From Ignavibacteriota bacterium (GTDB lineage Bacteria > Bacteroidota > Ignavibacteria > Palsa-1295), in NCBI GenBank assembly GCA_963787835.1, contig CAWBEI010000003.1, positions 1-64,000 on the forward strand: a stretch of 64,000 bases of DNA, given 5' to 3'. This document shows positions 1 through 64,000 of this stretch, piece by piece. Below the pieces are notes generated by a model that had not been told where the DNA came from, did not search any database, and saw nothing but the letters and a program-made list of their open reading frames with translations. The translations under genes and the position numbers were made by a program. Within the stretch, counting starts at the first letter, position 1. Every line of letters starts with the position of its first letter.

Positions 1-245
1 ATAGGATGATCCGGATGCGAAAGGCTCTCGATGAGTTCGGGACGGCGAACGAATTCGATATACGCAAATCCCGCATCCCGACCGATAGCACCCGCAGAGC
101 GAATGAGCACAATCTCTGCCTTCTCCGCGATGGCATCAATTTTTCGGGGATTGTACCGCTCACGAACGGCAGAGGCGAGCAACATGATTCGATCGCGATT
201 GGTCGATGGTGCTCTCAGCGATCTTTCGATAGGTGCCTCTAACAT
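1..245 (-). CDS. Partial ORF running off the window; possible ImmA/IrrE-family metallopeptidase N-terminus
   Basis: Open frame from ATG at 245: MLEAPIERSLRAPSTNRDRIMLLASAVRERYNPRKIDAIAEKAEIVLIRSAGAIGRDAGFAYIEF..., resembling ImmA/IrrE N-termini; co-oriented downstream of an XRE gene; HEXXH not visible. Confidence 0.4.
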   Translation of the reverse strand, partial: MLEAPIERSLRAPSTNRDRIMLLASAVRERYNPRKIDAIAEKAEIVLIRSAGAIGRDAGFAYIEFVRRPELIESLSHPDHP

Positions 246-263
246 GAAATTAGATTGCAGATA

Positions 264-470
264 GAAATAGGTGCCATTTCTTTTTCTTGCTGAGTTCCCA
301 TCCACCCTCGAATTTGAGCCAATTTCGCCGTTTGTTCCAACAAGTATTCATAAAAGTCCCTTCACAGAGAACTCGTTCATATCGAAAGCCATCGCACGGC
401 TGTAAAATGATCGCATCTCCTTTCATACTTCATACTTCATATTTCATAATTTCCCCTATAGGTGCCCATT
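264..470 (-). repeat. Dispersed ~190-bp element, copy A (inverted relative to copy B at 53145-53314)
   Basis: 264-299 is the exact reverse complement of 53279-53314; the interior aligns with mismatches; GGCACCTAT occurs at both ends. Confidence 0.85.
421..448. repeat. Heptamer tandem repeat (YTTCATA)x4
   Basis: TTTCATA CTTCATA CTTCATA TTTCATA. Confidence 0.85.
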
Positions 471-526
471 ACCTCACTATCAAATATAACACAACTTAAA
501 GCGAAAAGCAAGAAAATTCAAAATAA

Positions 527-757
527 TTACGAATTTTCTCTCTGGCTAGCTTCCGGGTCAAGCAAGAGGCTGGGTTTTACACGAAGGGCTTTGGCAATTG
601 CTTCAAGACTCCATAATGATACGTTGACCGTTCCGCGTTCGAGTCTTCCAATAAAGGTAGGATGGAGGTTGCTTAACTCAGCGAGTTTTTCCTGGCTGAT
701 CTTTGATTCGAGCCGAAATTTCCGGATATTTCGACCTACGAGTTTTGAAATGCTCAA
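527..757 (-). CDS. XRE/HTH_3 transcriptional regulator (C-protein/SinR-like)
   Basis: VGRNIRKFRLESKISQEKLAELSNLHPTFIGRLERGTVNVSLWSLEAIAKAL; probable TTG start at 757. Confidence 0.9.
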   Translation of the reverse strand: MSISKLVGRNIRKFRLESKISQEKLAELSNLHPTFIGRLERGTVNVSLWSLEAIAKALRVKPSLLLDPEASQRENS

Positions 758-808
758 AAAATGAATAAAATAACCGAAAGAGCATATATGGCTGGTCTGC
801 ATTTTTTG

Positions 809-822
809 TCGTATCTTTGTAC
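809..822 (+). promoter_or_regulatory. Bacteroidota-type -7 promoter element (TAnnTTTG) for the 879-6737 operon
   Basis: TCGTATCTTTGTAC; identical 14-mer at 21433-21446 on the minus strand. Confidence 0.55.
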
Positions 823-878
823 CGGTAGTTTGTAACAAATCGTGTTTATCGAAGTTATTTATTAAAAGAGGTGTTAAA

Positions 879-2300
879 ATGAGACGTTGGAGTTTTTTAG
901 CAGTAGTGTTTTTGGGATTGGTTTTTATTTCGGGTCGTGCTTATTCACAGGCGAATACTTTCCCAGCGACGGGGAACGCCGGAATAGGCACGCTGACAGC
1001 AACTGGGGCGATCCAAGGTGCGCTCCAGATCCTTTATAGTGGCTCGACAACGGACACGGCAATGCTCCGTTTTACTGATGGGAGCACGACCACGAGCACT
1101 ACTTTTGGGACGATCGGGTTAATGCCCACCACTGGCTCTCATACCTATTCCTCGTTTTCAAATGAAGCGGATCTCGTGATTCACGAGCATAGTCAGGGAG
1201 ATCTCATCCTGACAAATTTCCAGTCCTACAGCCTGTCACATCCATACGGTGCGATAAGGATGGCTACAACGCCCAGTGCGGCTTCACTTCCCACGTCGTT
1301 GCCAACGGTGCATGATTTCGAACGAATTTCCGTCATGCCCAATGGGAATGTGGGCATTAATATTCCACCGAATACATCGGGGAGTAGCGCCGGGCTTGAC
1401 TCCGTCGTGGATCAACTACAGATCGGAGGAGGCACTGTTATATTGCCAGGTGAGGTTGACCCACTCCCGGGGCTGACACTTTATGGAGGAAACCGGTTTG
1501 AAGGATTACCTACAAGCAGCAATTTGTACCCGGCCGATTGGCGATATATCTCGTTCAATAACTATCTCGATCATTCCGATAGCTCCATTAATCATATCAA
1601 ACGTCCTGCACACACGGCTTCTGCGGGTATCTCGTTTTCGGATTTCCAGCAAGGAACGTTGCAACTCTGGGCAGAACCTTATGACGCTGGACACACGAAT
1701 AACAGATATCATAGCATGACATTGAATCTGACCGGTCAAAATGGCCTCTCATTGTGGCAGTACAATGACAGCAATGCAAACGTCTATCATCACCTATTCG
1801 ATGTCCTGGCTCCAGGAGATACGGCGTGGCCGCTTTATCGAAATCCCAATGGCGCCTTCATTCATCATACCCCTGTGTATATCACATCGGACAGCACCTC
1901 AACGCCTTCCGCAAATTTTCAAAACCTTTCTGTTAAACCCGATATCGGAGATGACACTACCTGGATGCTGGTCGTCAACGGTGCGGAGCTTGCAAAGGAA
2001 GTTTTCGTGTTTGATAGCACATGGGCGGATTACGTCTTCGATCCTAATTATAAACTTCCACCGCTTTCCGAAGTTGAGAACTTTACCAAGGAGAACCATC
2101 ATTTACCGGATATCCCATCGGCACAACAGATGGCGAAGACAAGTGTTCCGCTGGGCAGAACAGAAGCCGCGATCACAAAGCAACTTGAAGAAGCTATGCT
2201 TTATATCGTGCAGCTTTCGAAACGGAACGATGAGCTAAACCAAAAGCTCGATTCGCTTGAAAAAGATGTTGAGGAACTGAAAAATCAGAAGGGAAAATAA
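879..2300 (+). CDS. Secreted tail-fibre/adhesin-like protein with C-terminal WxDYVF (peptidase S74-like chaperone) region and coiled coil
   Basis: Signal peptide; GNAGIGT/GNVGIN motifs; C-terminus WADYVFDPNYKLPPLSEVENFTKENHHLPDIPSA...LEEAMLYIVQL plus coiled coil. Confidence 0.75.
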   Translation: MRRWSFLAVVFLGLVFISGRAYSQANTFPATGNAGIGTLTATGAIQGALQILYSGSTTDTAMLRFTDGSTTTSTTFGTIGLMPTTGSHTYSSFSNEADLVIHEHSQGDLILTNFQSYSLSHPYGAIRMATTPSAASLPTSLPTVHDFERISVMPNGNVGINIPPNTSGSSAGLDSVVDQLQIGGGTVILPGEVDPLPGLTLYGGNRFEGLPTSSNLYPADWRYISFNNYLDHSDSSINHIKRPAHTASAGISFSDFQQGTLQLWAEPYDAGHTNNRYHSMTLNLTGQNGLSLWQYNDSNANVYHHLFDVLAPGDTAWPLYRNPNGAFIHHTPVYITSDSTSTPSANFQNLSVKPDIGDDTTWMLVVNGAELAKEVFVFDSTWADYVFDPNYKLPPLSEVENFTKENHHLPDIPSAQQMAKTSVPLGRTEAAITKQLEEAMLYIVQLSKRNDELNQKLDSLEKDVEELKNQKGK

Positions 2301-2303
2301 AAC

Positions 2304-3494
2304 ATGAAACGAACATTCATTCTCTTTGTCCTACTTTCAATCGTTACGGCTCCTGCCATCGCACAATGGAACTACCTTTTAGGAGGTCTTGGTACAGCCA
2401 ATACAACACTCGCCTTTGCCGTTCACAACGATACTTTGTTCGCAAGTGGGAATAGTGTAGGAAGTTACGTCGACCGTTACATTTCCCCTCAAAACTGGGT
2501 TGGAGCCGATAATGGGATCGATTTTACGCAGGGATCGATAACTTCATTTGCTTCACTTGGGCCTTATTTCTTTGCGGGCAATGGAAGGCCAGGGTTTAAT
2601 TGGCGCACAACCAACAATGGTGGGATATGGATGCAAGCCGCGGCGGGCAATATTTGTGTCAGCAACCGTTACGTGTTAAGTGCGGTTGACGGAATATATC
2701 GATCCCCTGACAGCGGCGCTTACAATCCTTGGGTTAAAATGTCAAGTTTCAACGCTGAGAATTTGGCTTCCAACGGCATCTGTGTCTTTGCGTCGAATTC
2801 AAACGCTGTCTGGCGCTCCGAGGATACAGGCGGAACATGGTCGCAAATTTCAACAGGGCCACTTTCAACAATAAATAGTTTCGCATTTTGGGGCAGACTT
2901 ACATTTGGAGCTAATGGGGGTGTGCTAAAATCTGTGGATTCAGGAAAGGACTGGACAGTTGTCAGCATACCAGGTCGCTCGGTCTTGATTTTAGTTTCCG
3001 ATAGCACTTTTCTTTTTGCCGGGACCGATAGCGGGGTATATGTTTCGCTTGATTCAGGTATGAATTGGCGTGCAGTGAGCGAAGGGCTTCCGGGAAAGAA
3101 CTATAGTCCTCATATTACAGCACTCACAGTTTTTGATACGCTGCTGGTTGCCGGTGTGGATGTTGGGCTTGGGTATGGGTATGCCTCGGCTCGCCCAATT
3201 CGGGAGATGGTGGATACAAACCTGAGCGGAGTGCAGGCGGTTTCCATTCCACCCGTAGATTCTGTTGTGATCTATCCGAATCCATCAATGGGAATGGTAA
3301 GCATTCGTTCAGGAAATATTTCTATCGCGGGCGTGCGAGTCTGTAATGTGCTTGGTCAAGACGTACTCGATGTCCCGAGAGCGTATAGTTCCGATGTGAC
3401 TCTCGATCTCTCGCAACTCCTTGGTGGAACGTACTTTGTGCAAATTCAAACGGCAACAGGCACGACTCTGAAGAAGATCGTGCTCGATAAATAA
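2304..3494 (+). CDS. BNR/Asp-box beta-propeller protein with T9SS type A sorting domain
   Basis: Signal peptide; SxDxGxxW repeats; CTD IYPNPS...NVLGQ...GTYFVQI...KKIVLDK. Confidence 0.85.
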   Translation: MKRTFILFVLLSIVTAPAIAQWNYLLGGLGTANTTLAFAVHNDTLFASGNSVGSYVDRYISPQNWVGADNGIDFTQGSITSFASLGPYFFAGNGRPGFNWRTTNNGGIWMQAAAGNICVSNRYVLSAVDGIYRSPDSGAYNPWVKMSSFNAENLASNGICVFASNSNAVWRSEDTGGTWSQISTGPLSTINSFAFWGRLTFGANGGVLKSVDSGKDWTVVSIPGRSVLILVSDSTFLFAGTDSGVYVSLDSGMNWRAVSEGLPGKNYSPHITALTVFDTLLVAGVDVGLGYGYASARPIREMVDTNLSGVQAVSIPPVDSVVIYPNPSMGMVSIRSGNISIAGVRVCNVLGQDVLDVPRAYSSDVTLDLSQLLGGTYFVQIQTATGTTLKKIVLDK

Positions 3495-3505
3495 GAGGAG
3501 GAATA

Positions 3506-5542
3506 ATGAAACATCTCAATATTTTTAGATGCATCCTGAGCGTTGTGGCCGTTTTGGCATTTCCATGGATGGCTTCGGCTCAGGATACGATCAACCCATA
3601 CAACACCCAACAGTCGATGACGATCGAGCTGCATAATACGAACGTGTATTACTGCCCGATGGCGCCGCCAGCGCTGACGGATACCGACTGGGTGCTTTCG
3701 AGCATCAGTAACAAATTGCTCGATTCGAACGGATGTTTCGACACGTGGCCCTGGTATGAACCGCGAACACATGGCACACTATTGAAAAATTGGGCACCTT
3801 CACCATGCGGCAGTGCCCCCCTTGGAATTGGCGCTCATTGGCAGCGATTTTTTACCGCTAAACGGGATGGCGCGGGAAATACGCATGACATTATTGCCGG
3901 CGGGGATTCTGGAGATCGCGTGATTATCAGTAGTAATGAAGACGTCGATTTTAGGGCTTCCGGAAGGATAAAACTTAAAAGCGGATTTCACGTCATGCCC
4001 GGGGCACGGTTCCATGCCTACACAGAACCTAAATATGATTCCATTATTTTCTCGGACGATTTCGATTCCATCGACCACAACAAATGGTACATTGCCAATG
4101 GCAACGGCGACGGATATGGAATTCAATCACACTGCTCGACCGATACCGACGTGGCTGACACCCTCGACCCCGAAGCGCTCGACGGTCATGCGCTCGATAT
4201 TTTCCTGCGGGAAAATCGCACCGTGGGTGGTTTTCTCGACACCTGCCATTGTCAATTATTGGATTACAGTGATCACGATTCATGCGATGGAACTTTAGGT
4301 GTCAATGATACATCCGTCATTTTCTATAGTGCCGATGTCCGGGCCTGCCCATTTCCGTACCTTTCACGAACGGATACACCCCTTGTTCCTGCAAACCAGC
4401 ACATGCCCTACGGCAAATATGAGACTCGCAAAAAGCTCCCGCACCTTCTGTACCACACGAACGATTGGCCGGTTGGCTCGTTCGAGGTCGATATCAACGA
4501 ATCGGCAGGGGATTCTGCCGATACGCACTATTTGTTCCCAAACTTGCACCAGCAGATTCGGTATGGGCCGTTCAAAGGGGTATTCCACCACTGTTCTTTA
4601 GGGTATGGCAATGTGATATTTGTTAGCCACGAAGCAAACTGGTCGCCTGTGAATTGGCCACACTATCTCATCATCAATAACTTTTGCTACGAGGTCTGGA
4701 CAATTGGGGGGCATAGCTACGACTCGATCACCTTGGCTCCCCGTTCGTTCGGGTTCATGGGCTGGCCCACCTCGCTGGTAAACGATACGACTGACTCCGT
4801 CACCTTTTATTATGAGAAAAATGGCGGTAATACTGCCGACGTCACCACCTGGAGCGTCGATAGTACAGGGAGAAAATTTTCCGCGCCCTATCACGATTCC
4901 TCTGGCACTTGGCTAAGGTTCTCGAAAGTGTATCAACCCACTTCTGTGACGCTGACTACTTCGGGGCCACCTCATGATTCTGTGAAAAGCTTTAGTTGTC
5001 ATTGGGAATATAACCTGAATCCGCCACATGGAACGGGAGATAGCGGAATACTTTATCTTGATGACCCGATTCCTTCGTGGGAACTTCACAGCTATACTGA
5101 AGCATACCAATATTCTATAAATGAAGATTATATCGCTAACACTAGCCCGGCTGCGGCTTACGATATGTACGATACGATCGGGGATTACAAATACCACACT
5201 TTTGGAGTGGAAATCCTTCCTCACGAGGTTCGTTATCTATATGATAGCAATGTCGTTTTACGATTGCCGGATCGCATGATTCCACCCGGAAGCCCCGGCT
5301 ATCCCTTCACTCTCGATCGCGAGCCGCTGGATGTCCCATTAGGGGAGTTCGATCTGGCTTCTGACCAAACAAGCGCTCTTTTTCAGGAGCAAAAACAATA
5401 CTTCGAGAACCACACATCTAACCCAGGCTTCCGCGATGTGACGATCGGAGTCAAAACCTATCATGCCGCGCACGAATTGATCGACTACGTCCGGGTTTGG
5501 GATATTCCGAAAGATGTCTCTGTTCCCAATTTTTCCAAATAG
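3506..5542 (+). CDS. Secreted GH16-like protein with 3-coathanger-stack-like segment and large internal insertion
   Basis: FRASGRIKLKSGFHVMPGARFHA; FSDDFDSIDHNKW, YGKYETRKKLP, EVDINE (ExDxxE), YHTFGVE, IDYVRVW. Confidence 0.7.
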   Translation: MKHLNIFRCILSVVAVLAFPWMASAQDTINPYNTQQSMTIELHNTNVYYCPMAPPALTDTDWVLSSISNKLLDSNGCFDTWPWYEPRTHGTLLKNWAPSPCGSAPLGIGAHWQRFFTAKRDGAGNTHDIIAGGDSGDRVIISSNEDVDFRASGRIKLKSGFHVMPGARFHAYTEPKYDSIIFSDDFDSIDHNKWYIANGNGDGYGIQSHCSTDTDVADTLDPEALDGHALDIFLRENRTVGGFLDTCHCQLLDYSDHDSCDGTLGVNDTSVIFYSADVRACPFPYLSRTDTPLVPANQHMPYGKYETRKKLPHLLYHTNDWPVGSFEVDINESAGDSADTHYLFPNLHQQIRYGPFKGVFHHCSLGYGNVIFVSHEANWSPVNWPHYLIINNFCYEVWTIGGHSYDSITLAPRSFGFMGWPTSLVNDTTDSVTFYYEKNGGNTADVTTWSVDSTGRKFSAPYHDSSGTWLRFSKVYQPTSVTLTTSGPPHDSVKSFSCHWEYNLNPPHGTGDSGILYLDDPIPSWELHSYTEAYQYSINEDYIANTSPAAAYDMYDTIGDYKYHTFGVEILPHEVRYLYDSNVVLRLPDRMIPPGSPGYPFTLDREPLDVPLGEFDLASDQTSALFQEQKQYFENHTSNPGFRDVTIGVKTYHAAHELIDYVRVWDIPKDVSVPNFSK

Positions 5543-5555
5543 AAAGGAACACAAC

Positions 5556-6737
5556 ATGAAACCATTATTTATTTCCATAATACTTTTTCTTGCCCTTCCC
5601 TGCGGTGCCCAGTGGCAATTTGTCGCTGGCAATCTTGGAACCAGTGGGACTGAGTCCGCTTTCGGAGTTCACGATACGAGCCTCTTCGCAAGCGGTGACG
5701 GCAGCATTGGCAGATATCTCTCTCCGCAACATTGGGCCAAAGCCGACAGCGGAATCAACTTTTCGCTAGGTTCGTCAGGAGAGGTAACGTCGTTTGCTTC
5801 GCTGGGACGATATTTTTTTGGGGGAATAGGTAACGGACCGGTCTATATTAGCACAAATAATGGAACGTCATGGTTCCATGGGACAACCGCCAGTCCCATT
5901 GCCTCGAACGGAACTTATTTATTTTCAAATTACGTTGGTCCAAATCAAATTATCCTTTCGACCGATTCCGGAAGTACCTGGGATACTGTTTTTGATATAC
6001 CGGTGAATAGTTTTGCAGCAAAAGGTGCCTTCATTTTTGCTTCAAACGGAGACGGAGTCTGGCGTTCAACGGATTCCGGTTGGCATTGGGCGCGCGATAC
6101 GATGCCGATTACCACCGCTAATAGCTTCGTTTTTGTTGGTATGCTCACCTTCGGTACGAACGGCTCAATTATTATTAAATCAACCGATTTTGGCTCCCAT
6201 TGGACGGAAATTACGATCCAGAACCGCAGAATCTCCCAGTTGGCCTCGACAGGTTCGTATCTCTTTGCTGGAACGGATAGCGGGGTCTTTGTTTCGCTCG
6301 ATTCGGGTTCGCATTGGCGTGAGGTAAGCGAAGGGTTGGTTTCGAAAGGTAATCTTCCGTACGTAACCGCGATGATTGTGTTCGATACCCAACTCTTTGT
6401 TAGCATTGATGCTTCAGATGGATACGGTTACGATGCAGCCCGTCCCATCTCGCAGATGGTGGATACTGGGCCAGCAAGCGTGGTGCAAACTTCGATTCCA
6501 GGCGATACCATTGAAATATATCCGAATCCCACATTGTCGCAGATATCGATCCGCTCCGTGAACACATCAATTCTCGGTGTTCAGGTGCTTAATGTTCTGG
6601 GCGTCGTTGTGCTCGATGTCCCCAATGAACATGCCTCGAACCTTACGCTCGATCTGTCTAAACTGCTATCCGGCACGTACTTCTTACAAATTCAAACGGC
6701 CGATGGATTGGTATTGCGAAAAGTGGTTCGAGAGTAG
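5556..6737 (+). CDS. BNR/Asp-box beta-propeller with T9SS CTD, paralog of 2304-3494
   Basis: Start MKPLFIS after AAGGAA; shared LFAGTDSGVxVSLDSGxxWRxVSEGL; CTD IYPNPT...GTYFLQIQT...RKVVRE. Confidence 0.85.
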   Translation: MKPLFISIILFLALPCGAQWQFVAGNLGTSGTESAFGVHDTSLFASGDGSIGRYLSPQHWAKADSGINFSLGSSGEVTSFASLGRYFFGGIGNGPVYISTNNGTSWFHGTTASPIASNGTYLFSNYVGPNQIILSTDSGSTWDTVFDIPVNSFAAKGAFIFASNGDGVWRSTDSGWHWARDTMPITTANSFVFVGMLTFGTNGSIIIKSTDFGSHWTEITIQNRRISQLASTGSYLFAGTDSGVFVSLDSGSHWREVSEGLVSKGNLPYVTAMIVFDTQLFVSIDASDGYGYDAARPISQMVDTGPASVVQTSIPGDTIEIYPNPTLSQISIRSVNTSILGVQVLNVLGVVVLDVPNEHASNLTLDLSKLLSGTYFLQIQTADGLVLRKVVRE

Positions 6738-6750
6738 TATGCCTTGAATC

Positions 6751-7134
6751 CTAATACAATCCCTTCACCTCATCATTTCGGCGGCGCACTTCGGAACGAA
6801 TGACGGCAAGGGATCTGCGGACCCAATCGTAGGTCTCTTTATCTGGCCGCTCGCCATTCAGGAATCGTACCATCGCCGATTCGCTGGAGAGCACATCATC
6901 GATGCTCATCACTCCAGGTGATTTCGAGTTATCCTTTCGGATGATCAGATTCTCGATGTTCTCGCCAATGGCATCGGCAATTTTCTTGAGGGTATGCTCG
7001 GTCACGCCGGATTCGTTATTTTCGATACGGCTCAGATGAGCTTGCGTGATCTTTGCTTCGCGGGCCACATGCCCTTGTTTAAGCCCCCGCTCTTCTCTTG
7101 CCCGCCGAATTCTTTCGCCCTGAGTCTCTGCCAT
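6751..7134 (-). CDS. XRE-family repressor-like regulator with C-terminal extension
   Basis: GERIRRAREERGLKQGHVAREAKITQAHLSRIENNESGVTEHTLKKIADAIG. Confidence 0.9.
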   Translation of the reverse strand: MAETQGERIRRAREERGLKQGHVAREAKITQAHLSRIENNESGVTEHTLKKIADAIGENIENLIIRKDNSKSPGVMSIDDVLSSESAMVRFLNGERPDKETYDWVRRSLAVIRSEVRRRNDEVKGLY

Positions 7135-7269
7135 TTGCTAAAATATGTGTGAATTATGTCGTACTTAAGTTAAGATAAGCAATTTCTTAGAAAGAAGAGT
7201 TCGTATTTATTTCTTTTGTGGAACAAGTTGTTGATTTTTTTAGGTTTAGGTAATAGAATTCGTTTAGGC

Positions 7270-7495
7270 AAAGAAAAAACCCTGGCGCTTGAGGTGCCAG
7301 GGTCTTCTCGGTGAGAGTGCGGATGGTTAGTCCGCATTGGATGTGTGATCATCCATTTGTTTTTGCGAAGCGCGCTCATCTCTGCGCGCCTTGGTTGCGA
7401 AACTCTTGTGCTCTTGAGGATTCCTAATTCCTCAAGAGCACTTGAGGGAGAGAAAAGCCAGATGAGGTTGTCATCTGGGTTTGGTTGCGATTATA
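7270..7495 (-). ncRNA. Candidate structured sRNA or 3' UTR: six hairpins with repeated UCGCAA linkers
   Basis: Perfect stems at 7458-7478, 7408-7441 (13 bp), 7370-7389, 7338-7355, 7318-7336 and 7279-7303; TATAAT (minus) at 7495-7490; ends in a terminator. Confidence 0.5.
7271..7303 (-). terminator. Intrinsic terminator
   Basis: ACCCTGGC-9 nt-GCCAGGGT followed by TTTTTCTT on the minus strand. Confidence 0.75.
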
Positions 7496-7529
7496 TTGCG
7501 ATTTTTCATCTAATCTAATAGAGAAACTT

Positions 7530-8195
7530 TTAACAGACGATCGCGGAACGGGCTGCTTTGCCAAAGCCCCACCGCTGTAAGTCCCGAACCGAGATATGTG
7601 GCGAACCCGTGATGTAAAAACGGTATCCGTCAAAACTGACCTGATCCGATAGCATCAGAACTCCGGTAACTCGCGCCGAGCAAACGGTATCTGCAAATTC
7701 GAATTCATTCAAGTCGGCAATGGCCGATACTCCAAGCGATACAACACGTCCCGAAAAACTCGGACCTTCATAAAGGTGTGCCTTCGAATTCCATCCGGAA
7801 TGATCGATCACCAGACGCTGGGATGCGTCACTGGAATCCGTGCTCAGAGGATTATTAGACAGCACCGTCACTCCCTGATTCGCCGTCTCGCTATAATTTT
7901 GATAGCGATAGAGCCGAACCAGCTCTTCCGAACGTGCAAAGGCATCGGCGTACTGTGTGCGCTGGCTCCAGGCTTCGAACGCATCGCGCGAATCGAATAG
8001 ATAAACCAGATTCCGCTCATCGACGACTGTGCCAGCCACAATGACGGGTTCATAAGCATTAATCAAAAAATACTGAAATTGACGATGGGTAAGCACATTA
8101 CCATCGAAAACGAAGTGCGGTCCTCCATCAGCCGCGGGGGGCGGACGGTAGGCCTTCAGCAATTTTTCTTCCAATATCAACGATTGGGGCATCAT
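7530..8195 (-). CDS. Protein with C-terminal beta/gamma-crystallin domain and unknown N-terminal domain
   Basis: Two Greek-key motifs LYEGPSFSG...DLNEFEFADTVCSARV and LSDQVSFDG...DLQRWGFGKAARSAIV; GAGG RBS. Confidence 0.7.
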   Translation of the reverse strand: MMPQSLILEEKLLKAYRPPPAADGGPHFVFDGNVLTHRQFQYFLINAYEPVIVAGTVVDERNLVYLFDSRDAFEAWSQRTQYADAFARSEELVRLYRYQNYSETANQGVTVLSNNPLSTDSSDASQRLVIDHSGWNSKAHLYEGPSFSGRVVSLGVSAIADLNEFEFADTVCSARVTGVLMLSDQVSFDGYRFYITGSPHISVRDLQRWGFGKAARSAIVC

Positions 8196-8213
8196 AAGTA
8201 ACCTCGTGTTTTC

Positions 8214-8351
8214 TTGTAAATGACGGGTTCAAAGCCCATTTGCCTCTGACGACCGATTCATTATGAATCAGATGTGTCAGATGGGTTTCCCATGGAATCC
8301 TAATGGTTAGGATTTCGCAGGGTTTTTCCCCGTCATTAGTTTCGCTTACAA
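8214..8351 (-). promoter_or_regulatory. Multi-stem 5' leader, candidate cis-regulatory RNA
   Basis: Closing stem 8219-8227/8329-8337 enclosing nested stems 8235-8285 and 8296-8314, just upstream of the RBS. Confidence 0.4.
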
Positions 8352-8431
8352 AATTACAGGGTCATAGGGGTAACACACCAATCAGAACGACACATTTATT
8401 CACCGGATTTTTGGAGCTGGTGAAAACACTT

Positions 8432-8462
8432 TTAGGCCACCCATCAGCATTGGGTGGCCTAA
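8432..8462. terminator. 12-bp hairpin, probable terminator of the 8660-9040 transcript
   Basis: TTAGGCCACCCA-7 nt-TGGGTGGCCTAA. Confidence 0.6.
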
Positions 8463-8659
8463 CAATTTTAGGTCAAAAATTCACGCAACCTCTTTCCATT
8501 CAGCTACTTACAGCCGAACTCTCTCACACATTCTAACCACACCACATGGTTAGATGTATGCCATTTCTTCATCAATTTTCATTGAAATCTCACGCCAAAA
8601 GCGCATTTTGGCTTAAAATTTCTTTCGAAACCTACCGAATTCTGGCTATCAGAAATCTA

Positions 8660-9040
8660 TTAGCCAACTTCTTCGGTATCCGGCCATCCGTTCGAACCCG
8701 GGTTTCCAATTGCAACACCCATTGCAGTGGATCCCGCCATGTTCCATTGGAAAGCAATTGTACCGGCAGGCGTACCTGGCATTACGATATTTGCCCCAGC
8801 AGGAACGGTGTTTCCAAAAACTGTTATAGCAACGACCTGATCACCATTAAGATTGGTCGGCAGGTTCTGACCTGGCCCGAGAGCAACCGGAATCTGAGCA
8901 CCTGACTGCATATTCAAGGTGATATTCAACTGCGAATTGGTCTGATTCGAGCTTGTGAATACCAAGTTAGTGGCGTAAATGGAGAAGAAGCCGACTACGA
9001 GAACCGCGAGGATGGCTGAGAATTTCTTGTTGAGTGTCAT
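8660..9040 (-). CDS. Small secreted beta-rich hypothetical protein
   Basis: Signal peptide MTLNKKFSAILAVLVVGFFSIYA; N/G/T-rich mature part with acidic tail WPDTEEVG. Confidence 0.75.
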   Translation of the reverse strand: MTLNKKFSAILAVLVVGFFSIYATNLVFTSSNQTNSQLNITLNMQSGAQIPVALGPGQNLPTNLNGDQVVAITVFGNTVPAGANIVMPGTPAGTIAFQWNMAGSTAMGVAIGNPGSNGWPDTEEVG

Positions 9041-9705
9041 TTTAGTTGTTGCTGATGCGGATGAAAAAAATAGCGTAAGAAATACCTATACCACGCGATA
9101 CAACGGTGCATCAGTGGCAAAAATCTTTTGTTAAAATTGTTACATATTCCGTAAACCCCACGAGGAGATCACGTGAAAATCGCTCGCAACGATGCGGGCT
9201 TCGCAAAATTTGATCATCGCGCCTTCTGCCCACGAGGGCCATCCCTAAAGGGAAGAAGCTAACCTATGATCTTTCTTTAACCAGGAAATCGAGACATATT
9301 TATGTGATCTCGATGTATTTCGAACCTTATATAGGACGATACATCGCCAATTAAGGTTATTTTAAGCCACCTACACAGATATAGGAGACTAACAATATCG
9401 AGGCATTGCCTATTTTTGTAGGCGACGCCCCCTTATTTAAACGAGTCAGAGTGACTTAGCGTTACTAAAAAAAATAATTTATCATTTTAAAATATTTATT
9501 CTACTTTCTTTTAAGAAAGCACTAAAACATGTTAACAAGTGTATTTGTGTCAGAACCGCTCCAACTTACGCTTATTTTACCATAGGTAATACTACTTTAT
9601 GTTTCTAAAGAGATTTCAAAATGAAATTTACGTTGAAATACGTAAGAAATTGCAAAATTGAAACGATTCTAACCGCTGAAGGGATAATAGTCACTATAAA
9701 ACACC

Positions 9706-11235
9706 ATGAAGTATTTTCCGGAGATCATCCGAATCCTCGAAAATTTCCGTGAACGGCGTACGGACACCGTCGATACAGATTTCCGCGCCCAGACCCAAAA
9801 TAAGGAATTTCTCCTTTACGATGGCATCCGAAGCAGTAAATTTCCGAACGATTTCGAAGCGGCTGAAGAACTGTATGAAGTTGCCCCGACGGACACGCGA
9901 TACAGCTCCATGAAGAACCGGCTGAAAGTCCGGATGTTGAATTCGCTATTTCATCTGAACTTGAGACGCGCCGGGTATTCAGAAGCAGCTCAGGCGCTTT
10001 ATGCTGCAAATCGATCTGTGCTTATTGTCCAGATCATGACAATGCTTGGCGCGCGAAGGGCTGCAAAACATCTCGCTGAAAGGAATCTTCGTATCGCCGA
10101 GAAGTTCGCGCTGACAGATGTTGCGCTTTCGATGGCTACTTCTCTGCGCAAACAAGCCGGTATCATGGCGCAGCATCATGAGTTTGAGCGTTACGACAAG
10201 CTTGTGAAACAACTGTTTCGAACCTATGAAGAAGAACTTCTTGCCATAGAATATTTTGACCGCACTGGAATAATTTTCCAGCGTTATCCGGGGAGCATCG
10301 CAAAATTTGCCTCTCAATTCGAGGGGTATGAGTCAAAATTGCGAAAATTGCTAAATGAGAATAGCAGCTACACCTTTCGGCTCTATTACTTCCGATTGCT
10401 CGTCGTGTCGCGGAATGCTTCAAACCGGCATGATGAAGTCATTGAAGGTGCACGTCGTGGCATCGCATTTCTTCAATCATTTCCCAAATTAATTCAGAAG
10501 CCGCAACTGGCTGAGTTTTGGTTGTATCAGCTTATCAGCTATCTTGGTATCAGAAATTTCGATGGCGCCCAGGAAGCTGCCGACACATGCGCTTCACTCT
10601 ATGCTAAAGGAACCAATAACTGGTTTGCGTTCACGGAGTCCTATTTCTACCTACTGATGACCACGCTTCGGTTCCAGGAAGCGAACAAGCTCTTCGATGA
10701 GGTAACCAATCACCCCAGGTTTGGCGCACAAGGGGATATCCTTCGCGAACACTTCGAGATCTATAAATTCTATTTGAACTTCGCCCTGAAGACCCTGCCG
10801 GGTTATCAGCCAAAAGAGAAACAAGTTCGTTTTAATTTCGAGGGTTTGGTCCGAAGAGCGGATGACGCAAAAAGCGATAAGCCCGGCATGAACATGGTGC
10901 TCCGATTCGCCCAAATCATCCACTTGTTCGATATTCAGGCATACGATAAAATTGACGATCTTATCGAGCCACTCCAAGTCTATCGCACACGCTACATAAA
11001 AGCAAGTAATACCGAGCAAAGCACCATCTTTTTCCGCCTGTTGAAAATTATGGTGAAATATTCGTATGAATATAAGCGGTGTCTCCGAATGGGATCCAAA
11101 CTACACGAGGAACTGAAAAACGGCCACTTCGAGAATGTCGATCCAAATCAGGAAATACAAATACTTCCCTACGCCTGGCTATGGGAATGGATGCTCGAGC
11201 GAATGAAAGAGCGATCTTCACCAAGCAGAAGGTAA
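9706..11235 (+). CDS. Large all-helical TPR-like cytoplasmic protein of unknown function
   Basis: 509-aa ORF with no signal peptide; helical-repeat pattern; N-terminal DFEAAEELY...YSSMKNRL. Confidence 0.75.
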   Translation: MKYFPEIIRILENFRERRTDTVDTDFRAQTQNKEFLLYDGIRSSKFPNDFEAAEELYEVAPTDTRYSSMKNRLKVRMLNSLFHLNLRRAGYSEAAQALYAANRSVLIVQIMTMLGARRAAKHLAERNLRIAEKFALTDVALSMATSLRKQAGIMAQHHEFERYDKLVKQLFRTYEEELLAIEYFDRTGIIFQRYPGSIAKFASQFEGYESKLRKLLNENSSYTFRLYYFRLLVVSRNASNRHDEVIEGARRGIAFLQSFPKLIQKPQLAEFWLYQLISYLGIRNFDGAQEAADTCASLYAKGTNNWFAFTESYFYLLMTTLRFQEANKLFDEVTNHPRFGAQGDILREHFEIYKFYLNFALKTLPGYQPKEKQVRFNFEGLVRRADDAKSDKPGMNMVLRFAQIIHLFDIQAYDKIDDLIEPLQVYRTRYIKASNTEQSTIFFRLLKIMVKYSYEYKRCLRMGSKLHEELKNGHFENVDPNQEIQILPYAWLWEWMLERMKERSSPSRR

Positions 11236-11266
11236 GAAATTAGAAATGATCGTAGCTACGTAGGTT

Positions 11267-12205
11267 ATGGCAGAAATTCACTATCCTCTTCGAGCACGAG
11301 CCGAAGCGTTCTTCAGAAAAGTGCAGGATGAGATCACTGCTGCGCTCGAACTGCTCGATGGCGGCGAAAAGTTTTTTCAGGAAATGTGGGAACGGCCTAC
11401 CCATGATCGATCATCCGGGCATGATCGATCTTCCGGCGGCGGCGGGAGAACACGCATATTGCAGGAAGGCACAATATTCGAAAAGGCCGGAGTAAATTTT
11501 TCGGCAGTGCACGGCGATTCCCCTGCCACACTCCAAAATCCAGAACAAGGTGTAACTTTTTTCGGCACGGGCATTTCCCTTGTCCTTCATCCCCGCTCGC
11601 CGAAGATCCCGACCGTCCATGCCAACTTTCGATACTTCGAGCAATCGAATGGGCAAGCATGGTTCGGAGGTGGTATGGATCTTACCCCTTACTATCTGGA
11701 TGAAGAAGATGCATTCCATTTTCACCATACCATCAAAACGGCATGCGATCGGCATGACCCATCCTATTATCCGAAGTTCAAGAAATGGTGCGACGAATAT
11801 TTCTTCATCCATCACCGTAATGAAACACGAGGGATCGGTGGAATCTTTTTCGACAATCTTTCCACAACCGACCTGGAACAGCGAGAAAAAGTATTCGACT
11901 TCGTGCAGGATGCCGCGCTTTCATTCCTTCCCGCCTATATCCCGATCGTCGAGAAACATCAGGATGAGCATTACACCGATGAAGAAAAACACTGGCAGCT
12001 TTTGAGGCGTGGGAGATATGTGGAGTTCAATCTCGTCTATGACCGGGGCACTCGTTTTGGCCTCGAAACAAATGGACGCACAGAGAGTATTCTTATGAGC
12101 CTCCCGGCCGTCGCCCGGTGGGAATACAACGTGCATCCGGCGGTCGGTTCACCCGAAGCAAAGCTTGTGGATATTTTGCAGCATCCCCGCGAGTGGGCCG
12201 TGTGA
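11267..12205 (+). CDS. hemF: Oxygen-dependent coproporphyrinogen III oxidase
   Basis: FEKAGVNFSAVHG, PTVHANFRYF, WFGGGMDLTP, RGRYVEFNLVYDRGT. Confidence 0.97.
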   Translation: MAEIHYPLRARAEAFFRKVQDEITAALELLDGGEKFFQEMWERPTHDRSSGHDRSSGGGGRTRILQEGTIFEKAGVNFSAVHGDSPATLQNPEQGVTFFGTGISLVLHPRSPKIPTVHANFRYFEQSNGQAWFGGGMDLTPYYLDEEDAFHFHHTIKTACDRHDPSYYPKFKKWCDEYFFIHHRNETRGIGGIFFDNLSTTDLEQREKVFDFVQDAALSFLPAYIPIVEKHQDEHYTDEEKHWQLLRRGRYVEFNLVYDRGTRFGLETNGRTESILMSLPAVARWEYNVHPAVGSPEAKLVDILQHPREWAV

Positions 12206-12233
12206 ATCAACTAACCTATTGTTTTTAATAATT

Positions 12234-12319
12234 GTCATTGCGAGGAGTCCCGGAGGGACGACGAAGCAATCTCAGGCGTGAGATTGCTTCGTCACTCCTT
12301 CGTCGTTCCTCTCAATGAT
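12234..12319. repeat. Palindromic REP/RPE-like element (GTCATTGCGAG family)
   Basis: GTCATTGCGAG...CGAAGCAATCTC...GAGATTGCTTCG...CAATGA; related copy at 16437. Confidence 0.85.
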
Positions 12320-12364
12320 GCTTATATAGTGACTGCAAAAGATTAGACCTAATCAATTTTATCA

Positions 12365-13180
12365 ATGCGAGTAATTTCTTCTCTCCTCTTCATACTCGTT
12401 TTTCAAAATGTTAGCTTGGCTCAATCGACCGAATTTCGCGATTCCATTCGAGAACATTATCTTAATAATGGAGCATGGCATTATTCTATTTTCTCGACTG
12501 AATACGGCATGTATATCGATAGCGCGCTCGCGCTTTCGCCGCAGGATGCCTATCTCTGGCAGCAGCGTGGAATGCCCTTGTTCAAGCAGATGAAATATCA
12601 GCAAGGCATGCCATACATCGATAGCGCCGTAAAATATGATTCCACCGAGTATCTCCCCTATCGCGCATTTCTGAAATGTATCTTTCAGAAAGATTACCTC
12701 GGAGCTATCGAAGATTTTAATATCCTGCAGCAAGAGCACCCCAATGCCGGCGTGATGGATCACGAGTTCAATTTCTATCTCGGTCTTTGCTATTTGCAAC
12801 TTAGTAAATACGAACAGGCGGACGCACTGTTCTCCGAGTGCCTCGCCCACGACCGCGCACTTGGCGGGAACTGGATACACCCCCTGCACTTATTTTATCA
12901 GGGTGTGGCGCGGCGGGAGGAAGGATCTTTTGCCTCGGCTATTACCTCTTTCGATAGTGCATTAGCGATCTACCCACATTTCTCGGACGCAGAATATTAC
13001 AAATCGCTGTGTCTTCGAGCCTCCGGCCAGAACGAGAGTGCCGACGCACTTAAAAGCAGAGCCCGGGATGACTTTATGGATGGCTACACTATTAACGAAG
13101 ATAATGTGGTCTATGAACGCTACCCCTACCAGGTCGAGAAGAAATGGTTCGATGGAGTGCCCAGTTTGACAAAGAATTGA
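12365..13180 (+). CDS. Secreted tetratricopeptide-repeat protein
   Basis: Signal peptide; TPR motifs (FYLGLCYLQLSKYEQA, AITSFDSALAIYP). Confidence 0.85.
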   Translation: MRVISSLLFILVFQNVSLAQSTEFRDSIREHYLNNGAWHYSIFSTEYGMYIDSALALSPQDAYLWQQRGMPLFKQMKYQQGMPYIDSAVKYDSTEYLPYRAFLKCIFQKDYLGAIEDFNILQQEHPNAGVMDHEFNFYLGLCYLQLSKYEQADALFSECLAHDRALGGNWIHPLHLFYQGVARREEGSFASAITSFDSALAIYPHFSDAEYYKSLCLRASGQNESADALKSRARDDFMDGYTINEDNVVYERYPYQVEKKWFDGVPSLTKN

Positions 13181-13194
13181 TGTGCGATAATTAT

Positions 13195-15357
13195 TTATCG
13201 CACGATCATAACCTTTCGCACAACGGTACCCTCCGTCGTCTCAGTCTTGACGAAATAAAAGCCATTCGGTATGCTCGCCACGCTTGCAGTTACCGTTGTC
13301 GAATGCGTATCTGGAAGTTCGATCATCGACCGGCCCATAACATCGATTATCTCGGCAAACTGAATTTCCTCAGAACAAGAGATCGTCAATATATTATTGG
13401 TTACTGACATATCGAGATTATCCGATGGCGGAGGCGGCTGGGCGACCGATGCGGTTGCGGAGATGAAGCGATAAAGGCCCGCTTTGGTCGGATGGTCCTT
13501 CGAGTTAGAACCTCCCGACGCTACGGCAAAAATATTTCCTAATGAGTCTATTGCCATAGTTGGTGGAGAGATATTTCCTGGGTCGAGGGAAAAAACCAAT
13601 GAGTCGGGAATCATACAGAGCGTATCGAGTATATTGCCCGATTTCGTTTCCCGGATAAGTGCTTGAGGTGTCGAGTAAGTTTGATAAGGCCACTCAATTT
13701 GGAGCATTGTCCCATTCAGATCTTCTGCATAGGTTCCATTAACATCAAGCCAACCTGAGTCTGGATCTTCTCCGGGACTTAGCCAGTGAATTCCCATATT
13801 ACTCGAATGGACAATAATGGTATTATCCTTACCTCCCGTAATACCCATGTAAGCATAATGCGGTGTATCAACTTCCCATGTCGCACCATCGTCGCTTGTT
13901 ACATGTAGATAGGTGGTTCCAAGCCAAATATAGTTACCTCGCTCAATAACACCCGATGCATAGGCGGAATCAGAATCATAATAGGCTGGCGGCACATCTG
14001 TAAAATGAGCAAACTCACTCCATGTGGTGCCTCCATCGAACGACCGCATGAAATGGGCATAACCATAATAGGCCCAGAGAGTACCATTAGGACTGGCATA
14101 TAAACCTACCCGTTTGACTGAGGGCAAATTAAGCGGTCGAAAATTTACCCCATCATCAGAAACTATGACTGTTGTATCGGAAGTATAAGCATAATATTTC
14201 CCATCTTCTTGCAATGATTCGGCGATATTTTGGGGGGACATTCTACGGCGCCAGGTAATGCCGTGATCGGATGACGACCAAATCCCTCCGTCAGGCTCTT
14301 GTCCACTTAACTCGAACGCCACAAGATTACCCAATCTATCAACTTGAATCGATACGTCAAGATTATCATCCAGTTCGTGAATCGGTATAAATGCAATGTT
14401 CGAATCAGAAGAAATTCTCACTTCCGGCTCACCCTCTCCATCACTGATAAATCCTTCGCTAGTTGCTTCGACAAATCGTTCGCTGGGCAGATATGCGTCT
14501 CCATAAGGAGTGATTTGCCACGTTGCACCGTGATCGGAGGATTTAACCAGACCATCCCATATTATCCATGGAAACGAAAAGCTGTAGATATTTCCCGAAG
14601 AATCAACAACAAAGTTCTCATCCCATGACGAAGTAAGCTTTCTTAATTGTTCCGTAAGCTCATACATCGTATCGGCAACTACGATCACACTCCCCCATGT
14701 TGATTTTAAAAGCTGCGCGGCATTGTTACCTGTATAAGTAATACCCCACGAAGTGTCTATCACTGAAAAATCCGATTTTAATCGATAGAGTTTGTCATAA
14801 TGTACAATGAGCCGGTTCTGATTATCGAAGACCATGGCTTGAACTCCGGGAATTATATCCGGCGCCATCACCTGATTCCAATCGCCAATGGAATCCCTCT
14901 TATAGATCCCCGCACCAACTGTTCCCACGTAAACAGCGCCATTCGAATCGAATGCGAATGCTTTTGCCGATGCACCGGGATATTGCCAATACCACGGCAC
15001 GGATTCGCTGACCCAAGAGGCGGCATCTTTCGAATAAAGAATGTTGCCATAGCTATCGCGAGCCAGCAAATCCCCCTTCGGCCCAAGCGCGAGCAACGTA
15101 ATATCAAGATCGCCATTAAGTCCCGTATTGATCTGCTTCCAATTCTCGCCTTCGTCAGTGGATTTGAAAATGCCCTTATCGGAGGTAGCCATATAGACGA
15201 GGCTGCCTGGCCCGGCAACGATCTGCGTTACACTATCCGGAAAAGGATCACCCTGAATGAGCTGCCAATATCCTTTAGAATTTTGAGCAGAAGATGATTT
15301 TATACCAAGACCAAGGCAACAAACGGCCAGCAGTAGATGCAAATTGACCTTTTTCAT
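13195..15357 (-). CDS. BNR/Asp-box double-propeller-like protein with T9SS CTD
   Basis: Start MKKVNLHLLL; many SxDxGxTW repeats; CTD IIDVMGR...GFYFVKT...RKVMIVR. Confidence 0.85.
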   Translation of the reverse strand: MKKVNLHLLLAVCCLGLGIKSSSAQNSKGYWQLIQGDPFPDSVTQIVAGPGSLVYMATSDKGIFKSTDEGENWKQINTGLNGDLDITLLALGPKGDLLARDSYGNILYSKDAASWVSESVPWYWQYPGASAKAFAFDSNGAVYVGTVGAGIYKRDSIGDWNQVMAPDIIPGVQAMVFDNQNRLIVHYDKLYRLKSDFSVIDTSWGITYTGNNAAQLLKSTWGSVIVVADTMYELTEQLRKLTSSWDENFVVDSSGNIYSFSFPWIIWDGLVKSSDHGATWQITPYGDAYLPSERFVEATSEGFISDGEGEPEVRISSDSNIAFIPIHELDDNLDVSIQVDRLGNLVAFELSGQEPDGGIWSSSDHGITWRRRMSPQNIAESLQEDGKYYAYTSDTTVIVSDDGVNFRPLNLPSVKRVGLYASPNGTLWAYYGYAHFMRSFDGGTTWSEFAHFTDVPPAYYDSDSAYASGVIERGNYIWLGTTYLHVTSDDGATWEVDTPHYAYMGITGGKDNTIIVHSSNMGIHWLSPGEDPDSGWLDVNGTYAEDLNGTMLQIEWPYQTYSTPQALIRETKSGNILDTLCMIPDSLVFSLDPGNISPPTMAIDSLGNIFAVASGGSNSKDHPTKAGLYRFISATASVAQPPPPSDNLDMSVTNNILTISCSEEIQFAEIIDVMGRSMIELPDTHSTTVTASVASIPNGFYFVKTETTEGTVVRKVMIVR

Positions 15358-15473
15358 AGATTTTTGGCAATTACTAAACGAACACCCCCAAGTATACAAC
15401 ATTTTTGATCAAAAGCAAATGAATTGACCGGAACCGGCGGAGAGCAGCATCAGTTTTGAACGCACTAAAACCA

Positions 15474-15554
15474 GCGGGAGTGGCGAAATGGCAGACGCAC
15501 TACTTTGAGGTGGTAGCGCCGAGAGGCATGGGGGTTCAAGTCCCCCCTCCCGCA
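15474..15554 (+). tRNA. tRNA-Leu(GAG)
   Basis: GCGGGAG/CTCCCGC acceptor stem; CTACT-TTGAGGT-GGTAG anticodon arm; long variable arm; GGTTCAAGTCC; CCA not encoded. Confidence 0.96.
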
Positions 15555-15565
15555 CTTTGGACAAA

Positions 15566-15593
15566 TATGAATTATGAAAGATGAAAGATGAAT
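15566..15593. repeat. Heptamer tandem repeat (reverse complement of the TTCAT family)
   Basis: TATGAAT TATGAAA GATGAAA GATGAAT. Confidence 0.8.
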
Positions 15594-16430
15594 TTCCTTC
15601 GTGATTCATACGAAATTGTTAAATTAATAGTCTTCAAAGCGTCGCATACTATCTTCCGAGTTGTTTCTGCGATTTTTTTTGCCATCCAACTTTTCGGCCT
15701 GCCCAACAAAGTAAGTCCTGCTACTTCCCACGCAAAACTCGATGTTATTGTGCTCGATGCAGGGCATGGCGGGAAAGATTCTGGCGCGGTCGGTCCGGGC
15801 GGATACATGGAAAAACAGGCGACGCTCGGCATTATCCTGAAATTAGGCAAACTCATCGAGAAAGAAATGCCGGGTGTAAAAGTAGTTTATACCCGGCATG
15901 ACGACCGTTTTATCGAGCTTTATCGCAGGGGCGAGATCGCCAACGAATCGCATGGCAAACTTTTTATCAGCGTCCATTGCAATTCTACTCCGCAGAAGCC
16001 CTCGAATGCGACCGGTTTTACCACCTATTTTCTTCGTCCCGGAAAAACAGAGGCGGCAATTCATGTTGCTGCGCGTGAGAATGCTGTAATCAAGTATGAA
16101 ACGGGACATCACAAATATGCAAATCTTTCCGATGTCGATTATATTCTCACTTCCATGTCGCGAAATCAGGATGTAAAATTCAGCGAGAAATTCGCAGCGT
16201 TGGTTCAGCAAGAGCTTGGTAAGAAAGTTCACATTCCCGATAACGGAGTATCGCAAGCAGGATTTTTAGTGCTTATCGGAGCCTCGATGCCGAACGTGCT
16301 GATCGAGACCGGTTTTATCAGCAACCCAAAGGAAGAAGCATTACTTCGAAGCGATGCAGGGGAATCGAATTACGCGAAGGGAATTTTAGAGGCTATCAAA
16401 AAGTACAAGGCTATTTACGAACGGTCCTAG
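15588..16430 (+). CDS. N-acetylmuramoyl-L-alanine amidase (Amidase_3); start uncertain
   Basis: IVLDAGHGGKDSGA, FISVHCNS, MPNVLIETGFISN. Confidence 0.92.
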   Translation: MNFLRDSYEIVKLIVFKASHTIFRVVSAIFFAIQLFGLPNKVSPATSHAKLDVIVLDAGHGGKDSGAVGPGGYMEKQATLGIILKLGKLIEKEMPGVKVVYTRHDDRFIELYRRGEIANESHGKLFISVHCNSTPQKPSNATGFTTYFLRPGKTEAAIHVAARENAVIKYETGHHKYANLSDVDYILTSMSRNQDVKFSEKFAALVQQELGKKVHIPDNGVSQAGFLVLIGASMPNVLIETGFISNPKEEALLRSDAGESNYAKGILEAIKKYKAIYERS

Positions 16431-16436
16431 TCATTG

Positions 16437-16563
16437 GTCATTGCGAGAAGAATTGAACGACCGGAGGGAGTTCGATTCGACGAAGCAATCTCCTCCGATT
16501 AACCGAGAGATTGCTTCGTAGAGACCGAGAGGCTATCGCCTCTCGCTCTCCACTCGCAATGAC
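16437..16563. repeat. Palindromic REP/RPE-like element between convergent genes
   Basis: GTCATTGCGAG...CGAAGCAATCTC...GAGATTGCTTCG...CTCGCAATGAC. Confidence 0.88.
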
Positions 16564-16595
16564 TTTATTACTATTTGAGAGTAATTAGGAATATT

Positions 16596-17882
16596 TTAAT
16601 GAAGAAGAGGTGCTATCTCCTTCATGATCCGCCCGGTTGCGCCGCGGTTCTCTTCGACATATTGAACAGCCAACTCGCCGGATGAATGACGGAGTTCCTC
16701 CGATCGTGCGAGCTGCCAGAAAGCAAAATCGAATTCTTGCTTTTTTGTTATTTCAAAAGCTGCAAGTCGATCGATCAATTGCTGAACCTCTTGCGATTTT
16801 CCATGCTTTGGGCCAACAATAGTCGCTACGCCCCACACCGCCGCTTCGAGAATGTTGTGCAGTCCGGCACCGAATCCGCCGCCGATCATCGCAATATCGG
16901 CAAGCCGGTAAAGCCCGAATAACTTCCCAATGGAATCGACAACGATCACCGGTTCACCGCTCCAGTCGCTAATAGCGGAATACCGAATTGATTTACCGGG
17001 AAATCGCGCTAATAATGCTCGAACACGCTCTTCACTCGGTTCATGGGGAGCAATAATGGTGAGAATATTATCCCCACGCTCGGTGCTTTGCGTAATAGTT
17101 TCTAAGTAAACAGCTTCGTCCGACGGCCAGGAACTTCCCACGACGAACACCAGCGTGCCACAATCCTCAACCCTCTTGCGGATCTCTAAGGGCAATAATA
17201 TATCACCAGCCTGTTCTATCGCAGCGCGCCGTGTAAGCACCTGATCGAACCGCGTATCCCCGGCAACAACTACTTTTTCCGCATCGACGCCAAATTTCTC
17301 GAACTGTTTTCTATCACGTTTGGAAAGAGCGAGAATTTTGGTCAACCCTCGGAACACATTTTTGTAAAGCGTACTTACCAATGGCATCATTCTGCCGGAA
17401 CTATCCGATGCTGTCGCGGCAAAAAGGATCGAAGGAATGTTCCTGCGCTTTAACTCCCGGCCCATATTGGGCCACACATCATAGCGGGCAAAGAGCGCAA
17501 GGTCTGGATTTACAATATCGAGAAATCCAGCAACCGTAGTGGGCAGATCGATCGGTGAATAGGAGATAAGGTCAGCATCCGAATACCTGCCGATGGTATT
17601 CTCATATCCGCTTGGTGAAAAGAACGTCAGATGAATATGTGCGGCCGGAAACTGCCTTTTTATCTCGGTGATGACCGGTTTGGCTTGCTCCAGTTCACCG
17701 AAGGAGGCAGAGTGAATGAGTATTCTTGGGCCACCTATAATTGCATGATCGTAATATTCCTTCGTTTGCCCAAGTAACGCTGCCCTTCCATCCAGTGCTC
17801 GGCGAAGTTTGGGGTTGAACTCTGCTACAACCCGTATAACGGGAAGCGCAAGACGAAGCAGAAGACTATACAGAGTGAGCAT
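16596..17882 (-). CDS. waaA: 3-deoxy-D-manno-octulosonic acid (Kdo) transferase
   Basis: IHSASFGE, TFFSPSG, GDTRFD, GGGFGAGLHNILEAAVWG; start MLTLYS. Confidence 0.92.
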   Translation of the reverse strand: MLTLYSLLLRLALPVIRVVAEFNPKLRRALDGRAALLGQTKEYYDHAIIGGPRILIHSASFGELEQAKPVITEIKRQFPAAHIHLTFFSPSGYENTIGRYSDADLISYSPIDLPTTVAGFLDIVNPDLALFARYDVWPNMGRELKRRNIPSILFAATASDSSGRMMPLVSTLYKNVFRGLTKILALSKRDRKQFEKFGVDAEKVVVAGDTRFDQVLTRRAAIEQAGDILLPLEIRKRVEDCGTLVFVVGSSWPSDEAVYLETITQSTERGDNILTIIAPHEPSEERVRALLARFPGKSIRYSAISDWSGEPVIVVDSIGKLFGLYRLADIAMIGGGFGAGLHNILEAAVWGVATIVGPKHGKSQEVQQLIDRLAAFEITKKQEFDFAFWQLARSEELRHSSGELAVQYVEENRGATGRIMKEIAPLLH

Positions 17883-17914
17883 TGCAGGACGAAGATGAAT
17901 GACGAGGCATCGGC

Positions 17915-17942
17915 CTTCATCATTCATCATTCATAATTCATA
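17915..17942. repeat. Heptamer tandem repeat
   Basis: CTTCATC ATTCATC ATTCATA ATTCATA. Confidence 0.8.
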
Positions 17943-17946
17943 CTTT

Positions 17947-18824
17947 TCACACATGCCGCTCGGCATGGTAGGAACTGCGCACGAGCGGCCCGGCTTCGAC
18001 GATGCGAAAGCCCATGTCCATGCCAATATCATGCAGTTCCAGGAACTCATCCGGATGCACGAAACGGTGAACCGGAAGATGGTCTTTCGTCGGCTGAAGA
18101 TACTGCCCGAGCGTGAGAATATCTACATGGATATGTGCAAGATCACGCATGACCGAAAGCAACTCCTCGCGTGGCTCTCCCAGGCCAAGCATGATGCCGG
18201 TCTTTGTGTTAAATCCCGCCTCTTTCGCGCGGCGCAGCACTTTCAGCGACCACTCGTACTTCGCTTGCGGACGTACTGTCCGGTACAGGCTGGGAACCGT
18301 CTCGGTATTGTGATTCAAAATATCGGGCCTCGCATCGAGAATTCTATCCAACGATTCATCTTTTCCCTTGAAATCGGGTATCAGCACTTCGATTGTAGTG
18401 TTCGGGTTTTGGCGGCGAACTTCCCGGATCGTTTCCGCGAAGATGGTCGAACCGCCATCTTTCAGTTCATCGCGGTTAACACTGGTGATAACGGCGTGCT
18501 TCACGCCCATATCACGCACGGCTTCGGCGACATGCAGTGGCTCGTCCAGATCCAGCATGGTTGGCCGGCCGGTCTTCACAGAGCAAAAACCGCACGAGCG
18601 CGTGCAGGTATCGCCCAAGATCATGAACGTAGCGGTTCCGGCATTCCAGCATTCCGCCATATTCGGGCAGCGGGCCTCCTCGCAGACCGTGTGCAGGCTC
18701 TTGCTGCGCATGAGCTGCTTCAGATTATGAAAATTCTCGCCCGTCGGTATCTTGACCTTCAGCCACTCAGGCCGTGGCGCGCGGCTGGCCGCGCCGGTTC
18801 GGTTATTGGGAGTTCCAAAAGCAT
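17947..18824 (-). CDS. lipA: Lipoyl synthase with apparent 1-nt frameshift near 18776
   Basis: [26 protein letters not shown]; adding one C joins [16 protein letters not shown] to PRPEWLKVK (292 aa). Confidence 0.95.
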
Positions 18825-18877
18825 TTCGACCCTAAACAGACATAGAGCGAATTACGTTTGGCCTAACCGACGCATAG

Positions 18878-20274
18878 CTACTTTACTACGGTCATCATTT
18901 TTGAGAGAACATTTCCCCCCGCTCGAAGTGAATAGATGTATTTCCCGGAAGGTAAAATGCCCCCAGCAATATTCACACTATGATACCCGACACTAACTAA
19001 TTCTTGGTCAGCCAATGACAAGATGTTGTTTCCGAGTATGTCATAGACACTGAGCGTAACCCTCATCGGTCGATCTGTTGTAAATCCAATCACAGCCGCG
19101 CCAGTTGTAGGATTCGGCTGACTCTGCTGAAGGAATATACTCCCTGGATCGAGCAATTCAACGAAATCCGTAGCACAATTGGGAACCGCCGATGGGCAAT
19201 AAAGCTTTCGTATCCAGCAATCGTCATCAGAAGTAAATTGGTTCCGAACGGTAGAGGGATTGAGCGAACCTCCCATGACGGATGTGCTAGCGTCTGACGA
19301 ATTGCCACAGTAAGATGCATTCTGACAAACTGCATTGCGATCAGGAAGACCGAGCCAGTGCCCCATTTCATGCATTATGATCGATGAAAAGTCAAAAGTC
19401 TGCGAAACATTAATATTCGGTGGGGAGTAATCCCACTCACTATTATTCCAGTCATAAAAAGGGCCGACATTCACTGTATGGGCTGGAATGCCTCCTGTTC
19501 CGCCATCATCTACGTACGTAACTGCTAGCTTTTTGGCGGATTGTTTGTGTAGTCGATCGAGTCATTATCTCCAATATCATAGAGTAATTGTTCCGTAACA
19601 TTAATGTTAATAATATTATTAGAGCATTGGATCTGGCAGTCGCTGAGATTATTAGGAAGATCTATATTCCCGAGCACCTTCTGGGGGTCTAAGCCTCTTG
19701 AAAGATAGTATTGCTCGTCGGATTGGAAGACAATCGAGACACAACAGGAGCTATTAAAGGAAGTACATGTTCCTGAATAAGAACTGTTATGCAAGGCTCC
19801 TGTAAGTGTATTCGTAAATAGCACAGAGAGATAACTTTTCCCTCCCGTTGATGAATTGGGATCCATGATAGTTCCCGGACTGGCTGCGCCACCACCTAAT
19901 GGATAATTATCATTGTCGATATTTACGCCAGGAATCCAGACGCCAGAGTTGCTCAGTACCCAACCATACCCAGGCAAGTTTCCGGGGGTTTCTCCAGAAG
20001 GTAGAGTATCTGCGTTAACGCCCTCCTTGATGCATGTCAGCGGATTAGGAGCCTTCACCACCACAGTCGGGCCAATAATGTTGCCAGGAATGTCTGTCGG
20101 ATTCGTAGGGTTATCCTCGCAGTACGTTTTAATGGTGTCATCATGATCGGTGCAAAAATAATATGGGAATTTTTCGCACGCACATGTCGAGTCCCCATGT
20201 GTATATTGAGCACATGTGTCTCTACTGAGCATCAAGATGGAGAATGCTACAAAAAGGAATCTAATGCTTTTCAT
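18878..20274 (-). CDS. Secreted matrixin-like metzincin with T9SS CTD, split by a 1-nt frameshift at 19530-19534
   Basis: Signal peptide MKSIRFLF; HEMGHWLGLPD and Met-turn SVMG; CTD QSQPNP...YDILG...SKMMTVVK; one extra A restores a 465-aa ORF. Confidence 0.8.
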
Positions 20275-20285
20275 TTTATTCCCTC

Positions 20286-21360
20286 TCAATATGAAGTAAT
20301 AGAATTTATTTTAGAGCGTAGCGCAGCTTTGAATGCACTAACTGAGAGTCCTACTCCAAATCCAAAATCATTATTCGGGTCGTAAACAATTCCGCTTCGA
20401 ACCGGATAAATGCTTATCATGGTCGAAAAATTATTATATGAAGGATGAAGTAGTCCCGATCGTACCCGAGCTAAGCACCGGCATAACAGTCATATATCGG
20501 CCTGTGGAGTCAGAACCAATCCCTTGATAATTTAAGAAAATGATGTAATCGTTACCGGGTAACACCCAAGGAGTAGTTCGATTTAACACATATCCACTCA
20601 CATCCTTAATCTGAGATTGCGAAAGCAGCCCATACTCAAAGTCGAAGCAATCCCCTGGCGCTGAAAGTGTTTTGGGATTCTTTCCTCCCTTGCCCGCTTG
20701 ATACCCGGTGTCGTAACATCCGGTCAGCCTTTGCCCTTTTATAATATCATCAATCGTGCATTTGACTCTTACTTGATTATTACCCGGAGCATACTGCACA
20801 GTGGACGTGTCAAGCACGGTGACATGGAGTATCGCGTCGGCTTTGGTCATGTAAGCTAATTCAGCACCGCTATCCGGTATGACTTGACTTACTCTATTTA
20901 GAATACCGTTGAAAACATGAATAATTGATGTGTTCGTGTACGGGGCAGTGAAAAGTGGTTGATAACCAACATATTGGAAAAAAGTGATGGGATCCCAATC
21001 TATCATTTCATAAAGGTACTTTACCGCATAACGAAGGGTGTCGGAATCATACATTGTCGAAATGAGAGAATCAAATTGTCCACTCGATACATTCACAGAC
21101 CTTACGAGGCTATCAAAATAGATGTACCCATCCAAAACATTAAGCGTCATACCCGTTTGAAGTGGCGGGTAATAGCTTGTTCTTGGGAAAAATTTAATGG
21201 CCAAAGCCTGCTTTGAAAGATCTATTGGATGATGGTATATTCCAACATTTGGCGGAGGTGTTACTGGCTGCGCAAGCGTGTTGGTTGCATTTAACGCCAT
21301 AAGTAGCAGCATCAATGATGTTGCTTTCGTGATGATTCTAAAGAGTCTCTGTTTTTTCAT
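20286..21360 (-). CDS. Secreted protein with TIMP/NTR-like OB-fold signature; apparent 1-nt frameshift near 20456
   Basis: Signal peptide; ADAILHVTV...VKCTIDDIIKG...LPGNDYIIFL; alternate frame continues IYPVRSGIVYDPNNDFGFGVGL...SY to a stop at 20286. Confidence 0.65.
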
Positions 21361-21432
21361 CTCAATTTCCTTCAATTAGTAAAATTGCTAGTCCTAAACC
21401 CCACCCATATCCACCGAAGAACGAAGGAGTCT

Positions 21433-21446
21433 GTACAAAGATACGA
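21433..21446 (-). promoter_or_regulatory. Bacteroidota-type -7 promoter element
   Basis: TCGTATCTTTGTAC, identical to 809-822. Confidence 0.55.
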
Positions 21447-21515
21447 AAAATATTCGCTAACACTTTAAAATGTCATTATCCTTTCATGGCGTTCACTGAT
21501 GTGTAATTTAACGTC

Positions 21516-21752
21516 ATGGAAATTAGGTCGGTCGTGGCACAGAATGTTAGGGGTTTTAGGGTTCTCCAAGGTTATTCCAGAGAAGACCTCTGCAAGAAGA
21601 CAGGCTTACATTTGAACTACTTAGGTGCGATTGAACGAGGAGAGAAAAATGTTACGATTGACACCTTAAATAAGATTGCCATTGTGCTCGGTTTAGACCC
21701 TTTCGCACTACTAATTCCTCGAAGCTTTCAATGGGCTAAGCGTAAATCATAG
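21516..21752 (+). CDS. XRE/HTH_3 regulator (C-protein-like)
   Basis: VAQNVRGFRVLQGYSREDLCKKTGLHLNYLGAIERGEKNVTIDTLNKIAIVL. Confidence 0.9.
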   Translation: MEIRSVVAQNVRGFRVLQGYSREDLCKKTGLHLNYLGAIERGEKNVTIDTLNKIAIVLGLDPFALLIPRSFQWAKRKS

Positions 21753-21790
21753 CAAGTATCCTTTTGAATAGATACCTCTTTAAAGTGGTA

Positions 21791-23899
21791 TTATTGCTTC
21801 ACGATCGTAAACTCCACCCTCCGGTTTTGCTGGCGACCGGCTTCGGTATCGTTGGGTCCGACGGGCTTCGTTTCGCCGAACCCCTTTACGCGCAGCCTTG
21901 ATAGGGCAATCCCCTTGCTGACAAGATAACTCTGCACTGCCGTAGCTCTCGCCGAAGATAACTGCACGTTCGATGCCGGAGCGCCAACATTATCCGTATG
22001 CCCGCCGATCACAATTTCCATGCTGGGATTATTCTTCAGCATGGTAACAACTCTGTCAAGCTCGGCAAAGGATTCCGGCCGCAGTTCCGCCTTTGCGGTC
22101 TCGAAGAAGATATTATTCAGCCGCACGGTCTCGCCCTGTTCCAGCGGGATGAGCGTCAGATCGCGTTGCAGTTCCTGGTAATTATTGGTAGTAGTCAGAT
22201 CGAGATTCAAACTGATCGGGACATATCCCGGCGCTTCGGCACGGTAACCATAATTCTCGCCGGCTGGGAGGGTGATCTTATACGCTCCGGTTCCCGGACT
22301 CGTTCGCGCGCTGCCGATCTCTCGCCCCGTTTCAAGATTCTCGTATTTGATCTCTGCCATAACCGGTTTACCGGTCTTTGCATCGAGCACATTTCCGCTG
22401 ACGAGCACCACAGGCCGTGGACGCAATTCTTCCGGTAACTTCACACGAAAAATATCGCCCATGCCATAGGAATTCTCCGTGGATACAAAATACGCATACT
22501 CTCCGGAAGCCGGCACAGTATAATAGGCATCCCAGCCCGGCGTATTAAGCTGAGGGCCGAGATTTTCCGGCTCACTCCAGCGCTGCCAAGTGGAATCGAG
22601 CCGGCGCGTGATGAACATATCCATCGAGCCATATCCGGCAAAGCCGTCGGATGCAAAATAGAGCGTTTTGCCATCGGCGGCTAAGAACGGGGTTGCTTCA
22701 TCCGCCGAGGAATTCACATCGGAACCGAGATTCTTCGGCGTGGACCATGTTCCATCCGGCTGAAGGAAACTTACATAGAGATCCTTTTTGCCATAGGAAT
22801 CTTTTCTATCGAGGCTCAGAATGATCGTCCGGCCATCGTTAGAAAGACAAAACTCGACATAGGCGGCATTAGTATAATAGTCTTGGACAATTACTTGCTT
22901 TGGATAGCTCCACCCTCCGGCGATGCGATGCGTGAGCCACAGTCCGAACGCCCCGGTGCCCTCATTTCCAACCGGCTCATACCTGCCGCCGATGAGAAGC
23001 GTGTTACCATCCGGGGTCACGCTGGAAGCAAAAGAGCCAAAACCATTATTTAGCATCGGCCCAATATTTTGTAATGGCAGCCAGTTCCCACTGGCATCCT
23101 GCGTGGAGTACCAGATATTATCGATGTTATTGCTATCGAGCCTCGCGCCGGCTTTCCGATAATTTTGCGGATGATTCTTTCGATCCACATACAACGTTTT
23201 GCCATCCGGTGAAATGACCGGCAATACTTCATCGTAAATGGAGTTGATAGTAGGACCAAGATTCTCACGCGGACCAACATTAACATTTCGTGCTACATTG
23301 ATGAAGGAGGTCATCGGGTCACCGATCTGGTCCCGAGCATCGGAAATAGCAATCGCATCAATTTCATTCTGTCCTGGCAAAAGTCCCGGCTGTGTCACGA
23401 TCTCAACTGCACTTACCTCATAGTTTGTGTGAGACATGAAGGTCCAGTGCTCGACTTTCGAATCGATCTGCTCATAGTGTGGCGAATACACGACAGAGTC
23501 CCGTTTGCGATCCTCATCATCGTAAAGGATGATCTTTTCGATCGCGCCCGGATAAAAATTCTCTGCGATCGCCACTTGCTGGATCTTCATCGGACGGTCG
23601 AATCCAACTTTGATCCATTCTTCAACTGGGCCGTCGTTGGGACCGGTCAATGGAATCCATGCACATGGGCTATCGCCGGTTGCGGGGCATTTATTGGGCT
23701 TGCCTAATACTTGTTTTGCAGAGTATTCCTTCGTGCCTCGCTCAGACGAAAATCCTAATATTTGATTTGCCCACTGCACATGTTGTGCAAACACCGGCGT
23801 ACTGATCAGGACGAACAGCGAGATGCCTATCGGGAGGAGTAAATAAGGCCGGGGTCGTATCAAATGTGATTGTGTAGCGCTTCGCGATCGAAAAAACAT
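21791..23899 (-). CDS. OmpA-family protein with discoidin-like N-domain and PD40 propeller (PorE-like)
   Basis: PD40 repeats (PVISPDGKTLY, PFLAADGKTLYFAS); OmpA_C GHTDNVG...NRRVEF. Confidence 0.9.
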   Translation of the reverse strand: MFFRSRSATQSHLIRPRPYLLLPIGISLFVLISTPVFAQHVQWANQILGFSSERGTKEYSAKQVLGKPNKCPATGDSPCAWIPLTGPNDGPVEEWIKVGFDRPMKIQQVAIAENFYPGAIEKIILYDDEDRKRDSVVYSPHYEQIDSKVEHWTFMSHTNYEVSAVEIVTQPGLLPGQNEIDAIAISDARDQIGDPMTSFINVARNVNVGPRENLGPTINSIYDEVLPVISPDGKTLYVDRKNHPQNYRKAGARLDSNNIDNIWYSTQDASGNWLPLQNIGPMLNNGFGSFASSVTPDGNTLLIGGRYEPVGNEGTGAFGLWLTHRIAGGWSYPKQVIVQDYYTNAAYVEFCLSNDGRTIILSLDRKDSYGKKDLYVSFLQPDGTWSTPKNLGSDVNSSADEATPFLAADGKTLYFASDGFAGYGSMDMFITRRLDSTWQRWSEPENLGPQLNTPGWDAYYTVPASGEYAYFVSTENSYGMGDIFRVKLPEELRPRPVVLVSGNVLDAKTGKPVMAEIKYENLETGREIGSARTSPGTGAYKITLPAGENYGYRAEAPGYVPISLNLDLTTTNNYQELQRDLTLIPLEQGETVRLNNIFFETAKAELRPESFAELDRVVTMLKNNPSMEIVIGGHTDNVGAPASNVQLSSARATAVQSYLVSKGIALSRLRVKGFGETKPVGPNDTEAGRQQNRRVEFTIVKQ

Positions 23900-23914
23900 G
23901 AATGAACGGAGATG

Positions 23915-24112
23915 TTATGGCAGATCCTTAAATGCTGCGTCGCGAGCGCTTGAGCGGTCAAGCTTCGGGTGTGATGAAGTGCTCTTTTGCTGTTGCGATG
24001 CTTTCCGTTCTCGCTCACGCTCATCGAACCCACGTTGGATCGGGGCTGCAATGCGGCGGTAGGCGAGATACAAAAGAAATGCAACAAACAGTAATTCGAA
24101 AATACGAGCCAT
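23915..24112 (-). CDS. Small single-pass membrane protein
   Basis: N-terminal TM segment IFELLFVAFLLYLAY followed by a charged tail. Confidence 0.7.
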   Translation of the reverse strand: MARIFELLFVAFLLYLAYRRIAAPIQRGFDERERERKASQQQKSTSSHPKLDRSSARDAAFKDLP

Positions 24113-24173
24113 TGGGCTTACAACAAGGGACTAATGAAAAACGTCAACACAAACCGAGCGTATCAGAGCGATC

Positions 24174-24836
24174 TTACGGCCCGGTTCTTCCGCCGAACAT
24201 TGGCACGGGTTTCGGAGCTGTGAGATACTCCACGGGTGGATAGCGTTCGCGGTAGATCGCTTCGATCAGCAGATCGACAAGCTCAGGGTGGATCTGATAA
24301 TCCACTTGTTCGGTATCGATGACAATAAGCCGCGATGCGCGATAATGAAAGAAATAATCGTTATATGCGCGAACCACGTCCGTCATATATTCGCTGGAGA
24401 TGGTCCCTTCGAATCTTCGGCCACGCATTCGGATCGCATCCATAAGCTTGGGCACGCTGCCTTGAAGGTAAATAACCACATCGGGAATCGGGATCGAGCG
24501 CCCGAGCGTGCGCTCCACTTCATCATAAAGCGCAAGCTCCGCCTCGCCAAGATTGATCGATGCAAACAAGCGGTCCTTAGCAAAAAGATAGTCGCTGACC
24601 ACGTTCTCGTAAAATAGGTCGGTCTGGAGTAACGCCTGCTGCTGACGAAACCGGGAGAGCAGAAAAAAGAGCTGCGTCTGAAACGCATAGCGCTGACGGT
24701 CGGCATAGAACTCCGCAAGAAACGGATTCTCCTCGAATTCTTCGAACAGGAGTTTCGCTCGGAGCCGATCGGCAAGCATCATGGCAAGCGTGGTTTTTCC
24801 AGCACCGATCGGCCCTTCAATAGCAATATAGCTCAC
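24174..24836 (-). CDS. Deoxynucleoside kinase (Dck/Dgk family)
   Basis: IAIEGPIGAGKTT, ENPFL, QLFFLLSR. Confidence 0.93.
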   Translation of the reverse strand: MSYIAIEGPIGAGKTTLAMMLADRLRAKLLFEEFEENPFLAEFYADRQRYAFQTQLFFLLSRFRQQQALLQTDLFYENVVSDYLFAKDRLFASINLGEAELALYDEVERTLGRSIPIPDVVIYLQGSVPKLMDAIRMRGRRFEGTISSEYMTDVVRAYNDYFFHYRASRLIVIDTEQVDYQIHPELVDLLIEAIYRERYPPVEYLTAPKPVPMFGGRTGP

Positions 24837-24860
24837 GGATGTCTGTCTAACAAAATTCCT

Positions 24861-25379
24861 TTATAATGTCAGCGGGGAACGCCTGACCGTGGTTTTATCC
24901 ACATCTCTAAGCAGTTCGGAAACACTTTTGTTCAATACCGGATGCGAAAAATTTGGATCGAGTTCGCTCATCGGCACAAGCACGAACGCCCGGCGTGGTA
25001 TTTCCGGATGAGGAAGCGTAAGTTCAGGGCTTTCAAGCACGCGGTCTCCATAAAAAAGAAGATCGAGATCGATCTCCCGCTCGTGCCAGCGCGGACGGTC
25101 TTTGCGGCCTATCTCTTTTTCAAATTGCTTCATGCGCGTAACAAGTTCAAGCGGAGTTAATGACGACCTAATCTCAACAACGGCATTCAAAAAATCAGGC
25201 TGGGAAAAATCACCTACTGGAGCAGTTTCATAAATGGAGCTTTTATGAATGACATCTCCAATGCTTTCTATTCGAATTACAGCGGCCAGTAAATAATCCA
25301 AACGTGGTTCGAGGTTCGAGCCAAGTCCGATAAAAATTCTCTCGTAGTGGTTAGAAACGTCTTTATCGGAGGGTTCCAT
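24861..25379 (-). CDS. folK: 2-amino-4-hydroxy-6-hydroxymethyldihydropteridine diphosphokinase
   Basis: IGLGSNL, FLNAV, REIDLDLL, LPHP. Confidence 0.95.
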   Translation of the reverse strand: MEPSDKDVSNHYERIFIGLGSNLEPRLDYLLAAVIRIESIGDVIHKSSIYETAPVGDFSQPDFLNAVVEIRSSLTPLELVTRMKQFEKEIGRKDRPRWHEREIDLDLLFYGDRVLESPELTLPHPEIPRRAFVLVPMSELDPNFSHPVLNKSVSELLRDVDKTTVRRSPLTL

Positions 25380-25382
25380 AAG

Positions 25383-25739
25383 TCAGCCTTTACTTTTTCG
25401 CGTCTCCACTTCAACCGTATCTAATACGCCACCGGTTGAGACGTTTGGTTTGCGAACTCGAACGATCACCTCGCGAACTGGGAAATGTCTGAGCAACTCG
25501 TTTCCAATCGTATCGGCCAGCGTTTCGATAAGATTAAATTTATTCATCGTGCTGATCGCAACCACCATTTGCTGAACTTTAACATAGTCGATGGTGTCGG
25601 AAAGCTCATCGCTATTCACCGCGTTATCGAGTGCGGCTTCTAACTCCACATCGATCTCAAATCGGGCGCCTTGCTCGCGCTCATGCGCATAAGCGCCGTG
25701 ATACGCATAGACCTGAATATTTTTTAGGCGAATCCACAT
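25383..25739 (-). CDS. folB: Dihydroneopterin aldolase
   Basis: YAYHG...EREQG, DTIDY, NLIETLA, VRKP. Confidence 0.95.
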   Translation of the reverse strand: MWIRLKNIQVYAYHGAYAHEREQGARFEIDVELEAALDNAVNSDELSDTIDYVKVQQMVVAISTMNKFNLIETLADTIGNELLRHFPVREVIVRVRKPNVSTGGVLDTVEVETRKSKG

Positions 25740-25745
25740 GGGGGC

Positions 25746-25773
25746 AATGATGAATTATGAATGATGAATTAAG
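25746..25773. repeat. Heptamer tandem repeat
   Basis: AATGATG AATTATG AATGATG AATTAAG. Confidence 0.75.
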
Positions 25774-25809
25774 AAATTTTGCTTCACTCTTTTCAATCCC
25801 GTCATGACC

Positions 25810-27696
25810 TTAAAACCCAAATTCTCCCCATCTCGAATCTACTCGTTTGATGATCTCATCCGACATGACACAGGGATTGGGGTAACCCGGTTTCCAGGTC
25901 GCGTCAATTCCCATAATGCCTTCGTAAACAGGAGATATTCCAAATAGAGAAGATCGTGTGAAGGTCACGTCGCGAGCCGCATCGAACCGCGTGAAAATGC
26001 CCCAAATGGTTTCCATCTCGATCGAGAGATCGACATCTTCGCTTACTGCGGCTACAATTTTTATGCCTTTAGGAAGCTTTTCGATGTTGCTTTCGGATAT
26101 AAGTTGTTCGATAACTTCCCGCCCAAGTGTTTTTGGTTGTAGGGGTGTGGGCGGGGTGGACTGAATGGAGGAGTCGTTTTTAGCAAGTTTTACTACAAGA
26201 AGGACATCTTCGAACACCTTCCATTCCTTGATTCTAAAATTGAGGTTCCTAGGATCTTCGGGGGTGTTACCTGTTCGTGTAAAGTATTCGTTTGGTTTAC
26301 GATCCGGGTATTTCCCGCCGCTGGATGTTGCAGAAAGTTTTTCCGTAGCATCCAGAAGCATTTTACTGCCTAAGTTCATGGTATAGCTCGTAAAGTCGAG
26401 CGTGTCCATGGCTGTGTTGGAAAGCAGGAGAAAATCGTAGCGAGGGTCGAAATTGTCACGGATGGCACGAAGCAAAGCACGAAAGCTGCGAGTCTCGACA
26501 TTATTACTAACCACGATCGCGCATTTAGTGAGCGAAAGCTGCCCATCGGAAATAATTCCAAGCGCGGCTTTCATCGCCTCTTTCGAATACCGTTCTCGTG
26601 CCCGAACCCCGAGCAAATTATGGAATCCGGCTTCGTAAAAAGCCCATACGGATTGAATATCCGGATGAATGATCCGTGCCAGTGGGCCAAGAATTTGCTG
26701 GTTCGCATCGCCAAGCCATTTATCCTCCATCGGTGGTTTCCCTACGACGGTAGCAGCGAATACGGCCTTCGGTAAGTGTGTAATCGAGCGAACATGGAAC
26801 ACCGGGAACATTCCCGCATGAGAGTAATGTCCAAAATGATCGCCGAATGGCCCTTCCAATCGCCGCTCTATTGGAGGTACAATTCCCTCGATAATAAATT
26901 CCGCATTGGCAGGCACATCGATGGAGATCGACTTCCCCTTTTGCATCATTGTGGCACGCCCGCGTAAAAACCCTGCGAACATCACTTCGTCAATTCCCTC
27001 CGGCAGAGGTGCAATAGTCGCTAATAATAGTGCTGGATCGGTACCAACCGCAATGGCTACTTCAAGAGGTTGGCCGATTGCTTCAGCCTGATAATAGTGG
27101 AAGCCTCCACCCTTCTGAATTTGCCAGTGCATCCCGGTTTCATCCGCGCCATAGATCTGGATACGATACATTCCGACATTGCGCTTCCCGGTCTTCGGAT
27201 CGTATGTGAATACCTGCGGAAGCGTGATAAACTTCCCTGCATCTTCCGGCCACGTCTGAAGGATCGGCAGTTGAGCAAGATCTGTCTTCTCCATTGTTTG
27301 CCTCGAAATTTCGGAACCCGATCTTCTGATGCGCGATCCAAGGATTCTGGGAATCATTGGCTTACCTGCATTCCAGATCTGACGCGGCTTTGGTGGAAGC
27401 ATTTGCTCGGCAAAATGAACAAGCGACTCCCCTAAACTCTCCGGATGTGTACCAAGAGCAAGTTCTACACGACGGTCACTTGCGAGCACATTCATCGCAA
27501 GCGGAAATCTGGAACCCTTTATTCGCTCAAACAGCAGTGCCTTCGAATGGCCCTCCTTCATAGCACGGACTGCGATCTCCGGAGCTTCGAGCACAGGATC
27601 AACTTCCGCAGTGATGCGATGCAGTTCGCCCTCCCGATCGAGTCGAGCAAGAAATTGAGAAAGGGTATCGAATCCGTGATCCTGTGAAGAAGCCAT
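25810..27696 (-). CDS. ubiD: UbiD-family prFMN decarboxylase (menaquinone/futalosine MqnL-like)
   Basis: RNVGMYRIQ, EGPFGDHFGHY, GKPPMED, DATWK. Confidence 0.92.
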   Translation of the reverse strand: MASSQDHGFDTLSQFLARLDREGELHRITAEVDPVLEAPEIAVRAMKEGHSKALLFERIKGSRFPLAMNVLASDRRVELALGTHPESLGESLVHFAEQMLPPKPRQIWNAGKPMIPRILGSRIRRSGSEISRQTMEKTDLAQLPILQTWPEDAGKFITLPQVFTYDPKTGKRNVGMYRIQIYGADETGMHWQIQKGGGFHYYQAEAIGQPLEVAIAVGTDPALLLATIAPLPEGIDEVMFAGFLRGRATMMQKGKSISIDVPANAEFIIEGIVPPIERRLEGPFGDHFGHYSHAGMFPVFHVRSITHLPKAVFAATVVGKPPMEDKWLGDANQQILGPLARIIHPDIQSVWAFYEAGFHNLLGVRARERYSKEAMKAALGIISDGQLSLTKCAIVVSNNVETRSFRALLRAIRDNFDPRYDFLLLSNTAMDTLDFTSYTMNLGSKMLLDATEKLSATSSGGKYPDRKPNEYFTRTGNTPEDPRNLNFRIKEWKVFEDVLLVVKLAKNDSSIQSTPPTPLQPKTLGREVIEQLISESNIEKLPKGIKIVAAVSEDVDLSIEMETIWGIFTRFDAARDVTFTRSSLFGISPVYEGIMGIDATWKPGYPNPCVMSDEIIKRVDSRWGEFGF

Positions 27697-27697
27697 C

Positions 27698-28270
27698 TTA
27701 TTCCAATTCCTCCGCGCGCCAGCCCTTCCCTGTTTCGACACCAACCATATTCAGAAGCTTATCCACAAATCCCTGCACATACTCATCCACGGTTGCCGGC
27801 ACAAAATATAGTGGCGGAGAAATTGGCATGATGATGACTCCCTGTGCTGAAAGATCGGCACATTGGCGAAGGGTCACAGTCGAAAGGGGGGTTTCGCGAA
27901 TGCAAAGTATTAGCATTCGCCGTTCCTTCAAACATACGGCCGCGGCGCGCGTGAGCAATGTATCCCCAATGCCAGAGGCGATCTTCCCCACCGTGCTTGT
28001 GGAGGCAGGAACGATGACCAACGCATCGATATGATTCGTTCCAGATGCAAGCGGCGCCGTAAGATCGGCATCGGAAAAGATCTTCTTGCAATAGCTTGCA
28101 ACAGAGGCAACCGGATCGGCGAGGGCAAGCTCATCCTTCATCACGGCTTTGCCCCATTTGGAGATCACCACGAATTTATCGAGCGGACATCGCTTCAAAA
28201 AATCCATGGCATAAACGGCACCGCTCGATCCGGTGATGCCAACAGCGATCCTTCGTTGGCGCTCGCTCAT
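27698..28270 (-). CDS. ubiX: Flavin prenyltransferase
   Basis: VGITGSSGA, ASG, RAAAVCLKERR, RETPL; ATGA overlap with ubiA. Confidence 0.93.
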   Translation of the reverse strand: MSERQRRIAVGITGSSGAVYAMDFLKRCPLDKFVVISKWGKAVMKDELALADPVASVASYCKKIFSDADLTAPLASGTNHIDALVIVPASTSTVGKIASGIGDTLLTRAAAVCLKERRMLILCIRETPLSTVTLRQCADLSAQGVIIMPISPPLYFVPATVDEYVQGFVDKLLNMVGVETGKGWRAEELE

Positions 28271-29166
28271 GTCAGCCATACTCCAACGATCACAAAAAGG
28301 AGCACGACAAATCCCAGTACCGCATTGATCTTAAAAAAAGCAAGATCGACATCCGAAGATTTCTTTTGCTCAAGATAAAGCAGGAACCCGGCTACAAGCA
28401 GCAGGATGGCAGCAATAACGCTGCCTCGAAATGCCACCAAATATACTGCTGCCAGCACAAAGAACGAAAGTGCATGAATCACACCAGACCATTGCAATGC
28501 CTTCCGAGAACCGAATCGCGCGGGGAAGGAAAATAATCCCTCGCGCTTGTCAAACGCTTCATCGGACGTGGAATAGATAATGTCAAATCCTGAAGCCCAC
28601 AGCCAGGTAAACAGGCTGAGCAAAATGGCTGGCAACGCATTGGAAAGCTCCGGCCTGACCGCAAAATATGCACCGAGTGGACCTAACGCTAACGATGCAC
28701 CAAGTCCAAAATGGGAGTAGGATGTGAATCGCTTCATGAAGGGATAGATCCCAAAGACTATTAGTGGTACTGGCGAAAGAGCAAGACAAAGTGGATTCAG
28801 CGAAGCAGCAAATATTAGATAAGCAACGAGTGCTATTGCGAGAATCGCGTACCCCTGCGCCAGCGTCATCTTACCAGAGGGAAGCTCCCGGTTAGCCGTG
28901 CGTGGATTTTTGGCATCGATGCGCCTATCCACTATCCGGTTGACTGCAAACCCAACAGTCCGAGCGCCAGTTGCGGCACCTAAAATGAGCAGACCCTTTT
29001 GCACCAGAGTCGCGGAGGAAAGTGCAATACCGCTTACGCGATTCGCCTCCACACCCAGCGTCATGCCGGCGTAGATCATTGGCAACGAAAAGAGCGTGTG
29101 CTCGATTTTTACAAAGGAAAAAAACTTCTTCATGGGTGACTCTTCATGGATCGCAAAGGGCATCAT
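28267..29166 (-). CDS. ubiA: UbiA-like polyprenyltransferase (MqnP-type)
   Basis: KIEHTLFSLP, NRIVDRRIDAKNPRTANRELP, GFDIIY. Confidence 0.92.
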   Translation of the reverse strand: MMPFAIHEESPMKKFFSFVKIEHTLFSLPMIYAGMTLGVEANRVSGIALSSATLVQKGLLILGAATGARTVGFAVNRIVDRRIDAKNPRTANRELPSGKMTLAQGYAILAIALVAYLIFAASLNPLCLALSPVPLIVFGIYPFMKRFTSYSHFGLGASLALGPLGAYFAVRPELSNALPAILLSLFTWLWASGFDIIYSTSDEAFDKREGLFSFPARFGSRKALQWSGVIHALSFFVLAAVYLVAFRGSVIAAILLLVAGFLLYLEQKKSSDVDLAFFKINAVLGFVVLLFVIVGVWLT

Positions 29167-29597
29167 GGGGCCGCATCGGCGAGCAGACGAAGGGCATTGA
29201 TGTATCCCTGCGGCCCTCGCCCCATTATGAGGCGAACATTGGTCAGACCCTCAAACACACTATGCCTCCGAAATTCCTCCCGTTGTGTTAGATCGGTCAG
29301 ATGCACCTCTATCATCGGCTTATTCACTCCGGCCACGGCATCCCGCAGCGACCATGAATAATGCGCCAGCGCACCTGGATTCATGATGATAGCGTCGAGC
29401 CATTTTCGTTCCTCGTGTAAGCGGTCGATGATAGCACCTTCGTGATTGGACTGAAAGAATTTCAGATCCACATTGAACTTCCTGCCCTCATCCTCGATCA
29501 TCTGGTTAATATCCGCAAGGGTGCTGCGCCCATAGATCTCCGGTTCCCGCTCGCCGAGAAGGTTCAGATTCGGGCCGTGTAATACTAATATGTTCAT
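29163..29597 (-). CDS. aroQ: Type II 3-dehydroquinate dehydratase
   Basis: HGPNLNLLGEREPEIYG, QSNHEG, IEVHL. Confidence 0.96.
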   Translation of the reverse strand: MNILVLHGPNLNLLGEREPEIYGRSTLADINQMIEDEGRKFNVDLKFFQSNHEGAIIDRLHEERKWLDAIIMNPGALAHYSWSLRDAVAGVNKPMIEVHLTDLTQREEFRRHSVFEGLTNVRLIMGRGPQGYINALRLLADAAP

Positions 29598-31276
29598 GCG
29601 TACGTGAGCATTGTGTCAATGGCGCGGCGAGCGTCCTGCTCGGATATTTCTGTTACGAACGCATCACCGATCGAACGGAGAAGGATAACGCGCCCTTTCC
29701 CCTTTTTGTCACGAAGGAATTCAGTAAGCACTTGTTGCGTATTCAATTCAATGGTCAATTCACATGGAATTTCTCCGAGGGCAGAATCTATCTCCTTCCA
29801 GCTTTCTTTATCGAGAAATCCAAGTTCCTTCGAAAGCCATGCAGCCGCTCGCATTCCCAGAAGCACAGCCTCACCGTGAAGTAACAGCTTAAAATTTGTG
29901 GCTGATTCGAGTGCATGTCCGAATGTATGGCCAAAATTCAATAGTTCGCGGATACCATTTGCACGCTCGAATTCATCGGCTTCCACATATCGAAGTTTTT
30001 CCTTGATCGAATCGAAGATGACCGTTTCGTAGGTCGCATTCACGCCTTTCACAAGGCGATGAAGTTGCTTCGAAAGCCTGATCCACATCTCACGATCTCC
30101 GATGAGGGCATATTTTACTATTTCTGCCAGACCAGCATGAATTTCCCGTGGCGCAAGGGTCCTAAGATAGAGCGGATCGACCAGCACTAACTTTGGAGGG
30201 TAAATAGTGCCGATCAGATTCTTTCCTCCAAAAGAATCGATGCCTGTCTTACCACCAACAGCCGCATCTGCCTGCGCAATAAGCGTCGTGGGAATATGCA
30301 CGAGCGGCAGACCTCGATGATAAAGGCTTGCTGCGAAACCCACAATATCTGTCACTACCCCCCCGCCGAACGTCACGATCAACGAGGTTCGCCGAGAAGC
30401 ACCAAACTCATGAATGTGTCGTAGAATCGTTTGGAAGGTATCGCGATTCTTATTCGCTTCTCCGGCCGGAATTATTATTTGCCACAACAGGGACTTCTGT
30501 CCTACGGCGTTCTTAAACGCATCGCGAAATTCATTTCCGTGCAGCCTCTCGACATTCTCATCCATCACCACAATGACCTGAGAAAATCCATTTTCGACGA
30601 CAAAATGTCCCAACTCTCGCATTGCGATGCCATTACCGACAAAAATTGGATATTCCTCGAACGCGCTTTTAGCTACCAGCGTCCGGTGTCGAGGCTTAAG
30701 CGCGACACTTAGGGACATTTGATCGAGCGCCGTAAGAAGTTCCACGGCGAGTTCTGATGATGTATGCTCATTGCCGGGCTTGCTCCGCGAAACAAAATGA
30801 AGAACTGCTTCCTCATACCACGGGCGGCGTTGTTCCAGAAGGTGTGTAAGAGTCTTTTTCAGTTCCTCCGGTGACGTACCCGGAAAAAGTGGGCGACTGT
30901 GGCCATTCAAAATATCATCATGGATATTCCTTACTGCTTCACGGAGGGTTATATCGATCCAGATGGGAATGCCGGTGCCGCGCATGACCGCCCGATTGAG
31001 AGGATTAAGAATGATCCCGCCACCGGTAGCAACAATGTGCGGCTTCCCATTCGCCGATGCCACACGCATGAGCGCATCTGTTTCCAACTTGCGAAAAACA
31101 TCTTCGCCATCCAATGTGAATATCTCGGCGATCGTCCGGCCAGCAGCACGCTCGATCTCGGCATCGAGATCGACGAACCGATAATTATCAAGCAGCAGAG
31201 CAAGTTCCCTTCCGATCGCAGATTTACCTGCGCCAGGAAGCCCGATCAGATAAAGGTTGCGAGTACGCCAGGTCAT
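29594..31276 (-). CDS. aroKB: Bifunctional shikimate kinase / 3-dehydroquinate synthase fusion
   Basis: GLPGAGKS, ATGGG; then GGGVVTD, PTTLIAQADAAVGGKTG, LNFGHTFGHALE, HGEAV. Confidence 0.92.
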   Translation of the reverse strand: MTWRTRNLYLIGLPGAGKSAIGRELALLLDNYRFVDLDAEIERAAGRTIAEIFTLDGEDVFRKLETDALMRVASANGKPHIVATGGGIILNPLNRAVMRGTGIPIWIDITLREAVRNIHDDILNGHSRPLFPGTSPEELKKTLTHLLEQRRPWYEEAVLHFVSRSKPGNEHTSSELAVELLTALDQMSLSVALKPRHRTLVAKSAFEEYPIFVGNGIAMRELGHFVVENGFSQVIVVMDENVERLHGNEFRDAFKNAVGQKSLLWQIIIPAGEANKNRDTFQTILRHIHEFGASRRTSLIVTFGGGVVTDIVGFAASLYHRGLPLVHIPTTLIAQADAAVGGKTGIDSFGGKNLIGTIYPPKLVLVDPLYLRTLAPREIHAGLAEIVKYALIGDREMWIRLSKQLHRLVKGVNATYETVIFDSIKEKLRYVEADEFERANGIRELLNFGHTFGHALESATNFKLLLHGEAVLLGMRAAAWLSKELGFLDKESWKEIDSALGEIPCELTIELNTQQVLTEFLRDKKGKGRVILLRSIGDAFVTEISEQDARRAIDTMLTYA

Positions 31277-32445
31277 TTCCTGCTAAGATGAAGTGCAGCT
31301 CTGCGAATTTCAACTCGTTCTTTCAACTCCGATATCGTATCGCCCGCGAAGGCTTCCAACAGCTCGCTCGCAATAGTTAACGCCACCACTTGTTCGACGA
31401 TCACAGCCAATGCCGGAACTGCGCACACATCGCTGCGTTCGATGTGCGCTTCTGTTTCTTCGCCTGTCGCAAGATCGACCGAGTCCAGCGGCCTCATTAA
31501 TGTTGAGATAGGTTTCATGTGCGCGCGGACCACGATAGGCTCTCCGTTCGACATGCCGCCTTCAATTCCACCGGCATTATTACTTCCTCGGACGATCGTT
31601 CCTTCACGGATCCCGATGCTATCATGCACCTGGGAACCGAGGCTTCGTGCCGAATGCACTCCAGCCCCTATTTCAACGGCCTTCACCGCCTGAATGCTCA
31701 TGAGAGCCTTTGCGAGATTACCATCGAGTTTTCGATCCCAATGAACGTGGCTTCCAAGTCCGGGCGGAATATTACGAACCACGCATTCTACGGTGCCACC
31801 AAGCGTATTCCCGCTTGCTTTTGCTTCATCTATTTTCGCGATCACTTGTTGCTCGATAGATGGGTTTAACATTCGAACTCGGCTTGAACTATATATCTCG
31901 CGGGCATTGAAAACTTCGTCGATCGTTTCTGCTTCTGCGAGAATACCACCGATTGCCGAAACATAACAAGCTGATTCGAAATTCAAGGCTAGCAACAGTG
32001 TGCTTGCAATCCCCCCGATAGCCGTTCGCATCGCTGTTTCGCGAGCACTTGCGCGTTCGAAGACATTGCGAAGATCTTTATGTCCATACTTCATCGCACC
32101 GGCGAGATCGGCGTGGCCGGGACGTGGAACCGTAACAGCAGTTAGTTCCGCCTCCGACGGAGTAACGGGCATACGTTCTTTCCATCGCTCCCAATCTTTA
32201 TTTTCAATAAGCAGCGCTATCGGTGCTCCGGTTGTCGCACCATTTCGAACACCAGAGATGATACGAGCTTTATCGTTCTCGATCAGTTGGCGCCTCCCGC
32301 GTCCATGCCCCTTCTGACGCTGTTGAAGGATGGGATCGATATCGCGCTCGGCGACAAGCGAGAGTCCCGCCGGCATTCCTTCAAGAATTCCGGCAAGCAT
32401 TTCCCCGTGTGATTCTCCGGCGGTCAGGTAGCGAAGGCGTCCCAT
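31273..32445 (-). CDS. aroC: Chorismate synthase
   Basis: TAGESHG, PRPGHAD, ERASARETA, GGIEGGMSNG, ERSD. Confidence 0.96.
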   Translation of the reverse strand: MGRLRYLTAGESHGEMLAGILEGMPAGLSLVAERDIDPILQQRQKGHGRGRRQLIENDKARIISGVRNGATTGAPIALLIENKDWERWKERMPVTPSEAELTAVTVPRPGHADLAGAMKYGHKDLRNVFERASARETAMRTAIGGIASTLLLALNFESACYVSAIGGILAEAETIDEVFNAREIYSSSRVRMLNPSIEQQVIAKIDEAKASGNTLGGTVECVVRNIPPGLGSHVHWDRKLDGNLAKALMSIQAVKAVEIGAGVHSARSLGSQVHDSIGIREGTIVRGSNNAGGIEGGMSNGEPIVVRAHMKPISTLMRPLDSVDLATGEETEAHIERSDVCAVPALAVIVEQVVALTIASELLEAFAGDTISELKERVEIRRAALHLSRK

Positions 32446-33314
32446 CGTGGTGTCAATAAATGTGATAGTGTATCGTGACCGTTTCGGAATTCTTCATTGC
32501 TCAATAATGAGTGATCCACTAACGTTCCAGTCATCCAAAAATGCTGGGAAAGCGCGGCTTGCTCCATAAGCATTCCCAGCCCATCCACAATGGTTGCTCC
32601 ACCGTTTGCCGCGCAGTCAAGAAATCGGGTTCGGAGCGGGTTATAGACCAGATCAATCGCAATATCTCCACTTCTCCATTCATAACCCTCTAATAGCGAA
32701 TGGGATGTTCGCTGGCCGACCGGCGTAGCCTGAACAATACATTGCTTCCCATCATCCCGCGAAATTCCTTCGATGGGAAGAACGGAAACGGAATCGTAAG
32801 CCTTGACGGCCCGACGCCCCGCTTCAAACGACCTTGCTGCCATTGAAATGTCTTTCCATCCCCATCGATGGATGGCAAATAATACAGCTCGTGCTGCTCC
32901 GCCAGCTCCAAGAATTTTAAGGGAATATTCAAAAGGTACAAGACCATGGAGGCATTTCTGAAGCGCAAATCGAAAACCATCACCATCAGTCGAAACAATT
33001 ATGGGATGTGACAGACAAAGCACAGTGTTTGCCGAATGTATTTGATCTACCAACGGTGAAACTTCGCCAACGACCGTCGAGACAGCATATTTATAAGGGA
33101 ATGTAACATTGAATCCCACATACCCATTCTTCTCACCATTTTCAATGTGAGATAGAAACTCACTCTCATTCGCGCATTCTAATTTTCCATAATCCAGAGC
33201 CTCGAACTGGCCACCACACTTTGCTCGAACGCTTTCAAAAAGATGGCTATGAACTTCGGGAGAAATGCTATGATCGAGCGATCGTCCCAGCAGCCCGGCT
33301 TTTAAGATGTTCAT
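32424..33314 (-). CDS. aroE: Shikimate dehydrogenase
   Basis: HSISPEVH, FNVTFPYK, GAGGAARA, DLVYNP, DGLGMLMEQA. Confidence 0.9.
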   Translation of the reverse strand: MNILKAGLLGRSLDHSISPEVHSHLFESVRAKCGGQFEALDYGKLECANESEFLSHIENGEKNGYVGFNVTFPYKYAVSTVVGEVSPLVDQIHSANTVLCLSHPIIVSTDGDGFRFALQKCLHGLVPFEYSLKILGAGGAARAVLFAIHRWGWKDISMAARSFEAGRRAVKAYDSVSVLPIEGISRDDGKQCIVQATPVGQRTSHSLLEGYEWRSGDIAIDLVYNPLRTRFLDCAANGGATIVDGLGMLMEQAALSQHFWMTGTLVDHSLLSNEEFRNGHDTLSHLLTPRWDAFAT

Positions 33315-34666
33315 GGCTCGCTTAGCTGGACACATTCATTCCCGCACAAGAGCTGGAGATGCCGAAAGAACTCCGGATACGAAATGGCGGCGGCATCCGC
33401 ATCTTCAATACGGCTCTCCGAATTGCAAAATAATGCTGCAATAGAAAACGACATCAGCAAGCGGTGGTCTCCGCCATGAAGGATCGGTGTATTGAAAAGC
33501 ATTCGGTCAGGAATGCCCTCAATAATAATTCCATCGTCTGTCTCCTCGGTCTCAACTCCAAATCTTTGAAATTGCTTAGCGGTAAGGCCAAGGCGGTCAC
33601 TTTCTTTCACGCGTAGTTCCTGCGCTCCGTGGATCGTGCTCTCGCCATCGGCGAACAGAGCAAGCACCATTATGATCGGGAGCTCGTCGATGAGAAGCGG
33701 AACATCTTCCGAATCAATATGGAAAGGAGTAAGCGGCTCCTTCAGCCGATCACCATAGACGGTGATATTGCCACGAGGCTCGTGCCATGCTTCGATAATA
33801 TTGCTTGCCTCTATTTCAACCCCCATCAGTGAAAGAATATCCAGAAATCGAGTGCGGCTGGGGTTGAGCGAAACGCCCTCGACGACAAGCCTTCGGCGGA
33901 GTAGCACAGCCGCTGCAATAAGAAACGCTGCACTGGATAGATCGCCGGGAACTTCATAACTAATTTCTTCAGGAAGCTCCGGTTTAACATCCGGCAAAAT
34001 TTGGATCGTTTCGTCCCGCTCGATGCCAAATCCAAACGCAGCAAGCATTCGCTCGGTATGATCGCGGCTTGGCGCTGATTCTACGATGGTCGTTGGGGTG
34101 TCTGCAAACAATCCTGCCAGCATGATCGCAGTCTTTATTTGTGCCGACGGTACCGGTAATGTAACGGTTGCGCCATGGAGCTTTTGTCCGGCAATGTCAA
34201 GTGGAAGTGTTCCCTTCGGGTCAGTTGCGATGATCGCATCCATTTCGGCAAGCAGATTTGCAAGCCGCTTCATGGGGCGTGTGGAAAGCGAAGCATCCCC
34301 CGTAAGCGTGCTTGCAAATGTCTGACCGGCCAATAACCCCATCAGAAGTCGCGCCGTAGTCCCCGAGTTCGCGCAGTTGATGGCATGGGTTGGTGAACGG
34401 TAACCTCGGCGGCCTACGCCATGCAACTCGATACGGTCATCCTCTACATCCACTGGAACGCCAAGGGATTCCAGTGCAAGTACGGTGGCAATAACATCAT
34501 CGGAAATGGCTGCCGGTGAAGCGATCGGGATCTGAAAATGGGAGGTTGTGAGCGATCCAATAAATAATAAGCGATGAAGAATGGATTTATCGGGAGGCAT
34601 CCGGAAGATAATTTCCTCCGGAAGTTCGCGGTGTATATGGCCGACCGGAGTTATTCGTGCGACCAT
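33311..34666 (-). CDS. aroA: EPSP synthase
   Basis: DKSILHR, NSGTTARL, SAQIK, RDHTE, RVKESDR, DHR. Confidence 0.94.
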   Translation of the reverse strand: MVARITPVGHIHRELPEEIIFRMPPDKSILHRLLFIGSLTTSHFQIPIASPAAISDDVIATVLALESLGVPVDVEDDRIELHGVGRRGYRSPTHAINCANSGTTARLLMGLLAGQTFASTLTGDASLSTRPMKRLANLLAEMDAIIATDPKGTLPLDIAGQKLHGATVTLPVPSAQIKTAIMLAGLFADTPTTIVESAPSRDHTERMLAAFGFGIERDETIQILPDVKPELPEEISYEVPGDLSSAAFLIAAAVLLRRRLVVEGVSLNPSRTRFLDILSLMGVEIEASNIIEAWHEPRGNITVYGDRLKEPLTPFHIDSEDVPLLIDELPIIMVLALFADGESTIHGAQELRVKESDRLGLTAKQFQRFGVETEETDDGIIIEGIPDRMLFNTPILHGGDHRLLMSFSIAALFCNSESRIEDADAAAISYPEFFRHLQLLCGNECVQLSEP

Positions 34667-34703
34667 AAATTATAGAGCACCAGATCGTTTACTATCATGC
34701 ACG

Positions 34704-35660
34704 TTACATCTCACTGGAAAGTGGCTCTTGTGGAATAGTTGTTTTCGGGAGCACGCCGAGCATTCCAAGTGCTTCACGCGCTGCATTTTGTTCTGCCTCT
34801 TTTTTGGAGCGGCCGGTTCCCGAGCCATGGCGAAGCCCACTTACCATGACATCGACCGTAAACGTCCGGGAATGATTTGGGCCATCTTCGCTCACCGTCA
34901 CATATTTGGGGGAAGATAATTTCTTGGATTGCACGAACTCCAGCAGCATGGACTTATAATTCTTATCCGAAAGCATGAGTTCGTCGCGCCGGGCATGTGT
35001 GATAATGTTCCGGTAAATGAAATCTCGAGCAGCGGTCATTCCACCATCGAGATAGATCGCGGCGATCAGTGCCTCGTACGCATCAGCGAGCAGTGTGGAT
35101 GAACCACGTTTCAATGCAGCATCGGCAGAACTGGAAAGCAGTAGAAACTGCTCCAGTTGAATATCCATTGCGTGATGCACAAGCGCTGCGCCGGAAACAA
35201 GCCGCGAGCGAAGCTTTGTCAGATCGCCTTCTGGAAGCGCTTCGAACTCACCATACAAATATTCTGCTATGACAAGATTGAGTATGGAGTCGCCAAGAAA
35301 TTCAAGCCGTTCATTCGATTTGAGCGTCGGATATTGCGCGAATTGCAAATAGGACCGGTGTGTGAGCGCCTGCAGAAAATACGCGCGATGCTTGATCGTG
35401 TAGCCGATACGCCGTTCCAGATTATTGAAATCCTGCGCCGACAAGACCGGACGAGCCGTGCCCGGTACTACTTCGAATAATGGAACAGCGCTGGGAGTTT
35501 CTTTCTCGCGAAGCTTTTCTTCGATGCGCGCTTTTCGGGCGCGGCCCAATTCCCGGTACCGATCGATGCGCGTTCGCATGCGATCGAGCAAACTGTGCTC
35601 TTCACGTTGGTGCTCCTCGTCTTTGCGCCTGCGTGGATCGAAAAAGCTGGTCGCGCTCAA
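34704..35660 (-). CDS. rnc: Ribonuclease III with long charged N-terminal extension
   Basis: ALTHRS, NERLEFLGDSIL, dsRBD NYKSMLLE...SKKEAEQNAA. Confidence 0.95.
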   Translation of the reverse strand: MSATSFFDPRRRKDEEHQREEHSLLDRMRTRIDRYRELGRARKARIEEKLREKETPSAVPLFEVVPGTARPVLSAQDFNNLERRIGYTIKHRAYFLQALTHRSYLQFAQYPTLKSNERLEFLGDSILNLVIAEYLYGEFEALPEGDLTKLRSRLVSGAALVHHAMDIQLEQFLLLSSSADAALKRGSSTLLADAYEALIAAIYLDGGMTAARDFIYRNIITHARRDELMLSDKNYKSMLLEFVQSKKLSSPKYVTVSEDGPNHSRTFTVDVMVSGLRHGSGTGRSKKEAEQNAAREALGMLGVLPKTTIPQEPLSSEM

Positions 35661-35699
35661 GAAATGGTAATTAGAGAGTACGCTCGTGGATCCAAACGA

Positions 35700-36953
35700 T
35701 CACTCTTCAAAGCGTTTAAAAATAAGTGTGGCATTATGGCCGCCGAAACCAAACCCATTGCTCATGGCGGCTTCGATCTTCATGGGGTGGGCGACATTCG
35801 GAACGTAATCCAGATCGCAGGCCGGATCGGGAAATTCATAATTGATCGTCGGTGGCGCGATCTGATCTCGAATCGCCAGAACGGTGGCAATCGCCTCGAC
35901 CGCTCCAGCTGCGCCAAGCAAGTGACCCGTCATGGATTTTGTGGAACTTATCGCTACTTTGCGGGCATGATCGCCACAGACAACCTTGATCGCCTCTGAC
36001 TCCGAAATGTCACCGATCTGCGTGGAAGTACCATGCACATTGATATAATCAATATCCTGTGGCAATAAATTAGAGGATTCTATTGCCATCCGCATCGAAC
36101 GCACTGCCCCCTCGCCACCTGGCGCAGGTTGTGTGATATGATACGCATCGGCAGATAGCCCGAAACCAGCAAACTCTGCATAGATCCTCGCGCCGCGAGC
36201 TCTGGCGTGGTCCAGCGATTCCAGAATGAGCGTAGCAGCGCCTTCGCCGATCACAAAGCCATCGCGTTCTTTGTCGAACGGGCGGCTTGCTTTTTCAGGC
36301 GCATCGTTGCGGGTCGAAAGTGCTTTCATCGCATTGAATCCGCCAACACCCATTGGAGAGATCACGGCCTCCGACCCTCCGGCAACCATGATCTCCGAAG
36401 TTCCACGCTCGATGAGCATGACCGCGTCGATGATCGCGTTATTGCCCGTCGCGCACGCGCTTGTCGTAGCGTAGTTCGGGCCTTTTAAGCCATGTCGCAT
36501 CGAGATGTAGCCCGCGCAAATATCGCTGATGAGCATTGGCACAAAGAACGGTGAGATGCGATGAGGGCCGCCAGTCTCATACAACGTTTCCTGCTGTTTG
36601 AGATAGGTCCACATGCCGCCGATACCCGAGCCGAAGATCACGCCGAACCGGTTTCGATCTACCTTTTCAAGATCGATCCCGGAATCTTTGATCGCCATAT
36701 CCGTGGACGCGACACCGAACTGTGTAAAAAGATCCATGCGGTTCTGCATTTTCCGGTCGATGAAATCGAGCGGATTGAATCCCTTCACTTCGCACGCAAA
36801 TTTGGTGTCGTAGTTCGACGCATCGAAACGGGTAATTGGGGCCGCGCCCGAGCGGCCGCTCGTCAGACCATTCCAAAAGGAATCAAGGTCCAACCCGAGC
36901 GGCGTGACCGCGCCCATGCCCGTAACAACTATTCTGCGGCGTCCTTCCGACAT
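35700..36953 (-). CDS. fabF: Beta-ketoacyl-ACP synthase II
   Basis: TSACATG, HGTST, KSMTGHLLGAAG, NGFGFGG. Confidence 0.97.
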   Translation of the reverse strand: MSEGRRRIVVTGMGAVTPLGLDLDSFWNGLTSGRSGAAPITRFDASNYDTKFACEVKGFNPLDFIDRKMQNRMDLFTQFGVASTDMAIKDSGIDLEKVDRNRFGVIFGSGIGGMWTYLKQQETLYETGGPHRISPFFVPMLISDICAGYISMRHGLKGPNYATTSACATGNNAIIDAVMLIERGTSEIMVAGGSEAVISPMGVGGFNAMKALSTRNDAPEKASRPFDKERDGFVIGEGAATLILESLDHARARGARIYAEFAGFGLSADAYHITQPAPGGEGAVRSMRMAIESSNLLPQDIDYINVHGTSTQIGDISESEAIKVVCGDHARKVAISSTKSMTGHLLGAAGAVEAIATVLAIRDQIAPPTINYEFPDPACDLDYVPNVAHPMKIEAAMSNGFGFGGHNATLIFKRFEE

Positions 36954-36959
36954 GGTAAT

Positions 36960-37199
36960 TTACTGCTTGGCGGTGATGTAGGTGATCGCGTCTCCAACGG
37001 TCTGGATCTTCTCTGCATCTTCGTCAGGAATTTGAAGGTTGAATGCCTTCTCGAATTCCATCACGAGTTCGACGGTATCGAGGGAATCCGCACCGAGGTC
37101 GTTCGTGAACGAAGCCGCTGGTGTGATCTGTGAGTCCTCAACGCCGAGCTTGCTGACGATGATCTCTTTAACTTTCGATTCTACGTTTTGATCTGCCAT
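36960..37199 (-). CDS. acpP: Acyl carrier protein
   Basis: [14 protein letters not shown]. Confidence 0.98.
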
Positions 37200-37251
37200 G
37201 TTTTTGGTAAAAGTGCTAAAAAGCTATGTTCTAAGTTGTTGTTGATAAAAT

Positions 37252-38019
37252 TTACATCACCATGCCACCATCGACAACGATGACCTGGCCGGTTACATAA
37301 TCTGCTGCTTCCGATGCTAAAAAGCCGACTACGTTCGCAATATCCTTTGGCTTGCCTGCTCGCTTAAGAGGAACAGTGGTAAGCATTGCCTCGCGCTGGG
37401 CATCGTTAAGCTTTGCGGTCATTTCTGTTTCGATGAAGCCCGGCGCAACAGCGTTAACCGTTATATTGCGCGAGGCAACTTCTTTTGCGATCGACTTTGT
37501 AAAGCCAATCACACCTGCCTTCGAAGCCGAGTAATTCGCCTGCCCGGCATTACCGGTTATGCCTACAACACTGGCAACGTTAATTATCTTCCCCTGTTTT
37601 TGGGACATCATGGTGCGAAGCACGCCTTTCGTCATATTAAATACGCCCTTCAGGTTAATATCGAGCACGAAATCCCAGTCAGCTTCTGACATGCGCATCA
37701 ATAGCCCGTCCTTGGTAACGCCTGCATTATTGACTAAAACATCGATTCGGCCATGCTCTGCGACGACGCCATCGATATATGCTTGTGTAACGACGGGGTC
37801 GCGCACGTCGATAATGGCATGCTGGACTTTCAGCTTGTCTGGAGTAAGGCTTTGCTTGGTGAGCGTTTCGGCCATTTCAGAGCCAGCCGGATCGTTCGAA
37901 GCCGCAGCAATAGTATAGCCCTTAAAGAAAAGCTCTTCGACAATGGCACGGCCAATGCCTCGTGACCCTCCGGTCACGATCGCCACTTTCTTTTCTCCAG
38001 CGTATATATGTGGAAGCAT
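37252..38019 (-). CDS. fabG: 3-oxoacyl-ACP reductase
   Basis: TGGSRGIG, NNAG, YSASKAG, VDGG. Confidence 0.96.
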   Translation of the reverse strand: MLPHIYAGEKKVAIVTGGSRGIGRAIVEELFFKGYTIAAASNDPAGSEMAETLTKQSLTPDKLKVQHAIIDVRDPVVTQAYIDGVVAEHGRIDVLVNNAGVTKDGLLMRMSEADWDFVLDINLKGVFNMTKGVLRTMMSQKQGKIINVASVVGITGNAGQANYSASKAGVIGFTKSIAKEVASRNITVNAVAPGFIETEMTAKLNDAQREAMLTTVPLKRAGKPKDIANVVGFLASEAADYVTGQVIVVDGGMVM

Positions 38020-38037
38020 GTATGATGGAATAATGAA

Positions 38038-38751
38038 TTATAACGTCACTTGAACAAAACTGGCCTTCAAACGCTCCGCTTCGAAACGCTCGCGGTTGGC
38101 ATCGTAGTAGGCTCGGAGCTTAGGGAATTCATCCGGCCCAAGAAAATGCTGAAGCTCTTCCTGCATGGCTTCGAAAACGGAATGAACATAATTCCCAGCT
38201 CCTTTTGGGCCGCAGTAATGAAGATCCTCGGAATGTCCATCATCATACGTTAGAATCCCATTGACAACGGTAACTGGAAACAGGATGCAAAAATCCGGTT
38301 TCCAAGCCCAGCGATGCAACCCTGCATTTGCCGCAGCAACCTGAATGGAACAATAATGCCGCTTGTCTAAAAAAACACAGCCTTCAGTAAAACCGGAGAT
38401 GCCTCCGTCACGATCATGCACATCGGTACCAATAGCACGTCCGGATGGGAAATCGGGATCTTCGATAATCTCGCCATCGAACCAGGTTTCGGTATCGGTG
38501 TCCTGCGTATCATCCATTGCTGCCGCGATCTCCGTGGCGTGTTCGAGAATTCTATCGTGCTCGCCCATGTCGGCATAGACGCCGGAGTGGCAACAGCCAC
38601 CGCCGCATTTTGAGATGTCACAGTAATGCACAAAGCCATGCGTAAAGAGAATGTCATCCACGCGGTAGCCGCGCACCGTGATCGGGGCGATCCTGCTTTC
38701 AGGAATATCGTCTGTCGGTGGAATTGGATCCTTAAAATGGCCTTCTGACAT
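38038..38751 (-). CDS. Cys-rich DUF3109/YkgJ-like protein
   Basis: CDISKCGGGCC, CVFL...CSI, KPDFCILFP. Confidence 0.7.
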   Translation of the reverse strand: MSEGHFKDPIPPTDDIPESRIAPITVRGYRVDDILFTHGFVHYCDISKCGGGCCHSGVYADMGEHDRILEHATEIAAAMDDTQDTDTETWFDGEIIEDPDFPSGRAIGTDVHDRDGGISGFTEGCVFLDKRHYCSIQVAAANAGLHRWAWKPDFCILFPVTVVNGILTYDDGHSEDLHYCGPKGAGNYVHSVFEAMQEELQHFLGPDEFPKLRAYYDANRERFEAERLKASFVQVTL

Positions 38752-38759
38752 TTGATTTC

Positions 38760-39671
38760 TTACGCTAATACAGTTTTTGGTTTCTCGACACCGCTTACTT
38801 TGACGTTACTAAGAGTTCTGCTTATCAAACCTTGTAATACCTTACCGGGACCGTACTCCACAAATTCCCTTATGCCGAAATCGTACATGTTCTTCACGGA
38901 TTCTTCCCACCGCACCGGTGAGGTAAGTTGCTGAACGAGCAGCGAACGGATCTCTTCCGGATCATCGACCGGCTCGGCAGTAACATTTCCGAATACCGGA
39001 ATAGACGGTCTGGATATTTCCGTAGATTGTAATGCTTCACGCAGTCCATCCGCCGCATATTGCATGAGTGGAGAATGGAATGCACCGGATACCGGAAGTT
39101 CCTTTGCGATCCGAACACCAGCAGCCTTGGCACGGCGTATTACTTCCTGCACGCCAAGGTTGGAACCCGAAATTACGATCTGTCCCGGCGAATTGAAATT
39201 GGCGGGACGAACAATATTTCCCGATTCGGATTCAACCTCTTGACAAAGTTTAGTAAGCTCCACCGCTTCCATTCCAATAATGGCTGCCATGGTTCCGGAA
39301 ACTCTCCGGCCAGCTTCACCCATCAATGTTCCGCGAAGATGCACCAACAAGAGCGCATCCTCAAATTTCAAAGAGCCAGCAGCCGTGAGCGCTGTGTATT
39401 CCCCAAGCGAATGCCCTGCGGCAGCTTGTGGCTCCAAACGGTCTTCATCATGCTTTAGCGCGATCATTGAGTGAAGAAAAATCGCCGGCTGGGTGTATTC
39501 CGTTTGTCGCAATACATCTTCCGGTCCTTCAAGCATCGTCTTCGAAAGATGAATATGCAACAGATCGTCTGCTTCCTGCATCATCGCCTTAGCGGACGGA
39601 TATGCGCTCGCGAACTCGCGGCACATGCCGGTGTATTGCGAACCTTGACCGGGAAAAACGTATGCGATCAT
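38760..39671 (-). CDS. fabD: Malonyl-CoA:ACP transacylase
   Basis: FPGQGSQ, GHSLGE, SGAFHS; start MIAYVF. Confidence 0.96.
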   Translation of the reverse strand: MIAYVFPGQGSQYTGMCREFASAYPSAKAMMQEADDLLHIHLSKTMLEGPEDVLRQTEYTQPAIFLHSMIALKHDEDRLEPQAAAGHSLGEYTALTAAGSLKFEDALLLVHLRGTLMGEAGRRVSGTMAAIIGMEAVELTKLCQEVESESGNIVRPANFNSPGQIVISGSNLGVQEVIRRAKAAGVRIAKELPVSGAFHSPLMQYAADGLREALQSTEISRPSIPVFGNVTAEPVDDPEEIRSLLVQQLTSPVRWEESVKNMYDFGIREFVEYGPGKVLQGLISRTLSNVKVSGVEKPKTVLA

Positions 39672-39675
39672 GTAA

Positions 39676-40686
39676 TTAATAGGCCCACCGGACAAGAATA
39701 GCTCCCCATGTATATCCAGCGCCAAAACTGGATAGCACAAGATAATCGCCTTTTTTCACTTTTCCATCTTTCCACCACTCACTCAAGCACATCGGGATGG
39801 TGGCGTCGGTGGTGTTGCCGTAGCGATCAATATTTATCATTACTTTGTCTTTGGTAAGACCCATGCGCTCGCGGGCAGCATCCAATATGCGAAGATTCGC
39901 CTGATGTGGCACAAGAAACGAAATGTCCTTTGCTGAAAGCCCGTTACGCTCCATAATATGCGCGGAGGATTCTGCCATATCTACCACCGCTCGTTTAAAG
40001 ACGGTCTTTCCATCCTGATAAATATAGTGCATTCCTTTCGCGACCGTCTCTGCGGTGGCGGGATTCAAACTTCCGCCGCCCTTCATATACAAAAATTCCC
40101 GGCCTACTCCATCGACACGCAGATAGGAATCCATGATGCCATACTCCTCTTCGACCGGTTCCAGGATGACCGCGCCTGCGGCATCCCCAAAAAGAATGCA
40201 GGTGTTTCGATCCTGATAGTTCACGATCGCGCTCATTTTGTCTGCACCGATGAGGAGAATCCTGTCGTACCCACCGGACTCGATCATGCGCGAGGCCGTT
40301 TCAAGCCCAAATAAAAATCCTGAGCATGCGGCGTTAATATCGAAACCCCAGGCATTTTTTGCTCCAAGTTTATCCTGAATAACACACGCCGTGGGAGGAA
40401 ACGGCATGTCGGGCGTGACGGTGCAGCAGATGATAAGTTGAACATCCTCCGGTTTCCAGCCACGGCGTTCGAGAGCAAGCTTTGCGGCATTAACTGCCAT
40501 ATCGCTCGTCGCGCCGTTACGAAGAATGCGCCGTTCGCGAATTCCCGTTCGCGTCACGATCCATTCATTGTTGGTATCGAGATACGAGGCGAAATACTTG
40601 TTATCGAGCACCTCATCCGGCGTCCAATGGCCAACGGCCGTGATCCCGGCATGTCGAAGGCCGCCTCGCTTATTTTTAAGTTCCAC
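39676..40686 (-). CDS. fabH: Beta-ketoacyl-ACP synthase III
   Basis: AACSGF, PHQAN, YGNT, FGAG. Confidence 0.96.
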   Translation of the reverse strand: MELKNKRGGLRHAGITAVGHWTPDEVLDNKYFASYLDTNNEWIVTRTGIRERRILRNGATSDMAVNAAKLALERRGWKPEDVQLIICCTVTPDMPFPPTACVIQDKLGAKNAWGFDINAACSGFLFGLETASRMIESGGYDRILLIGADKMSAIVNYQDRNTCILFGDAAGAVILEPVEEEYGIMDSYLRVDGVGREFLYMKGGGSLNPATAETVAKGMHYIYQDGKTVFKRAVVDMAESSAHIMERNGLSAKDISFLVPHQANLRILDAARERMGLTKDKVMINIDRYGNTTDATIPMCLSEWWKDGKVKKGDYLVLSSFGAGYTWGAILVRWAY

Positions 40687-40723
40687 TATGCTAATTTTAT
40701 CTTCAAAAACTTTTTAATAACAC

Positions 40724-40851
40724 GTCATCCTGAGCGGAGTTTTTCTCGACGAAGGAGAGAAAAACGGAGTCGAAGGATCTCCGGCATTACATGCGATTCT
40801 TCGACTTCGCAACACTCCGCTATCGCGGAGTGTTGCTTCGCTCAGAATGAC
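40724..40851. repeat. Palindromic REP/RPE-like element (GTCATCCTGAG family)
   Basis: GTCATCCTGAGCG...GTCGAAGGATC...GATTCTTCGAC...CGCTCAGAATGAC with internal hairpins. Confidence 0.85.
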
Positions 40852-40862
40852 ATTTAAATTTA

Positions 40863-41909
40863 TCAAGAGGATACAACCCCTGTCTTCAACGTTTCCGTGA
40901 TCTTTTCCACGACATTCTTTCGCACCATTTCATCGGCTTTTAAAATCATATTGCGAATAGCCTTTGGCGTTGAACGTCCATGTCCGATGATCGTTACGCC
41001 CCGCACCCCAAGAAGCGGTACACCGCCGAATTCCTGATAATCGAAATCCTTTAAAACTTCCCGAAGGACTGACGCGGTGATCCCTGCCTTTATTTTATTT
41101 AAGATTCCTTTTGCGGCATATTTTTTAAGCCGCCCGCGCATGACCGGAATCATGCTTTCGGCCAATTTAAGCATCACGTTGCCAACAAAGCCGTCGCAAA
41201 CGATGACATCGCAGGTGGCCTTAAACACATCGCCGCCCTCAACGTTACCGATAAAATTTACGCCGGATTTTTCCAGAAGCGGCGCTGCCTCGAACACAAG
41301 CTCGTTGCCTTTAGAACGCTCTTCACCCACACTAAGCAAACCGACGCTGGGCCGGGTAACCCCAAGGATCTGCTCTGCATAGATCGACCCCATGATGGCA
41401 TATTCTCTCAAATGGATCGCTTTCGAATCGACGGTAGCGCCGACATCGAACACTAAGGTAAACCCACCATCCGGACGTGGAAATTGCGAGCCAATGGTCG
41501 GACGGCTGACGCCTGGAATTCTGCCAAGCAATAAAGTCGCGCCGCTCATCACCGCACCAGTATTACCGGCGCTTACGAACGCTGATGCTGCGCCGTCACG
41601 AACAAGATCGAAACCCTTAACGATCGAGGAGTCCTTTTTCTGGCGTAAACCGGCAACGGGCTCATCCTCCATTCCAATTACTTGTGAGGCTTGCGCTATC
41701 TCAATTAAAGGACTGCTTGAAGCTCCAAGTCGGCCTAATTCACGTTCAATTTCCTCACGCATTCCTGCGAGCACGACTCTAAATCGCCCGTTTGCCATTC
41801 GTATCGATTCGAGCGCGCCCTCCACTTCATTTCGTGGCGAAAAATCACCACCCATCGCATCGAGTACGATGCTGACAGGAGCAGAATCCAGCGTTTCAGG
41901 AGGAATCAA
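40863..41909 (-). CDS. plsX: Phosphate acyltransferase
   Basis: DAMGGD, SAGNTGA, CDGFVGN, GHGRS. Confidence 0.96.
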   Translation of the reverse strand: MIPPETLDSAPVSIVLDAMGGDFSPRNEVEGALESIRMANGRFRVVLAGMREEIERELGRLGASSSPLIEIAQASQVIGMEDEPVAGLRQKKDSSIVKGFDLVRDGAASAFVSAGNTGAVMSGATLLLGRIPGVSRPTIGSQFPRPDGGFTLVFDVGATVDSKAIHLREYAIMGSIYAEQILGVTRPSVGLLSVGEERSKGNELVFEAAPLLEKSGVNFIGNVEGGDVFKATCDVIVCDGFVGNVMLKLAESMIPVMRGRLKKYAAKGILNKIKAGITASVLREVLKDFDYQEFGGVPLLGVRGVTIIGHGRSTPKAIRNMILKADEMVRKNVVEKITETLKTGVVSS

Positions 41910-41994
41910 ATCGAATGAAAATTATACGGGCGACCTATCATCCTGGAGAAGATCGATCGCCCGAAAAGTCGTAAAATATCTGACCCTACCGAGG

Positions 41995-42180
41995 TTATGC
42001 TTCGGTCTTGGGCTGCATGACCGAACGGCCTTTGTAAAAACCGCAGCTCGCACATGCGGTATGAAGCAGCTTCGGTGAGCCACAGTTCGGGCATGTGCCG
42101 AACGACGGCTTTTCCAGCTTGTAATGGGTCCGGCGTTTGTCGCGGCGGGTGCGTGAATTTCTATGTGTTGGATTTGGCAT
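41995..42180 (-). CDS. rpmF: 50S ribosomal protein L32
   Basis: MPNP...SRTRRDKRRTH, CPNCG...CASCGFYKG. Confidence 0.96.
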   Translation of the reverse strand: MPNPTHRNSRTRRDKRRTHYKLEKPSFGTCPNCGSPKLLHTACASCGFYKGRSVMQPKTEA

Positions 42181-42732
42181 TAGGTCTCCTTGTTTTCTTC
42201 GGCGCGCAAACGCTCCTGAAGCCTGTTGAGTGCCGACCAGGTTGTATTTAGCTCTGATTCCTCGTGAGGATCGTGCTGCTCACGGTTCAAATTCTTCCCA
42301 CAGACCGGGCAGATGCCCTTGCAATCCGCACGGCAGAGATGTACCATCGGGATCGCAAGCACAAGTGCATCGCGCACATCGGGAAGAATATCTACTTCCG
42401 TGGTCGAAAGCGGGTCATAGACATGAACATCCGGGTCGCCTTCGTTCGGCTCTAATTGTGGCGGAAGAAAATGCAGTGAGAGTGGTGCGGTGATCCCATC
42501 CCGAAACAAATCAGCGCAACGAGTGCATTCGAACTCCCCTTCGGGCAGAAACTACTGCTTCAAGATCCAGCCGATCGCCATCCCGTTTTAAAACGCCACT
42601 GACATTTCCCGCACCGCTAAACGCCGGATAATCCAGCAACTTTGCATCAAAGTCGATAGAAACAGGGCTCTCACCCTGACCAAGCCCGCGTAGTTTTACC
42701 GGAATAGAATCCGGCGAATGAATATGTTTCAA
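42180..42732 (-). CDS. yceD: DUF177/YceD protein with apparent 1-nt frameshift at 42543-42545
   Basis: Removing one C gives ...AVVSAEGEFECTRC...LAIPMVHLCRADCKGICPVCG...WSAL (183 aa); directly upstream of rpmF. Confidence 0.88.
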
Positions 42733-42763
42733 AAAAATAAGGCCCTCTATTTAGAGAGGGCCT
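42731..42763 (-). terminator. Intrinsic terminator after the anti-sigma gene
   Basis: AGGCCCTCT-6 nt-AGAGGGCCT then TATTTTTTT. Confidence 0.7.
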
Positions 42764-42812
42764 AAAACAGACACGCAAAAGAGGGAGTGCCTGAACGCTT
42801 ATTGATAGCAAC

Positions 42813-44285
42813 TTAAAAATGCCAGCCAAATTCCAGCGCGGGCCCCACAAGTCCGCACGTTTCGCTCCTAAGAGCCTGCGAAGACACTGCCGACGGCGAG
42901 AGCGAGAAAAATCGCTCCTGCTGTGTGATCGATCCGCTCAAATAATGGGTATACACTAATCCTTCCAAACCGGCGGAAATTTCAAGCATTTTCCATGGTT
43001 CAAAATGTGCCATGAGGCTTGCCCGGCCACAGAACGGAGAATATTCCGGTCCGCCGCCATCTATTTGAGGGTAATATTGCGCACCACCCGAGTACATAAA
43101 GCCCACTAACGCATCGACCGGTATTCCAATAGGATCGAGTGTTACGCCAGCCTCCAGACCGATCATGGTGGTCGAGTTTGGAGATGACCCTTCCGCAGTA
43201 ATAATCTGTCCTTTCGTCGATCCCGATGTCGATAGTTGAGCAACACGCTCATACGATGACATTTGCCCGATCGAAGCACGGAACAGAACATAGTTCCACA
43301 TCGTCATACCAAAACGGAATTCGTTGAGAGAACTCATGGGAGAATTCGTGCTTCCCTGAGACTGACCAATAGAAACCGATTGACCTGTACCATAGCGGAC
43401 GCTGATCGTGCCACGTTCATCCGCAAATGGAGCAGGAATTACCGAGGGCCATATTGGTGCCGGACCGTTGACAAAACGCATCTGATCGGTCGTCAGAGTA
43501 TATGGGCTTTGTTTCGGCGCGGTATAGGTGATGGGAACAGAATTGTCCTGTGAGGCAGCGCTATTATCCGCCATCGACGAAGAATTATCCTGGGAGTTAC
43601 CCATATTCTTCGGGGTCTCCATCGGCCCGAACGGGAATAGGCTTGCAATCGATGCATCCGACGAGATCTTGTTCGTCGAAGCAGCGCTGGTTGTGCGCAT
43701 CACCATACCGGTGGAAGCATTCCCGGCAGGTGATACGACGTCCGCATTATTCTGTGAGACTGCGAATTGCGAGGCCAGGCCCGGAGTTGCATGATGCTGC
43801 AACGAACGCTGCAGCTCAGCAACTTCCTGTGAATGTGTCTTTAAACCAAGCGTTGAACCAAAAACATAATACGCACCCGCGCCAAGCACGAATGACATAA
43901 CCGAGGCAGCAAGCAACAAGATCGCGCCAAACCGCCAGCCGGAGCTTACGGCCGTTGCAACCGTGCCGGCACCGAGCGCCGCTGCACCTGCGTAGCGCAT
44001 GGACATTGCCTCTGGCGCGCGGGCAAGCATCGAGTCCGGCGTGACCGGGGGCGTAAAGCCTGCTTCTTCCAAGCGGCTGAAGAGCTGTGTCGTTACTTGT
44101 TCGGGAACGTTAAAGCGTCCCTGCCGAGCGATCGAGCTGGTAAGCTCACGGAGCTTCATGTGCTCGCGCATCACCTGCCGCCGTTCCGGAGAAACAGCAA
44201 GCGTGTGCAATAGCTCTTCCTCATCCGGCATGGCAAGGCGCCCGTCGAGGAAATCGAGTATTCGTTCTTCACTTAAATTGATCAT
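42813..44285 (-). CDS. Putative anti-sigma factor: N-terminal ASD-like helices, TM segment, low-complexity linker, C-terminal beta-barrel-like domain
   Basis: EERILDFLDGRL...EELLHTL; TM at FGAILLLAASVMSFVLGAG; amphipathic strands ending EFGWHF; follows the ECF sigma; GAAGGAG RBS. Confidence 0.7.
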   Translation of the reverse strand: MINLSEERILDFLDGRLAMPDEEELLHTLAVSPERRQVMREHMKLRELTSSIARQGRFNVPEQVTTQLFSRLEEAGFTPPVTPDSMLARAPEAMSMRYAGAAALGAGTVATAVSSGWRFGAILLLAASVMSFVLGAGAYYVFGSTLGLKTHSQEVAELQRSLQHHATPGLASQFAVSQNNADVVSPAGNASTGMVMRTTSAASTNKISSDASIASLFPFGPMETPKNMGNSQDNSSSMADNSAASQDNSVPITYTAPKQSPYTLTTDQMRFVNGPAPIWPSVIPAPFADERGTISVRYGTGQSVSIGQSQGSTNSPMSSLNEFRFGMTMWNYVLFRASIGQMSSYERVAQLSTSGSTKGQIITAEGSSPNSTTMIGLEAGVTLDPIGIPVDALVGFMYSGGAQYYPQIDGGGPEYSPFCGRASLMAHFEPWKMLEISAGLEGLVYTHYLSGSITQQERFFSLSPSAVSSQALRSETCGLVGPALEFGWHF

Positions 44286-44384
44286 ATCATCTCCTTCAGC
44301 TCGAAGCAGCACATGAACGAGAGACCAACGGCTGACAACGAGAACGCTGACATTTGTCGTGGTTTATTCATGAGTAATAATGGA

Positions 44385-45044
44385 TTATGCTGCATCTGTC
44401 ATTCCTGAAATATCCAGATCGCGGGCAAGGTCCTCTCGGATCACGCGGCGCGCTCGAAAAAGCCTGACCTTCACATTTTGTTTGCTTACCCCGAGCGTCT
44501 CTGCGATCTGATCTAACCCCAGATGGTTAAACTCCGATAAAATAAAAACTTCACGTAATAAAATTGGAAGCTGTTCGACCGATTTCATCACTTGTGCCAT
44601 AATGGCTTCTGAATTTGGCTGGTCGAACTGCTCCTGCGATGCCGGTGTCGTGAACCCTTCGATGAGGTCGGTATCGACATGCAGATCTTCGATGGAGATC
44701 GCAGGCTTCTTGCGCAACTGACTTACGGCCATGTTGTGCGCCAGACGGAACAGCCATGCCGCCACTGCGCCGGGTGAAGAAGCCTGAAACGTATTCCGGC
44801 TGCGGAAGAACTGAAGCCAGGCGTCCTGAAAGAGGTCGTCGATATGGCGAGGAGTGCCGACCATCAAGAGCTTCAGATAACTATAGACCCTATCTGCATA
44901 CCGGCTATAGATCATTGTAAACGCAGCGTCCTCGTTATTTTGGAACGCGCGCCACAGATCCTCGTCCGTGATGCCATCCGAGATCACGGGCTTGATGAGT
45001 TGTTCGACCCTCGGCTTGAGCCTAATGTTCATTAGAAACGCCAT
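44385..45044 (-). CDS. ECF RNA polymerase sigma factor
   Basis: DDLFQDAW, WLFRLAHN, LPILLREVFIL...QIAETLGVSKQNVKVRLFRAR. Confidence 0.93.
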   Translation of the reverse strand: MAFLMNIRLKPRVEQLIKPVISDGITDEDLWRAFQNNEDAAFTMIYSRYADRVYSYLKLLMVGTPRHIDDLFQDAWLQFFRSRNTFQASSPGAVAAWLFRLAHNMAVSQLRKKPAISIEDLHVDTDLIEGFTTPASQEQFDQPNSEAIMAQVMKSVEQLPILLREVFILSEFNHLGLDQIAETLGVSKQNVKVRLFRARRVIREDLARDLDISGMTDAA

Positions 45045-45076
45045 ATCGCAGACATGATAACGTCCGCTATTAGTAA

Positions 45077-45102
45077 AACGCTCTACCCCCCCTCCGGTTA
45101 CA
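45077..45102 (-). promoter_or_regulatory. Autoregulatory ECF promoter TGTAAC-N16-CGTT
   Basis: Minus strand TGTAAC cggagggggggtagag CGTT, just upstream of the sigma ATG. Confidence 0.65.
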
Positions 45103-45156
45103 AAAAAAACCGTACGAATTCATGCAAATCGTACTTTTCATGAACATCAATAAGAA

Positions 45157-45180
45157 ACCCCTCCCCCGGAAGGGAGGGGT
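45157..45180 (-). terminator. Hairpin terminator after 45201-46976
   Basis: ACCCCTCCC/GGGAGGGGT stem then TTCTT. Confidence 0.65.
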
Positions 45181-45200
45181 GAAATTACGTAAAGTCGCGT

Positions 45201-46976
45201 CTATCTCAAGAACATAAGCTGCTTGGATGACGTCGTCATTTCGGTGCCTGCGATCGCCTGTCGTACTCGAACGATATACGTTCCATTTGGAACAACAGTC
45301 CCGGCAGACGTTTCGCCATTCCAGATGAATGGGCCATTCGATTGAGTGCTTAATAGCAGGTTGCCGAGAATGTCATAGATCTCGATCGTTGAATTTACGC
45401 CGGTTGGCACAGTGACCGTCACATCACCATGTGCAGGATTTGGGTAAAGGGTGAAAGGAGCGGGCGCTGTTTGCGACTGGCTCACTCCAGCCACAATAGC
45501 AGGCACGCGATGTGCTACGAGATGGTAATTATAAACCGGAGATGATGTGATCTCCATCTTACCCTCAGCACGTAACACCTGATAGGTTAGCGCCATGTCG
45601 ATATTGTACGTGCCGGTATCAGGAACATCGAGTGTCATGATGATCGGACTGTCATAGGTAGTTGCACCCGGAGCGATCGCTGAATCATAAATATTCACCG
45701 ATTTCGTTCCAGGAGTATTAAAATATGCGTCGCTGCCAGAGTCTGTGATCTGAAGCATCTCCGGATTGATCGATACCGAAGTATCATTCTTGATAAAGAT
45801 GAGATAACGAGATTTTGCGAGGCTCGTCGTGAACGTGATCGTACTTGCCCCTCCCGGAGGCGCATCGAGTATGACTGAATCGACGATCGGGATCGTTGCA
45901 GTCCCGCTGACCGTCGCGCCAAGTGCCTCACACGGAGTTCCCGCTTCGCTCGTTCCTATAGCATAAATAAGGATCCCGGCAGAATACGTTTGCCCCTGAT
46001 CGGCGCTCGATGGTGGTGTGAACGCAACATGGAAATAACTTTGCGCGTCCGCATGGATCGTCATGGGGAACTCGGAACTGGTAAGCGCGAACTCGCTGAT
46101 ATCGCCGTTCACGAGCACGATCGAGTCAACGGTGACGTCCGAACTCGTCCTATTCGTAATGCTATTCACGACATGGCTCGTAGTGCCGATATTGCAATCA
46201 CCAAGATAAAGACTCGAAACCGAAAGGCACGTGCTATCGAGAGGAAGTTCCTCACAACCGATAGTGTAGTAGGCGACATCCGATCCATTCGGATAGGTAT
46301 AATCAGCCTGGATCGTTGCGCTCAATTCATTCGTATCGGGGCCCAGGCTCGACTTCCCCACCAGACACGCATCAAAATTAACACGCTGATATGCACCGAG
46401 CGTAAAGGGAAGCGACGGTGTATTGGTAAGCTGGCAATCTACATTCTGCGACTGCACCTTTAGCGAGGTGACCGTTACACTGAATCCATTCGGATTATAG
46501 AGCGTCTCGCTATCGCATTTCGTGACCCCGGCCGTCAGTATGCCAAAATTCTGAACACCATTAAAGGTAAGATTCTGGTGATCCGGTGGATTGCCGGTCA
46601 TATATACTTCGACGGTATTACTATCGCCCTGGATATGAAGTATAGCTGAGGATGGCGTCAGGCTGGAAGCCTCGTAGTCCACGACAATTCTCGACTCGCC
46701 AAAAAAGCTAATGATGCTGTCGGAACCCAGCCGGTAATCGCTGCTGCCGGTGATCCACACATTCGCATCGGTTAGTGGTGTATGAGGAAGCTGACTCGAA
46801 TCCCGTCCGTCCGAGACGTACACTGTATAATTCGTGCTGACCCCCACTTCCGTGGTAAAGTGAACCGAATCCGGATAGACCGTTAACTGTGAAGCAGAAG
46901 AACGTGCCGATAGCACCAAAAGCACTGCGAGTGCCATCTGCAATGCGCGTGTGAACCTTTTATCAAATAGTCTCAT
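45201..46976 (-). CDS. Secreted multi-Ig-like (choice-of-anchor D/ASH-like) protein with T9SS CTD
   Basis: Signal MRLFDKRF...SSA; Ig-like repeats; CTD LYPNPAHG...YDILG...GTYIVRV. Confidence 0.8.
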   Translation of the reverse strand: MRLFDKRFTRALQMALAVLLVLSARSSASQLTVYPDSVHFTTEVGVSTNYTVYVSDGRDSSQLPHTPLTDANVWITGSSDYRLGSDSIISFFGESRIVVDYEASSLTPSSAILHIQGDSNTVEVYMTGNPPDHQNLTFNGVQNFGILTAGVTKCDSETLYNPNGFSVTVTSLKVQSQNVDCQLTNTPSLPFTLGAYQRVNFDACLVGKSSLGPDTNELSATIQADYTYPNGSDVAYYTIGCEELPLDSTCLSVSSLYLGDCNIGTTSHVVNSITNRTSSDVTVDSIVLVNGDISEFALTSSEFPMTIHADAQSYFHVAFTPPSSADQGQTYSAGILIYAIGTSEAGTPCEALGATVSGTATIPIVDSVILDAPPGGASTITFTTSLAKSRYLIFIKNDTSVSINPEMLQITDSGSDAYFNTPGTKSVNIYDSAIAPGATTYDSPIIMTLDVPDTGTYNIDMALTYQVLRAEGKMEITSSPVYNYHLVAHRVPAIVAGVSQSQTAPAPFTLYPNPAHGDVTVTVPTGVNSTIEIYDILGNLLLSTQSNGPFIWNGETSAGTVVPNGTYIVRVRQAIAGTEMTTSSKQLMFLR

Positions 46977-47040
46977 GGTTTTACTCCTTATTGATGTTGA
47001 GTGATAGTGTTGGGAATTATGTAACCTCTCGTTACCGGAA

Positions 47041-47066
47041 AACACCATGCAAAGAGGTTCGTTACC
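47041..47066 (-). promoter_or_regulatory. ECF-type promoter GGTAAC-N16-TGTT
   Basis: Same geometry as 45077-45102, upstream of the ATG at 46976. Confidence 0.45.
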
Positions 47067-47244
47067 AAGCTTCTCTACTCAATTTATACTCAGTGGCTTA
47101 AAGAAAAGCAGGGCAAATATCGCAGCTTTTTGGAACCCACATCTCCAAATCCTGTTGAATTTGCATTTCATTCTGAGCGGAATGGCTCTCGGATTTCAAC
47201 CTGAACAAACAGCTAAATAAACGATCACTATTAAAGACCAAAAC

Positions 47245-47688
47245 ATGGAAGACCAAAAAAATCAAACAGACGTCACTTCACCCGTTGACACATCAACACC
47301 AAAAGCGACAGGCATTGGTGGCATTTTCTTTTTTTCCGACAATCCGAAGGAAACGAAAGAATGGTACGCCAAAAATTTAGGATTGGAGATTAGTCCGTGG
47401 GGTTCGGTGAGTTTTGAATCCCGAAACCTTGACCGGCCGGACGAGATAAACTCGCTTCAATGGAATCCTTTTAAGCAAGGAGATGAATATTTTTCACCAT
47501 CCAAAAAAGAGTTTATGATCAATTACCGGGTGCAGAATCTGGAAGGACTGATAGCCAAACTCAAAGAGAACGGTGTAACCATTCTTGACGATGTTGTGAC
47601 CTACGATTTTGGGAGCTTTATTCACATCATGGACGCCGAAGGCAACAAGATCGAACTGTGGGAACCTGTTGACAAAACAACCAAGTAA
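47245..47688 (+). CDS. VOC/glyoxalase family protein
   Basis: TGIGGIFF, WY..NLG, MINYRV, DAEGNKIELWEP. Confidence 0.9.
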   Translation: MEDQKNQTDVTSPVDTSTPKATGIGGIFFFSDNPKETKEWYAKNLGLEISPWGSVSFESRNLDRPDEINSLQWNPFKQGDEYFSPSKKEFMINYRVQNLEGLIAKLKENGVTILDDVVTYDFGSFIHIMDAEGNKIELWEPVDKTTK

Positions 47689-47720
47689 ATACCCATAAAC
47701 GTTTTCAATCAAAATTAAAC

Positions 47721-48095
47721 ATGGCAACAAAATTAATATACGTGACGCAGCAGCAATCCATTGAAGGTGGGCATCATCTCAATTTAACCCCCAACCTTAA
47801 CGTGGCGCCTTACTCGGCGATCCGGATCGTGGCTGAATGGCGAAGCGGCGTTGCTACGATCAACATTGTGCTGAATATGGTCGTTTTAGGTGGCACGGTT
47901 ACCGCCCTTGGCGACGTATCGGTCGGCCCACCGATCTTCACGGAAACGCTGCAGCATACAACAAAATCGTTCGATGTTCCAGGGACGGAACTTTCCATTG
48001 ATGTGTATTCTCCCCAGGGCGCGGAGGGGCAGGGTGCTGACGTATTCGATCTCTATATATTCGGCAACGATAGCTGCTGTAACGAGAAAACGTAG
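47721..48095 (+). CDS. Hypothetical beta-rich protein
   Basis: 124-aa ORF after an A-rich start region, convergent with EamA; no motif recognised. Confidence 0.65.
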   Translation: MATKLIYVTQQQSIEGGHHLNLTPNLNVAPYSAIRIVAEWRSGVATINIVLNMVVLGGTVTALGDVSVGPPIFTETLQHTTKSFDVPGTELSIDVYSPQGAEGQGADVFDLYIFGNDSCCNEKT

Positions 48096-48096
48096 T

Positions 48097-48990
48097 TCAT
48101 ATTTCGCTAAGCATAACCGGCTTCCGGCTGCGAATCGTCAGTAAAATTCCCGACATAATGCAAATACCTCCGGCAATGATATACCACGTTATTTGTTCGT
48201 GGAGCCACCAGAGACCAAGCAACACCGCGATGGCCGGAGTGACCAATGAAATGAGCATTGTCTTCGTAACTTCGACGCGGCGCAGGAGCCAATAGAAGAG
48301 AAGAAATGCGCAGCATGAACCGACAAGCGCAAGATAGAATAGCGCAAGGGCCGCCGCGCCCGTCCAATGGAATGCAAACGGGTTCCCTTCGATGGCCCAG
48401 CCGACAATAAGGAGTGGAACGAAGCCGAAGCCCATTTGTCCTGCCGCGAGCACTGCCGGATCCATGTGGGTTCCGCGCGCTTTGATGATAACGTTCGACC
48501 ACGCTACACAAAAAGCCCCCACCACGATAGCAGCGCCACCGGCAAGTGCCGCCGGGCCTTCGCCATGCAACTGCGTTACAAAGATGATCACGACGCCGGC
48601 AATTCCGAGCAGTACGCCACTCGTTTTCGCCCACGTCATCGGCTCGTTCGGAAGTATGTAATGCGCAAGCAGAAGTCCGAACACGGGAATGATCGTTTGA
48701 AGGATCGCCGCAAGGCCGGAGGTCGTGCGGGCTTCGCCCCAAAACAGCAACCCATAGTTGAGCGTGAACGAAAGAATGCCGGTGGTGAGCAGAAGCGTCC
48801 AATCCGCGCGGGTTTGTGGGAGCGAAAGTTTGCGAAGATAGACGACGGACGCGAGTACAACCGTTGCGATCAGGAACCGGATACCTGCGAACGTGATCGG
48901 TGGAATGACGTTCACTCCAATTTTGATAAACATCCAAGTCGAACCCCAGATCAAACAGAGTGCGATCCAGGCGAGCATTTTTCTATTCAT
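48097..48990 (-). CDS. EamA/DMT family transporter
   Basis: IWGSTW; about 10 TM helices in two repeats. Confidence 0.92.
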   Translation of the reverse strand: MNRKMLAWIALCLIWGSTWMFIKIGVNVIPPITFAGIRFLIATVVLASVVYLRKLSLPQTRADWTLLLTTGILSFTLNYGLLFWGEARTTSGLAAILQTIIPVFGLLLAHYILPNEPMTWAKTSGVLLGIAGVVIIFVTQLHGEGPAALAGGAAIVVGAFCVAWSNVIIKARGTHMDPAVLAAGQMGFGFVPLLIVGWAIEGNPFAFHWTGAAALALFYLALVGSCCAFLLFYWLLRRVEVTKTMLISLVTPAIAVLLGLWWLHEQITWYIIAGGICIMSGILLTIRSRKPVMLSEI

Positions 48991-49029
48991 CACATGTATG
49001 CCTTTGGCAAAAGCATCTTTCGCGCTTGC

Positions 49030-49086
49030 CTAACGAATTCGGGACGGGTGTTGTTCGGGGAACTGCTTTGGGAATACGACCTGCAT
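49030..49086 (-). pseudogene. Truncated RelE/ParE-like toxin stub
   Basis: TGATG-coupled to the antitoxin; MQVVFPKQFPEQHPSRIR* resembles RelE N-termini. Confidence 0.45.
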
Positions 49087-49283
49087 CAGCGAGTGAGCTT
49101 CGCCATGATCTCCTCGCGCGGAACCCGTTCGTTCCGGTCGGCTTCCATCATGAGGATGCCGAGGCCGATGTCTTCCTTCTCCTCGTCCGTTAGGACGCGA
49201 ACGCGAAAATGAAGCTTATCGAGAAGCCGTTTCAGCATTGAAAGGTCTTCGCTGTTATCGGGGGTAATGACTAAGGATTCCAT
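49086..49283 (-). CDS. Putative type II antitoxin (RelB-like)
   Basis: 65 aa with an acidic C-terminal half LTDEEKEDIGLGILMMEADRNERVPREEIM. Confidence 0.65.
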   Translation of the reverse strand: MESLVITPDNSEDLSMLKRLLDKLHFRVRVLTDEEKEDIGLGILMMEADRNERVPREEIMAKLTR

Positions 49284-49537
49284 AGTTGCTTAAAGAGAAG
49301 ATCGCAGGGAGTTTGTTCCCGTAAGATGCTCTATGCGCCAGGCGAGCATTTTTCTATTCATCAAACGCATTCCTGTGGCAAAAGCATCTTCACTGCGCGA
49401 ACAAACGCGAAGGAGGTACGAATGTTTCGAGAGGATTGAGGTGGCTGCGGATGCTGATTCCTACGTGCAAATATTTGTAGCCACGAGTTTTAACTCACGG
49501 TATGATTGCAATAACCGAGGCCATACATGATTATCAA

Positions 49538-51353
49538 CTAGTATTTCACACTTGGCAAAAGATGCGACGCATTTGAATGATCAATATAGATCAAAGCATC
49601 GAATGACTTTGAAAGGGTGCGTGCGGTGAACATATTATTCTCCATTCCTCCCATCCTACGAAAGCGTACAGGTTGACACAGCCAATTTGCCGCCGTATCG
49701 CTTGTTGTCTTCACCCGTCCGAGATCCAGCATCCACAGCGGCTCCCCCAAGCGATGGAACGCGAATTCAGCAGTCCCAGCTTGAGCAGAATCGGCAGAAC
49801 GCTCACTGGTTCCGTTCGCTAAATACGTTCCATCATAGAATGAAAATCCTATACTCACATAGTCATTACCGTACGACTTTCGCAGGCGATATCCCATCGC
49901 TCCGCTATCTTCGGCGTTCTGAGCACCATACGAGTAAAGAACTATTTTGGTCGCAGGATTATGCTCAATGATCCATTGAACATTCTGTGCCAGGCTTGAA
50001 TCCCTGATATAACGGCCACTATAATAATCAAAAATTTCTTCCAATTCTTGCGTGACGAGCCGGGCATTCTGCACAATCCATGCAAGTGAATCGGGATTAA
50101 TAGATTGACGAAATGAGGTTGAATAGGATTGCAAATGATCTTCCAGTTCGCGACAATCGTGGATTGCAAGCAACCACGACGTGGAATCATCATGATCCCG
50201 ATTATATCCCTCCTCCGACCTCGACCGAAGGACTAATTCTTTTGCAAGCGTATAGGCGGTCTGCGCTTCCGGGGCAACAGAACTATCGTGAGCGTCAAGA
50301 AAAAACTGGACCTCTGCCGCAGCCTTGGTGATAAACTGAATGCCATACCCGTAGAATTGTATCCGGCCTTCGCCAGAAGCATTGAAGGCACGCATCCATT
50401 TTACCAGATCGAGCATTTCCTCGGTGTTCCAATTCCAAAAGTAGGGATCTCGTAAAAGCTCATCCGGTTTGCCAATACCGTGCAGCACGTAATTATTAAT
50501 CGCGGCCGCTTGAGGCATATCTGCTTCGACGGCCACGATCGTAAATCCCAAATTCTTTGCGAGGTATTCTACGATACGTTGCTTCATTTGAAAACACTCA
50601 TGGGAACCATGCGTCGCTTCTCCTAAGCCAACGATTTTTGCGTTTCCAATAATGTCATGCAGCGGAGCAAGATCCGAAAGGCTTGCATTAGGGTCAGTTG
50701 TCGAAAGCGGTGAAATATTCGATTTTAGCCAATGAATCTGCGCATCGGTCAAATTGACTTTAGGAGGAGTATGATAGAGGGCAGCGAGGGCATTCGAATC
50801 AGCAATATAATCCTTTCCGTCTATTTGGATTTGAAAGTCATCGAACCATGCTGTTCCTTTTCCATTCAGCGTTGCGCCAAATCCTAAATATTTTGCCGCC
50901 GAATCGAAAACAAAATCGAAGCTATACTCTTCCCAGTCATGCGTTCCTGCTGGAATGACGACATTTTTGAATCCTCCTTCCGTTCCATCATTTCCCCATA
51001 AGCTGGCACTAGGACTGACGTCCAGGGTTTTTACCCATGCACTAATGTGGGCCTTTTTAAATTGTGAAACAGGTATTTCCGTCGTGGCAACACCGAATTC
51101 TCGTAACCTTGGTTCAGCCACACTTTCTAACTTGATCGAGTATTTTCCAGAGTGGAACGTTGTACTATCCAAGCTACCTCTGTAGGAACTTTGAACAGTA
51201 TGCGCACCATCGCTTCCGAGATACCAATAAGCCGGAGACCCATTTACAAAGGGTTTTTTAAATTGCTGTGCAATGACCGATTGAAAAAAGCCCAGGGTAA
51301 AAAAAGTAATGGCCAGGAATGTTATTTTTCGCAGTATTTTTTAAACGGAGCAT
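49538..51353 (-). CDS. Secreted erythromycin-esterase-family protein with N-terminal jelly-roll domain; start needs a 1-nt correction or a CTG/ATA start
   Basis: VGLGEATHGSHE, VAVEAD, FDALIYID; in-frame signal peptide LRKITFLAITFFTLGFFQSVIA upstream of the track start. Confidence 0.8.
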
Positions 51354-51410
51354 TGGCGTAATAAGTGCTTGGCCCTGGGCTGCGGGTACTTCGTGGCTCC
51401 GCCACTTGGG

Positions 51411-51438
51411 GTCGGGCTGGAAGCACCGACCTACGCGA
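51411..51438 (-). repeat. GTAG-type REP
   Basis: Minus strand GTAG-GTCGG-TGCTTCCAGC-CCGAC; identical 28-mer at 52470-52497. Confidence 0.8.
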
Positions 51439-51877
51439 CCTCCTTTCGCTTCACTTCTCCGTGCTCAACTCCATATCGTATTGCCGCTTGAAGTACAGCA
51501 GGGTCTATATCTTTCAGCGTTTTGAACTTAAGGCAATACCCAGTCACGCTCGCCTTGCCTATTTTTTTTCCATACGTTTTTTTTAAGTAGGTCTTATCTT
51601 CGATACCGAGGATATAGACAGAGATCCCGGTTGTGTTTGCACTGAGACCAATTTGGTAAAACTCTTTGGTTGATCCATCGGCGTATTTTATGCTCTGGAG
51701 TCCATATCCGATATTAGGATTAGAAATCGTTTTACCTTCACTGTTCTTGCCGTCCAAGAACCATAATTTACATTTTGGCAATGTTTCCAGGATCATGCGG
51801 TGCAGTTCCTGCATGTCGCTGCGTTTTGGTTCCGGCTGGCTGGCAATGTACTCTTTGATCTCGCCTTCTACGTTCAT
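51431..51877 (-). CDS. DUF1801 (YdhG-like) protein
   Basis: EYIASQPEPKRSDM, IGYG, GKASVTGYCLKFK. Confidence 0.85.
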   Translation of the reverse strand: MNVEGEIKEYIASQPEPKRSDMQELHRMILETLPKCKLWFLDGKNSEGKTISNPNIGYGLQSIKYADGSTKEFYQIGLSANTTGISVYILGIEDKTYLKKTYGKKIGKASVTGYCLKFKTLKDIDPAVLQAAIRYGVEHGEVKRKEVA

Positions 51878-51891
51878 GGTTTCATGGATCG

Positions 51892-52314
51892 TTAATAGCT
51901 TGGATCAAATTCCACTATCCATTCGATCCCATATTTGTCTCTAAAACATCCAAAGTATGAACCCCAGGGACTGTCTCCAATAGGAGCTTCGATCTGACCT
52001 CCCGCTGAAAGCCCATAGAATAATTTGTCCGCTTCTTCTCTGCTTTCCGTACGAACGGATATTTTAGATCTATTTTCGTTTTCATTCGTTCGCCCCATGC
52101 TTTCCGGCACGTCATTGCCTATCAAAACATTTGGGCCGATACGCAACGCAATGTGCATGATCTTATGTGCTTCCTTTTCATCGACAGGGAATTCAGGGCC
52201 CAGATCCCTGAAACGCATAATTTTTGCGAACTCACCTCCAAATACAGATCTGTAAAATGTGAATGCTTCTTCGGCATTCCCGTTGAAGTTAATGTGCGGA
52301 TTGATTACTGCCAT
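51892..52314 (-). CDS. PhnB-like VOC protein
   Basis: INPHINFNGNAEEAFTFY, IMH, PWGSYFG..RDKYGIEW. Confidence 0.9.
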   Translation of the reverse strand: MAVINPHINFNGNAEEAFTFYRSVFGGEFAKIMRFRDLGPEFPVDEKEAHKIMHIALRIGPNVLIGNDVPESMGRTNENENRSKISVRTESREEADKLFYGLSAGGQIEAPIGDSPWGSYFGCFRDKYGIEWIVEFDPSY

Positions 52315-52415
52315 AGTGTTTATTTACAAAATGAATTGTCGTGCAAAAATACGAACTTTTCAAAATCGCGCAGCAAGGTGTGGATGTGTCATTTTAAGTG
52401 GTCGAACGCGACAAC

Positions 52416-52516
52416 ACCCTCCCCCGGCCCCTCCCGCTGGGGCGGGAGGGGAGAAAATGAAAAGGAATTGTCGGGCTGGAAGCACCGACCTACGCGAGGA
52501 AGCACCGACCTATGCG
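52416..52516. repeat. Cluster of a CCCTCCC-type hairpin plus one full and one partial GTAG REP
   Basis: CCCCTCCCGC-TGGG-GCGGGAGGGG; REP at 52470-52497 and partial copy at 52498-52516. Confidence 0.75.
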
Positions 52517-52543
52517 CGCGGATTGTATCCTCACATTCGGCTA

Positions 52544-52978
52544 CTACTGCCCCGCTTTCAATTTCCCTATCTCCGCACGGGCGGCGCCAACAAGTTCCTC
52601 ATTGGTGTGAGCATGGCCCCACAATCCCCAGCCGCCCGGTGCTGCTTCAGTGAGCAACACCCATGTCCGTTCTTTGAGTGTCGGGTCGCCCGCTTCCGTA
52701 GCTACCAGTTCCGTCAGTTTTTCAACCACGGCGAGCTGTTTCTCTCTGCTTAACGCTCCCGAGTTCGTGAGCACCTGCACGCGAACATAATTACTATCGC
52801 CATCGACGTTCGCAATGGCAGCGTCCGGAAGTTCGTGAACAAAAGCTGCTGTATTTTTCCGGAACATCGGAATATCCGGTACCTGCTCCACCGTTTTTAC
52901 AATGGTTGCGGCCTGAGTAGCGATGCTGTGAGGATCGGCGAACGTCCCGCGCTTTGCATAGATGTCGATCATTGGCAT
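52544..52978 (-). CDS. Tautomerase superfamily protein
   Basis: N-terminal Pro (MPMID); WVLLTEAAPGGWG. Confidence 0.85.
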   Translation of the reverse strand: MPMIDIYAKRGTFADPHSIATQAATIVKTVEQVPDIPMFRKNTAAFVHELPDAAIANVDGDSNYVRVQVLTNSGALSREKQLAVVEKLTELVATEAGDPTLKERTWVLLTEAAPGGWGLWGHAHTNEELVGAARAEIGKLKAGQ

Positions 52979-53144
52979 AATACTGTTCCTTTACGAATTA
53001 GATCAATAGATTGAAACGATGTAGTGATTTGGAAAGAACACGTCGGGCTTACGCTAAATTCGTGAGGAGTATGCATCATCCGTTATGTGGGTAAAAGAAA
53101 ATTTCGAATTTTGTGAGGGGCTGGAAAAGTGTCGTATATTAGAA

Positions 53145-53314
53145 AGTGGTATTAAGGGCACCTATTTCTTTGAGCAATGCAAATATTAGCTTTCGTTATG
53201 AACCAGTTCTTTAAGAAAGAAAATTATGGGTATTTTTTCGAACAAATGACGAAAACAGCTTGGAAACGATGCTGCGTCGGGAACTCAGCAAGAAAAAGAA
53301 ATGGCACCTATTTC
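53145..53314 (+). repeat. Dispersed element, copy B
   Basis: GGCACCTATTTC direct repeats at 53157-53168 and 53303-53314; homologous to 264-470. Confidence 0.85.
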
Positions 53315-53381
53315 ATTATGACAAGCTTTAGAGAATAAATAAGTTTCGAAACTACCCTCCCCTAATTTCGTTTTAGGTTTT

Positions 53382-54089
53382 ATGGCAAATTATTCAGATC
53401 CAGTTTATTCTTTCACGCCGGAAGCCCTGCAACTCGTTGGCGAGGCACGGCTGGCGTATGTTCGCACCGTCTATTCGTATTTCCTGATCGCAGTGGGCAG
53501 CGCCATTGCCGGCACACTGCTCGCGATGAATACCGATCTGGGGTTTTCGTTCGCGCGCGCTCCTTTCGTTGGGATTATCGTCTTTTTTGGCGCATTTTGG
53601 TTTGCGTCGCGAAGTGCGAATAATCCGTCTCGTGCCGTGCCGACGCTTTCCATCGCTACGTTCGTCAGCGGGCTGTTCGTAGCTCCGCTGCTGTATGCGA
53701 TCACGCATAACTACATTCGCGGCACCAGCACCAGCACGATCTACGATGCGCTGATCCTTTCGGGCTCCATCTTTGCAGGACTGACGCTTTATACCTTCGT
53801 CTCGAAGAAGGATTTTTCCTACATGGGCGCAAGCCTGACGATCGGCTTATTTATGATCATCGGCCTGATGTTCGTGAATTTCTTTGTGCAATCGACCACG
53901 CTTGATCTGGGGCTTTCGATCATAGGAGTTATCATATTTTCGGGTTTCATTTTAGTTGATACCTCGCGTATCCTGAAGCGAGCACATGAGATCCCACCGA
54001 CCTTAGCGGCACTCAATCTTTATCTCGATTTTTTGAACCTGTTCCTGATGCTTCTCCGTTTGCTCAGCGGCGGACGGAATAGAAGTTAA
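53382..54089 (+). CDS. Bax inhibitor-1/YccA family membrane protein
   Basis: YVRTVY, KKDFS, FILVDTSRI, ALNLYLDFLNLF. Confidence 0.93.
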   Translation: MANYSDPVYSFTPEALQLVGEARLAYVRTVYSYFLIAVGSAIAGTLLAMNTDLGFSFARAPFVGIIVFFGAFWFASRSANNPSRAVPTLSIATFVSGLFVAPLLYAITHNYIRGTSTSTIYDALILSGSIFAGLTLYTFVSKKDFSYMGASLTIGLFMIIGLMFVNFFVQSTTLDLGLSIIGVIIFSGFILVDTSRILKRAHEIPPTLAALNLYLDFLNLFLMLLRLLSGGRNRS

Positions 54090-54140
54090 TTTCCTGCGCA
54101 TTCTGGGGCCGAAATGTGTGAGTAAAAGGTGATATTAACA

Positions 54141-54168
54141 TTTCATCTTTCATACTTCATATTTCATC
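54141..54168. repeat. Heptamer tandem repeat upstream of the tRNA
   Basis: TTTCATC TTTCATA CTTCATA TTTCATC; a TAAGAAK-type array follows the tRNA at 54268-54295. Confidence 0.8.
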
Positions 54169-54181
54169 TTTTCCCCTTATC

Positions 54182-54255
54182 GGGCCCTTAGCTCAGTTGG
54201 TTAGAGCAGTCGACTCATAATCGATTGGTCGCAGGTTCAAGTCCTGCAGGGCCCA
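54182..54255 (+). tRNA. tRNA with CAT anticodon, most likely tRNA-Ile2 (lysidine)
   Basis: GGGCCCT acceptor stem; GTCGA-CTCATAA-TCGAT; resembles ileX-type tRNAs and lacks the initiator GGG/CCC anticodon stem. Confidence 0.92.
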
Positions 54256-54294
54256 CTGTTTTTTAATTAAGAAGTAAGAAGTAACAATTAAGAA

Positions 54295-55233
54295 TTAGGG
54301 AACCCGGAATAATCCGGCGTTTCCTCGGAGGAATTCTTCGGTTGACATGGCGCGCTTTCCTTCGCGTTGGAGTTCGAGGATCTCTAATGGCTCGGTGGAT
54401 GTGCCAACGAATAAGCGTTTTGAATCTGATGAAATTTGGAACGCTCCGGGAGCAAGTTTTGATGAAGCATCTGGAGTAAGATGGCTCCGAAGCAGTTTTA
54501 GTCGATGGCCAGCTACTTCGTTTGTAGCGCCGGGGTAGGGTGAAAGTCCACGAATGAAATTGTGAACTTTCTCACGTTGTTCATTGAAATTGATAATGCA
54601 ATCTTTGGGGAAGATCTTGGGTGCGTTAGTAGCAAGACCGGAAGGTTGATCGGTGGGATGCAACGTGCCAGACGCTATACCAGCAAGGGTTTCTAAGCAA
54701 ACTTCAGCGCCAAGAAGCATTAAGCGGTCATGCAACTCCCCTGCTGTTTCATCGGGAGCGATAGCGATGGATTTAGCGAGGAGAATTTTACCGGTATCGA
54801 CTTTTTCATCGAGTAGGAATGTGGTGATTCCGGTTTCCAGCTCGCCGCGTATGATGGCCCAGTTTATCGGCGCAGCGCCGCGGTATTTTGGAAGTAGTGA
54901 GGCATGGATATTGAAGGAACCAAGCTTCGGGATGGTAAATACTTCCTTTGGAAGTATCTTGTAAGCGACAACGACAAAAATATCGGCATCGAGTTTTTGT
55001 AAGGCTTCTAAAAAATCAGGATCGCGATGTTTCGTTGGAGTGAGAACGGGAATTCCAAGCTCGATCGATGCTTGCTTGACTACACTGGGATGCAAGGCCA
55101 TTCCCCTGCCCTGCGGCTTATCAGGTGTGGTAACGACGGCGATGATCTGCTCGCCCTTTTGAACAAGATCGCGCAGAATATGCGCCGCAAATTCGGGCGT
55201 ACCAAAAAAAACGCAGCGTAATCCGGATGCCAT
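54295..55233 (-). CDS. fmt: Methionyl-tRNA formyltransferase
   Basis: FFGTPEFA, NIHASLLPKYRGAAPINW. Confidence 0.96.
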   Translation of the reverse strand: MASGLRCVFFGTPEFAAHILRDLVQKGEQIIAVVTTPDKPQGRGMALHPSVVKQASIELGIPVLTPTKHRDPDFLEALQKLDADIFVVVAYKILPKEVFTIPKLGSFNIHASLLPKYRGAAPINWAIIRGELETGITTFLLDEKVDTGKILLAKSIAIAPDETAGELHDRLMLLGAEVCLETLAGIASGTLHPTDQPSGLATNAPKIFPKDCIINFNEQREKVHNFIRGLSPYPGATNEVAGHRLKLLRSHLTPDASSKLAPGAFQISSDSKRLFVGTSTEPLEILELQREGKRAMSTEEFLRGNAGLFRVP

Positions 55234-55234
55234 C

Positions 55235-57136
55235 TTATTTTAATAACACCATTTTGCGAGTAACGGTCGCGCTGCTTGTTTTAACTTTATAGAAGTAGAT
55301 ACCGCGCGGCCAGTTGGTTGCATCCAGTTCATAGGAATGACGGCCGGGCGCAAGCTTGGAATCCTCCAGAACAGTTACCTCGCGACCGATCATATCGAAG
55401 ATGGAAAGCCTTACCGTTTCGGGCTTCGTGAGCCGGAAGGCAACCGTTGTCGTAGTATTGAAAGGATTTGGCTCGTTCTGTTCGACGAAAACATCTCGAT
55501 CCGGTGCATATTCCAACTTCACTGGAATGGTATAGATCGGAGCTTCTTTCTCATTAAATCCAAGTATCGCGACGCGATAATAAAGGTCAATATCGCCATT
55601 CAGCATCGGGAGCTCCTCTGAAACATGATACATAGACCGGGATATAACCGATTGACCGCGCTTCGGGACTTTAATTCCGTGCTTCGCTTCGATCGTCAAT
55701 GCTTTTTCGAATGGCCCATACGTACCAACCCTTCGCTCAAGGACATACTGCTTGACTCCCAGTTCGCTGGATGTTTGCCAGGAGATCCCCACTTTGGTTG
55801 GCGAAAAAAGTTCGGCAGTAAGGATGGCCGGCTCAGAAGAAACCGGCGAAGAAGTCTCGCGGATAATGGCACAGGTATCCAAAGCAAAGTACATTGGCGA
55901 AGTTTCGATAACACTCGATCGAGCAGCGGAACCGAAATCATCGAAATGAAAAATGCCAAATGCCCGATGAGATGTGTCTCGGAATGCTATCATCATGTTT
56001 CGAGTAAATTCATCCGGGTCTGTAGATGCCCCTTTTATGAGTCGTAATTCGTCGATCGAAAACTCTTTCCTTGATTCGGATGTGTCGCCGATTGCTAAAC
56101 CGATAACGCTATCGAAGATCGCTGATGACACATGCCCCATTGCAGGGGGCTGGGCATCAATAAAGATCCGAATCGTTCCAGCCGAGTCCTTTGAAAATAC
56201 GAGGTAATGCCACGCGCCATCGTTGGCTATCGCACGGTTCGCCAAAAGGGTTCGGGTCTCACGCCCCACGAGCACGCATGAAGGCTGACCGAGACTCCCA
56301 ATCATGATCTGCAACTCGTTGCCATTGGCAGACAACAGTCTCACCAGTTTCTGCTCCTGTCTGTTCGTCCGGAACCAACATTGCATGCTGAATGGATGCT
56401 CAAAATAATTGGAAAGAAGTTCTGGACGTCCCTGAAGATTTGCTATCGCGCATTTTGAACCATCCAGAACAAGGGCTCTTTGCACTTTTGGTACCTTCTC
56501 AATGGTTAGAGACGCGACAAGTTTCTTGGATGTTATTTCACTGAACGAAAAATCGTATCGGGATGGGAACGTCATTCGCCAGTCTCGAATAGTGGGAATG
56601 GTTCTTTTCGTTTTTGGATCGATCTCTGGCTGAGCATCGGGATCTGTTCTCTCAATCAAGGCTGCCTTGACCGTAGCAACCTCAGTTGTTTTTTTTTCCG
56701 CGACTGGTCTGGTGGAGAAGACTACGAAGTAAGCAATTCCCGCTGCGTCAGGATCGAAATCGTTAGAATTATCGGCTAATACAATAGCTTGATCACCCGA
56801 CTCAACGGAAAGCAAATTGTTAAATTCCTGAAAACTCGGAAGATTCACAGATTGATTACTTCCAGCCTCCACACGCCATGCTCGCTGAAACTTCCAACCA
56901 GCGGGGTATTCAAGCGCGAGCGTGCGATCAATATTCGTTTCTCGCGAAGATGCCGAAACGATGATCGTAACGTCATCGCCTTCCGGCATCGTCTCCGGTG
57001 CGCGAACGAAAGCAATTTCTCCACTTGCACGCGCCGTTGAAGGAGTAAAGCTTAGGGTAAAGGGTAGTGGGCAAAGGGTAACGGATAGAATGAAGCCAAC
57101 GCAATAACGCTTTGTTCGTTTATAACCGTTATCCAC
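55235..57136 (-). CDS. LamG-like jelly-roll protein with T9SS CTD
   Basis: FSMQCWFRT, NDGAWHYLV, IDELRL; CTD QNEPNPFN...GIYFYKV...RKMVLLK. Confidence 0.8.
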   Translation of the reverse strand: MDNGYKRTKRYCVGFILSVTLCPLPFTLSFTPSTARASGEIAFVRAPETMPEGDDVTIIVSASSRETNIDRTLALEYPAGWKFQRAWRVEAGSNQSVNLPSFQEFNNLLSVESGDQAIVLADNSNDFDPDAAGIAYFVVFSTRPVAEKKTTEVATVKAALIERTDPDAQPEIDPKTKRTIPTIRDWRMTFPSRYDFSFSEITSKKLVASLTIEKVPKVQRALVLDGSKCAIANLQGRPELLSNYFEHPFSMQCWFRTNRQEQKLVRLLSANGNELQIMIGSLGQPSCVLVGRETRTLLANRAIANDGAWHYLVFSKDSAGTIRIFIDAQPPAMGHVSSAIFDSVIGLAIGDTSESRKEFSIDELRLIKGASTDPDEFTRNMMIAFRDTSHRAFGIFHFDDFGSAARSSVIETSPMYFALDTCAIIRETSSPVSSEPAILTAELFSPTKVGISWQTSSELGVKQYVLERRVGTYGPFEKALTIEAKHGIKVPKRGQSVISRSMYHVSEELPMLNGDIDLYYRVAILGFNEKEAPIYTIPVKLEYAPDRDVFVEQNEPNPFNTTTTVAFRLTKPETVRLSIFDMIGREVTVLEDSKLAPGRHSYELDATNWPRGIYFYKVKTSSATVTRKMVLLK

Positions 57137-57153
57137 TATCGACTATCAACTAT

Positions 57154-57669
57154 TTAATTCCGCATCTTCGCAAGATAATCAAGCCGACCCTTTAGATCCG
57201 CCTTTGGTGTGAGCAATTTGTCTTTCCCAAAAATTCCTTCTGAAGGATCGCGGAAAACTAGCTCGTAATCCTTGCTCATGATAATCGCTTCTTCCGGACA
57301 AACTTCCTCGCAATATCCGCAAAAGATACAACGAAGCATATTGATCTCGAACACGACTGGATAGCGTTCTTTCAAAAGGTCCGTCTCGCTTGCGCGAACT
57401 TCAATAGCAAGCGGTGGACACACGCGGGAGCACAGCCCACATGCAACGCAGCGCTCCACACCATTGTCCTCCATGACAAGCACAGGCCGTCCGCGAAACG
57501 ACGCCGGCGGATCCCAACGCTCTTCGGGATATTGGCGCGTGAATTTCGGACGAAAAAGATGCTTGAACGACGTTAACAAACCACGCACGATCTCAGGGAG
57601 ATAAAGCTTTTCCCAAAGCGTGAGCTTACGCTGAGCGGCTGGGTTGTTGTATTTGGTTACTGTTGGCAT
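57154..57669 (-). CDS. nuoI: NADH-quinone oxidoreductase subunit I
   Basis: CVACGLCSRVCP, CIFCGYCEEVCP. Confidence 0.96.
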   Translation of the reverse strand: MPTVTKYNNPAAQRKLTLWEKLYLPEIVRGLLTSFKHLFRPKFTRQYPEERWDPPASFRGRPVLVMEDNGVERCVACGLCSRVCPPLAIEVRASETDLLKERYPVVFEINMLRCIFCGYCEEVCPEEAIIMSKDYELVFRDPSEGIFGKDKLLTPKADLKGRLDYLAKMRN

Positions 57670-57680
57670 ATTGGCGACGA

Positions 57681-58700
57681 TTAGTGCATCAAATACATTT
57701 TTTCAAGGGCGGTAAAGATGATATTCACAATGCCGAGCGGCAGCAGCACCTTCCAGCCAAGATTCATGAGCTGATCGTAACGGAAGCGTGGGATCGACCA
57801 CCGCACCCATATAAAGATGAACAACAGCCCGACTACTTTCAGCACAAAAGCGAGCACACCGACAATGGTGATAGCCAGACTCGGTAAGCCTAACTTATCG
57901 ACAAAAGGCAAGCTCCAGCCGCCAAGAAAAAGAACTGTTATTACTGCACTGGCTGTGATGATATTCGCATACTCCGCAAGAAAAAAAAGAGCAAACTTCA
58001 TGGAACTATACTCCGTGTGATAGCCGCCGACAAGTTCCGGTTCCGCTTCAGGAAGATCAAAAGGCAAACGATTTGTTTCCGCGAACGAGGAGACGAAAAA
58101 AAGTAAGAACCCTATCGGCGCACGAACAATGTTCCATAGCCCGTTCGACTGTCCGGCGATGATCGTATTAAGATCGAGCGAGCCGCTTAACATAACCACA
58201 CTCAAAAGTCCCAGCCCAAGCGTGAGTTCATAGCTGATCATTTGAGCGCTTGAACGAATGCCACCCAGCAGAGAATACTTCGAGCCGCTCGACCATCCTG
58301 CCAGCGTGATGCCATAGACCCCAAGCGAAGTAAGTGCCACGATAAAGAGCACTCCTATATTGACACTCGAAGCAATAGTAAGTGGAACGACATGGCTCCC
58401 AAGCATCAAAGTCCCTCCAAAAGGTACGACCGCCAGAACCGTGAATGCGACCGTGATGGAGATCACCGGGGCGACCCAATGGAACCACTTCTGCGCCATA
58501 TTCGGCTCGATGTCCTCCTTCAAGAGAAGTTTAAGGACATCCGCCAATGGCTGGAATAATCCAAGTGGGCCTACTCGGTTCGGCCCAATGCGGTCCTGAA
58601 CCCACGCGCTGATCCAGCGCTCGAGCAAAACAGTATAAGACACTGCCGTCAGCACGACGAATAAGATGATCGCAATTTTTATGAGTGCTTCAATTACCAT
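57681..58700 (-). CDS. nuoH: NADH-quinone oxidoreductase subunit H
   Basis: QDRIGPNRVG, AQMISYE, PFDLPEAE, RFRYDQLM; start MVIEAL. Confidence 0.97.
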   Translation of the reverse strand: MVIEALIKIAIILFVVLTAVSYTVLLERWISAWVQDRIGPNRVGPLGLFQPLADVLKLLLKEDIEPNMAQKWFHWVAPVISITVAFTVLAVVPFGGTLMLGSHVVPLTIASSVNIGVLFIVALTSLGVYGITLAGWSSGSKYSLLGGIRSSAQMISYELTLGLGLLSVVMLSGSLDLNTIIAGQSNGLWNIVRAPIGFLLFFVSSFAETNRLPFDLPEAEPELVGGYHTEYSSMKFALFFLAEYANIITASAVITVLFLGGWSLPFVDKLGLPSLAITIVGVLAFVLKVVGLLFIFIWVRWSIPRFRYDQLMNLGWKVLLPLGIVNIIFTALEKMYLMH

Positions 58701-58707
58701 CCGGGGA

Positions 58708-58730
58708 AATGATGAATTATGAATGATGAA
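58708..58730. repeat. Heptamer tandem repeat
   Basis: AATGATG AATTATG AATGATG AA, same units as at 25746. Confidence 0.7.
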
Positions 58731-58818
58731 GGAGTCATGCGTCCTTGCCTGCCTCTCAGTAGTCGTAATGAACAACTGAAATGGGATGAGGATTCAACGC
58801 AAGCAATAAATAATTCGG

Positions 58819-59604
58819 TTATTGTGAGGAAGAAACGCCCAAAATCTTTCTTTCAATCGGAAGACTCCGAGGAACAAACCGAATTTCGAGATCGCGCTTC
58901 TTGCTATCGGCAAGAACCATAAGCCTTGCATTGAACTGTCCTGTGTCCATACCTTCATAATTTACACGGAAAGGGGTTTTCAGAGGTATGAAAAAAGATT
59001 GCGGAGGGCGGCTTAAATGCAGTATGACCAGAGGCGTATCGCTAACTTCTACCAAGGTAATGGTTGAACTCTTCATACTATAAGAGATATTGGAAATATA
59101 AGTTATCCCTGGAAGAATGTTTATTGGCTCTCCACGAGGTATGCTGTAAATTTCGTCAGAAGTTGAATTCGCATTTGTAGAGGTCGGAATCGAATAAAAT
59201 GTATCGTTCGTTTTTTCATTTCCTGTACTTGTCGAGGAAGCGGCAACCTGAGGTATAGGAATTACTGCCTGGCGTGCTATAGGAGCACCTCCATCATTAT
59301 CAAAAATTCCTAAAGCTCCAAGCCCAATCAAAACGCCAACAAGTATCAACGCTCCAATAGCCACCTTCGGCCAGATTCGCGGAGGGTTAACAATTTTGAG
59401 CGATCGAAGTGACTCCTGAAGCTCTGGAGAGATCTCAAGGTGTGCTTCACCGGGCTCACTCTCCAAATTCGTACGCTCGATGGCGAGTGCATTCAGCACA
59501 TTCTCATGGCGAAGCATTGCTTCGCGAAGTCCTAGAAGTTCCTCTTTGTTGCGACGGGCTTCATCCTCATTCTCCTTTAACAGCCGGTCACGATCTGTAC
59601 TCAC
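58819..59604 (-). CDS. Hypothetical single-pass membrane protein with N-terminal coiled coil
   Basis: 261-aa ORF; TM VAIGALILVGVLIGLGALGIF; S/T-rich linker; beta-rich C-terminal domain. Confidence 0.75.
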   Translation of the reverse strand: MSTDRDRLLKENEDEARRNKEELLGLREAMLRHENVLNALAIERTNLESEPGEAHLEISPELQESLRSLKIVNPPRIWPKVAIGALILVGVLIGLGALGIFDNDGGAPIARQAVIPIPQVAASSTSTGNEKTNDTFYSIPTSTNANSTSDEIYSIPRGEPINILPGITYISNISYSMKSSTITLVEVSDTPLVILHLSRPPQSFFIPLKTPFRVNYEGMDTGQFNARLMVLADSKKRDLEIRFVPRSLPIERKILGVSSSQ

Positions 59605-59616
59605 GGTTTGTGTTTC

Positions 59617-61383
59617 CTACTGCATAACACTTCCTACGCTTTCGATCTGTTCCGACTCCGATTGATAAACCTCCCGATAGATCGGCTTTTGCGTTGCGCG
59701 CGCTAAGCGGCCATCGGCAACCGGTTGCCCAAGAGTACCAATCGATTCGTAAGACATTCCTTTGAACTCCGGAATCAGTTTCGCTATCTCGTCAAATACT
59801 TCCTCTGTATGAAGGTATTTCCAATTAATTCCGAGATTATTAGCAACCAGTTCCACAAATCGCCAGCCTTCGCGAGCGTCGCGCTTATTGCCGCGCGCCC
59901 ATTTGTCGTATGGCGAGCCAAAGCGGTCGAGGCGCGACATATGCAGCATGTCGCGGCCACGCATAAAGTATTCGGTGGTAACTGCGGGACGCAATTGCTG
60001 TGCCCATCCATCGAAATTCACGAATATGCCATCGCGCTCCGCCCATTGGGAAGCCGGAAATACTACATCGGCACGGCGTGAGGTTATGCTCTCATTCGAA
60101 GCGAGACATGCAAAGAATTCCACATTCTCGAACGCTTCAAGAAGTTGCGAATCGGCGAGAAAATCATCCGGCAGTGCAAAAACGGCTTTGACCTTACGTG
60201 AACGGAGAAGTTCAAGCACGGTCATTTCCGCCGCGCGTTCGCCGTGAATATGTTGATAGTGTTCATCAGATACACAGCCTGCCAGCGTGGCTCCGAAAGC
60301 ATTCGGAGTTCTATCGGCTTTGAGGAGCATCCGTTCATCCTGACCAACAAAGTGCGTAATGAAAGGAATGGAATGTTTCCCAAATTTTTCGCGTGCCAGT
60401 TTCGACATCACATAATTATCCTCGACCGTCGCATAGGCCGAACCGATAATCAATACTTCGTCCTTGTGATATTTTGAAAGTTCCGAAGCGATGCGTCGGG
60501 CTGCGGAATCGTAATCGGTAGATAGCTGGAAGCCATTGGCATCTTTCATGCGTGGCCCGCTAATGCGTTCATTATTTACAGGCGGGTAAGCATTCAGTCG
60601 GCCATGATCGCACATCCAATAGGTATTGACGTTCGGATTATTTCGCGGTTCGAGGCGTTCGATCACATTATTGCGAACAGCCACGCGTATATTGCAGCCC
60701 TGTGAGCATCCCGGACAAACGGAATCCGTGAATGACATATCCCACACACGCGCCTTGAAGCGAAAATCGCGGCTGGTGAGCGCGCCGACGGGACAAATAT
60801 CAATCACGTTCATCGACATATTATTGTCGAAGCCTTCTTCGGGATTTGATACAATAGTTACATGATCGCCACGATTGACGAACGTGAGAACGGGTTGTTC
60901 GGCAACTTCCTGCGCGAAACGAATACATCGAGAACAGGAAATGCAACGCTCGCCATCGAAAAGAACTTGTGGCCCAAGGGCAACGCGTTTATCTTTGTGC
61001 GTTTTCTCTTCAACAAATCGTGAAACCCCTTTGGAATGATCGAACGCATAATCCTGGAGTTTGCACTGTCCGGCTTCGTCGCAGATCGGACAATCGAGCG
61101 GATGATTGATGAGGAGGAATTCCATGATGTCCTCCCGGCCCTCAATTGCTTTTTCAGAAAGCGAGTTGACGACCATACCTTCTGCGATCGGCGTGGCGCA
61201 GGCGATCTGCAACTTGGGAGTCTTTTCGACTTCGACCAGGCACATGCGGCAATTACCCGCAACCGTCAGCGCCGGATGCCAGCAAAAATGCGGGATGTCG
61301 ATCCCATTTTCCAGCGCAACCTGAATGATGGTTTGGCCCTGCTGGCCTTCGTATTCTTTTCCGTCGATTGTAAGTTTTGGCAT
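59617..61383 (-). CDS. nuoG: NADH-quinone oxidoreductase subunit G
   Basis: IPHFCWH, GNCRMCLVE, HPLDCPICDEAGQCKLQD, CISCSRCIRF, CPGCSQGC. Confidence 0.94.
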   Translation of the reverse strand: MPKLTIDGKEYEGQQGQTIIQVALENGIDIPHFCWHPALTVAGNCRMCLVEVEKTPKLQIACATPIAEGMVVNSLSEKAIEGREDIMEFLLINHPLDCPICDEAGQCKLQDYAFDHSKGVSRFVEEKTHKDKRVALGPQVLFDGERCISCSRCIRFAQEVAEQPVLTFVNRGDHVTIVSNPEEGFDNNMSMNVIDICPVGALTSRDFRFKARVWDMSFTDSVCPGCSQGCNIRVAVRNNVIERLEPRNNPNVNTYWMCDHGRLNAYPPVNNERISGPRMKDANGFQLSTDYDSAARRIASELSKYHKDEVLIIGSAYATVEDNYVMSKLAREKFGKHSIPFITHFVGQDERMLLKADRTPNAFGATLAGCVSDEHYQHIHGERAAEMTVLELLRSRKVKAVFALPDDFLADSQLLEAFENVEFFACLASNESITSRRADVVFPASQWAERDGIFVNFDGWAQQLRPAVTTEYFMRGRDMLHMSRLDRFGSPYDKWARGNKRDAREGWRFVELVANNLGINWKYLHTEEVFDEIAKLIPEFKGMSYESIGTLGQPVADGRLARATQKPIYREVYQSESEQIESVGSVMQ

Positions 61384-61425
61384 ATTATCTTTTCGTGTCG
61401 AGCGATTTTTACGCGGAATATAAAA

Positions 61426-62541
61426 CTACTTTATAAACGTGTGGCTGTCTTCATACTTCATCCCAAATGCTTCTGCAACGCCTTCATAAACAATAGCGCC
61501 GTCGATCACATTGAGGCCGAGGCGCAATTCTTTGTTCGTCGAGACCGCCTTTTCGTAGCCATCGTTCGCAAGTTGGACTGCATAAGGAAGGGTTGCATTG
61601 GTGAGCGCGATAGTAGAAGTCATCGGCACAGCGCCCGGCATGTTCGCAACGCAGTAATGCACGACGCCATCGATGACGAACGTTGGATTCTCGTGCGTCG
61701 TCGGATGGCACGTTTCGATGCAACCGCCCTGATCGACAGATACATCTACCACAACCGAACCCTCCTTCATGTCCTTCAACATTTCTTTCGTGATGAGACG
61801 CGGCGCTTTCGCTCCGGGAATTAATACCGCACCAATAACAAGGTCGGCATGTCGGATCACTTTCCGAATATTATATGGATTCGATACCAGGGTCGTGATA
61901 TTGCGCGGCATGACATCATCGAGATACCGCAAGCGATAAAGATTGGAGTCAAGAATGGTCACACGAGCGCCGAGTCCCGCTGCGATCTTCGCCGCACTGG
62001 TGCCAACAACTCCCCCGCCCAGTACCACAACCTCACCGGGATCAGTACCAGGAACGCCAGCAAGAAGAACTCCACGACCACCCATTGTCTTTTCGAGATA
62101 CTTCGCGCCTTCCTGGGGTGCCATGCGCCCTGCTACTTCGGACATAGGAATAAGAAGCGGCAGCGAGCCATCTGCTCGCTGGACCGTCTCATACGCGATC
62201 GCGATCGAACCTGATTTTACGATTGCCTCGGTAAGCTCCTTACTTGCAGCAAAGTGGAAGTAGGTGAAAAGCACCTGGCCTTTACGAATGAGACCATACT
62301 CCTGCTTGATCGGCTCCTTGACCTTCATGATCATGTCCGCCGTGTCATAGACCGATTTCGCATCGGCCAGCATCTCGGCGCCGGCCGCAATATAATCTTC
62401 ATTCTTAAACCCTGAGCCATTGCCAGCGTTCGTCTCAACGAACACCTTGTGCCCATGCGATACAAGTATTTCTGCACCGCTCGGTGTGAGCGCCACGCGG
62501 TTCTCGTTCTGCTTAATTTCTTTCGGTACCCCTATTCTCAT
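61426..62541 (-). CDS. ald: Alanine dehydrogenase
   Basis: GVPKEIK..ENRV, PMSEVAGR, GGGVVG, VANMPGAV. Confidence 0.96.
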   Translation of the reverse strand: MRIGVPKEIKQNENRVALTPSGAEILVSHGHKVFVETNAGNGSGFKNEDYIAAGAEMLADAKSVYDTADMIMKVKEPIKQEYGLIRKGQVLFTYFHFAASKELTEAIVKSGSIAIAYETVQRADGSLPLLIPMSEVAGRMAPQEGAKYLEKTMGGRGVLLAGVPGTDPGEVVVLGGGVVGTSAAKIAAGLGARVTILDSNLYRLRYLDDVMPRNITTLVSNPYNIRKVIRHADLVIGAVLIPGAKAPRLITKEMLKDMKEGSVVVDVSVDQGGCIETCHPTTHENPTFVIDGVVHYCVANMPGAVPMTSTIALTNATLPYAVQLANDGYEKAVSTNKELRLGLNVIDGAIVYEGVAEAFGMKYEDSHTFIK

Positions 62542-62717
62542 TTGTTCGTTTTACAAATTAATGATTCGATTGAAGATGATTGTAAACAATCTGGAAGAAT
62601 GTTTCGTCCGCAAAATAAATGCGAGGTTTTGGGTTGGACAAAAAGTAGCTCGGAAAGATACTCACCCGGCCGAATCGTATCAACGAAATCCATCCGGAAA
62701 AACAACTGCAACTCCGA

Positions 62718-63061
62718 TCAAGATGAGGCTAATGAAGACTCCGAGTCCGAGTTCACGTGACGAGTGAAACGGAATGCGTCGATTATGGCCCAAAGCCAAA
62801 AGATCACGCTCCACAGGGAAGCGACATCGTGGGTTATACGTGGTATCCACAGTATGTCCAGACTGCGCGCGAGTCGCTCGCTGGGATTGGCAGGGCGGGA
62901 TTGGCGATCGAGATCAATGACAAAATTAGAAAATTAAGATTCGCAATGACAATGGCGGCTGCGAGAATCGCAGCTCCCCTGTTTCCATCGCCAAGATACA
63001 TTTGGCCTGAACCCGGCACGATAAGTGATAGAAATCCTGCTAAGATTGAAGATTTTTTCAT
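62718..63061 (-). CDS. Small membrane protein with apparent 2-nt frameshift near 62849
   Basis: LAGFLSLIVPGSGQMYLG; removing TG gives ...WTYWIPRITHDVASLWSVIFWLWAIIDAF (113 aa). Confidence 0.65.
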
Positions 63062-63236
63062 GGCTCGTTTTTCAGGTTCAAAAATGGGAAAAATCCAAGT
63101 ACAGGATAATAATCCAGCAACAAAATAACCAAACGATATCCAAAGTGCAAAGTTCGCATCTTTCGGCAATAGCGCTATTGGAGGTGGTAAAGTTTATATA
63201 CCGGCTAAAAGTGTTCTTGCCTCAAGCCACTAAGAT

Positions 63237-64000
63237 TCAGGACGCCGGGACAACCGAGACAAGCATCAGGGATTTCTCGTCATCAAATAGCTTCCCCGCT
63301 TCGATGCGCACATCTTCCAGCGTGAGCCGCGCGATTTTTTCGACATCGCGTTCGATGGGATGATAGCCGCCGAAGTAGAGTTCGTTCTGTGCTGAACGCA
63401 TCATGCGATTCGTGACGGATTCCATCGGTAGCACAAGTCCGCCGATAAGCTGCTCTTTTGCGCGTTCGAGTTCGGCATTCGAGATCGGTTTTGCAACGAG
63501 GTTTTTTGCAATGCGCCGCATTTCGCGGATACTGCGTTCACGATTATCGATCGCGGTTGCAATATAAAATCCCACTGCTCCCGCATCCTCGAACGCAGAA
63601 TAAAATGCCATCGCATCGTAGGCCAGTCCTAATTCTTCACGCAATCGGAGATTGAGCCGGCTGCTCATGCCCACTCCGGCAATCGTTATGAGCGCGTTAA
63701 TGGCAAGATGCCTTCTCGCATGAATTCCCGGCGCACGACGTCCAAGAATGAGATGCGCTTGCTGTCCCGAAGCTCGCGAGATATTGTGCTGTGTACCATT
63801 CGTGCGCGGAAAATTAGGAACAGGAATGGAGCGGCGTGAAACATGGGGTGCAACATGCCGAACAGCGCGATCGACAGCACGAAAAAGGTCGTTATGCGAA
63901 TGCGAACCGCTCGCAACGATCACAATATCGCCGGCGCTATAATGTTTGCGGTGAAAATCCAATAACTTTTTCGGATCGAAGCTTTTTACGGTTCCAGGCG
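63237..64000 (-). CDS. M16 family zinc peptidase, C-terminal part (runs off the window)
   Basis: GMSSRLNLRLREELGLAY, ELERAKEQL, C-terminal M16 pattern. Confidence 0.88.
   Translation of the reverse strand, partial: PGTVKSFDPKKLLDFHRKHYSAGDIVIVASGSHSHNDLFRAVDRAVRHVAPHVSRRSIPVPNFPRTNGTQHNISRASGQQAHLILGRRAPGIHARRHLAINALITIAGVGMSSRLNLRLREELGLAYDAMAFYSAFEDAGAVGFYIATAIDNRERSIREMRRIAKNLVAKPISNAELERAKEQLIGGLVLPMESVTNRMMRSAQNELYFGGYHPIERDVEKIARLTLEDVRIEAGKLFDDEKSLMLVSVVPAS

Follow-up and report, generated by a model that had tools for sequence, protein, structure and literature searches.

A conserved modular RNA array with repeated unpaired motifs lies 3′ of a crystallin-like gene in one bacterial family

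Known multisite and modular RNAs

The RNAs CsrB, CsrC, RsmY, and RsmZ carry one short motif in many copies, spread over hairpin loops and unpaired linkers, on stems of variable sequence (PMC5027483; here and below, statements that cite a paper are limited to the parts of it that were available). The cuckoo or RSs0680 (CcsR) RNAs of Alphaproteobacteria are built from hairpin modules that vary in number and present constant C-rich unpaired motifs on variable stems, and they lie downstream of a hypothetical gene, with which they are cotranscribed, and are followed by a terminator (PMC4615179). Post-transcriptional control without Hfq or CsrA in bacteria related to the Bacteroidota is only starting to be understood, with RRM proteins as candidate players (PMC11697453). 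Known ligands of single-RRM proteins are single-stranded stretches of sRNAs and 3′-end stem-loops (PMC11697453, PMC12232666): the Bacteroides RRM protein RbpB works with the sRNAs FopS and GibS, FopS being 14 dispersed short base-pairing sRNAs (PMC11697453), and Synechocystis Rbp3 binds stem-loops at mRNA 3′ ends, with single UUNGN elements (PMC12232666). The Chlorobi-RRM motif (Rfam RF01697), from a related lineage, is a structured 5′ leader RNA linked to RRM genes (PMC2864571).

The locus described here lies on the minus strand of a window of 64,000 nt, the whole stretch of DNA that was analyzed, from a 98% complete genome (G000); coordinates without a contig or locus label are positions in that window. 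At 7270 to 7529, from the stop codon of a crystallin-like gene to the U tract of an intrinsic terminator, it holds a modular structured RNA array that, by analogy, would resemble Csr-type titrating RNAs in its working and cuckoo RNAs in its build, yet belongs to neither family. As in the Csr/Rsm RNAs, one motif recurs in loops and linkers, the stems vary in sequence, and an intrinsic terminator stands at the 3′ end (PMC5027483). The motif, however, is GCAACC or UCUCAC rather than GGA, which instead of being present in multiple unpaired copies occurs unpaired 0 to 1 time per array in 11 homologs; moreover, the array combines several types of motif and appears to lack its own promoter, and CsrA was not found in G000. 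Like the cuckoo RNAs, the array consists of modular hairpins 3′ of a protein gene with a terminator at the end, but it lacks their loop motif CCUCCUCCC (CCTCC occurs once in 11 arrays), bears its motifs in linkers as well, and shows no signal of pairing with start regions, and Hfq was not found. The ligands of RbpB and Rbp3 differ in that neither, as the available parts of the papers describe them, is a dedicated multisite array (PMC11697453, PMC12232666).

The array also falls outside the CrcZ-type RNAs, the Chlorobi-RRM motif, and the type III antitoxins. CrcZ-type Hfq/Crc sponges carry repeated AAnAAnAA motifs, which gave 0 to 3 overlapping matches per array, and again Hfq was not found. 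The Chlorobi-RRM motif, for which autoregulation has reportedly been proposed, had no match in G000 at E ≤ 10, and the array stands 3′ of a crystallin gene, not in an RRM 5′ UTR. In type III toxin-antitoxin loci (ToxIN-like), an RNase toxin gene is preceded by periodic repeats and a terminator; the array repeats are nonperiodic, with an XRE HTH gene downstream and a gene for a crystallin-domain protein upstream. The literature on Kapabacteria noncoding RNA, GCAACC-binding proteins, and CrcZ/CsrB gave no account of the array; the supplements of RNA-motif surveys lay outside this scope and could hold a similar motif.

Fold and conservation of the array

Read on the minus strand, 7529 to 7270 has an MFE of −92.1 kcal/mol (z = −8.55), with 0 of 200 shuffles equally stable, and is predicted to fold into five hairpins and an intrinsic-terminator-like hairpin with a U tract (7309 to 7270), much as the earlier note had described a string of hairpins ending in a terminator. 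From the 5′ end, an unpaired linker (7481 to 7501) consists of UCGCAA (TCGCAA at 7501 to 7496) and UCGCAACCAA and includes a TATAAT at 7495 to 7490. Hairpin H1 (7458 to 7478; 8 bp), with the loop CAACC at 7470 to 7466, is followed by the conserved unpaired motif CUUUUCUCUCCC (7446 to 7457) and by H2 (7403 to 7446; 13+3 bp), whose loop is variable and whose pairs changed on both sides in 6 of 14 cases. The linker motif TCGCAACCAA, or UCGCAACCAA (7391 to 7400, also at 7490 to 7481), leads to H3 (7368 to 7391; 8 bp including two G-U/A-U end pairs), again with a variable loop, and the linker TCGCAAAAACAAA, or UCGCAAAAACAAA (7356 to 7368), leads to H4 (7338 to 7355; 6 bp), with the conserved loop AUCACA, of UCRCAC type. 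H5 (7318 to 7336; 6 bp) has the loop CUAACCA, invariant in 5 of 5 colinear homologs, and the unpaired CUCUCACC (7310 to 7317) stands directly 5′ of the terminator. The letters of the TATAAT, TCGCAA, and linker motifs thus proved correct as previously quoted. An RGATGA said to follow the linkers is likewise present, at 7476, 7381, and 7354 (also at 7511), but it is mostly stem-forming (GATGA has a mean unpaired probability of 0.32) and varies among homologs.

Intergenic DNA of G000 is generally hairpin-rich, and the stability of the array alone is unexceptional: in GC-adjusted folding, it ranked 20th among 664 gene-downstream regions of the genome, 41 of which have at least five clean hairpins. 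A 6-mer recurring in three separate unpaired segments was found in 6 of the 664, and only the array region combines this with five hairpins. The distinctive feature of the array is therefore its repeated unpaired motif. A search of Rfam 15 gave no match to the array itself, the window yielding only weak hits (E ≥ 0.33) that all lie outside it, and no match at the gathering threshold across 14 homolog loci. No paralogs of the array were found in G000 by BLAST, motif-cluster scan, or covariance model.

The crystallin-like gene was found in 15 of the 35 genomes of family f1; a sample of 178 genomes from the other families of the class had 0 with the gene. Carriers among named records are “Candidatus Kapaibacterium,” Bacteroidetes, and Ignavibacteriota MAGs; viral contigs gave no phage copies of the gene. 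A structured region lies 3′ of the gene in 14 of the 15 genomes (z of −3.2 to −9.5, with region ends set by eye at the terminator), the exception being G008 (z = 0.1). Nine genomes have a GCAAC-rich array of 205 to 470 nt (class 1), G003, G004, and G007 have a short version without GCAAC, and the long arrays of G021 and G017 repeat different unpaired motifs, UUGCCC and UUAAUCC. Among 11 metagenome loci, three were too short and two duplicated genome loci; the new variants are L047 (identical to L048), L050, L051, L054, and L056, the last likewise with motifs of the UUGCCC/UUAAUCC type. A tandem unit of ~100 nt is present in three copies in L051 versus two in G005, and G010 keeps four GCAACCA and two UUUUCUCUC with two small hairpins left before the terminator.

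Arrays of the second class were located at L038:1933-2432, in L040 (3′ of the crystallin gene), at L054:744-1128, and at L056:1035-1484. Their motifs are UUGCCC (10 versus 0.5 expected), UUAAUCC (8 versus 0.1), and UUUAGUUUGCC; L054 mixes both array classes. The sequence UUUUAGUUUGC also occurs upstream of the crystallin gene in G017 and G008.

A covariance model built from five colinear copies gave strong hits (E ≤ 3.6e−5) in 8 of the 35 genomes, four of them training and four new, all at the 3′ end of the crystallin gene and with the array in single copy; two further genomes gave weak hits only. The earlier note had looked to covariation and linker conservation in homologs as marks of its candidate RNA, and both were observed. 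Across the colinear set of five, pairing holds in 94% of cells, and both partners changed in 12 of 41 pairs, a count that 0 of 500 shuffles reached and that compares with 1 to 4 such pairs in slid structures; because there are only five related sequences, this covariation is suggestive, not conclusive. Identity to G000 is 78% in the linkers and 86% in the loops of H4, H5, and the terminator; the corresponding values are 32 to 43% for four-fold sites in the adjacent gene and 38% for the loops of H2 and H3. The array is a real, conserved, uncatalogued, and narrowly distributed modular RNA. A conserved peptide encoded in the array was also considered and is excluded, since indels of 1, 2, and 7 nt among the homologs break the frame.

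The array could in principle lack a function and consist of REP-like hairpins and tandem duplications that piled up behind a terminator. A dispersed hairpin, ATGAGCRATCAT (ATGA-GC[AG]A-TCAT), is present in 38 copies in G000, 25 of them intergenic, H4 in G009 and L047 is one base off its reverse complement, tandem duplications are visible, and many downstream regions are rich in hairpins, as described above. Nevertheless, we consider this reading very unlikely, given that linker conservation is about twice that of silent sites, that the motifs are found again in unrelated stems and remain after hairpin loss, and that the stems covary.

Linkage to the crystallin-like gene

The gene that ends directly 5′ of the array (7530 to 8195, minus strand) encodes a 221-aa protein with a C-terminal beta/gamma-crystallin domain (Pfam E = 1.4e−5; structure comparison Z = 14.6, rmsd 1.4, 81 aligned). 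No signal peptide was seen in the protein sequence, and its N-terminal domain had no fold match at E ≤ 0.001 (best Z, 2.8). This N-terminal domain (7893 to 8195, minus strand) recurs in other bacteria (52 hits), in proteins that bear lipoprotein-like signal peptides.

A sigma70 promoter within the array, previously suggested on the basis of the TATAAT at 7495 to 7490, did not hold up. The hexamer is not conserved in homologs, and no conserved promoter-like element was found between the crystallin stop codon and the terminator; instead, a conserved TAnTTTTGT element (TAATTTTG at 8349 to 8356, minus strand) lies upstream of the crystallin-like gene. The element is promoter-like and of the TAnnTTTG type of Bacteroidota. 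Since no conserved internal promoter was found, expression of the array would be tied to the crystallin gene, in contrast to that of CsrB, and since the TATAAT is not conserved and the array follows that gene, it is probably the 3′ UTR of the crystallin-like gene or a product cut from it. A structured 3′ UTR, which the earlier note had offered as its alternative, indeed best describes the position of the array. The crystallin leader itself (8196 to 8345, minus strand), 150 to 260 nt long across homologs, contains a conserved hairpin, and in the G000 copy its ends GACGGG...CCCGUC may pair close to the ribosome-binding site.

On the other side of the array lies an XRE-family HTH gene (6751 to 7134, minus strand), of which all 24 good-quality family genomes have a single copy each; it is an inconstant neighbor. 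It is downstream of the array in eight of nine class 1 genomes. In G001, the array stays with the crystallin gene and the XRE gene is ~163 kb away with no motifs in front, and no motif array was found at XRE loci away from the crystallin gene. Judging by a conserved promoter-like GAACT...AATTG element between terminator and XRE gene (7171 to 7202, minus strand), the XRE gene appears to have its own promoter. The array belongs with the crystallin gene and not with the XRE gene, to which it had initially been linked. An HExxH protein gene is found 3′ of the XRE gene in 8 of 29 loci (e.g., L012:2259-2831), but not in G000, a pairing that we presume to be an ImmA/IrrE-like arrangement; the HExxH protein in G009 had no Pfam hit. 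The sequence ATTCACACA is repeated upstream of the XRE gene in some genomes and may be an operator.

These neighbors bear on the idea that the array acts on the protein next to it as an RNA antitoxin or decoy, in the manner of type III toxin-antitoxin or AbiF-like systems, or else that it is a leader regulating the XRE gene. The partner protein in such systems has a nuclease or RNA-binding fold. A repeated RNA does stand beside a protein whose N-terminal domain lacks a clear fold match, and the XRE gene is 3′ of the array in nearly all class 1 genomes. However, the C-terminal half of the protein is a beta/gamma-crystallin, distant relatives include some with lipoprotein-like signal peptides, and the array repeats are not periodic; for an XRE leader, the terminator and a separate promoter-like element intervene, and the XRE loci away from the crystallin gene are without the array. 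We therefore regard either form of this idea as highly improbable.

A small gene (8660 to 9040, minus strand) precedes the crystallin gene in those genus homologs in which it could be placed; it encodes a 126-aa protein with a signal-peptide-like N terminus, for which no Pfam family was found and Atlas leads were all under 0.9. Its 3′ region (8432 to 8659, minus strand) is a hairpin string conserved in 14 homologs; among its elements are a stem carrying the conserved GCGUGAGAUUU and, at 8462 to 8432, a terminator-like hairpin. About 40 ORFs of G000 have a very different, GC-rich codon usage and suggest a foreign or contaminating stretch in the assembly.

One metatranscriptome run holds part of the stretch (share, 0.11). 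A contig from this RNA library covers 7134 to 7541, with a compensatory change at 7460/7476 and a G-U wobble at 7461 in H1 and no listed substitution in 7270 to 7459. The contig passes the terminator, reaches as far as the XRE start, and may stem from DNA or read-through; it is therefore evidence for conservation rather than for a discrete transcript. Another contig covers 8521 to 8627; the coding regions of the crystallin-like and small genes are without cover in that single run, which is uninformative.

If the array is a 3′ UTR, it may act only in cis, with one or more bound proteins stabilizing or localizing the crystallin mRNA and no sponge acting in trans. This reading, possible though somewhat unlikely in our estimate, fits nearly as well as a decoy. 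It draws on the fact that all 14 structured regions among the 15 genomes strictly adjoin the crystallin stop codon, on the lack of a conserved internal promoter, on the conserved hairpin-rich 3′ region of the upstream small gene, and on the precedent of cyanobacterial Rbp3 on mRNA 3′ ends (PMC12232666). On the other hand, as many as 10 motif copies and the tandem amplification of whole units seem excessive for an mRNA tag and are typical of titrating RNAs, and the crystallin-like protein, being without a signal peptide, gives no reason for targeting to the membrane.

Repeated motifs and candidate partners

The motif set across linkers and loops is GCAACC, UCUCAC, YUWACC, and UCRCA; conserved unpaired motifs beyond those first quoted are CUUUUCUCUC, CUCUCACC, and, in loops, CUAACCA and UCRCAC. 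In 11 class 1 homologs, whose sequences are kin and hence not independent, GCAACC was observed 36 times versus 1.4 expected (mean unpaired probability, 0.84) and UCUCAC 17 times versus 1.1 expected, the latter in 11 of 11 homologs and also in the short G003/G004 versions. Arrays hold 0 to 10 GCAAC each. With 25 of 45 GCAAC sites in linkers, 12 in hairpin loops, and 3 in internal loops, the motif recurs in unrelated stems. These motifs are likely protein binding sites. Elsewhere in G000, the 16S rRNA has six GCAAC, and at C5:72100-71900 (minus strand) two UUCUCAC flank a hairpin just 5′ of a terminator, a possible minimal relative of the short arrays.

The sponge RNA proposed in the earlier note fares well as a design, in that the array is a structured RNA with repeated single-stranded motifs, but the mimicry of translation-start regions attached to it is at most weak. 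Near starts, YAACC was found 72 versus 48 times (P = 0.035, uncorrected) and UCAC, like YAACC, ~1.4- to 1.5-fold more often (P = 0.0095, uncorrected); GCAAC was not enriched (26 versus 31), and the motifs were absent by eye from ribosomal-protein start regions. GCAACCA and CUAACCA just before the start codon in a glnA-like leader (C6:214505, minus strand) and GCAACAAC in the start region of the small secreted gene (9041 to 9060, minus strand) are isolated cases without a genome-wide trend. Mimicry of the tRNA-fMet 3′ end was rejected, since the tRNA-fMet of G000 ends in ...CCGCUA and not in GCAA.

A related possibility is a multiseed base-pairing sRNA, similar to the cuckoo/CcsR RNAs, whose C-rich loops and linkers would pair with G-rich ribosome-binding sites. 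The array is cuckoo-like in its modular hairpins, its constant C-rich unpaired motifs, and its place 3′ of a small gene (PMC4615179), CUCUCACC and CUCUCCCUC resemble the 16S 3′ end GAUCACCUCC, and a minority of genes have AGGAG near their starts (44 versus 21). Nevertheless, when five unpaired segments were compared with ~2,900 start regions, pairing was no better than in the reverse-complement control (top-1% counts of 29 to 32 for sense versus 29 to 69), and no bipartite complementary site near a start was found. The GCAAC complement was not enriched near starts (16 versus 31), the crystallin gene's own leader showed no cognate pairing (−12.5 versus −13.0 kcal/mol), and Hfq and ProQ were not found. 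We consider base pairing unlikely to be the function of the array.

With regard to proteins that could read the motifs, CsrA (PF02599), Hfq, ProQ, KhpA/B, and the cold-shock domain were not found in the 98% complete G000; three RRM genes were, in the C4:43154, C2:1630567, and C2:1441614 regions, and genomes of the lineage have 2 to 4 RRM proteins each. Within the genus, GAGCRAUC occurs in 8 of 14 leaders of Gly-rich RRM genes (a set from which the glycine cutoff may have misclassed two further RRM genes), with 17 sense and 0 antisense copies, compared with 15 sense and 15 antisense among 873 background leaders. A sense-only hairpin (GAGCGAUC) in RRM leaders is the pattern that autoregulatory sites would give. 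GCAACC was found in 0 of the 14 leaders.

The dispersed hairpin AUGA-GCRA-UCAU, of which GAGCRAUC is the core, is specific to the genus, with 5 to 75 copies per genome in G000 and 14 other members versus 0 to 7 elsewhere in the family and 0 to 1 for a backward control; it may represent a site bound by RRM proteins or else a REP-like element. Its sites in G000 include C2:1630537 (an RRM leader), C3:311884 and 312145 (inside tmRNA), and five tandem copies at C5:291595-291674, with a variant before rpoA at C2:1318542, and it often caps longer local stems. The RRM-leader hairpin occurs once each in the arrays of G001, G005, G011, and G017, G005 having a GCAACC variant as well; the G000 array is without it. 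Hairpin copies do not track array motifs, as G004 has 43 copies and no GCAAC and G010 has 5 copies and four GCAAC. A link to RRM proteins would require that one protein recognize both GCGAUC/GCAAUC and GCAACC.

Our tentative reading, put forward by analogy and still somewhat short of an even chance, is that the array is a multisite platform that titrates an RNA-binding protein in trans, as a Csr-like decoy. It builds on the structure, the covariation, the motif enrichment, the variable module number, and the crystallin linkage. The array would be transcribed from the crystallin promoter and end at the terminator, and cleavage at the A/U-rich stretch that follows the stop codon could release a stable 3′ fragment. 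The role of the stems would be only to space and expose the motifs, and a protein binding the repeats would be titrated as CsrA is by CsrB; possibly, this protein is one of the Gly-rich single-RRM proteins. Recognition of GCRAYC by an RRM protein and action of the RNA in trans are the most speculative steps. A fuller version, in which the array is a dedicated sponge for single-RRM proteins that autoregulate via GCRAUC leader hairpins, with tunable GCAAYC/UCUCAC sites and sister clades that switched the code to UUGCCC/UUAAUCC, is rather doubtful.

The narrow range of the array, three genera of one family among the genomes searched, limits its general importance, and the host is apparently known from assembled genomes only. 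Even as a cis-acting 3′ UTR, the array is an uncatalogued RNA family with a variable number of modules. Its homologs form a natural variant set with defined candidate sites (GCAACC, UCUCAC, and the GCRAUC hairpin) and three small RRM proteins as candidate readers, so that both the binding code and the role as a sponge are testable in vitro. If the array is indeed a sponge for single-RRM proteins, it would form a control circuit of Csr-like type in a lineage that yielded no CsrA, Hfq, ProQ, KhpA/B, or cold-shock proteins.
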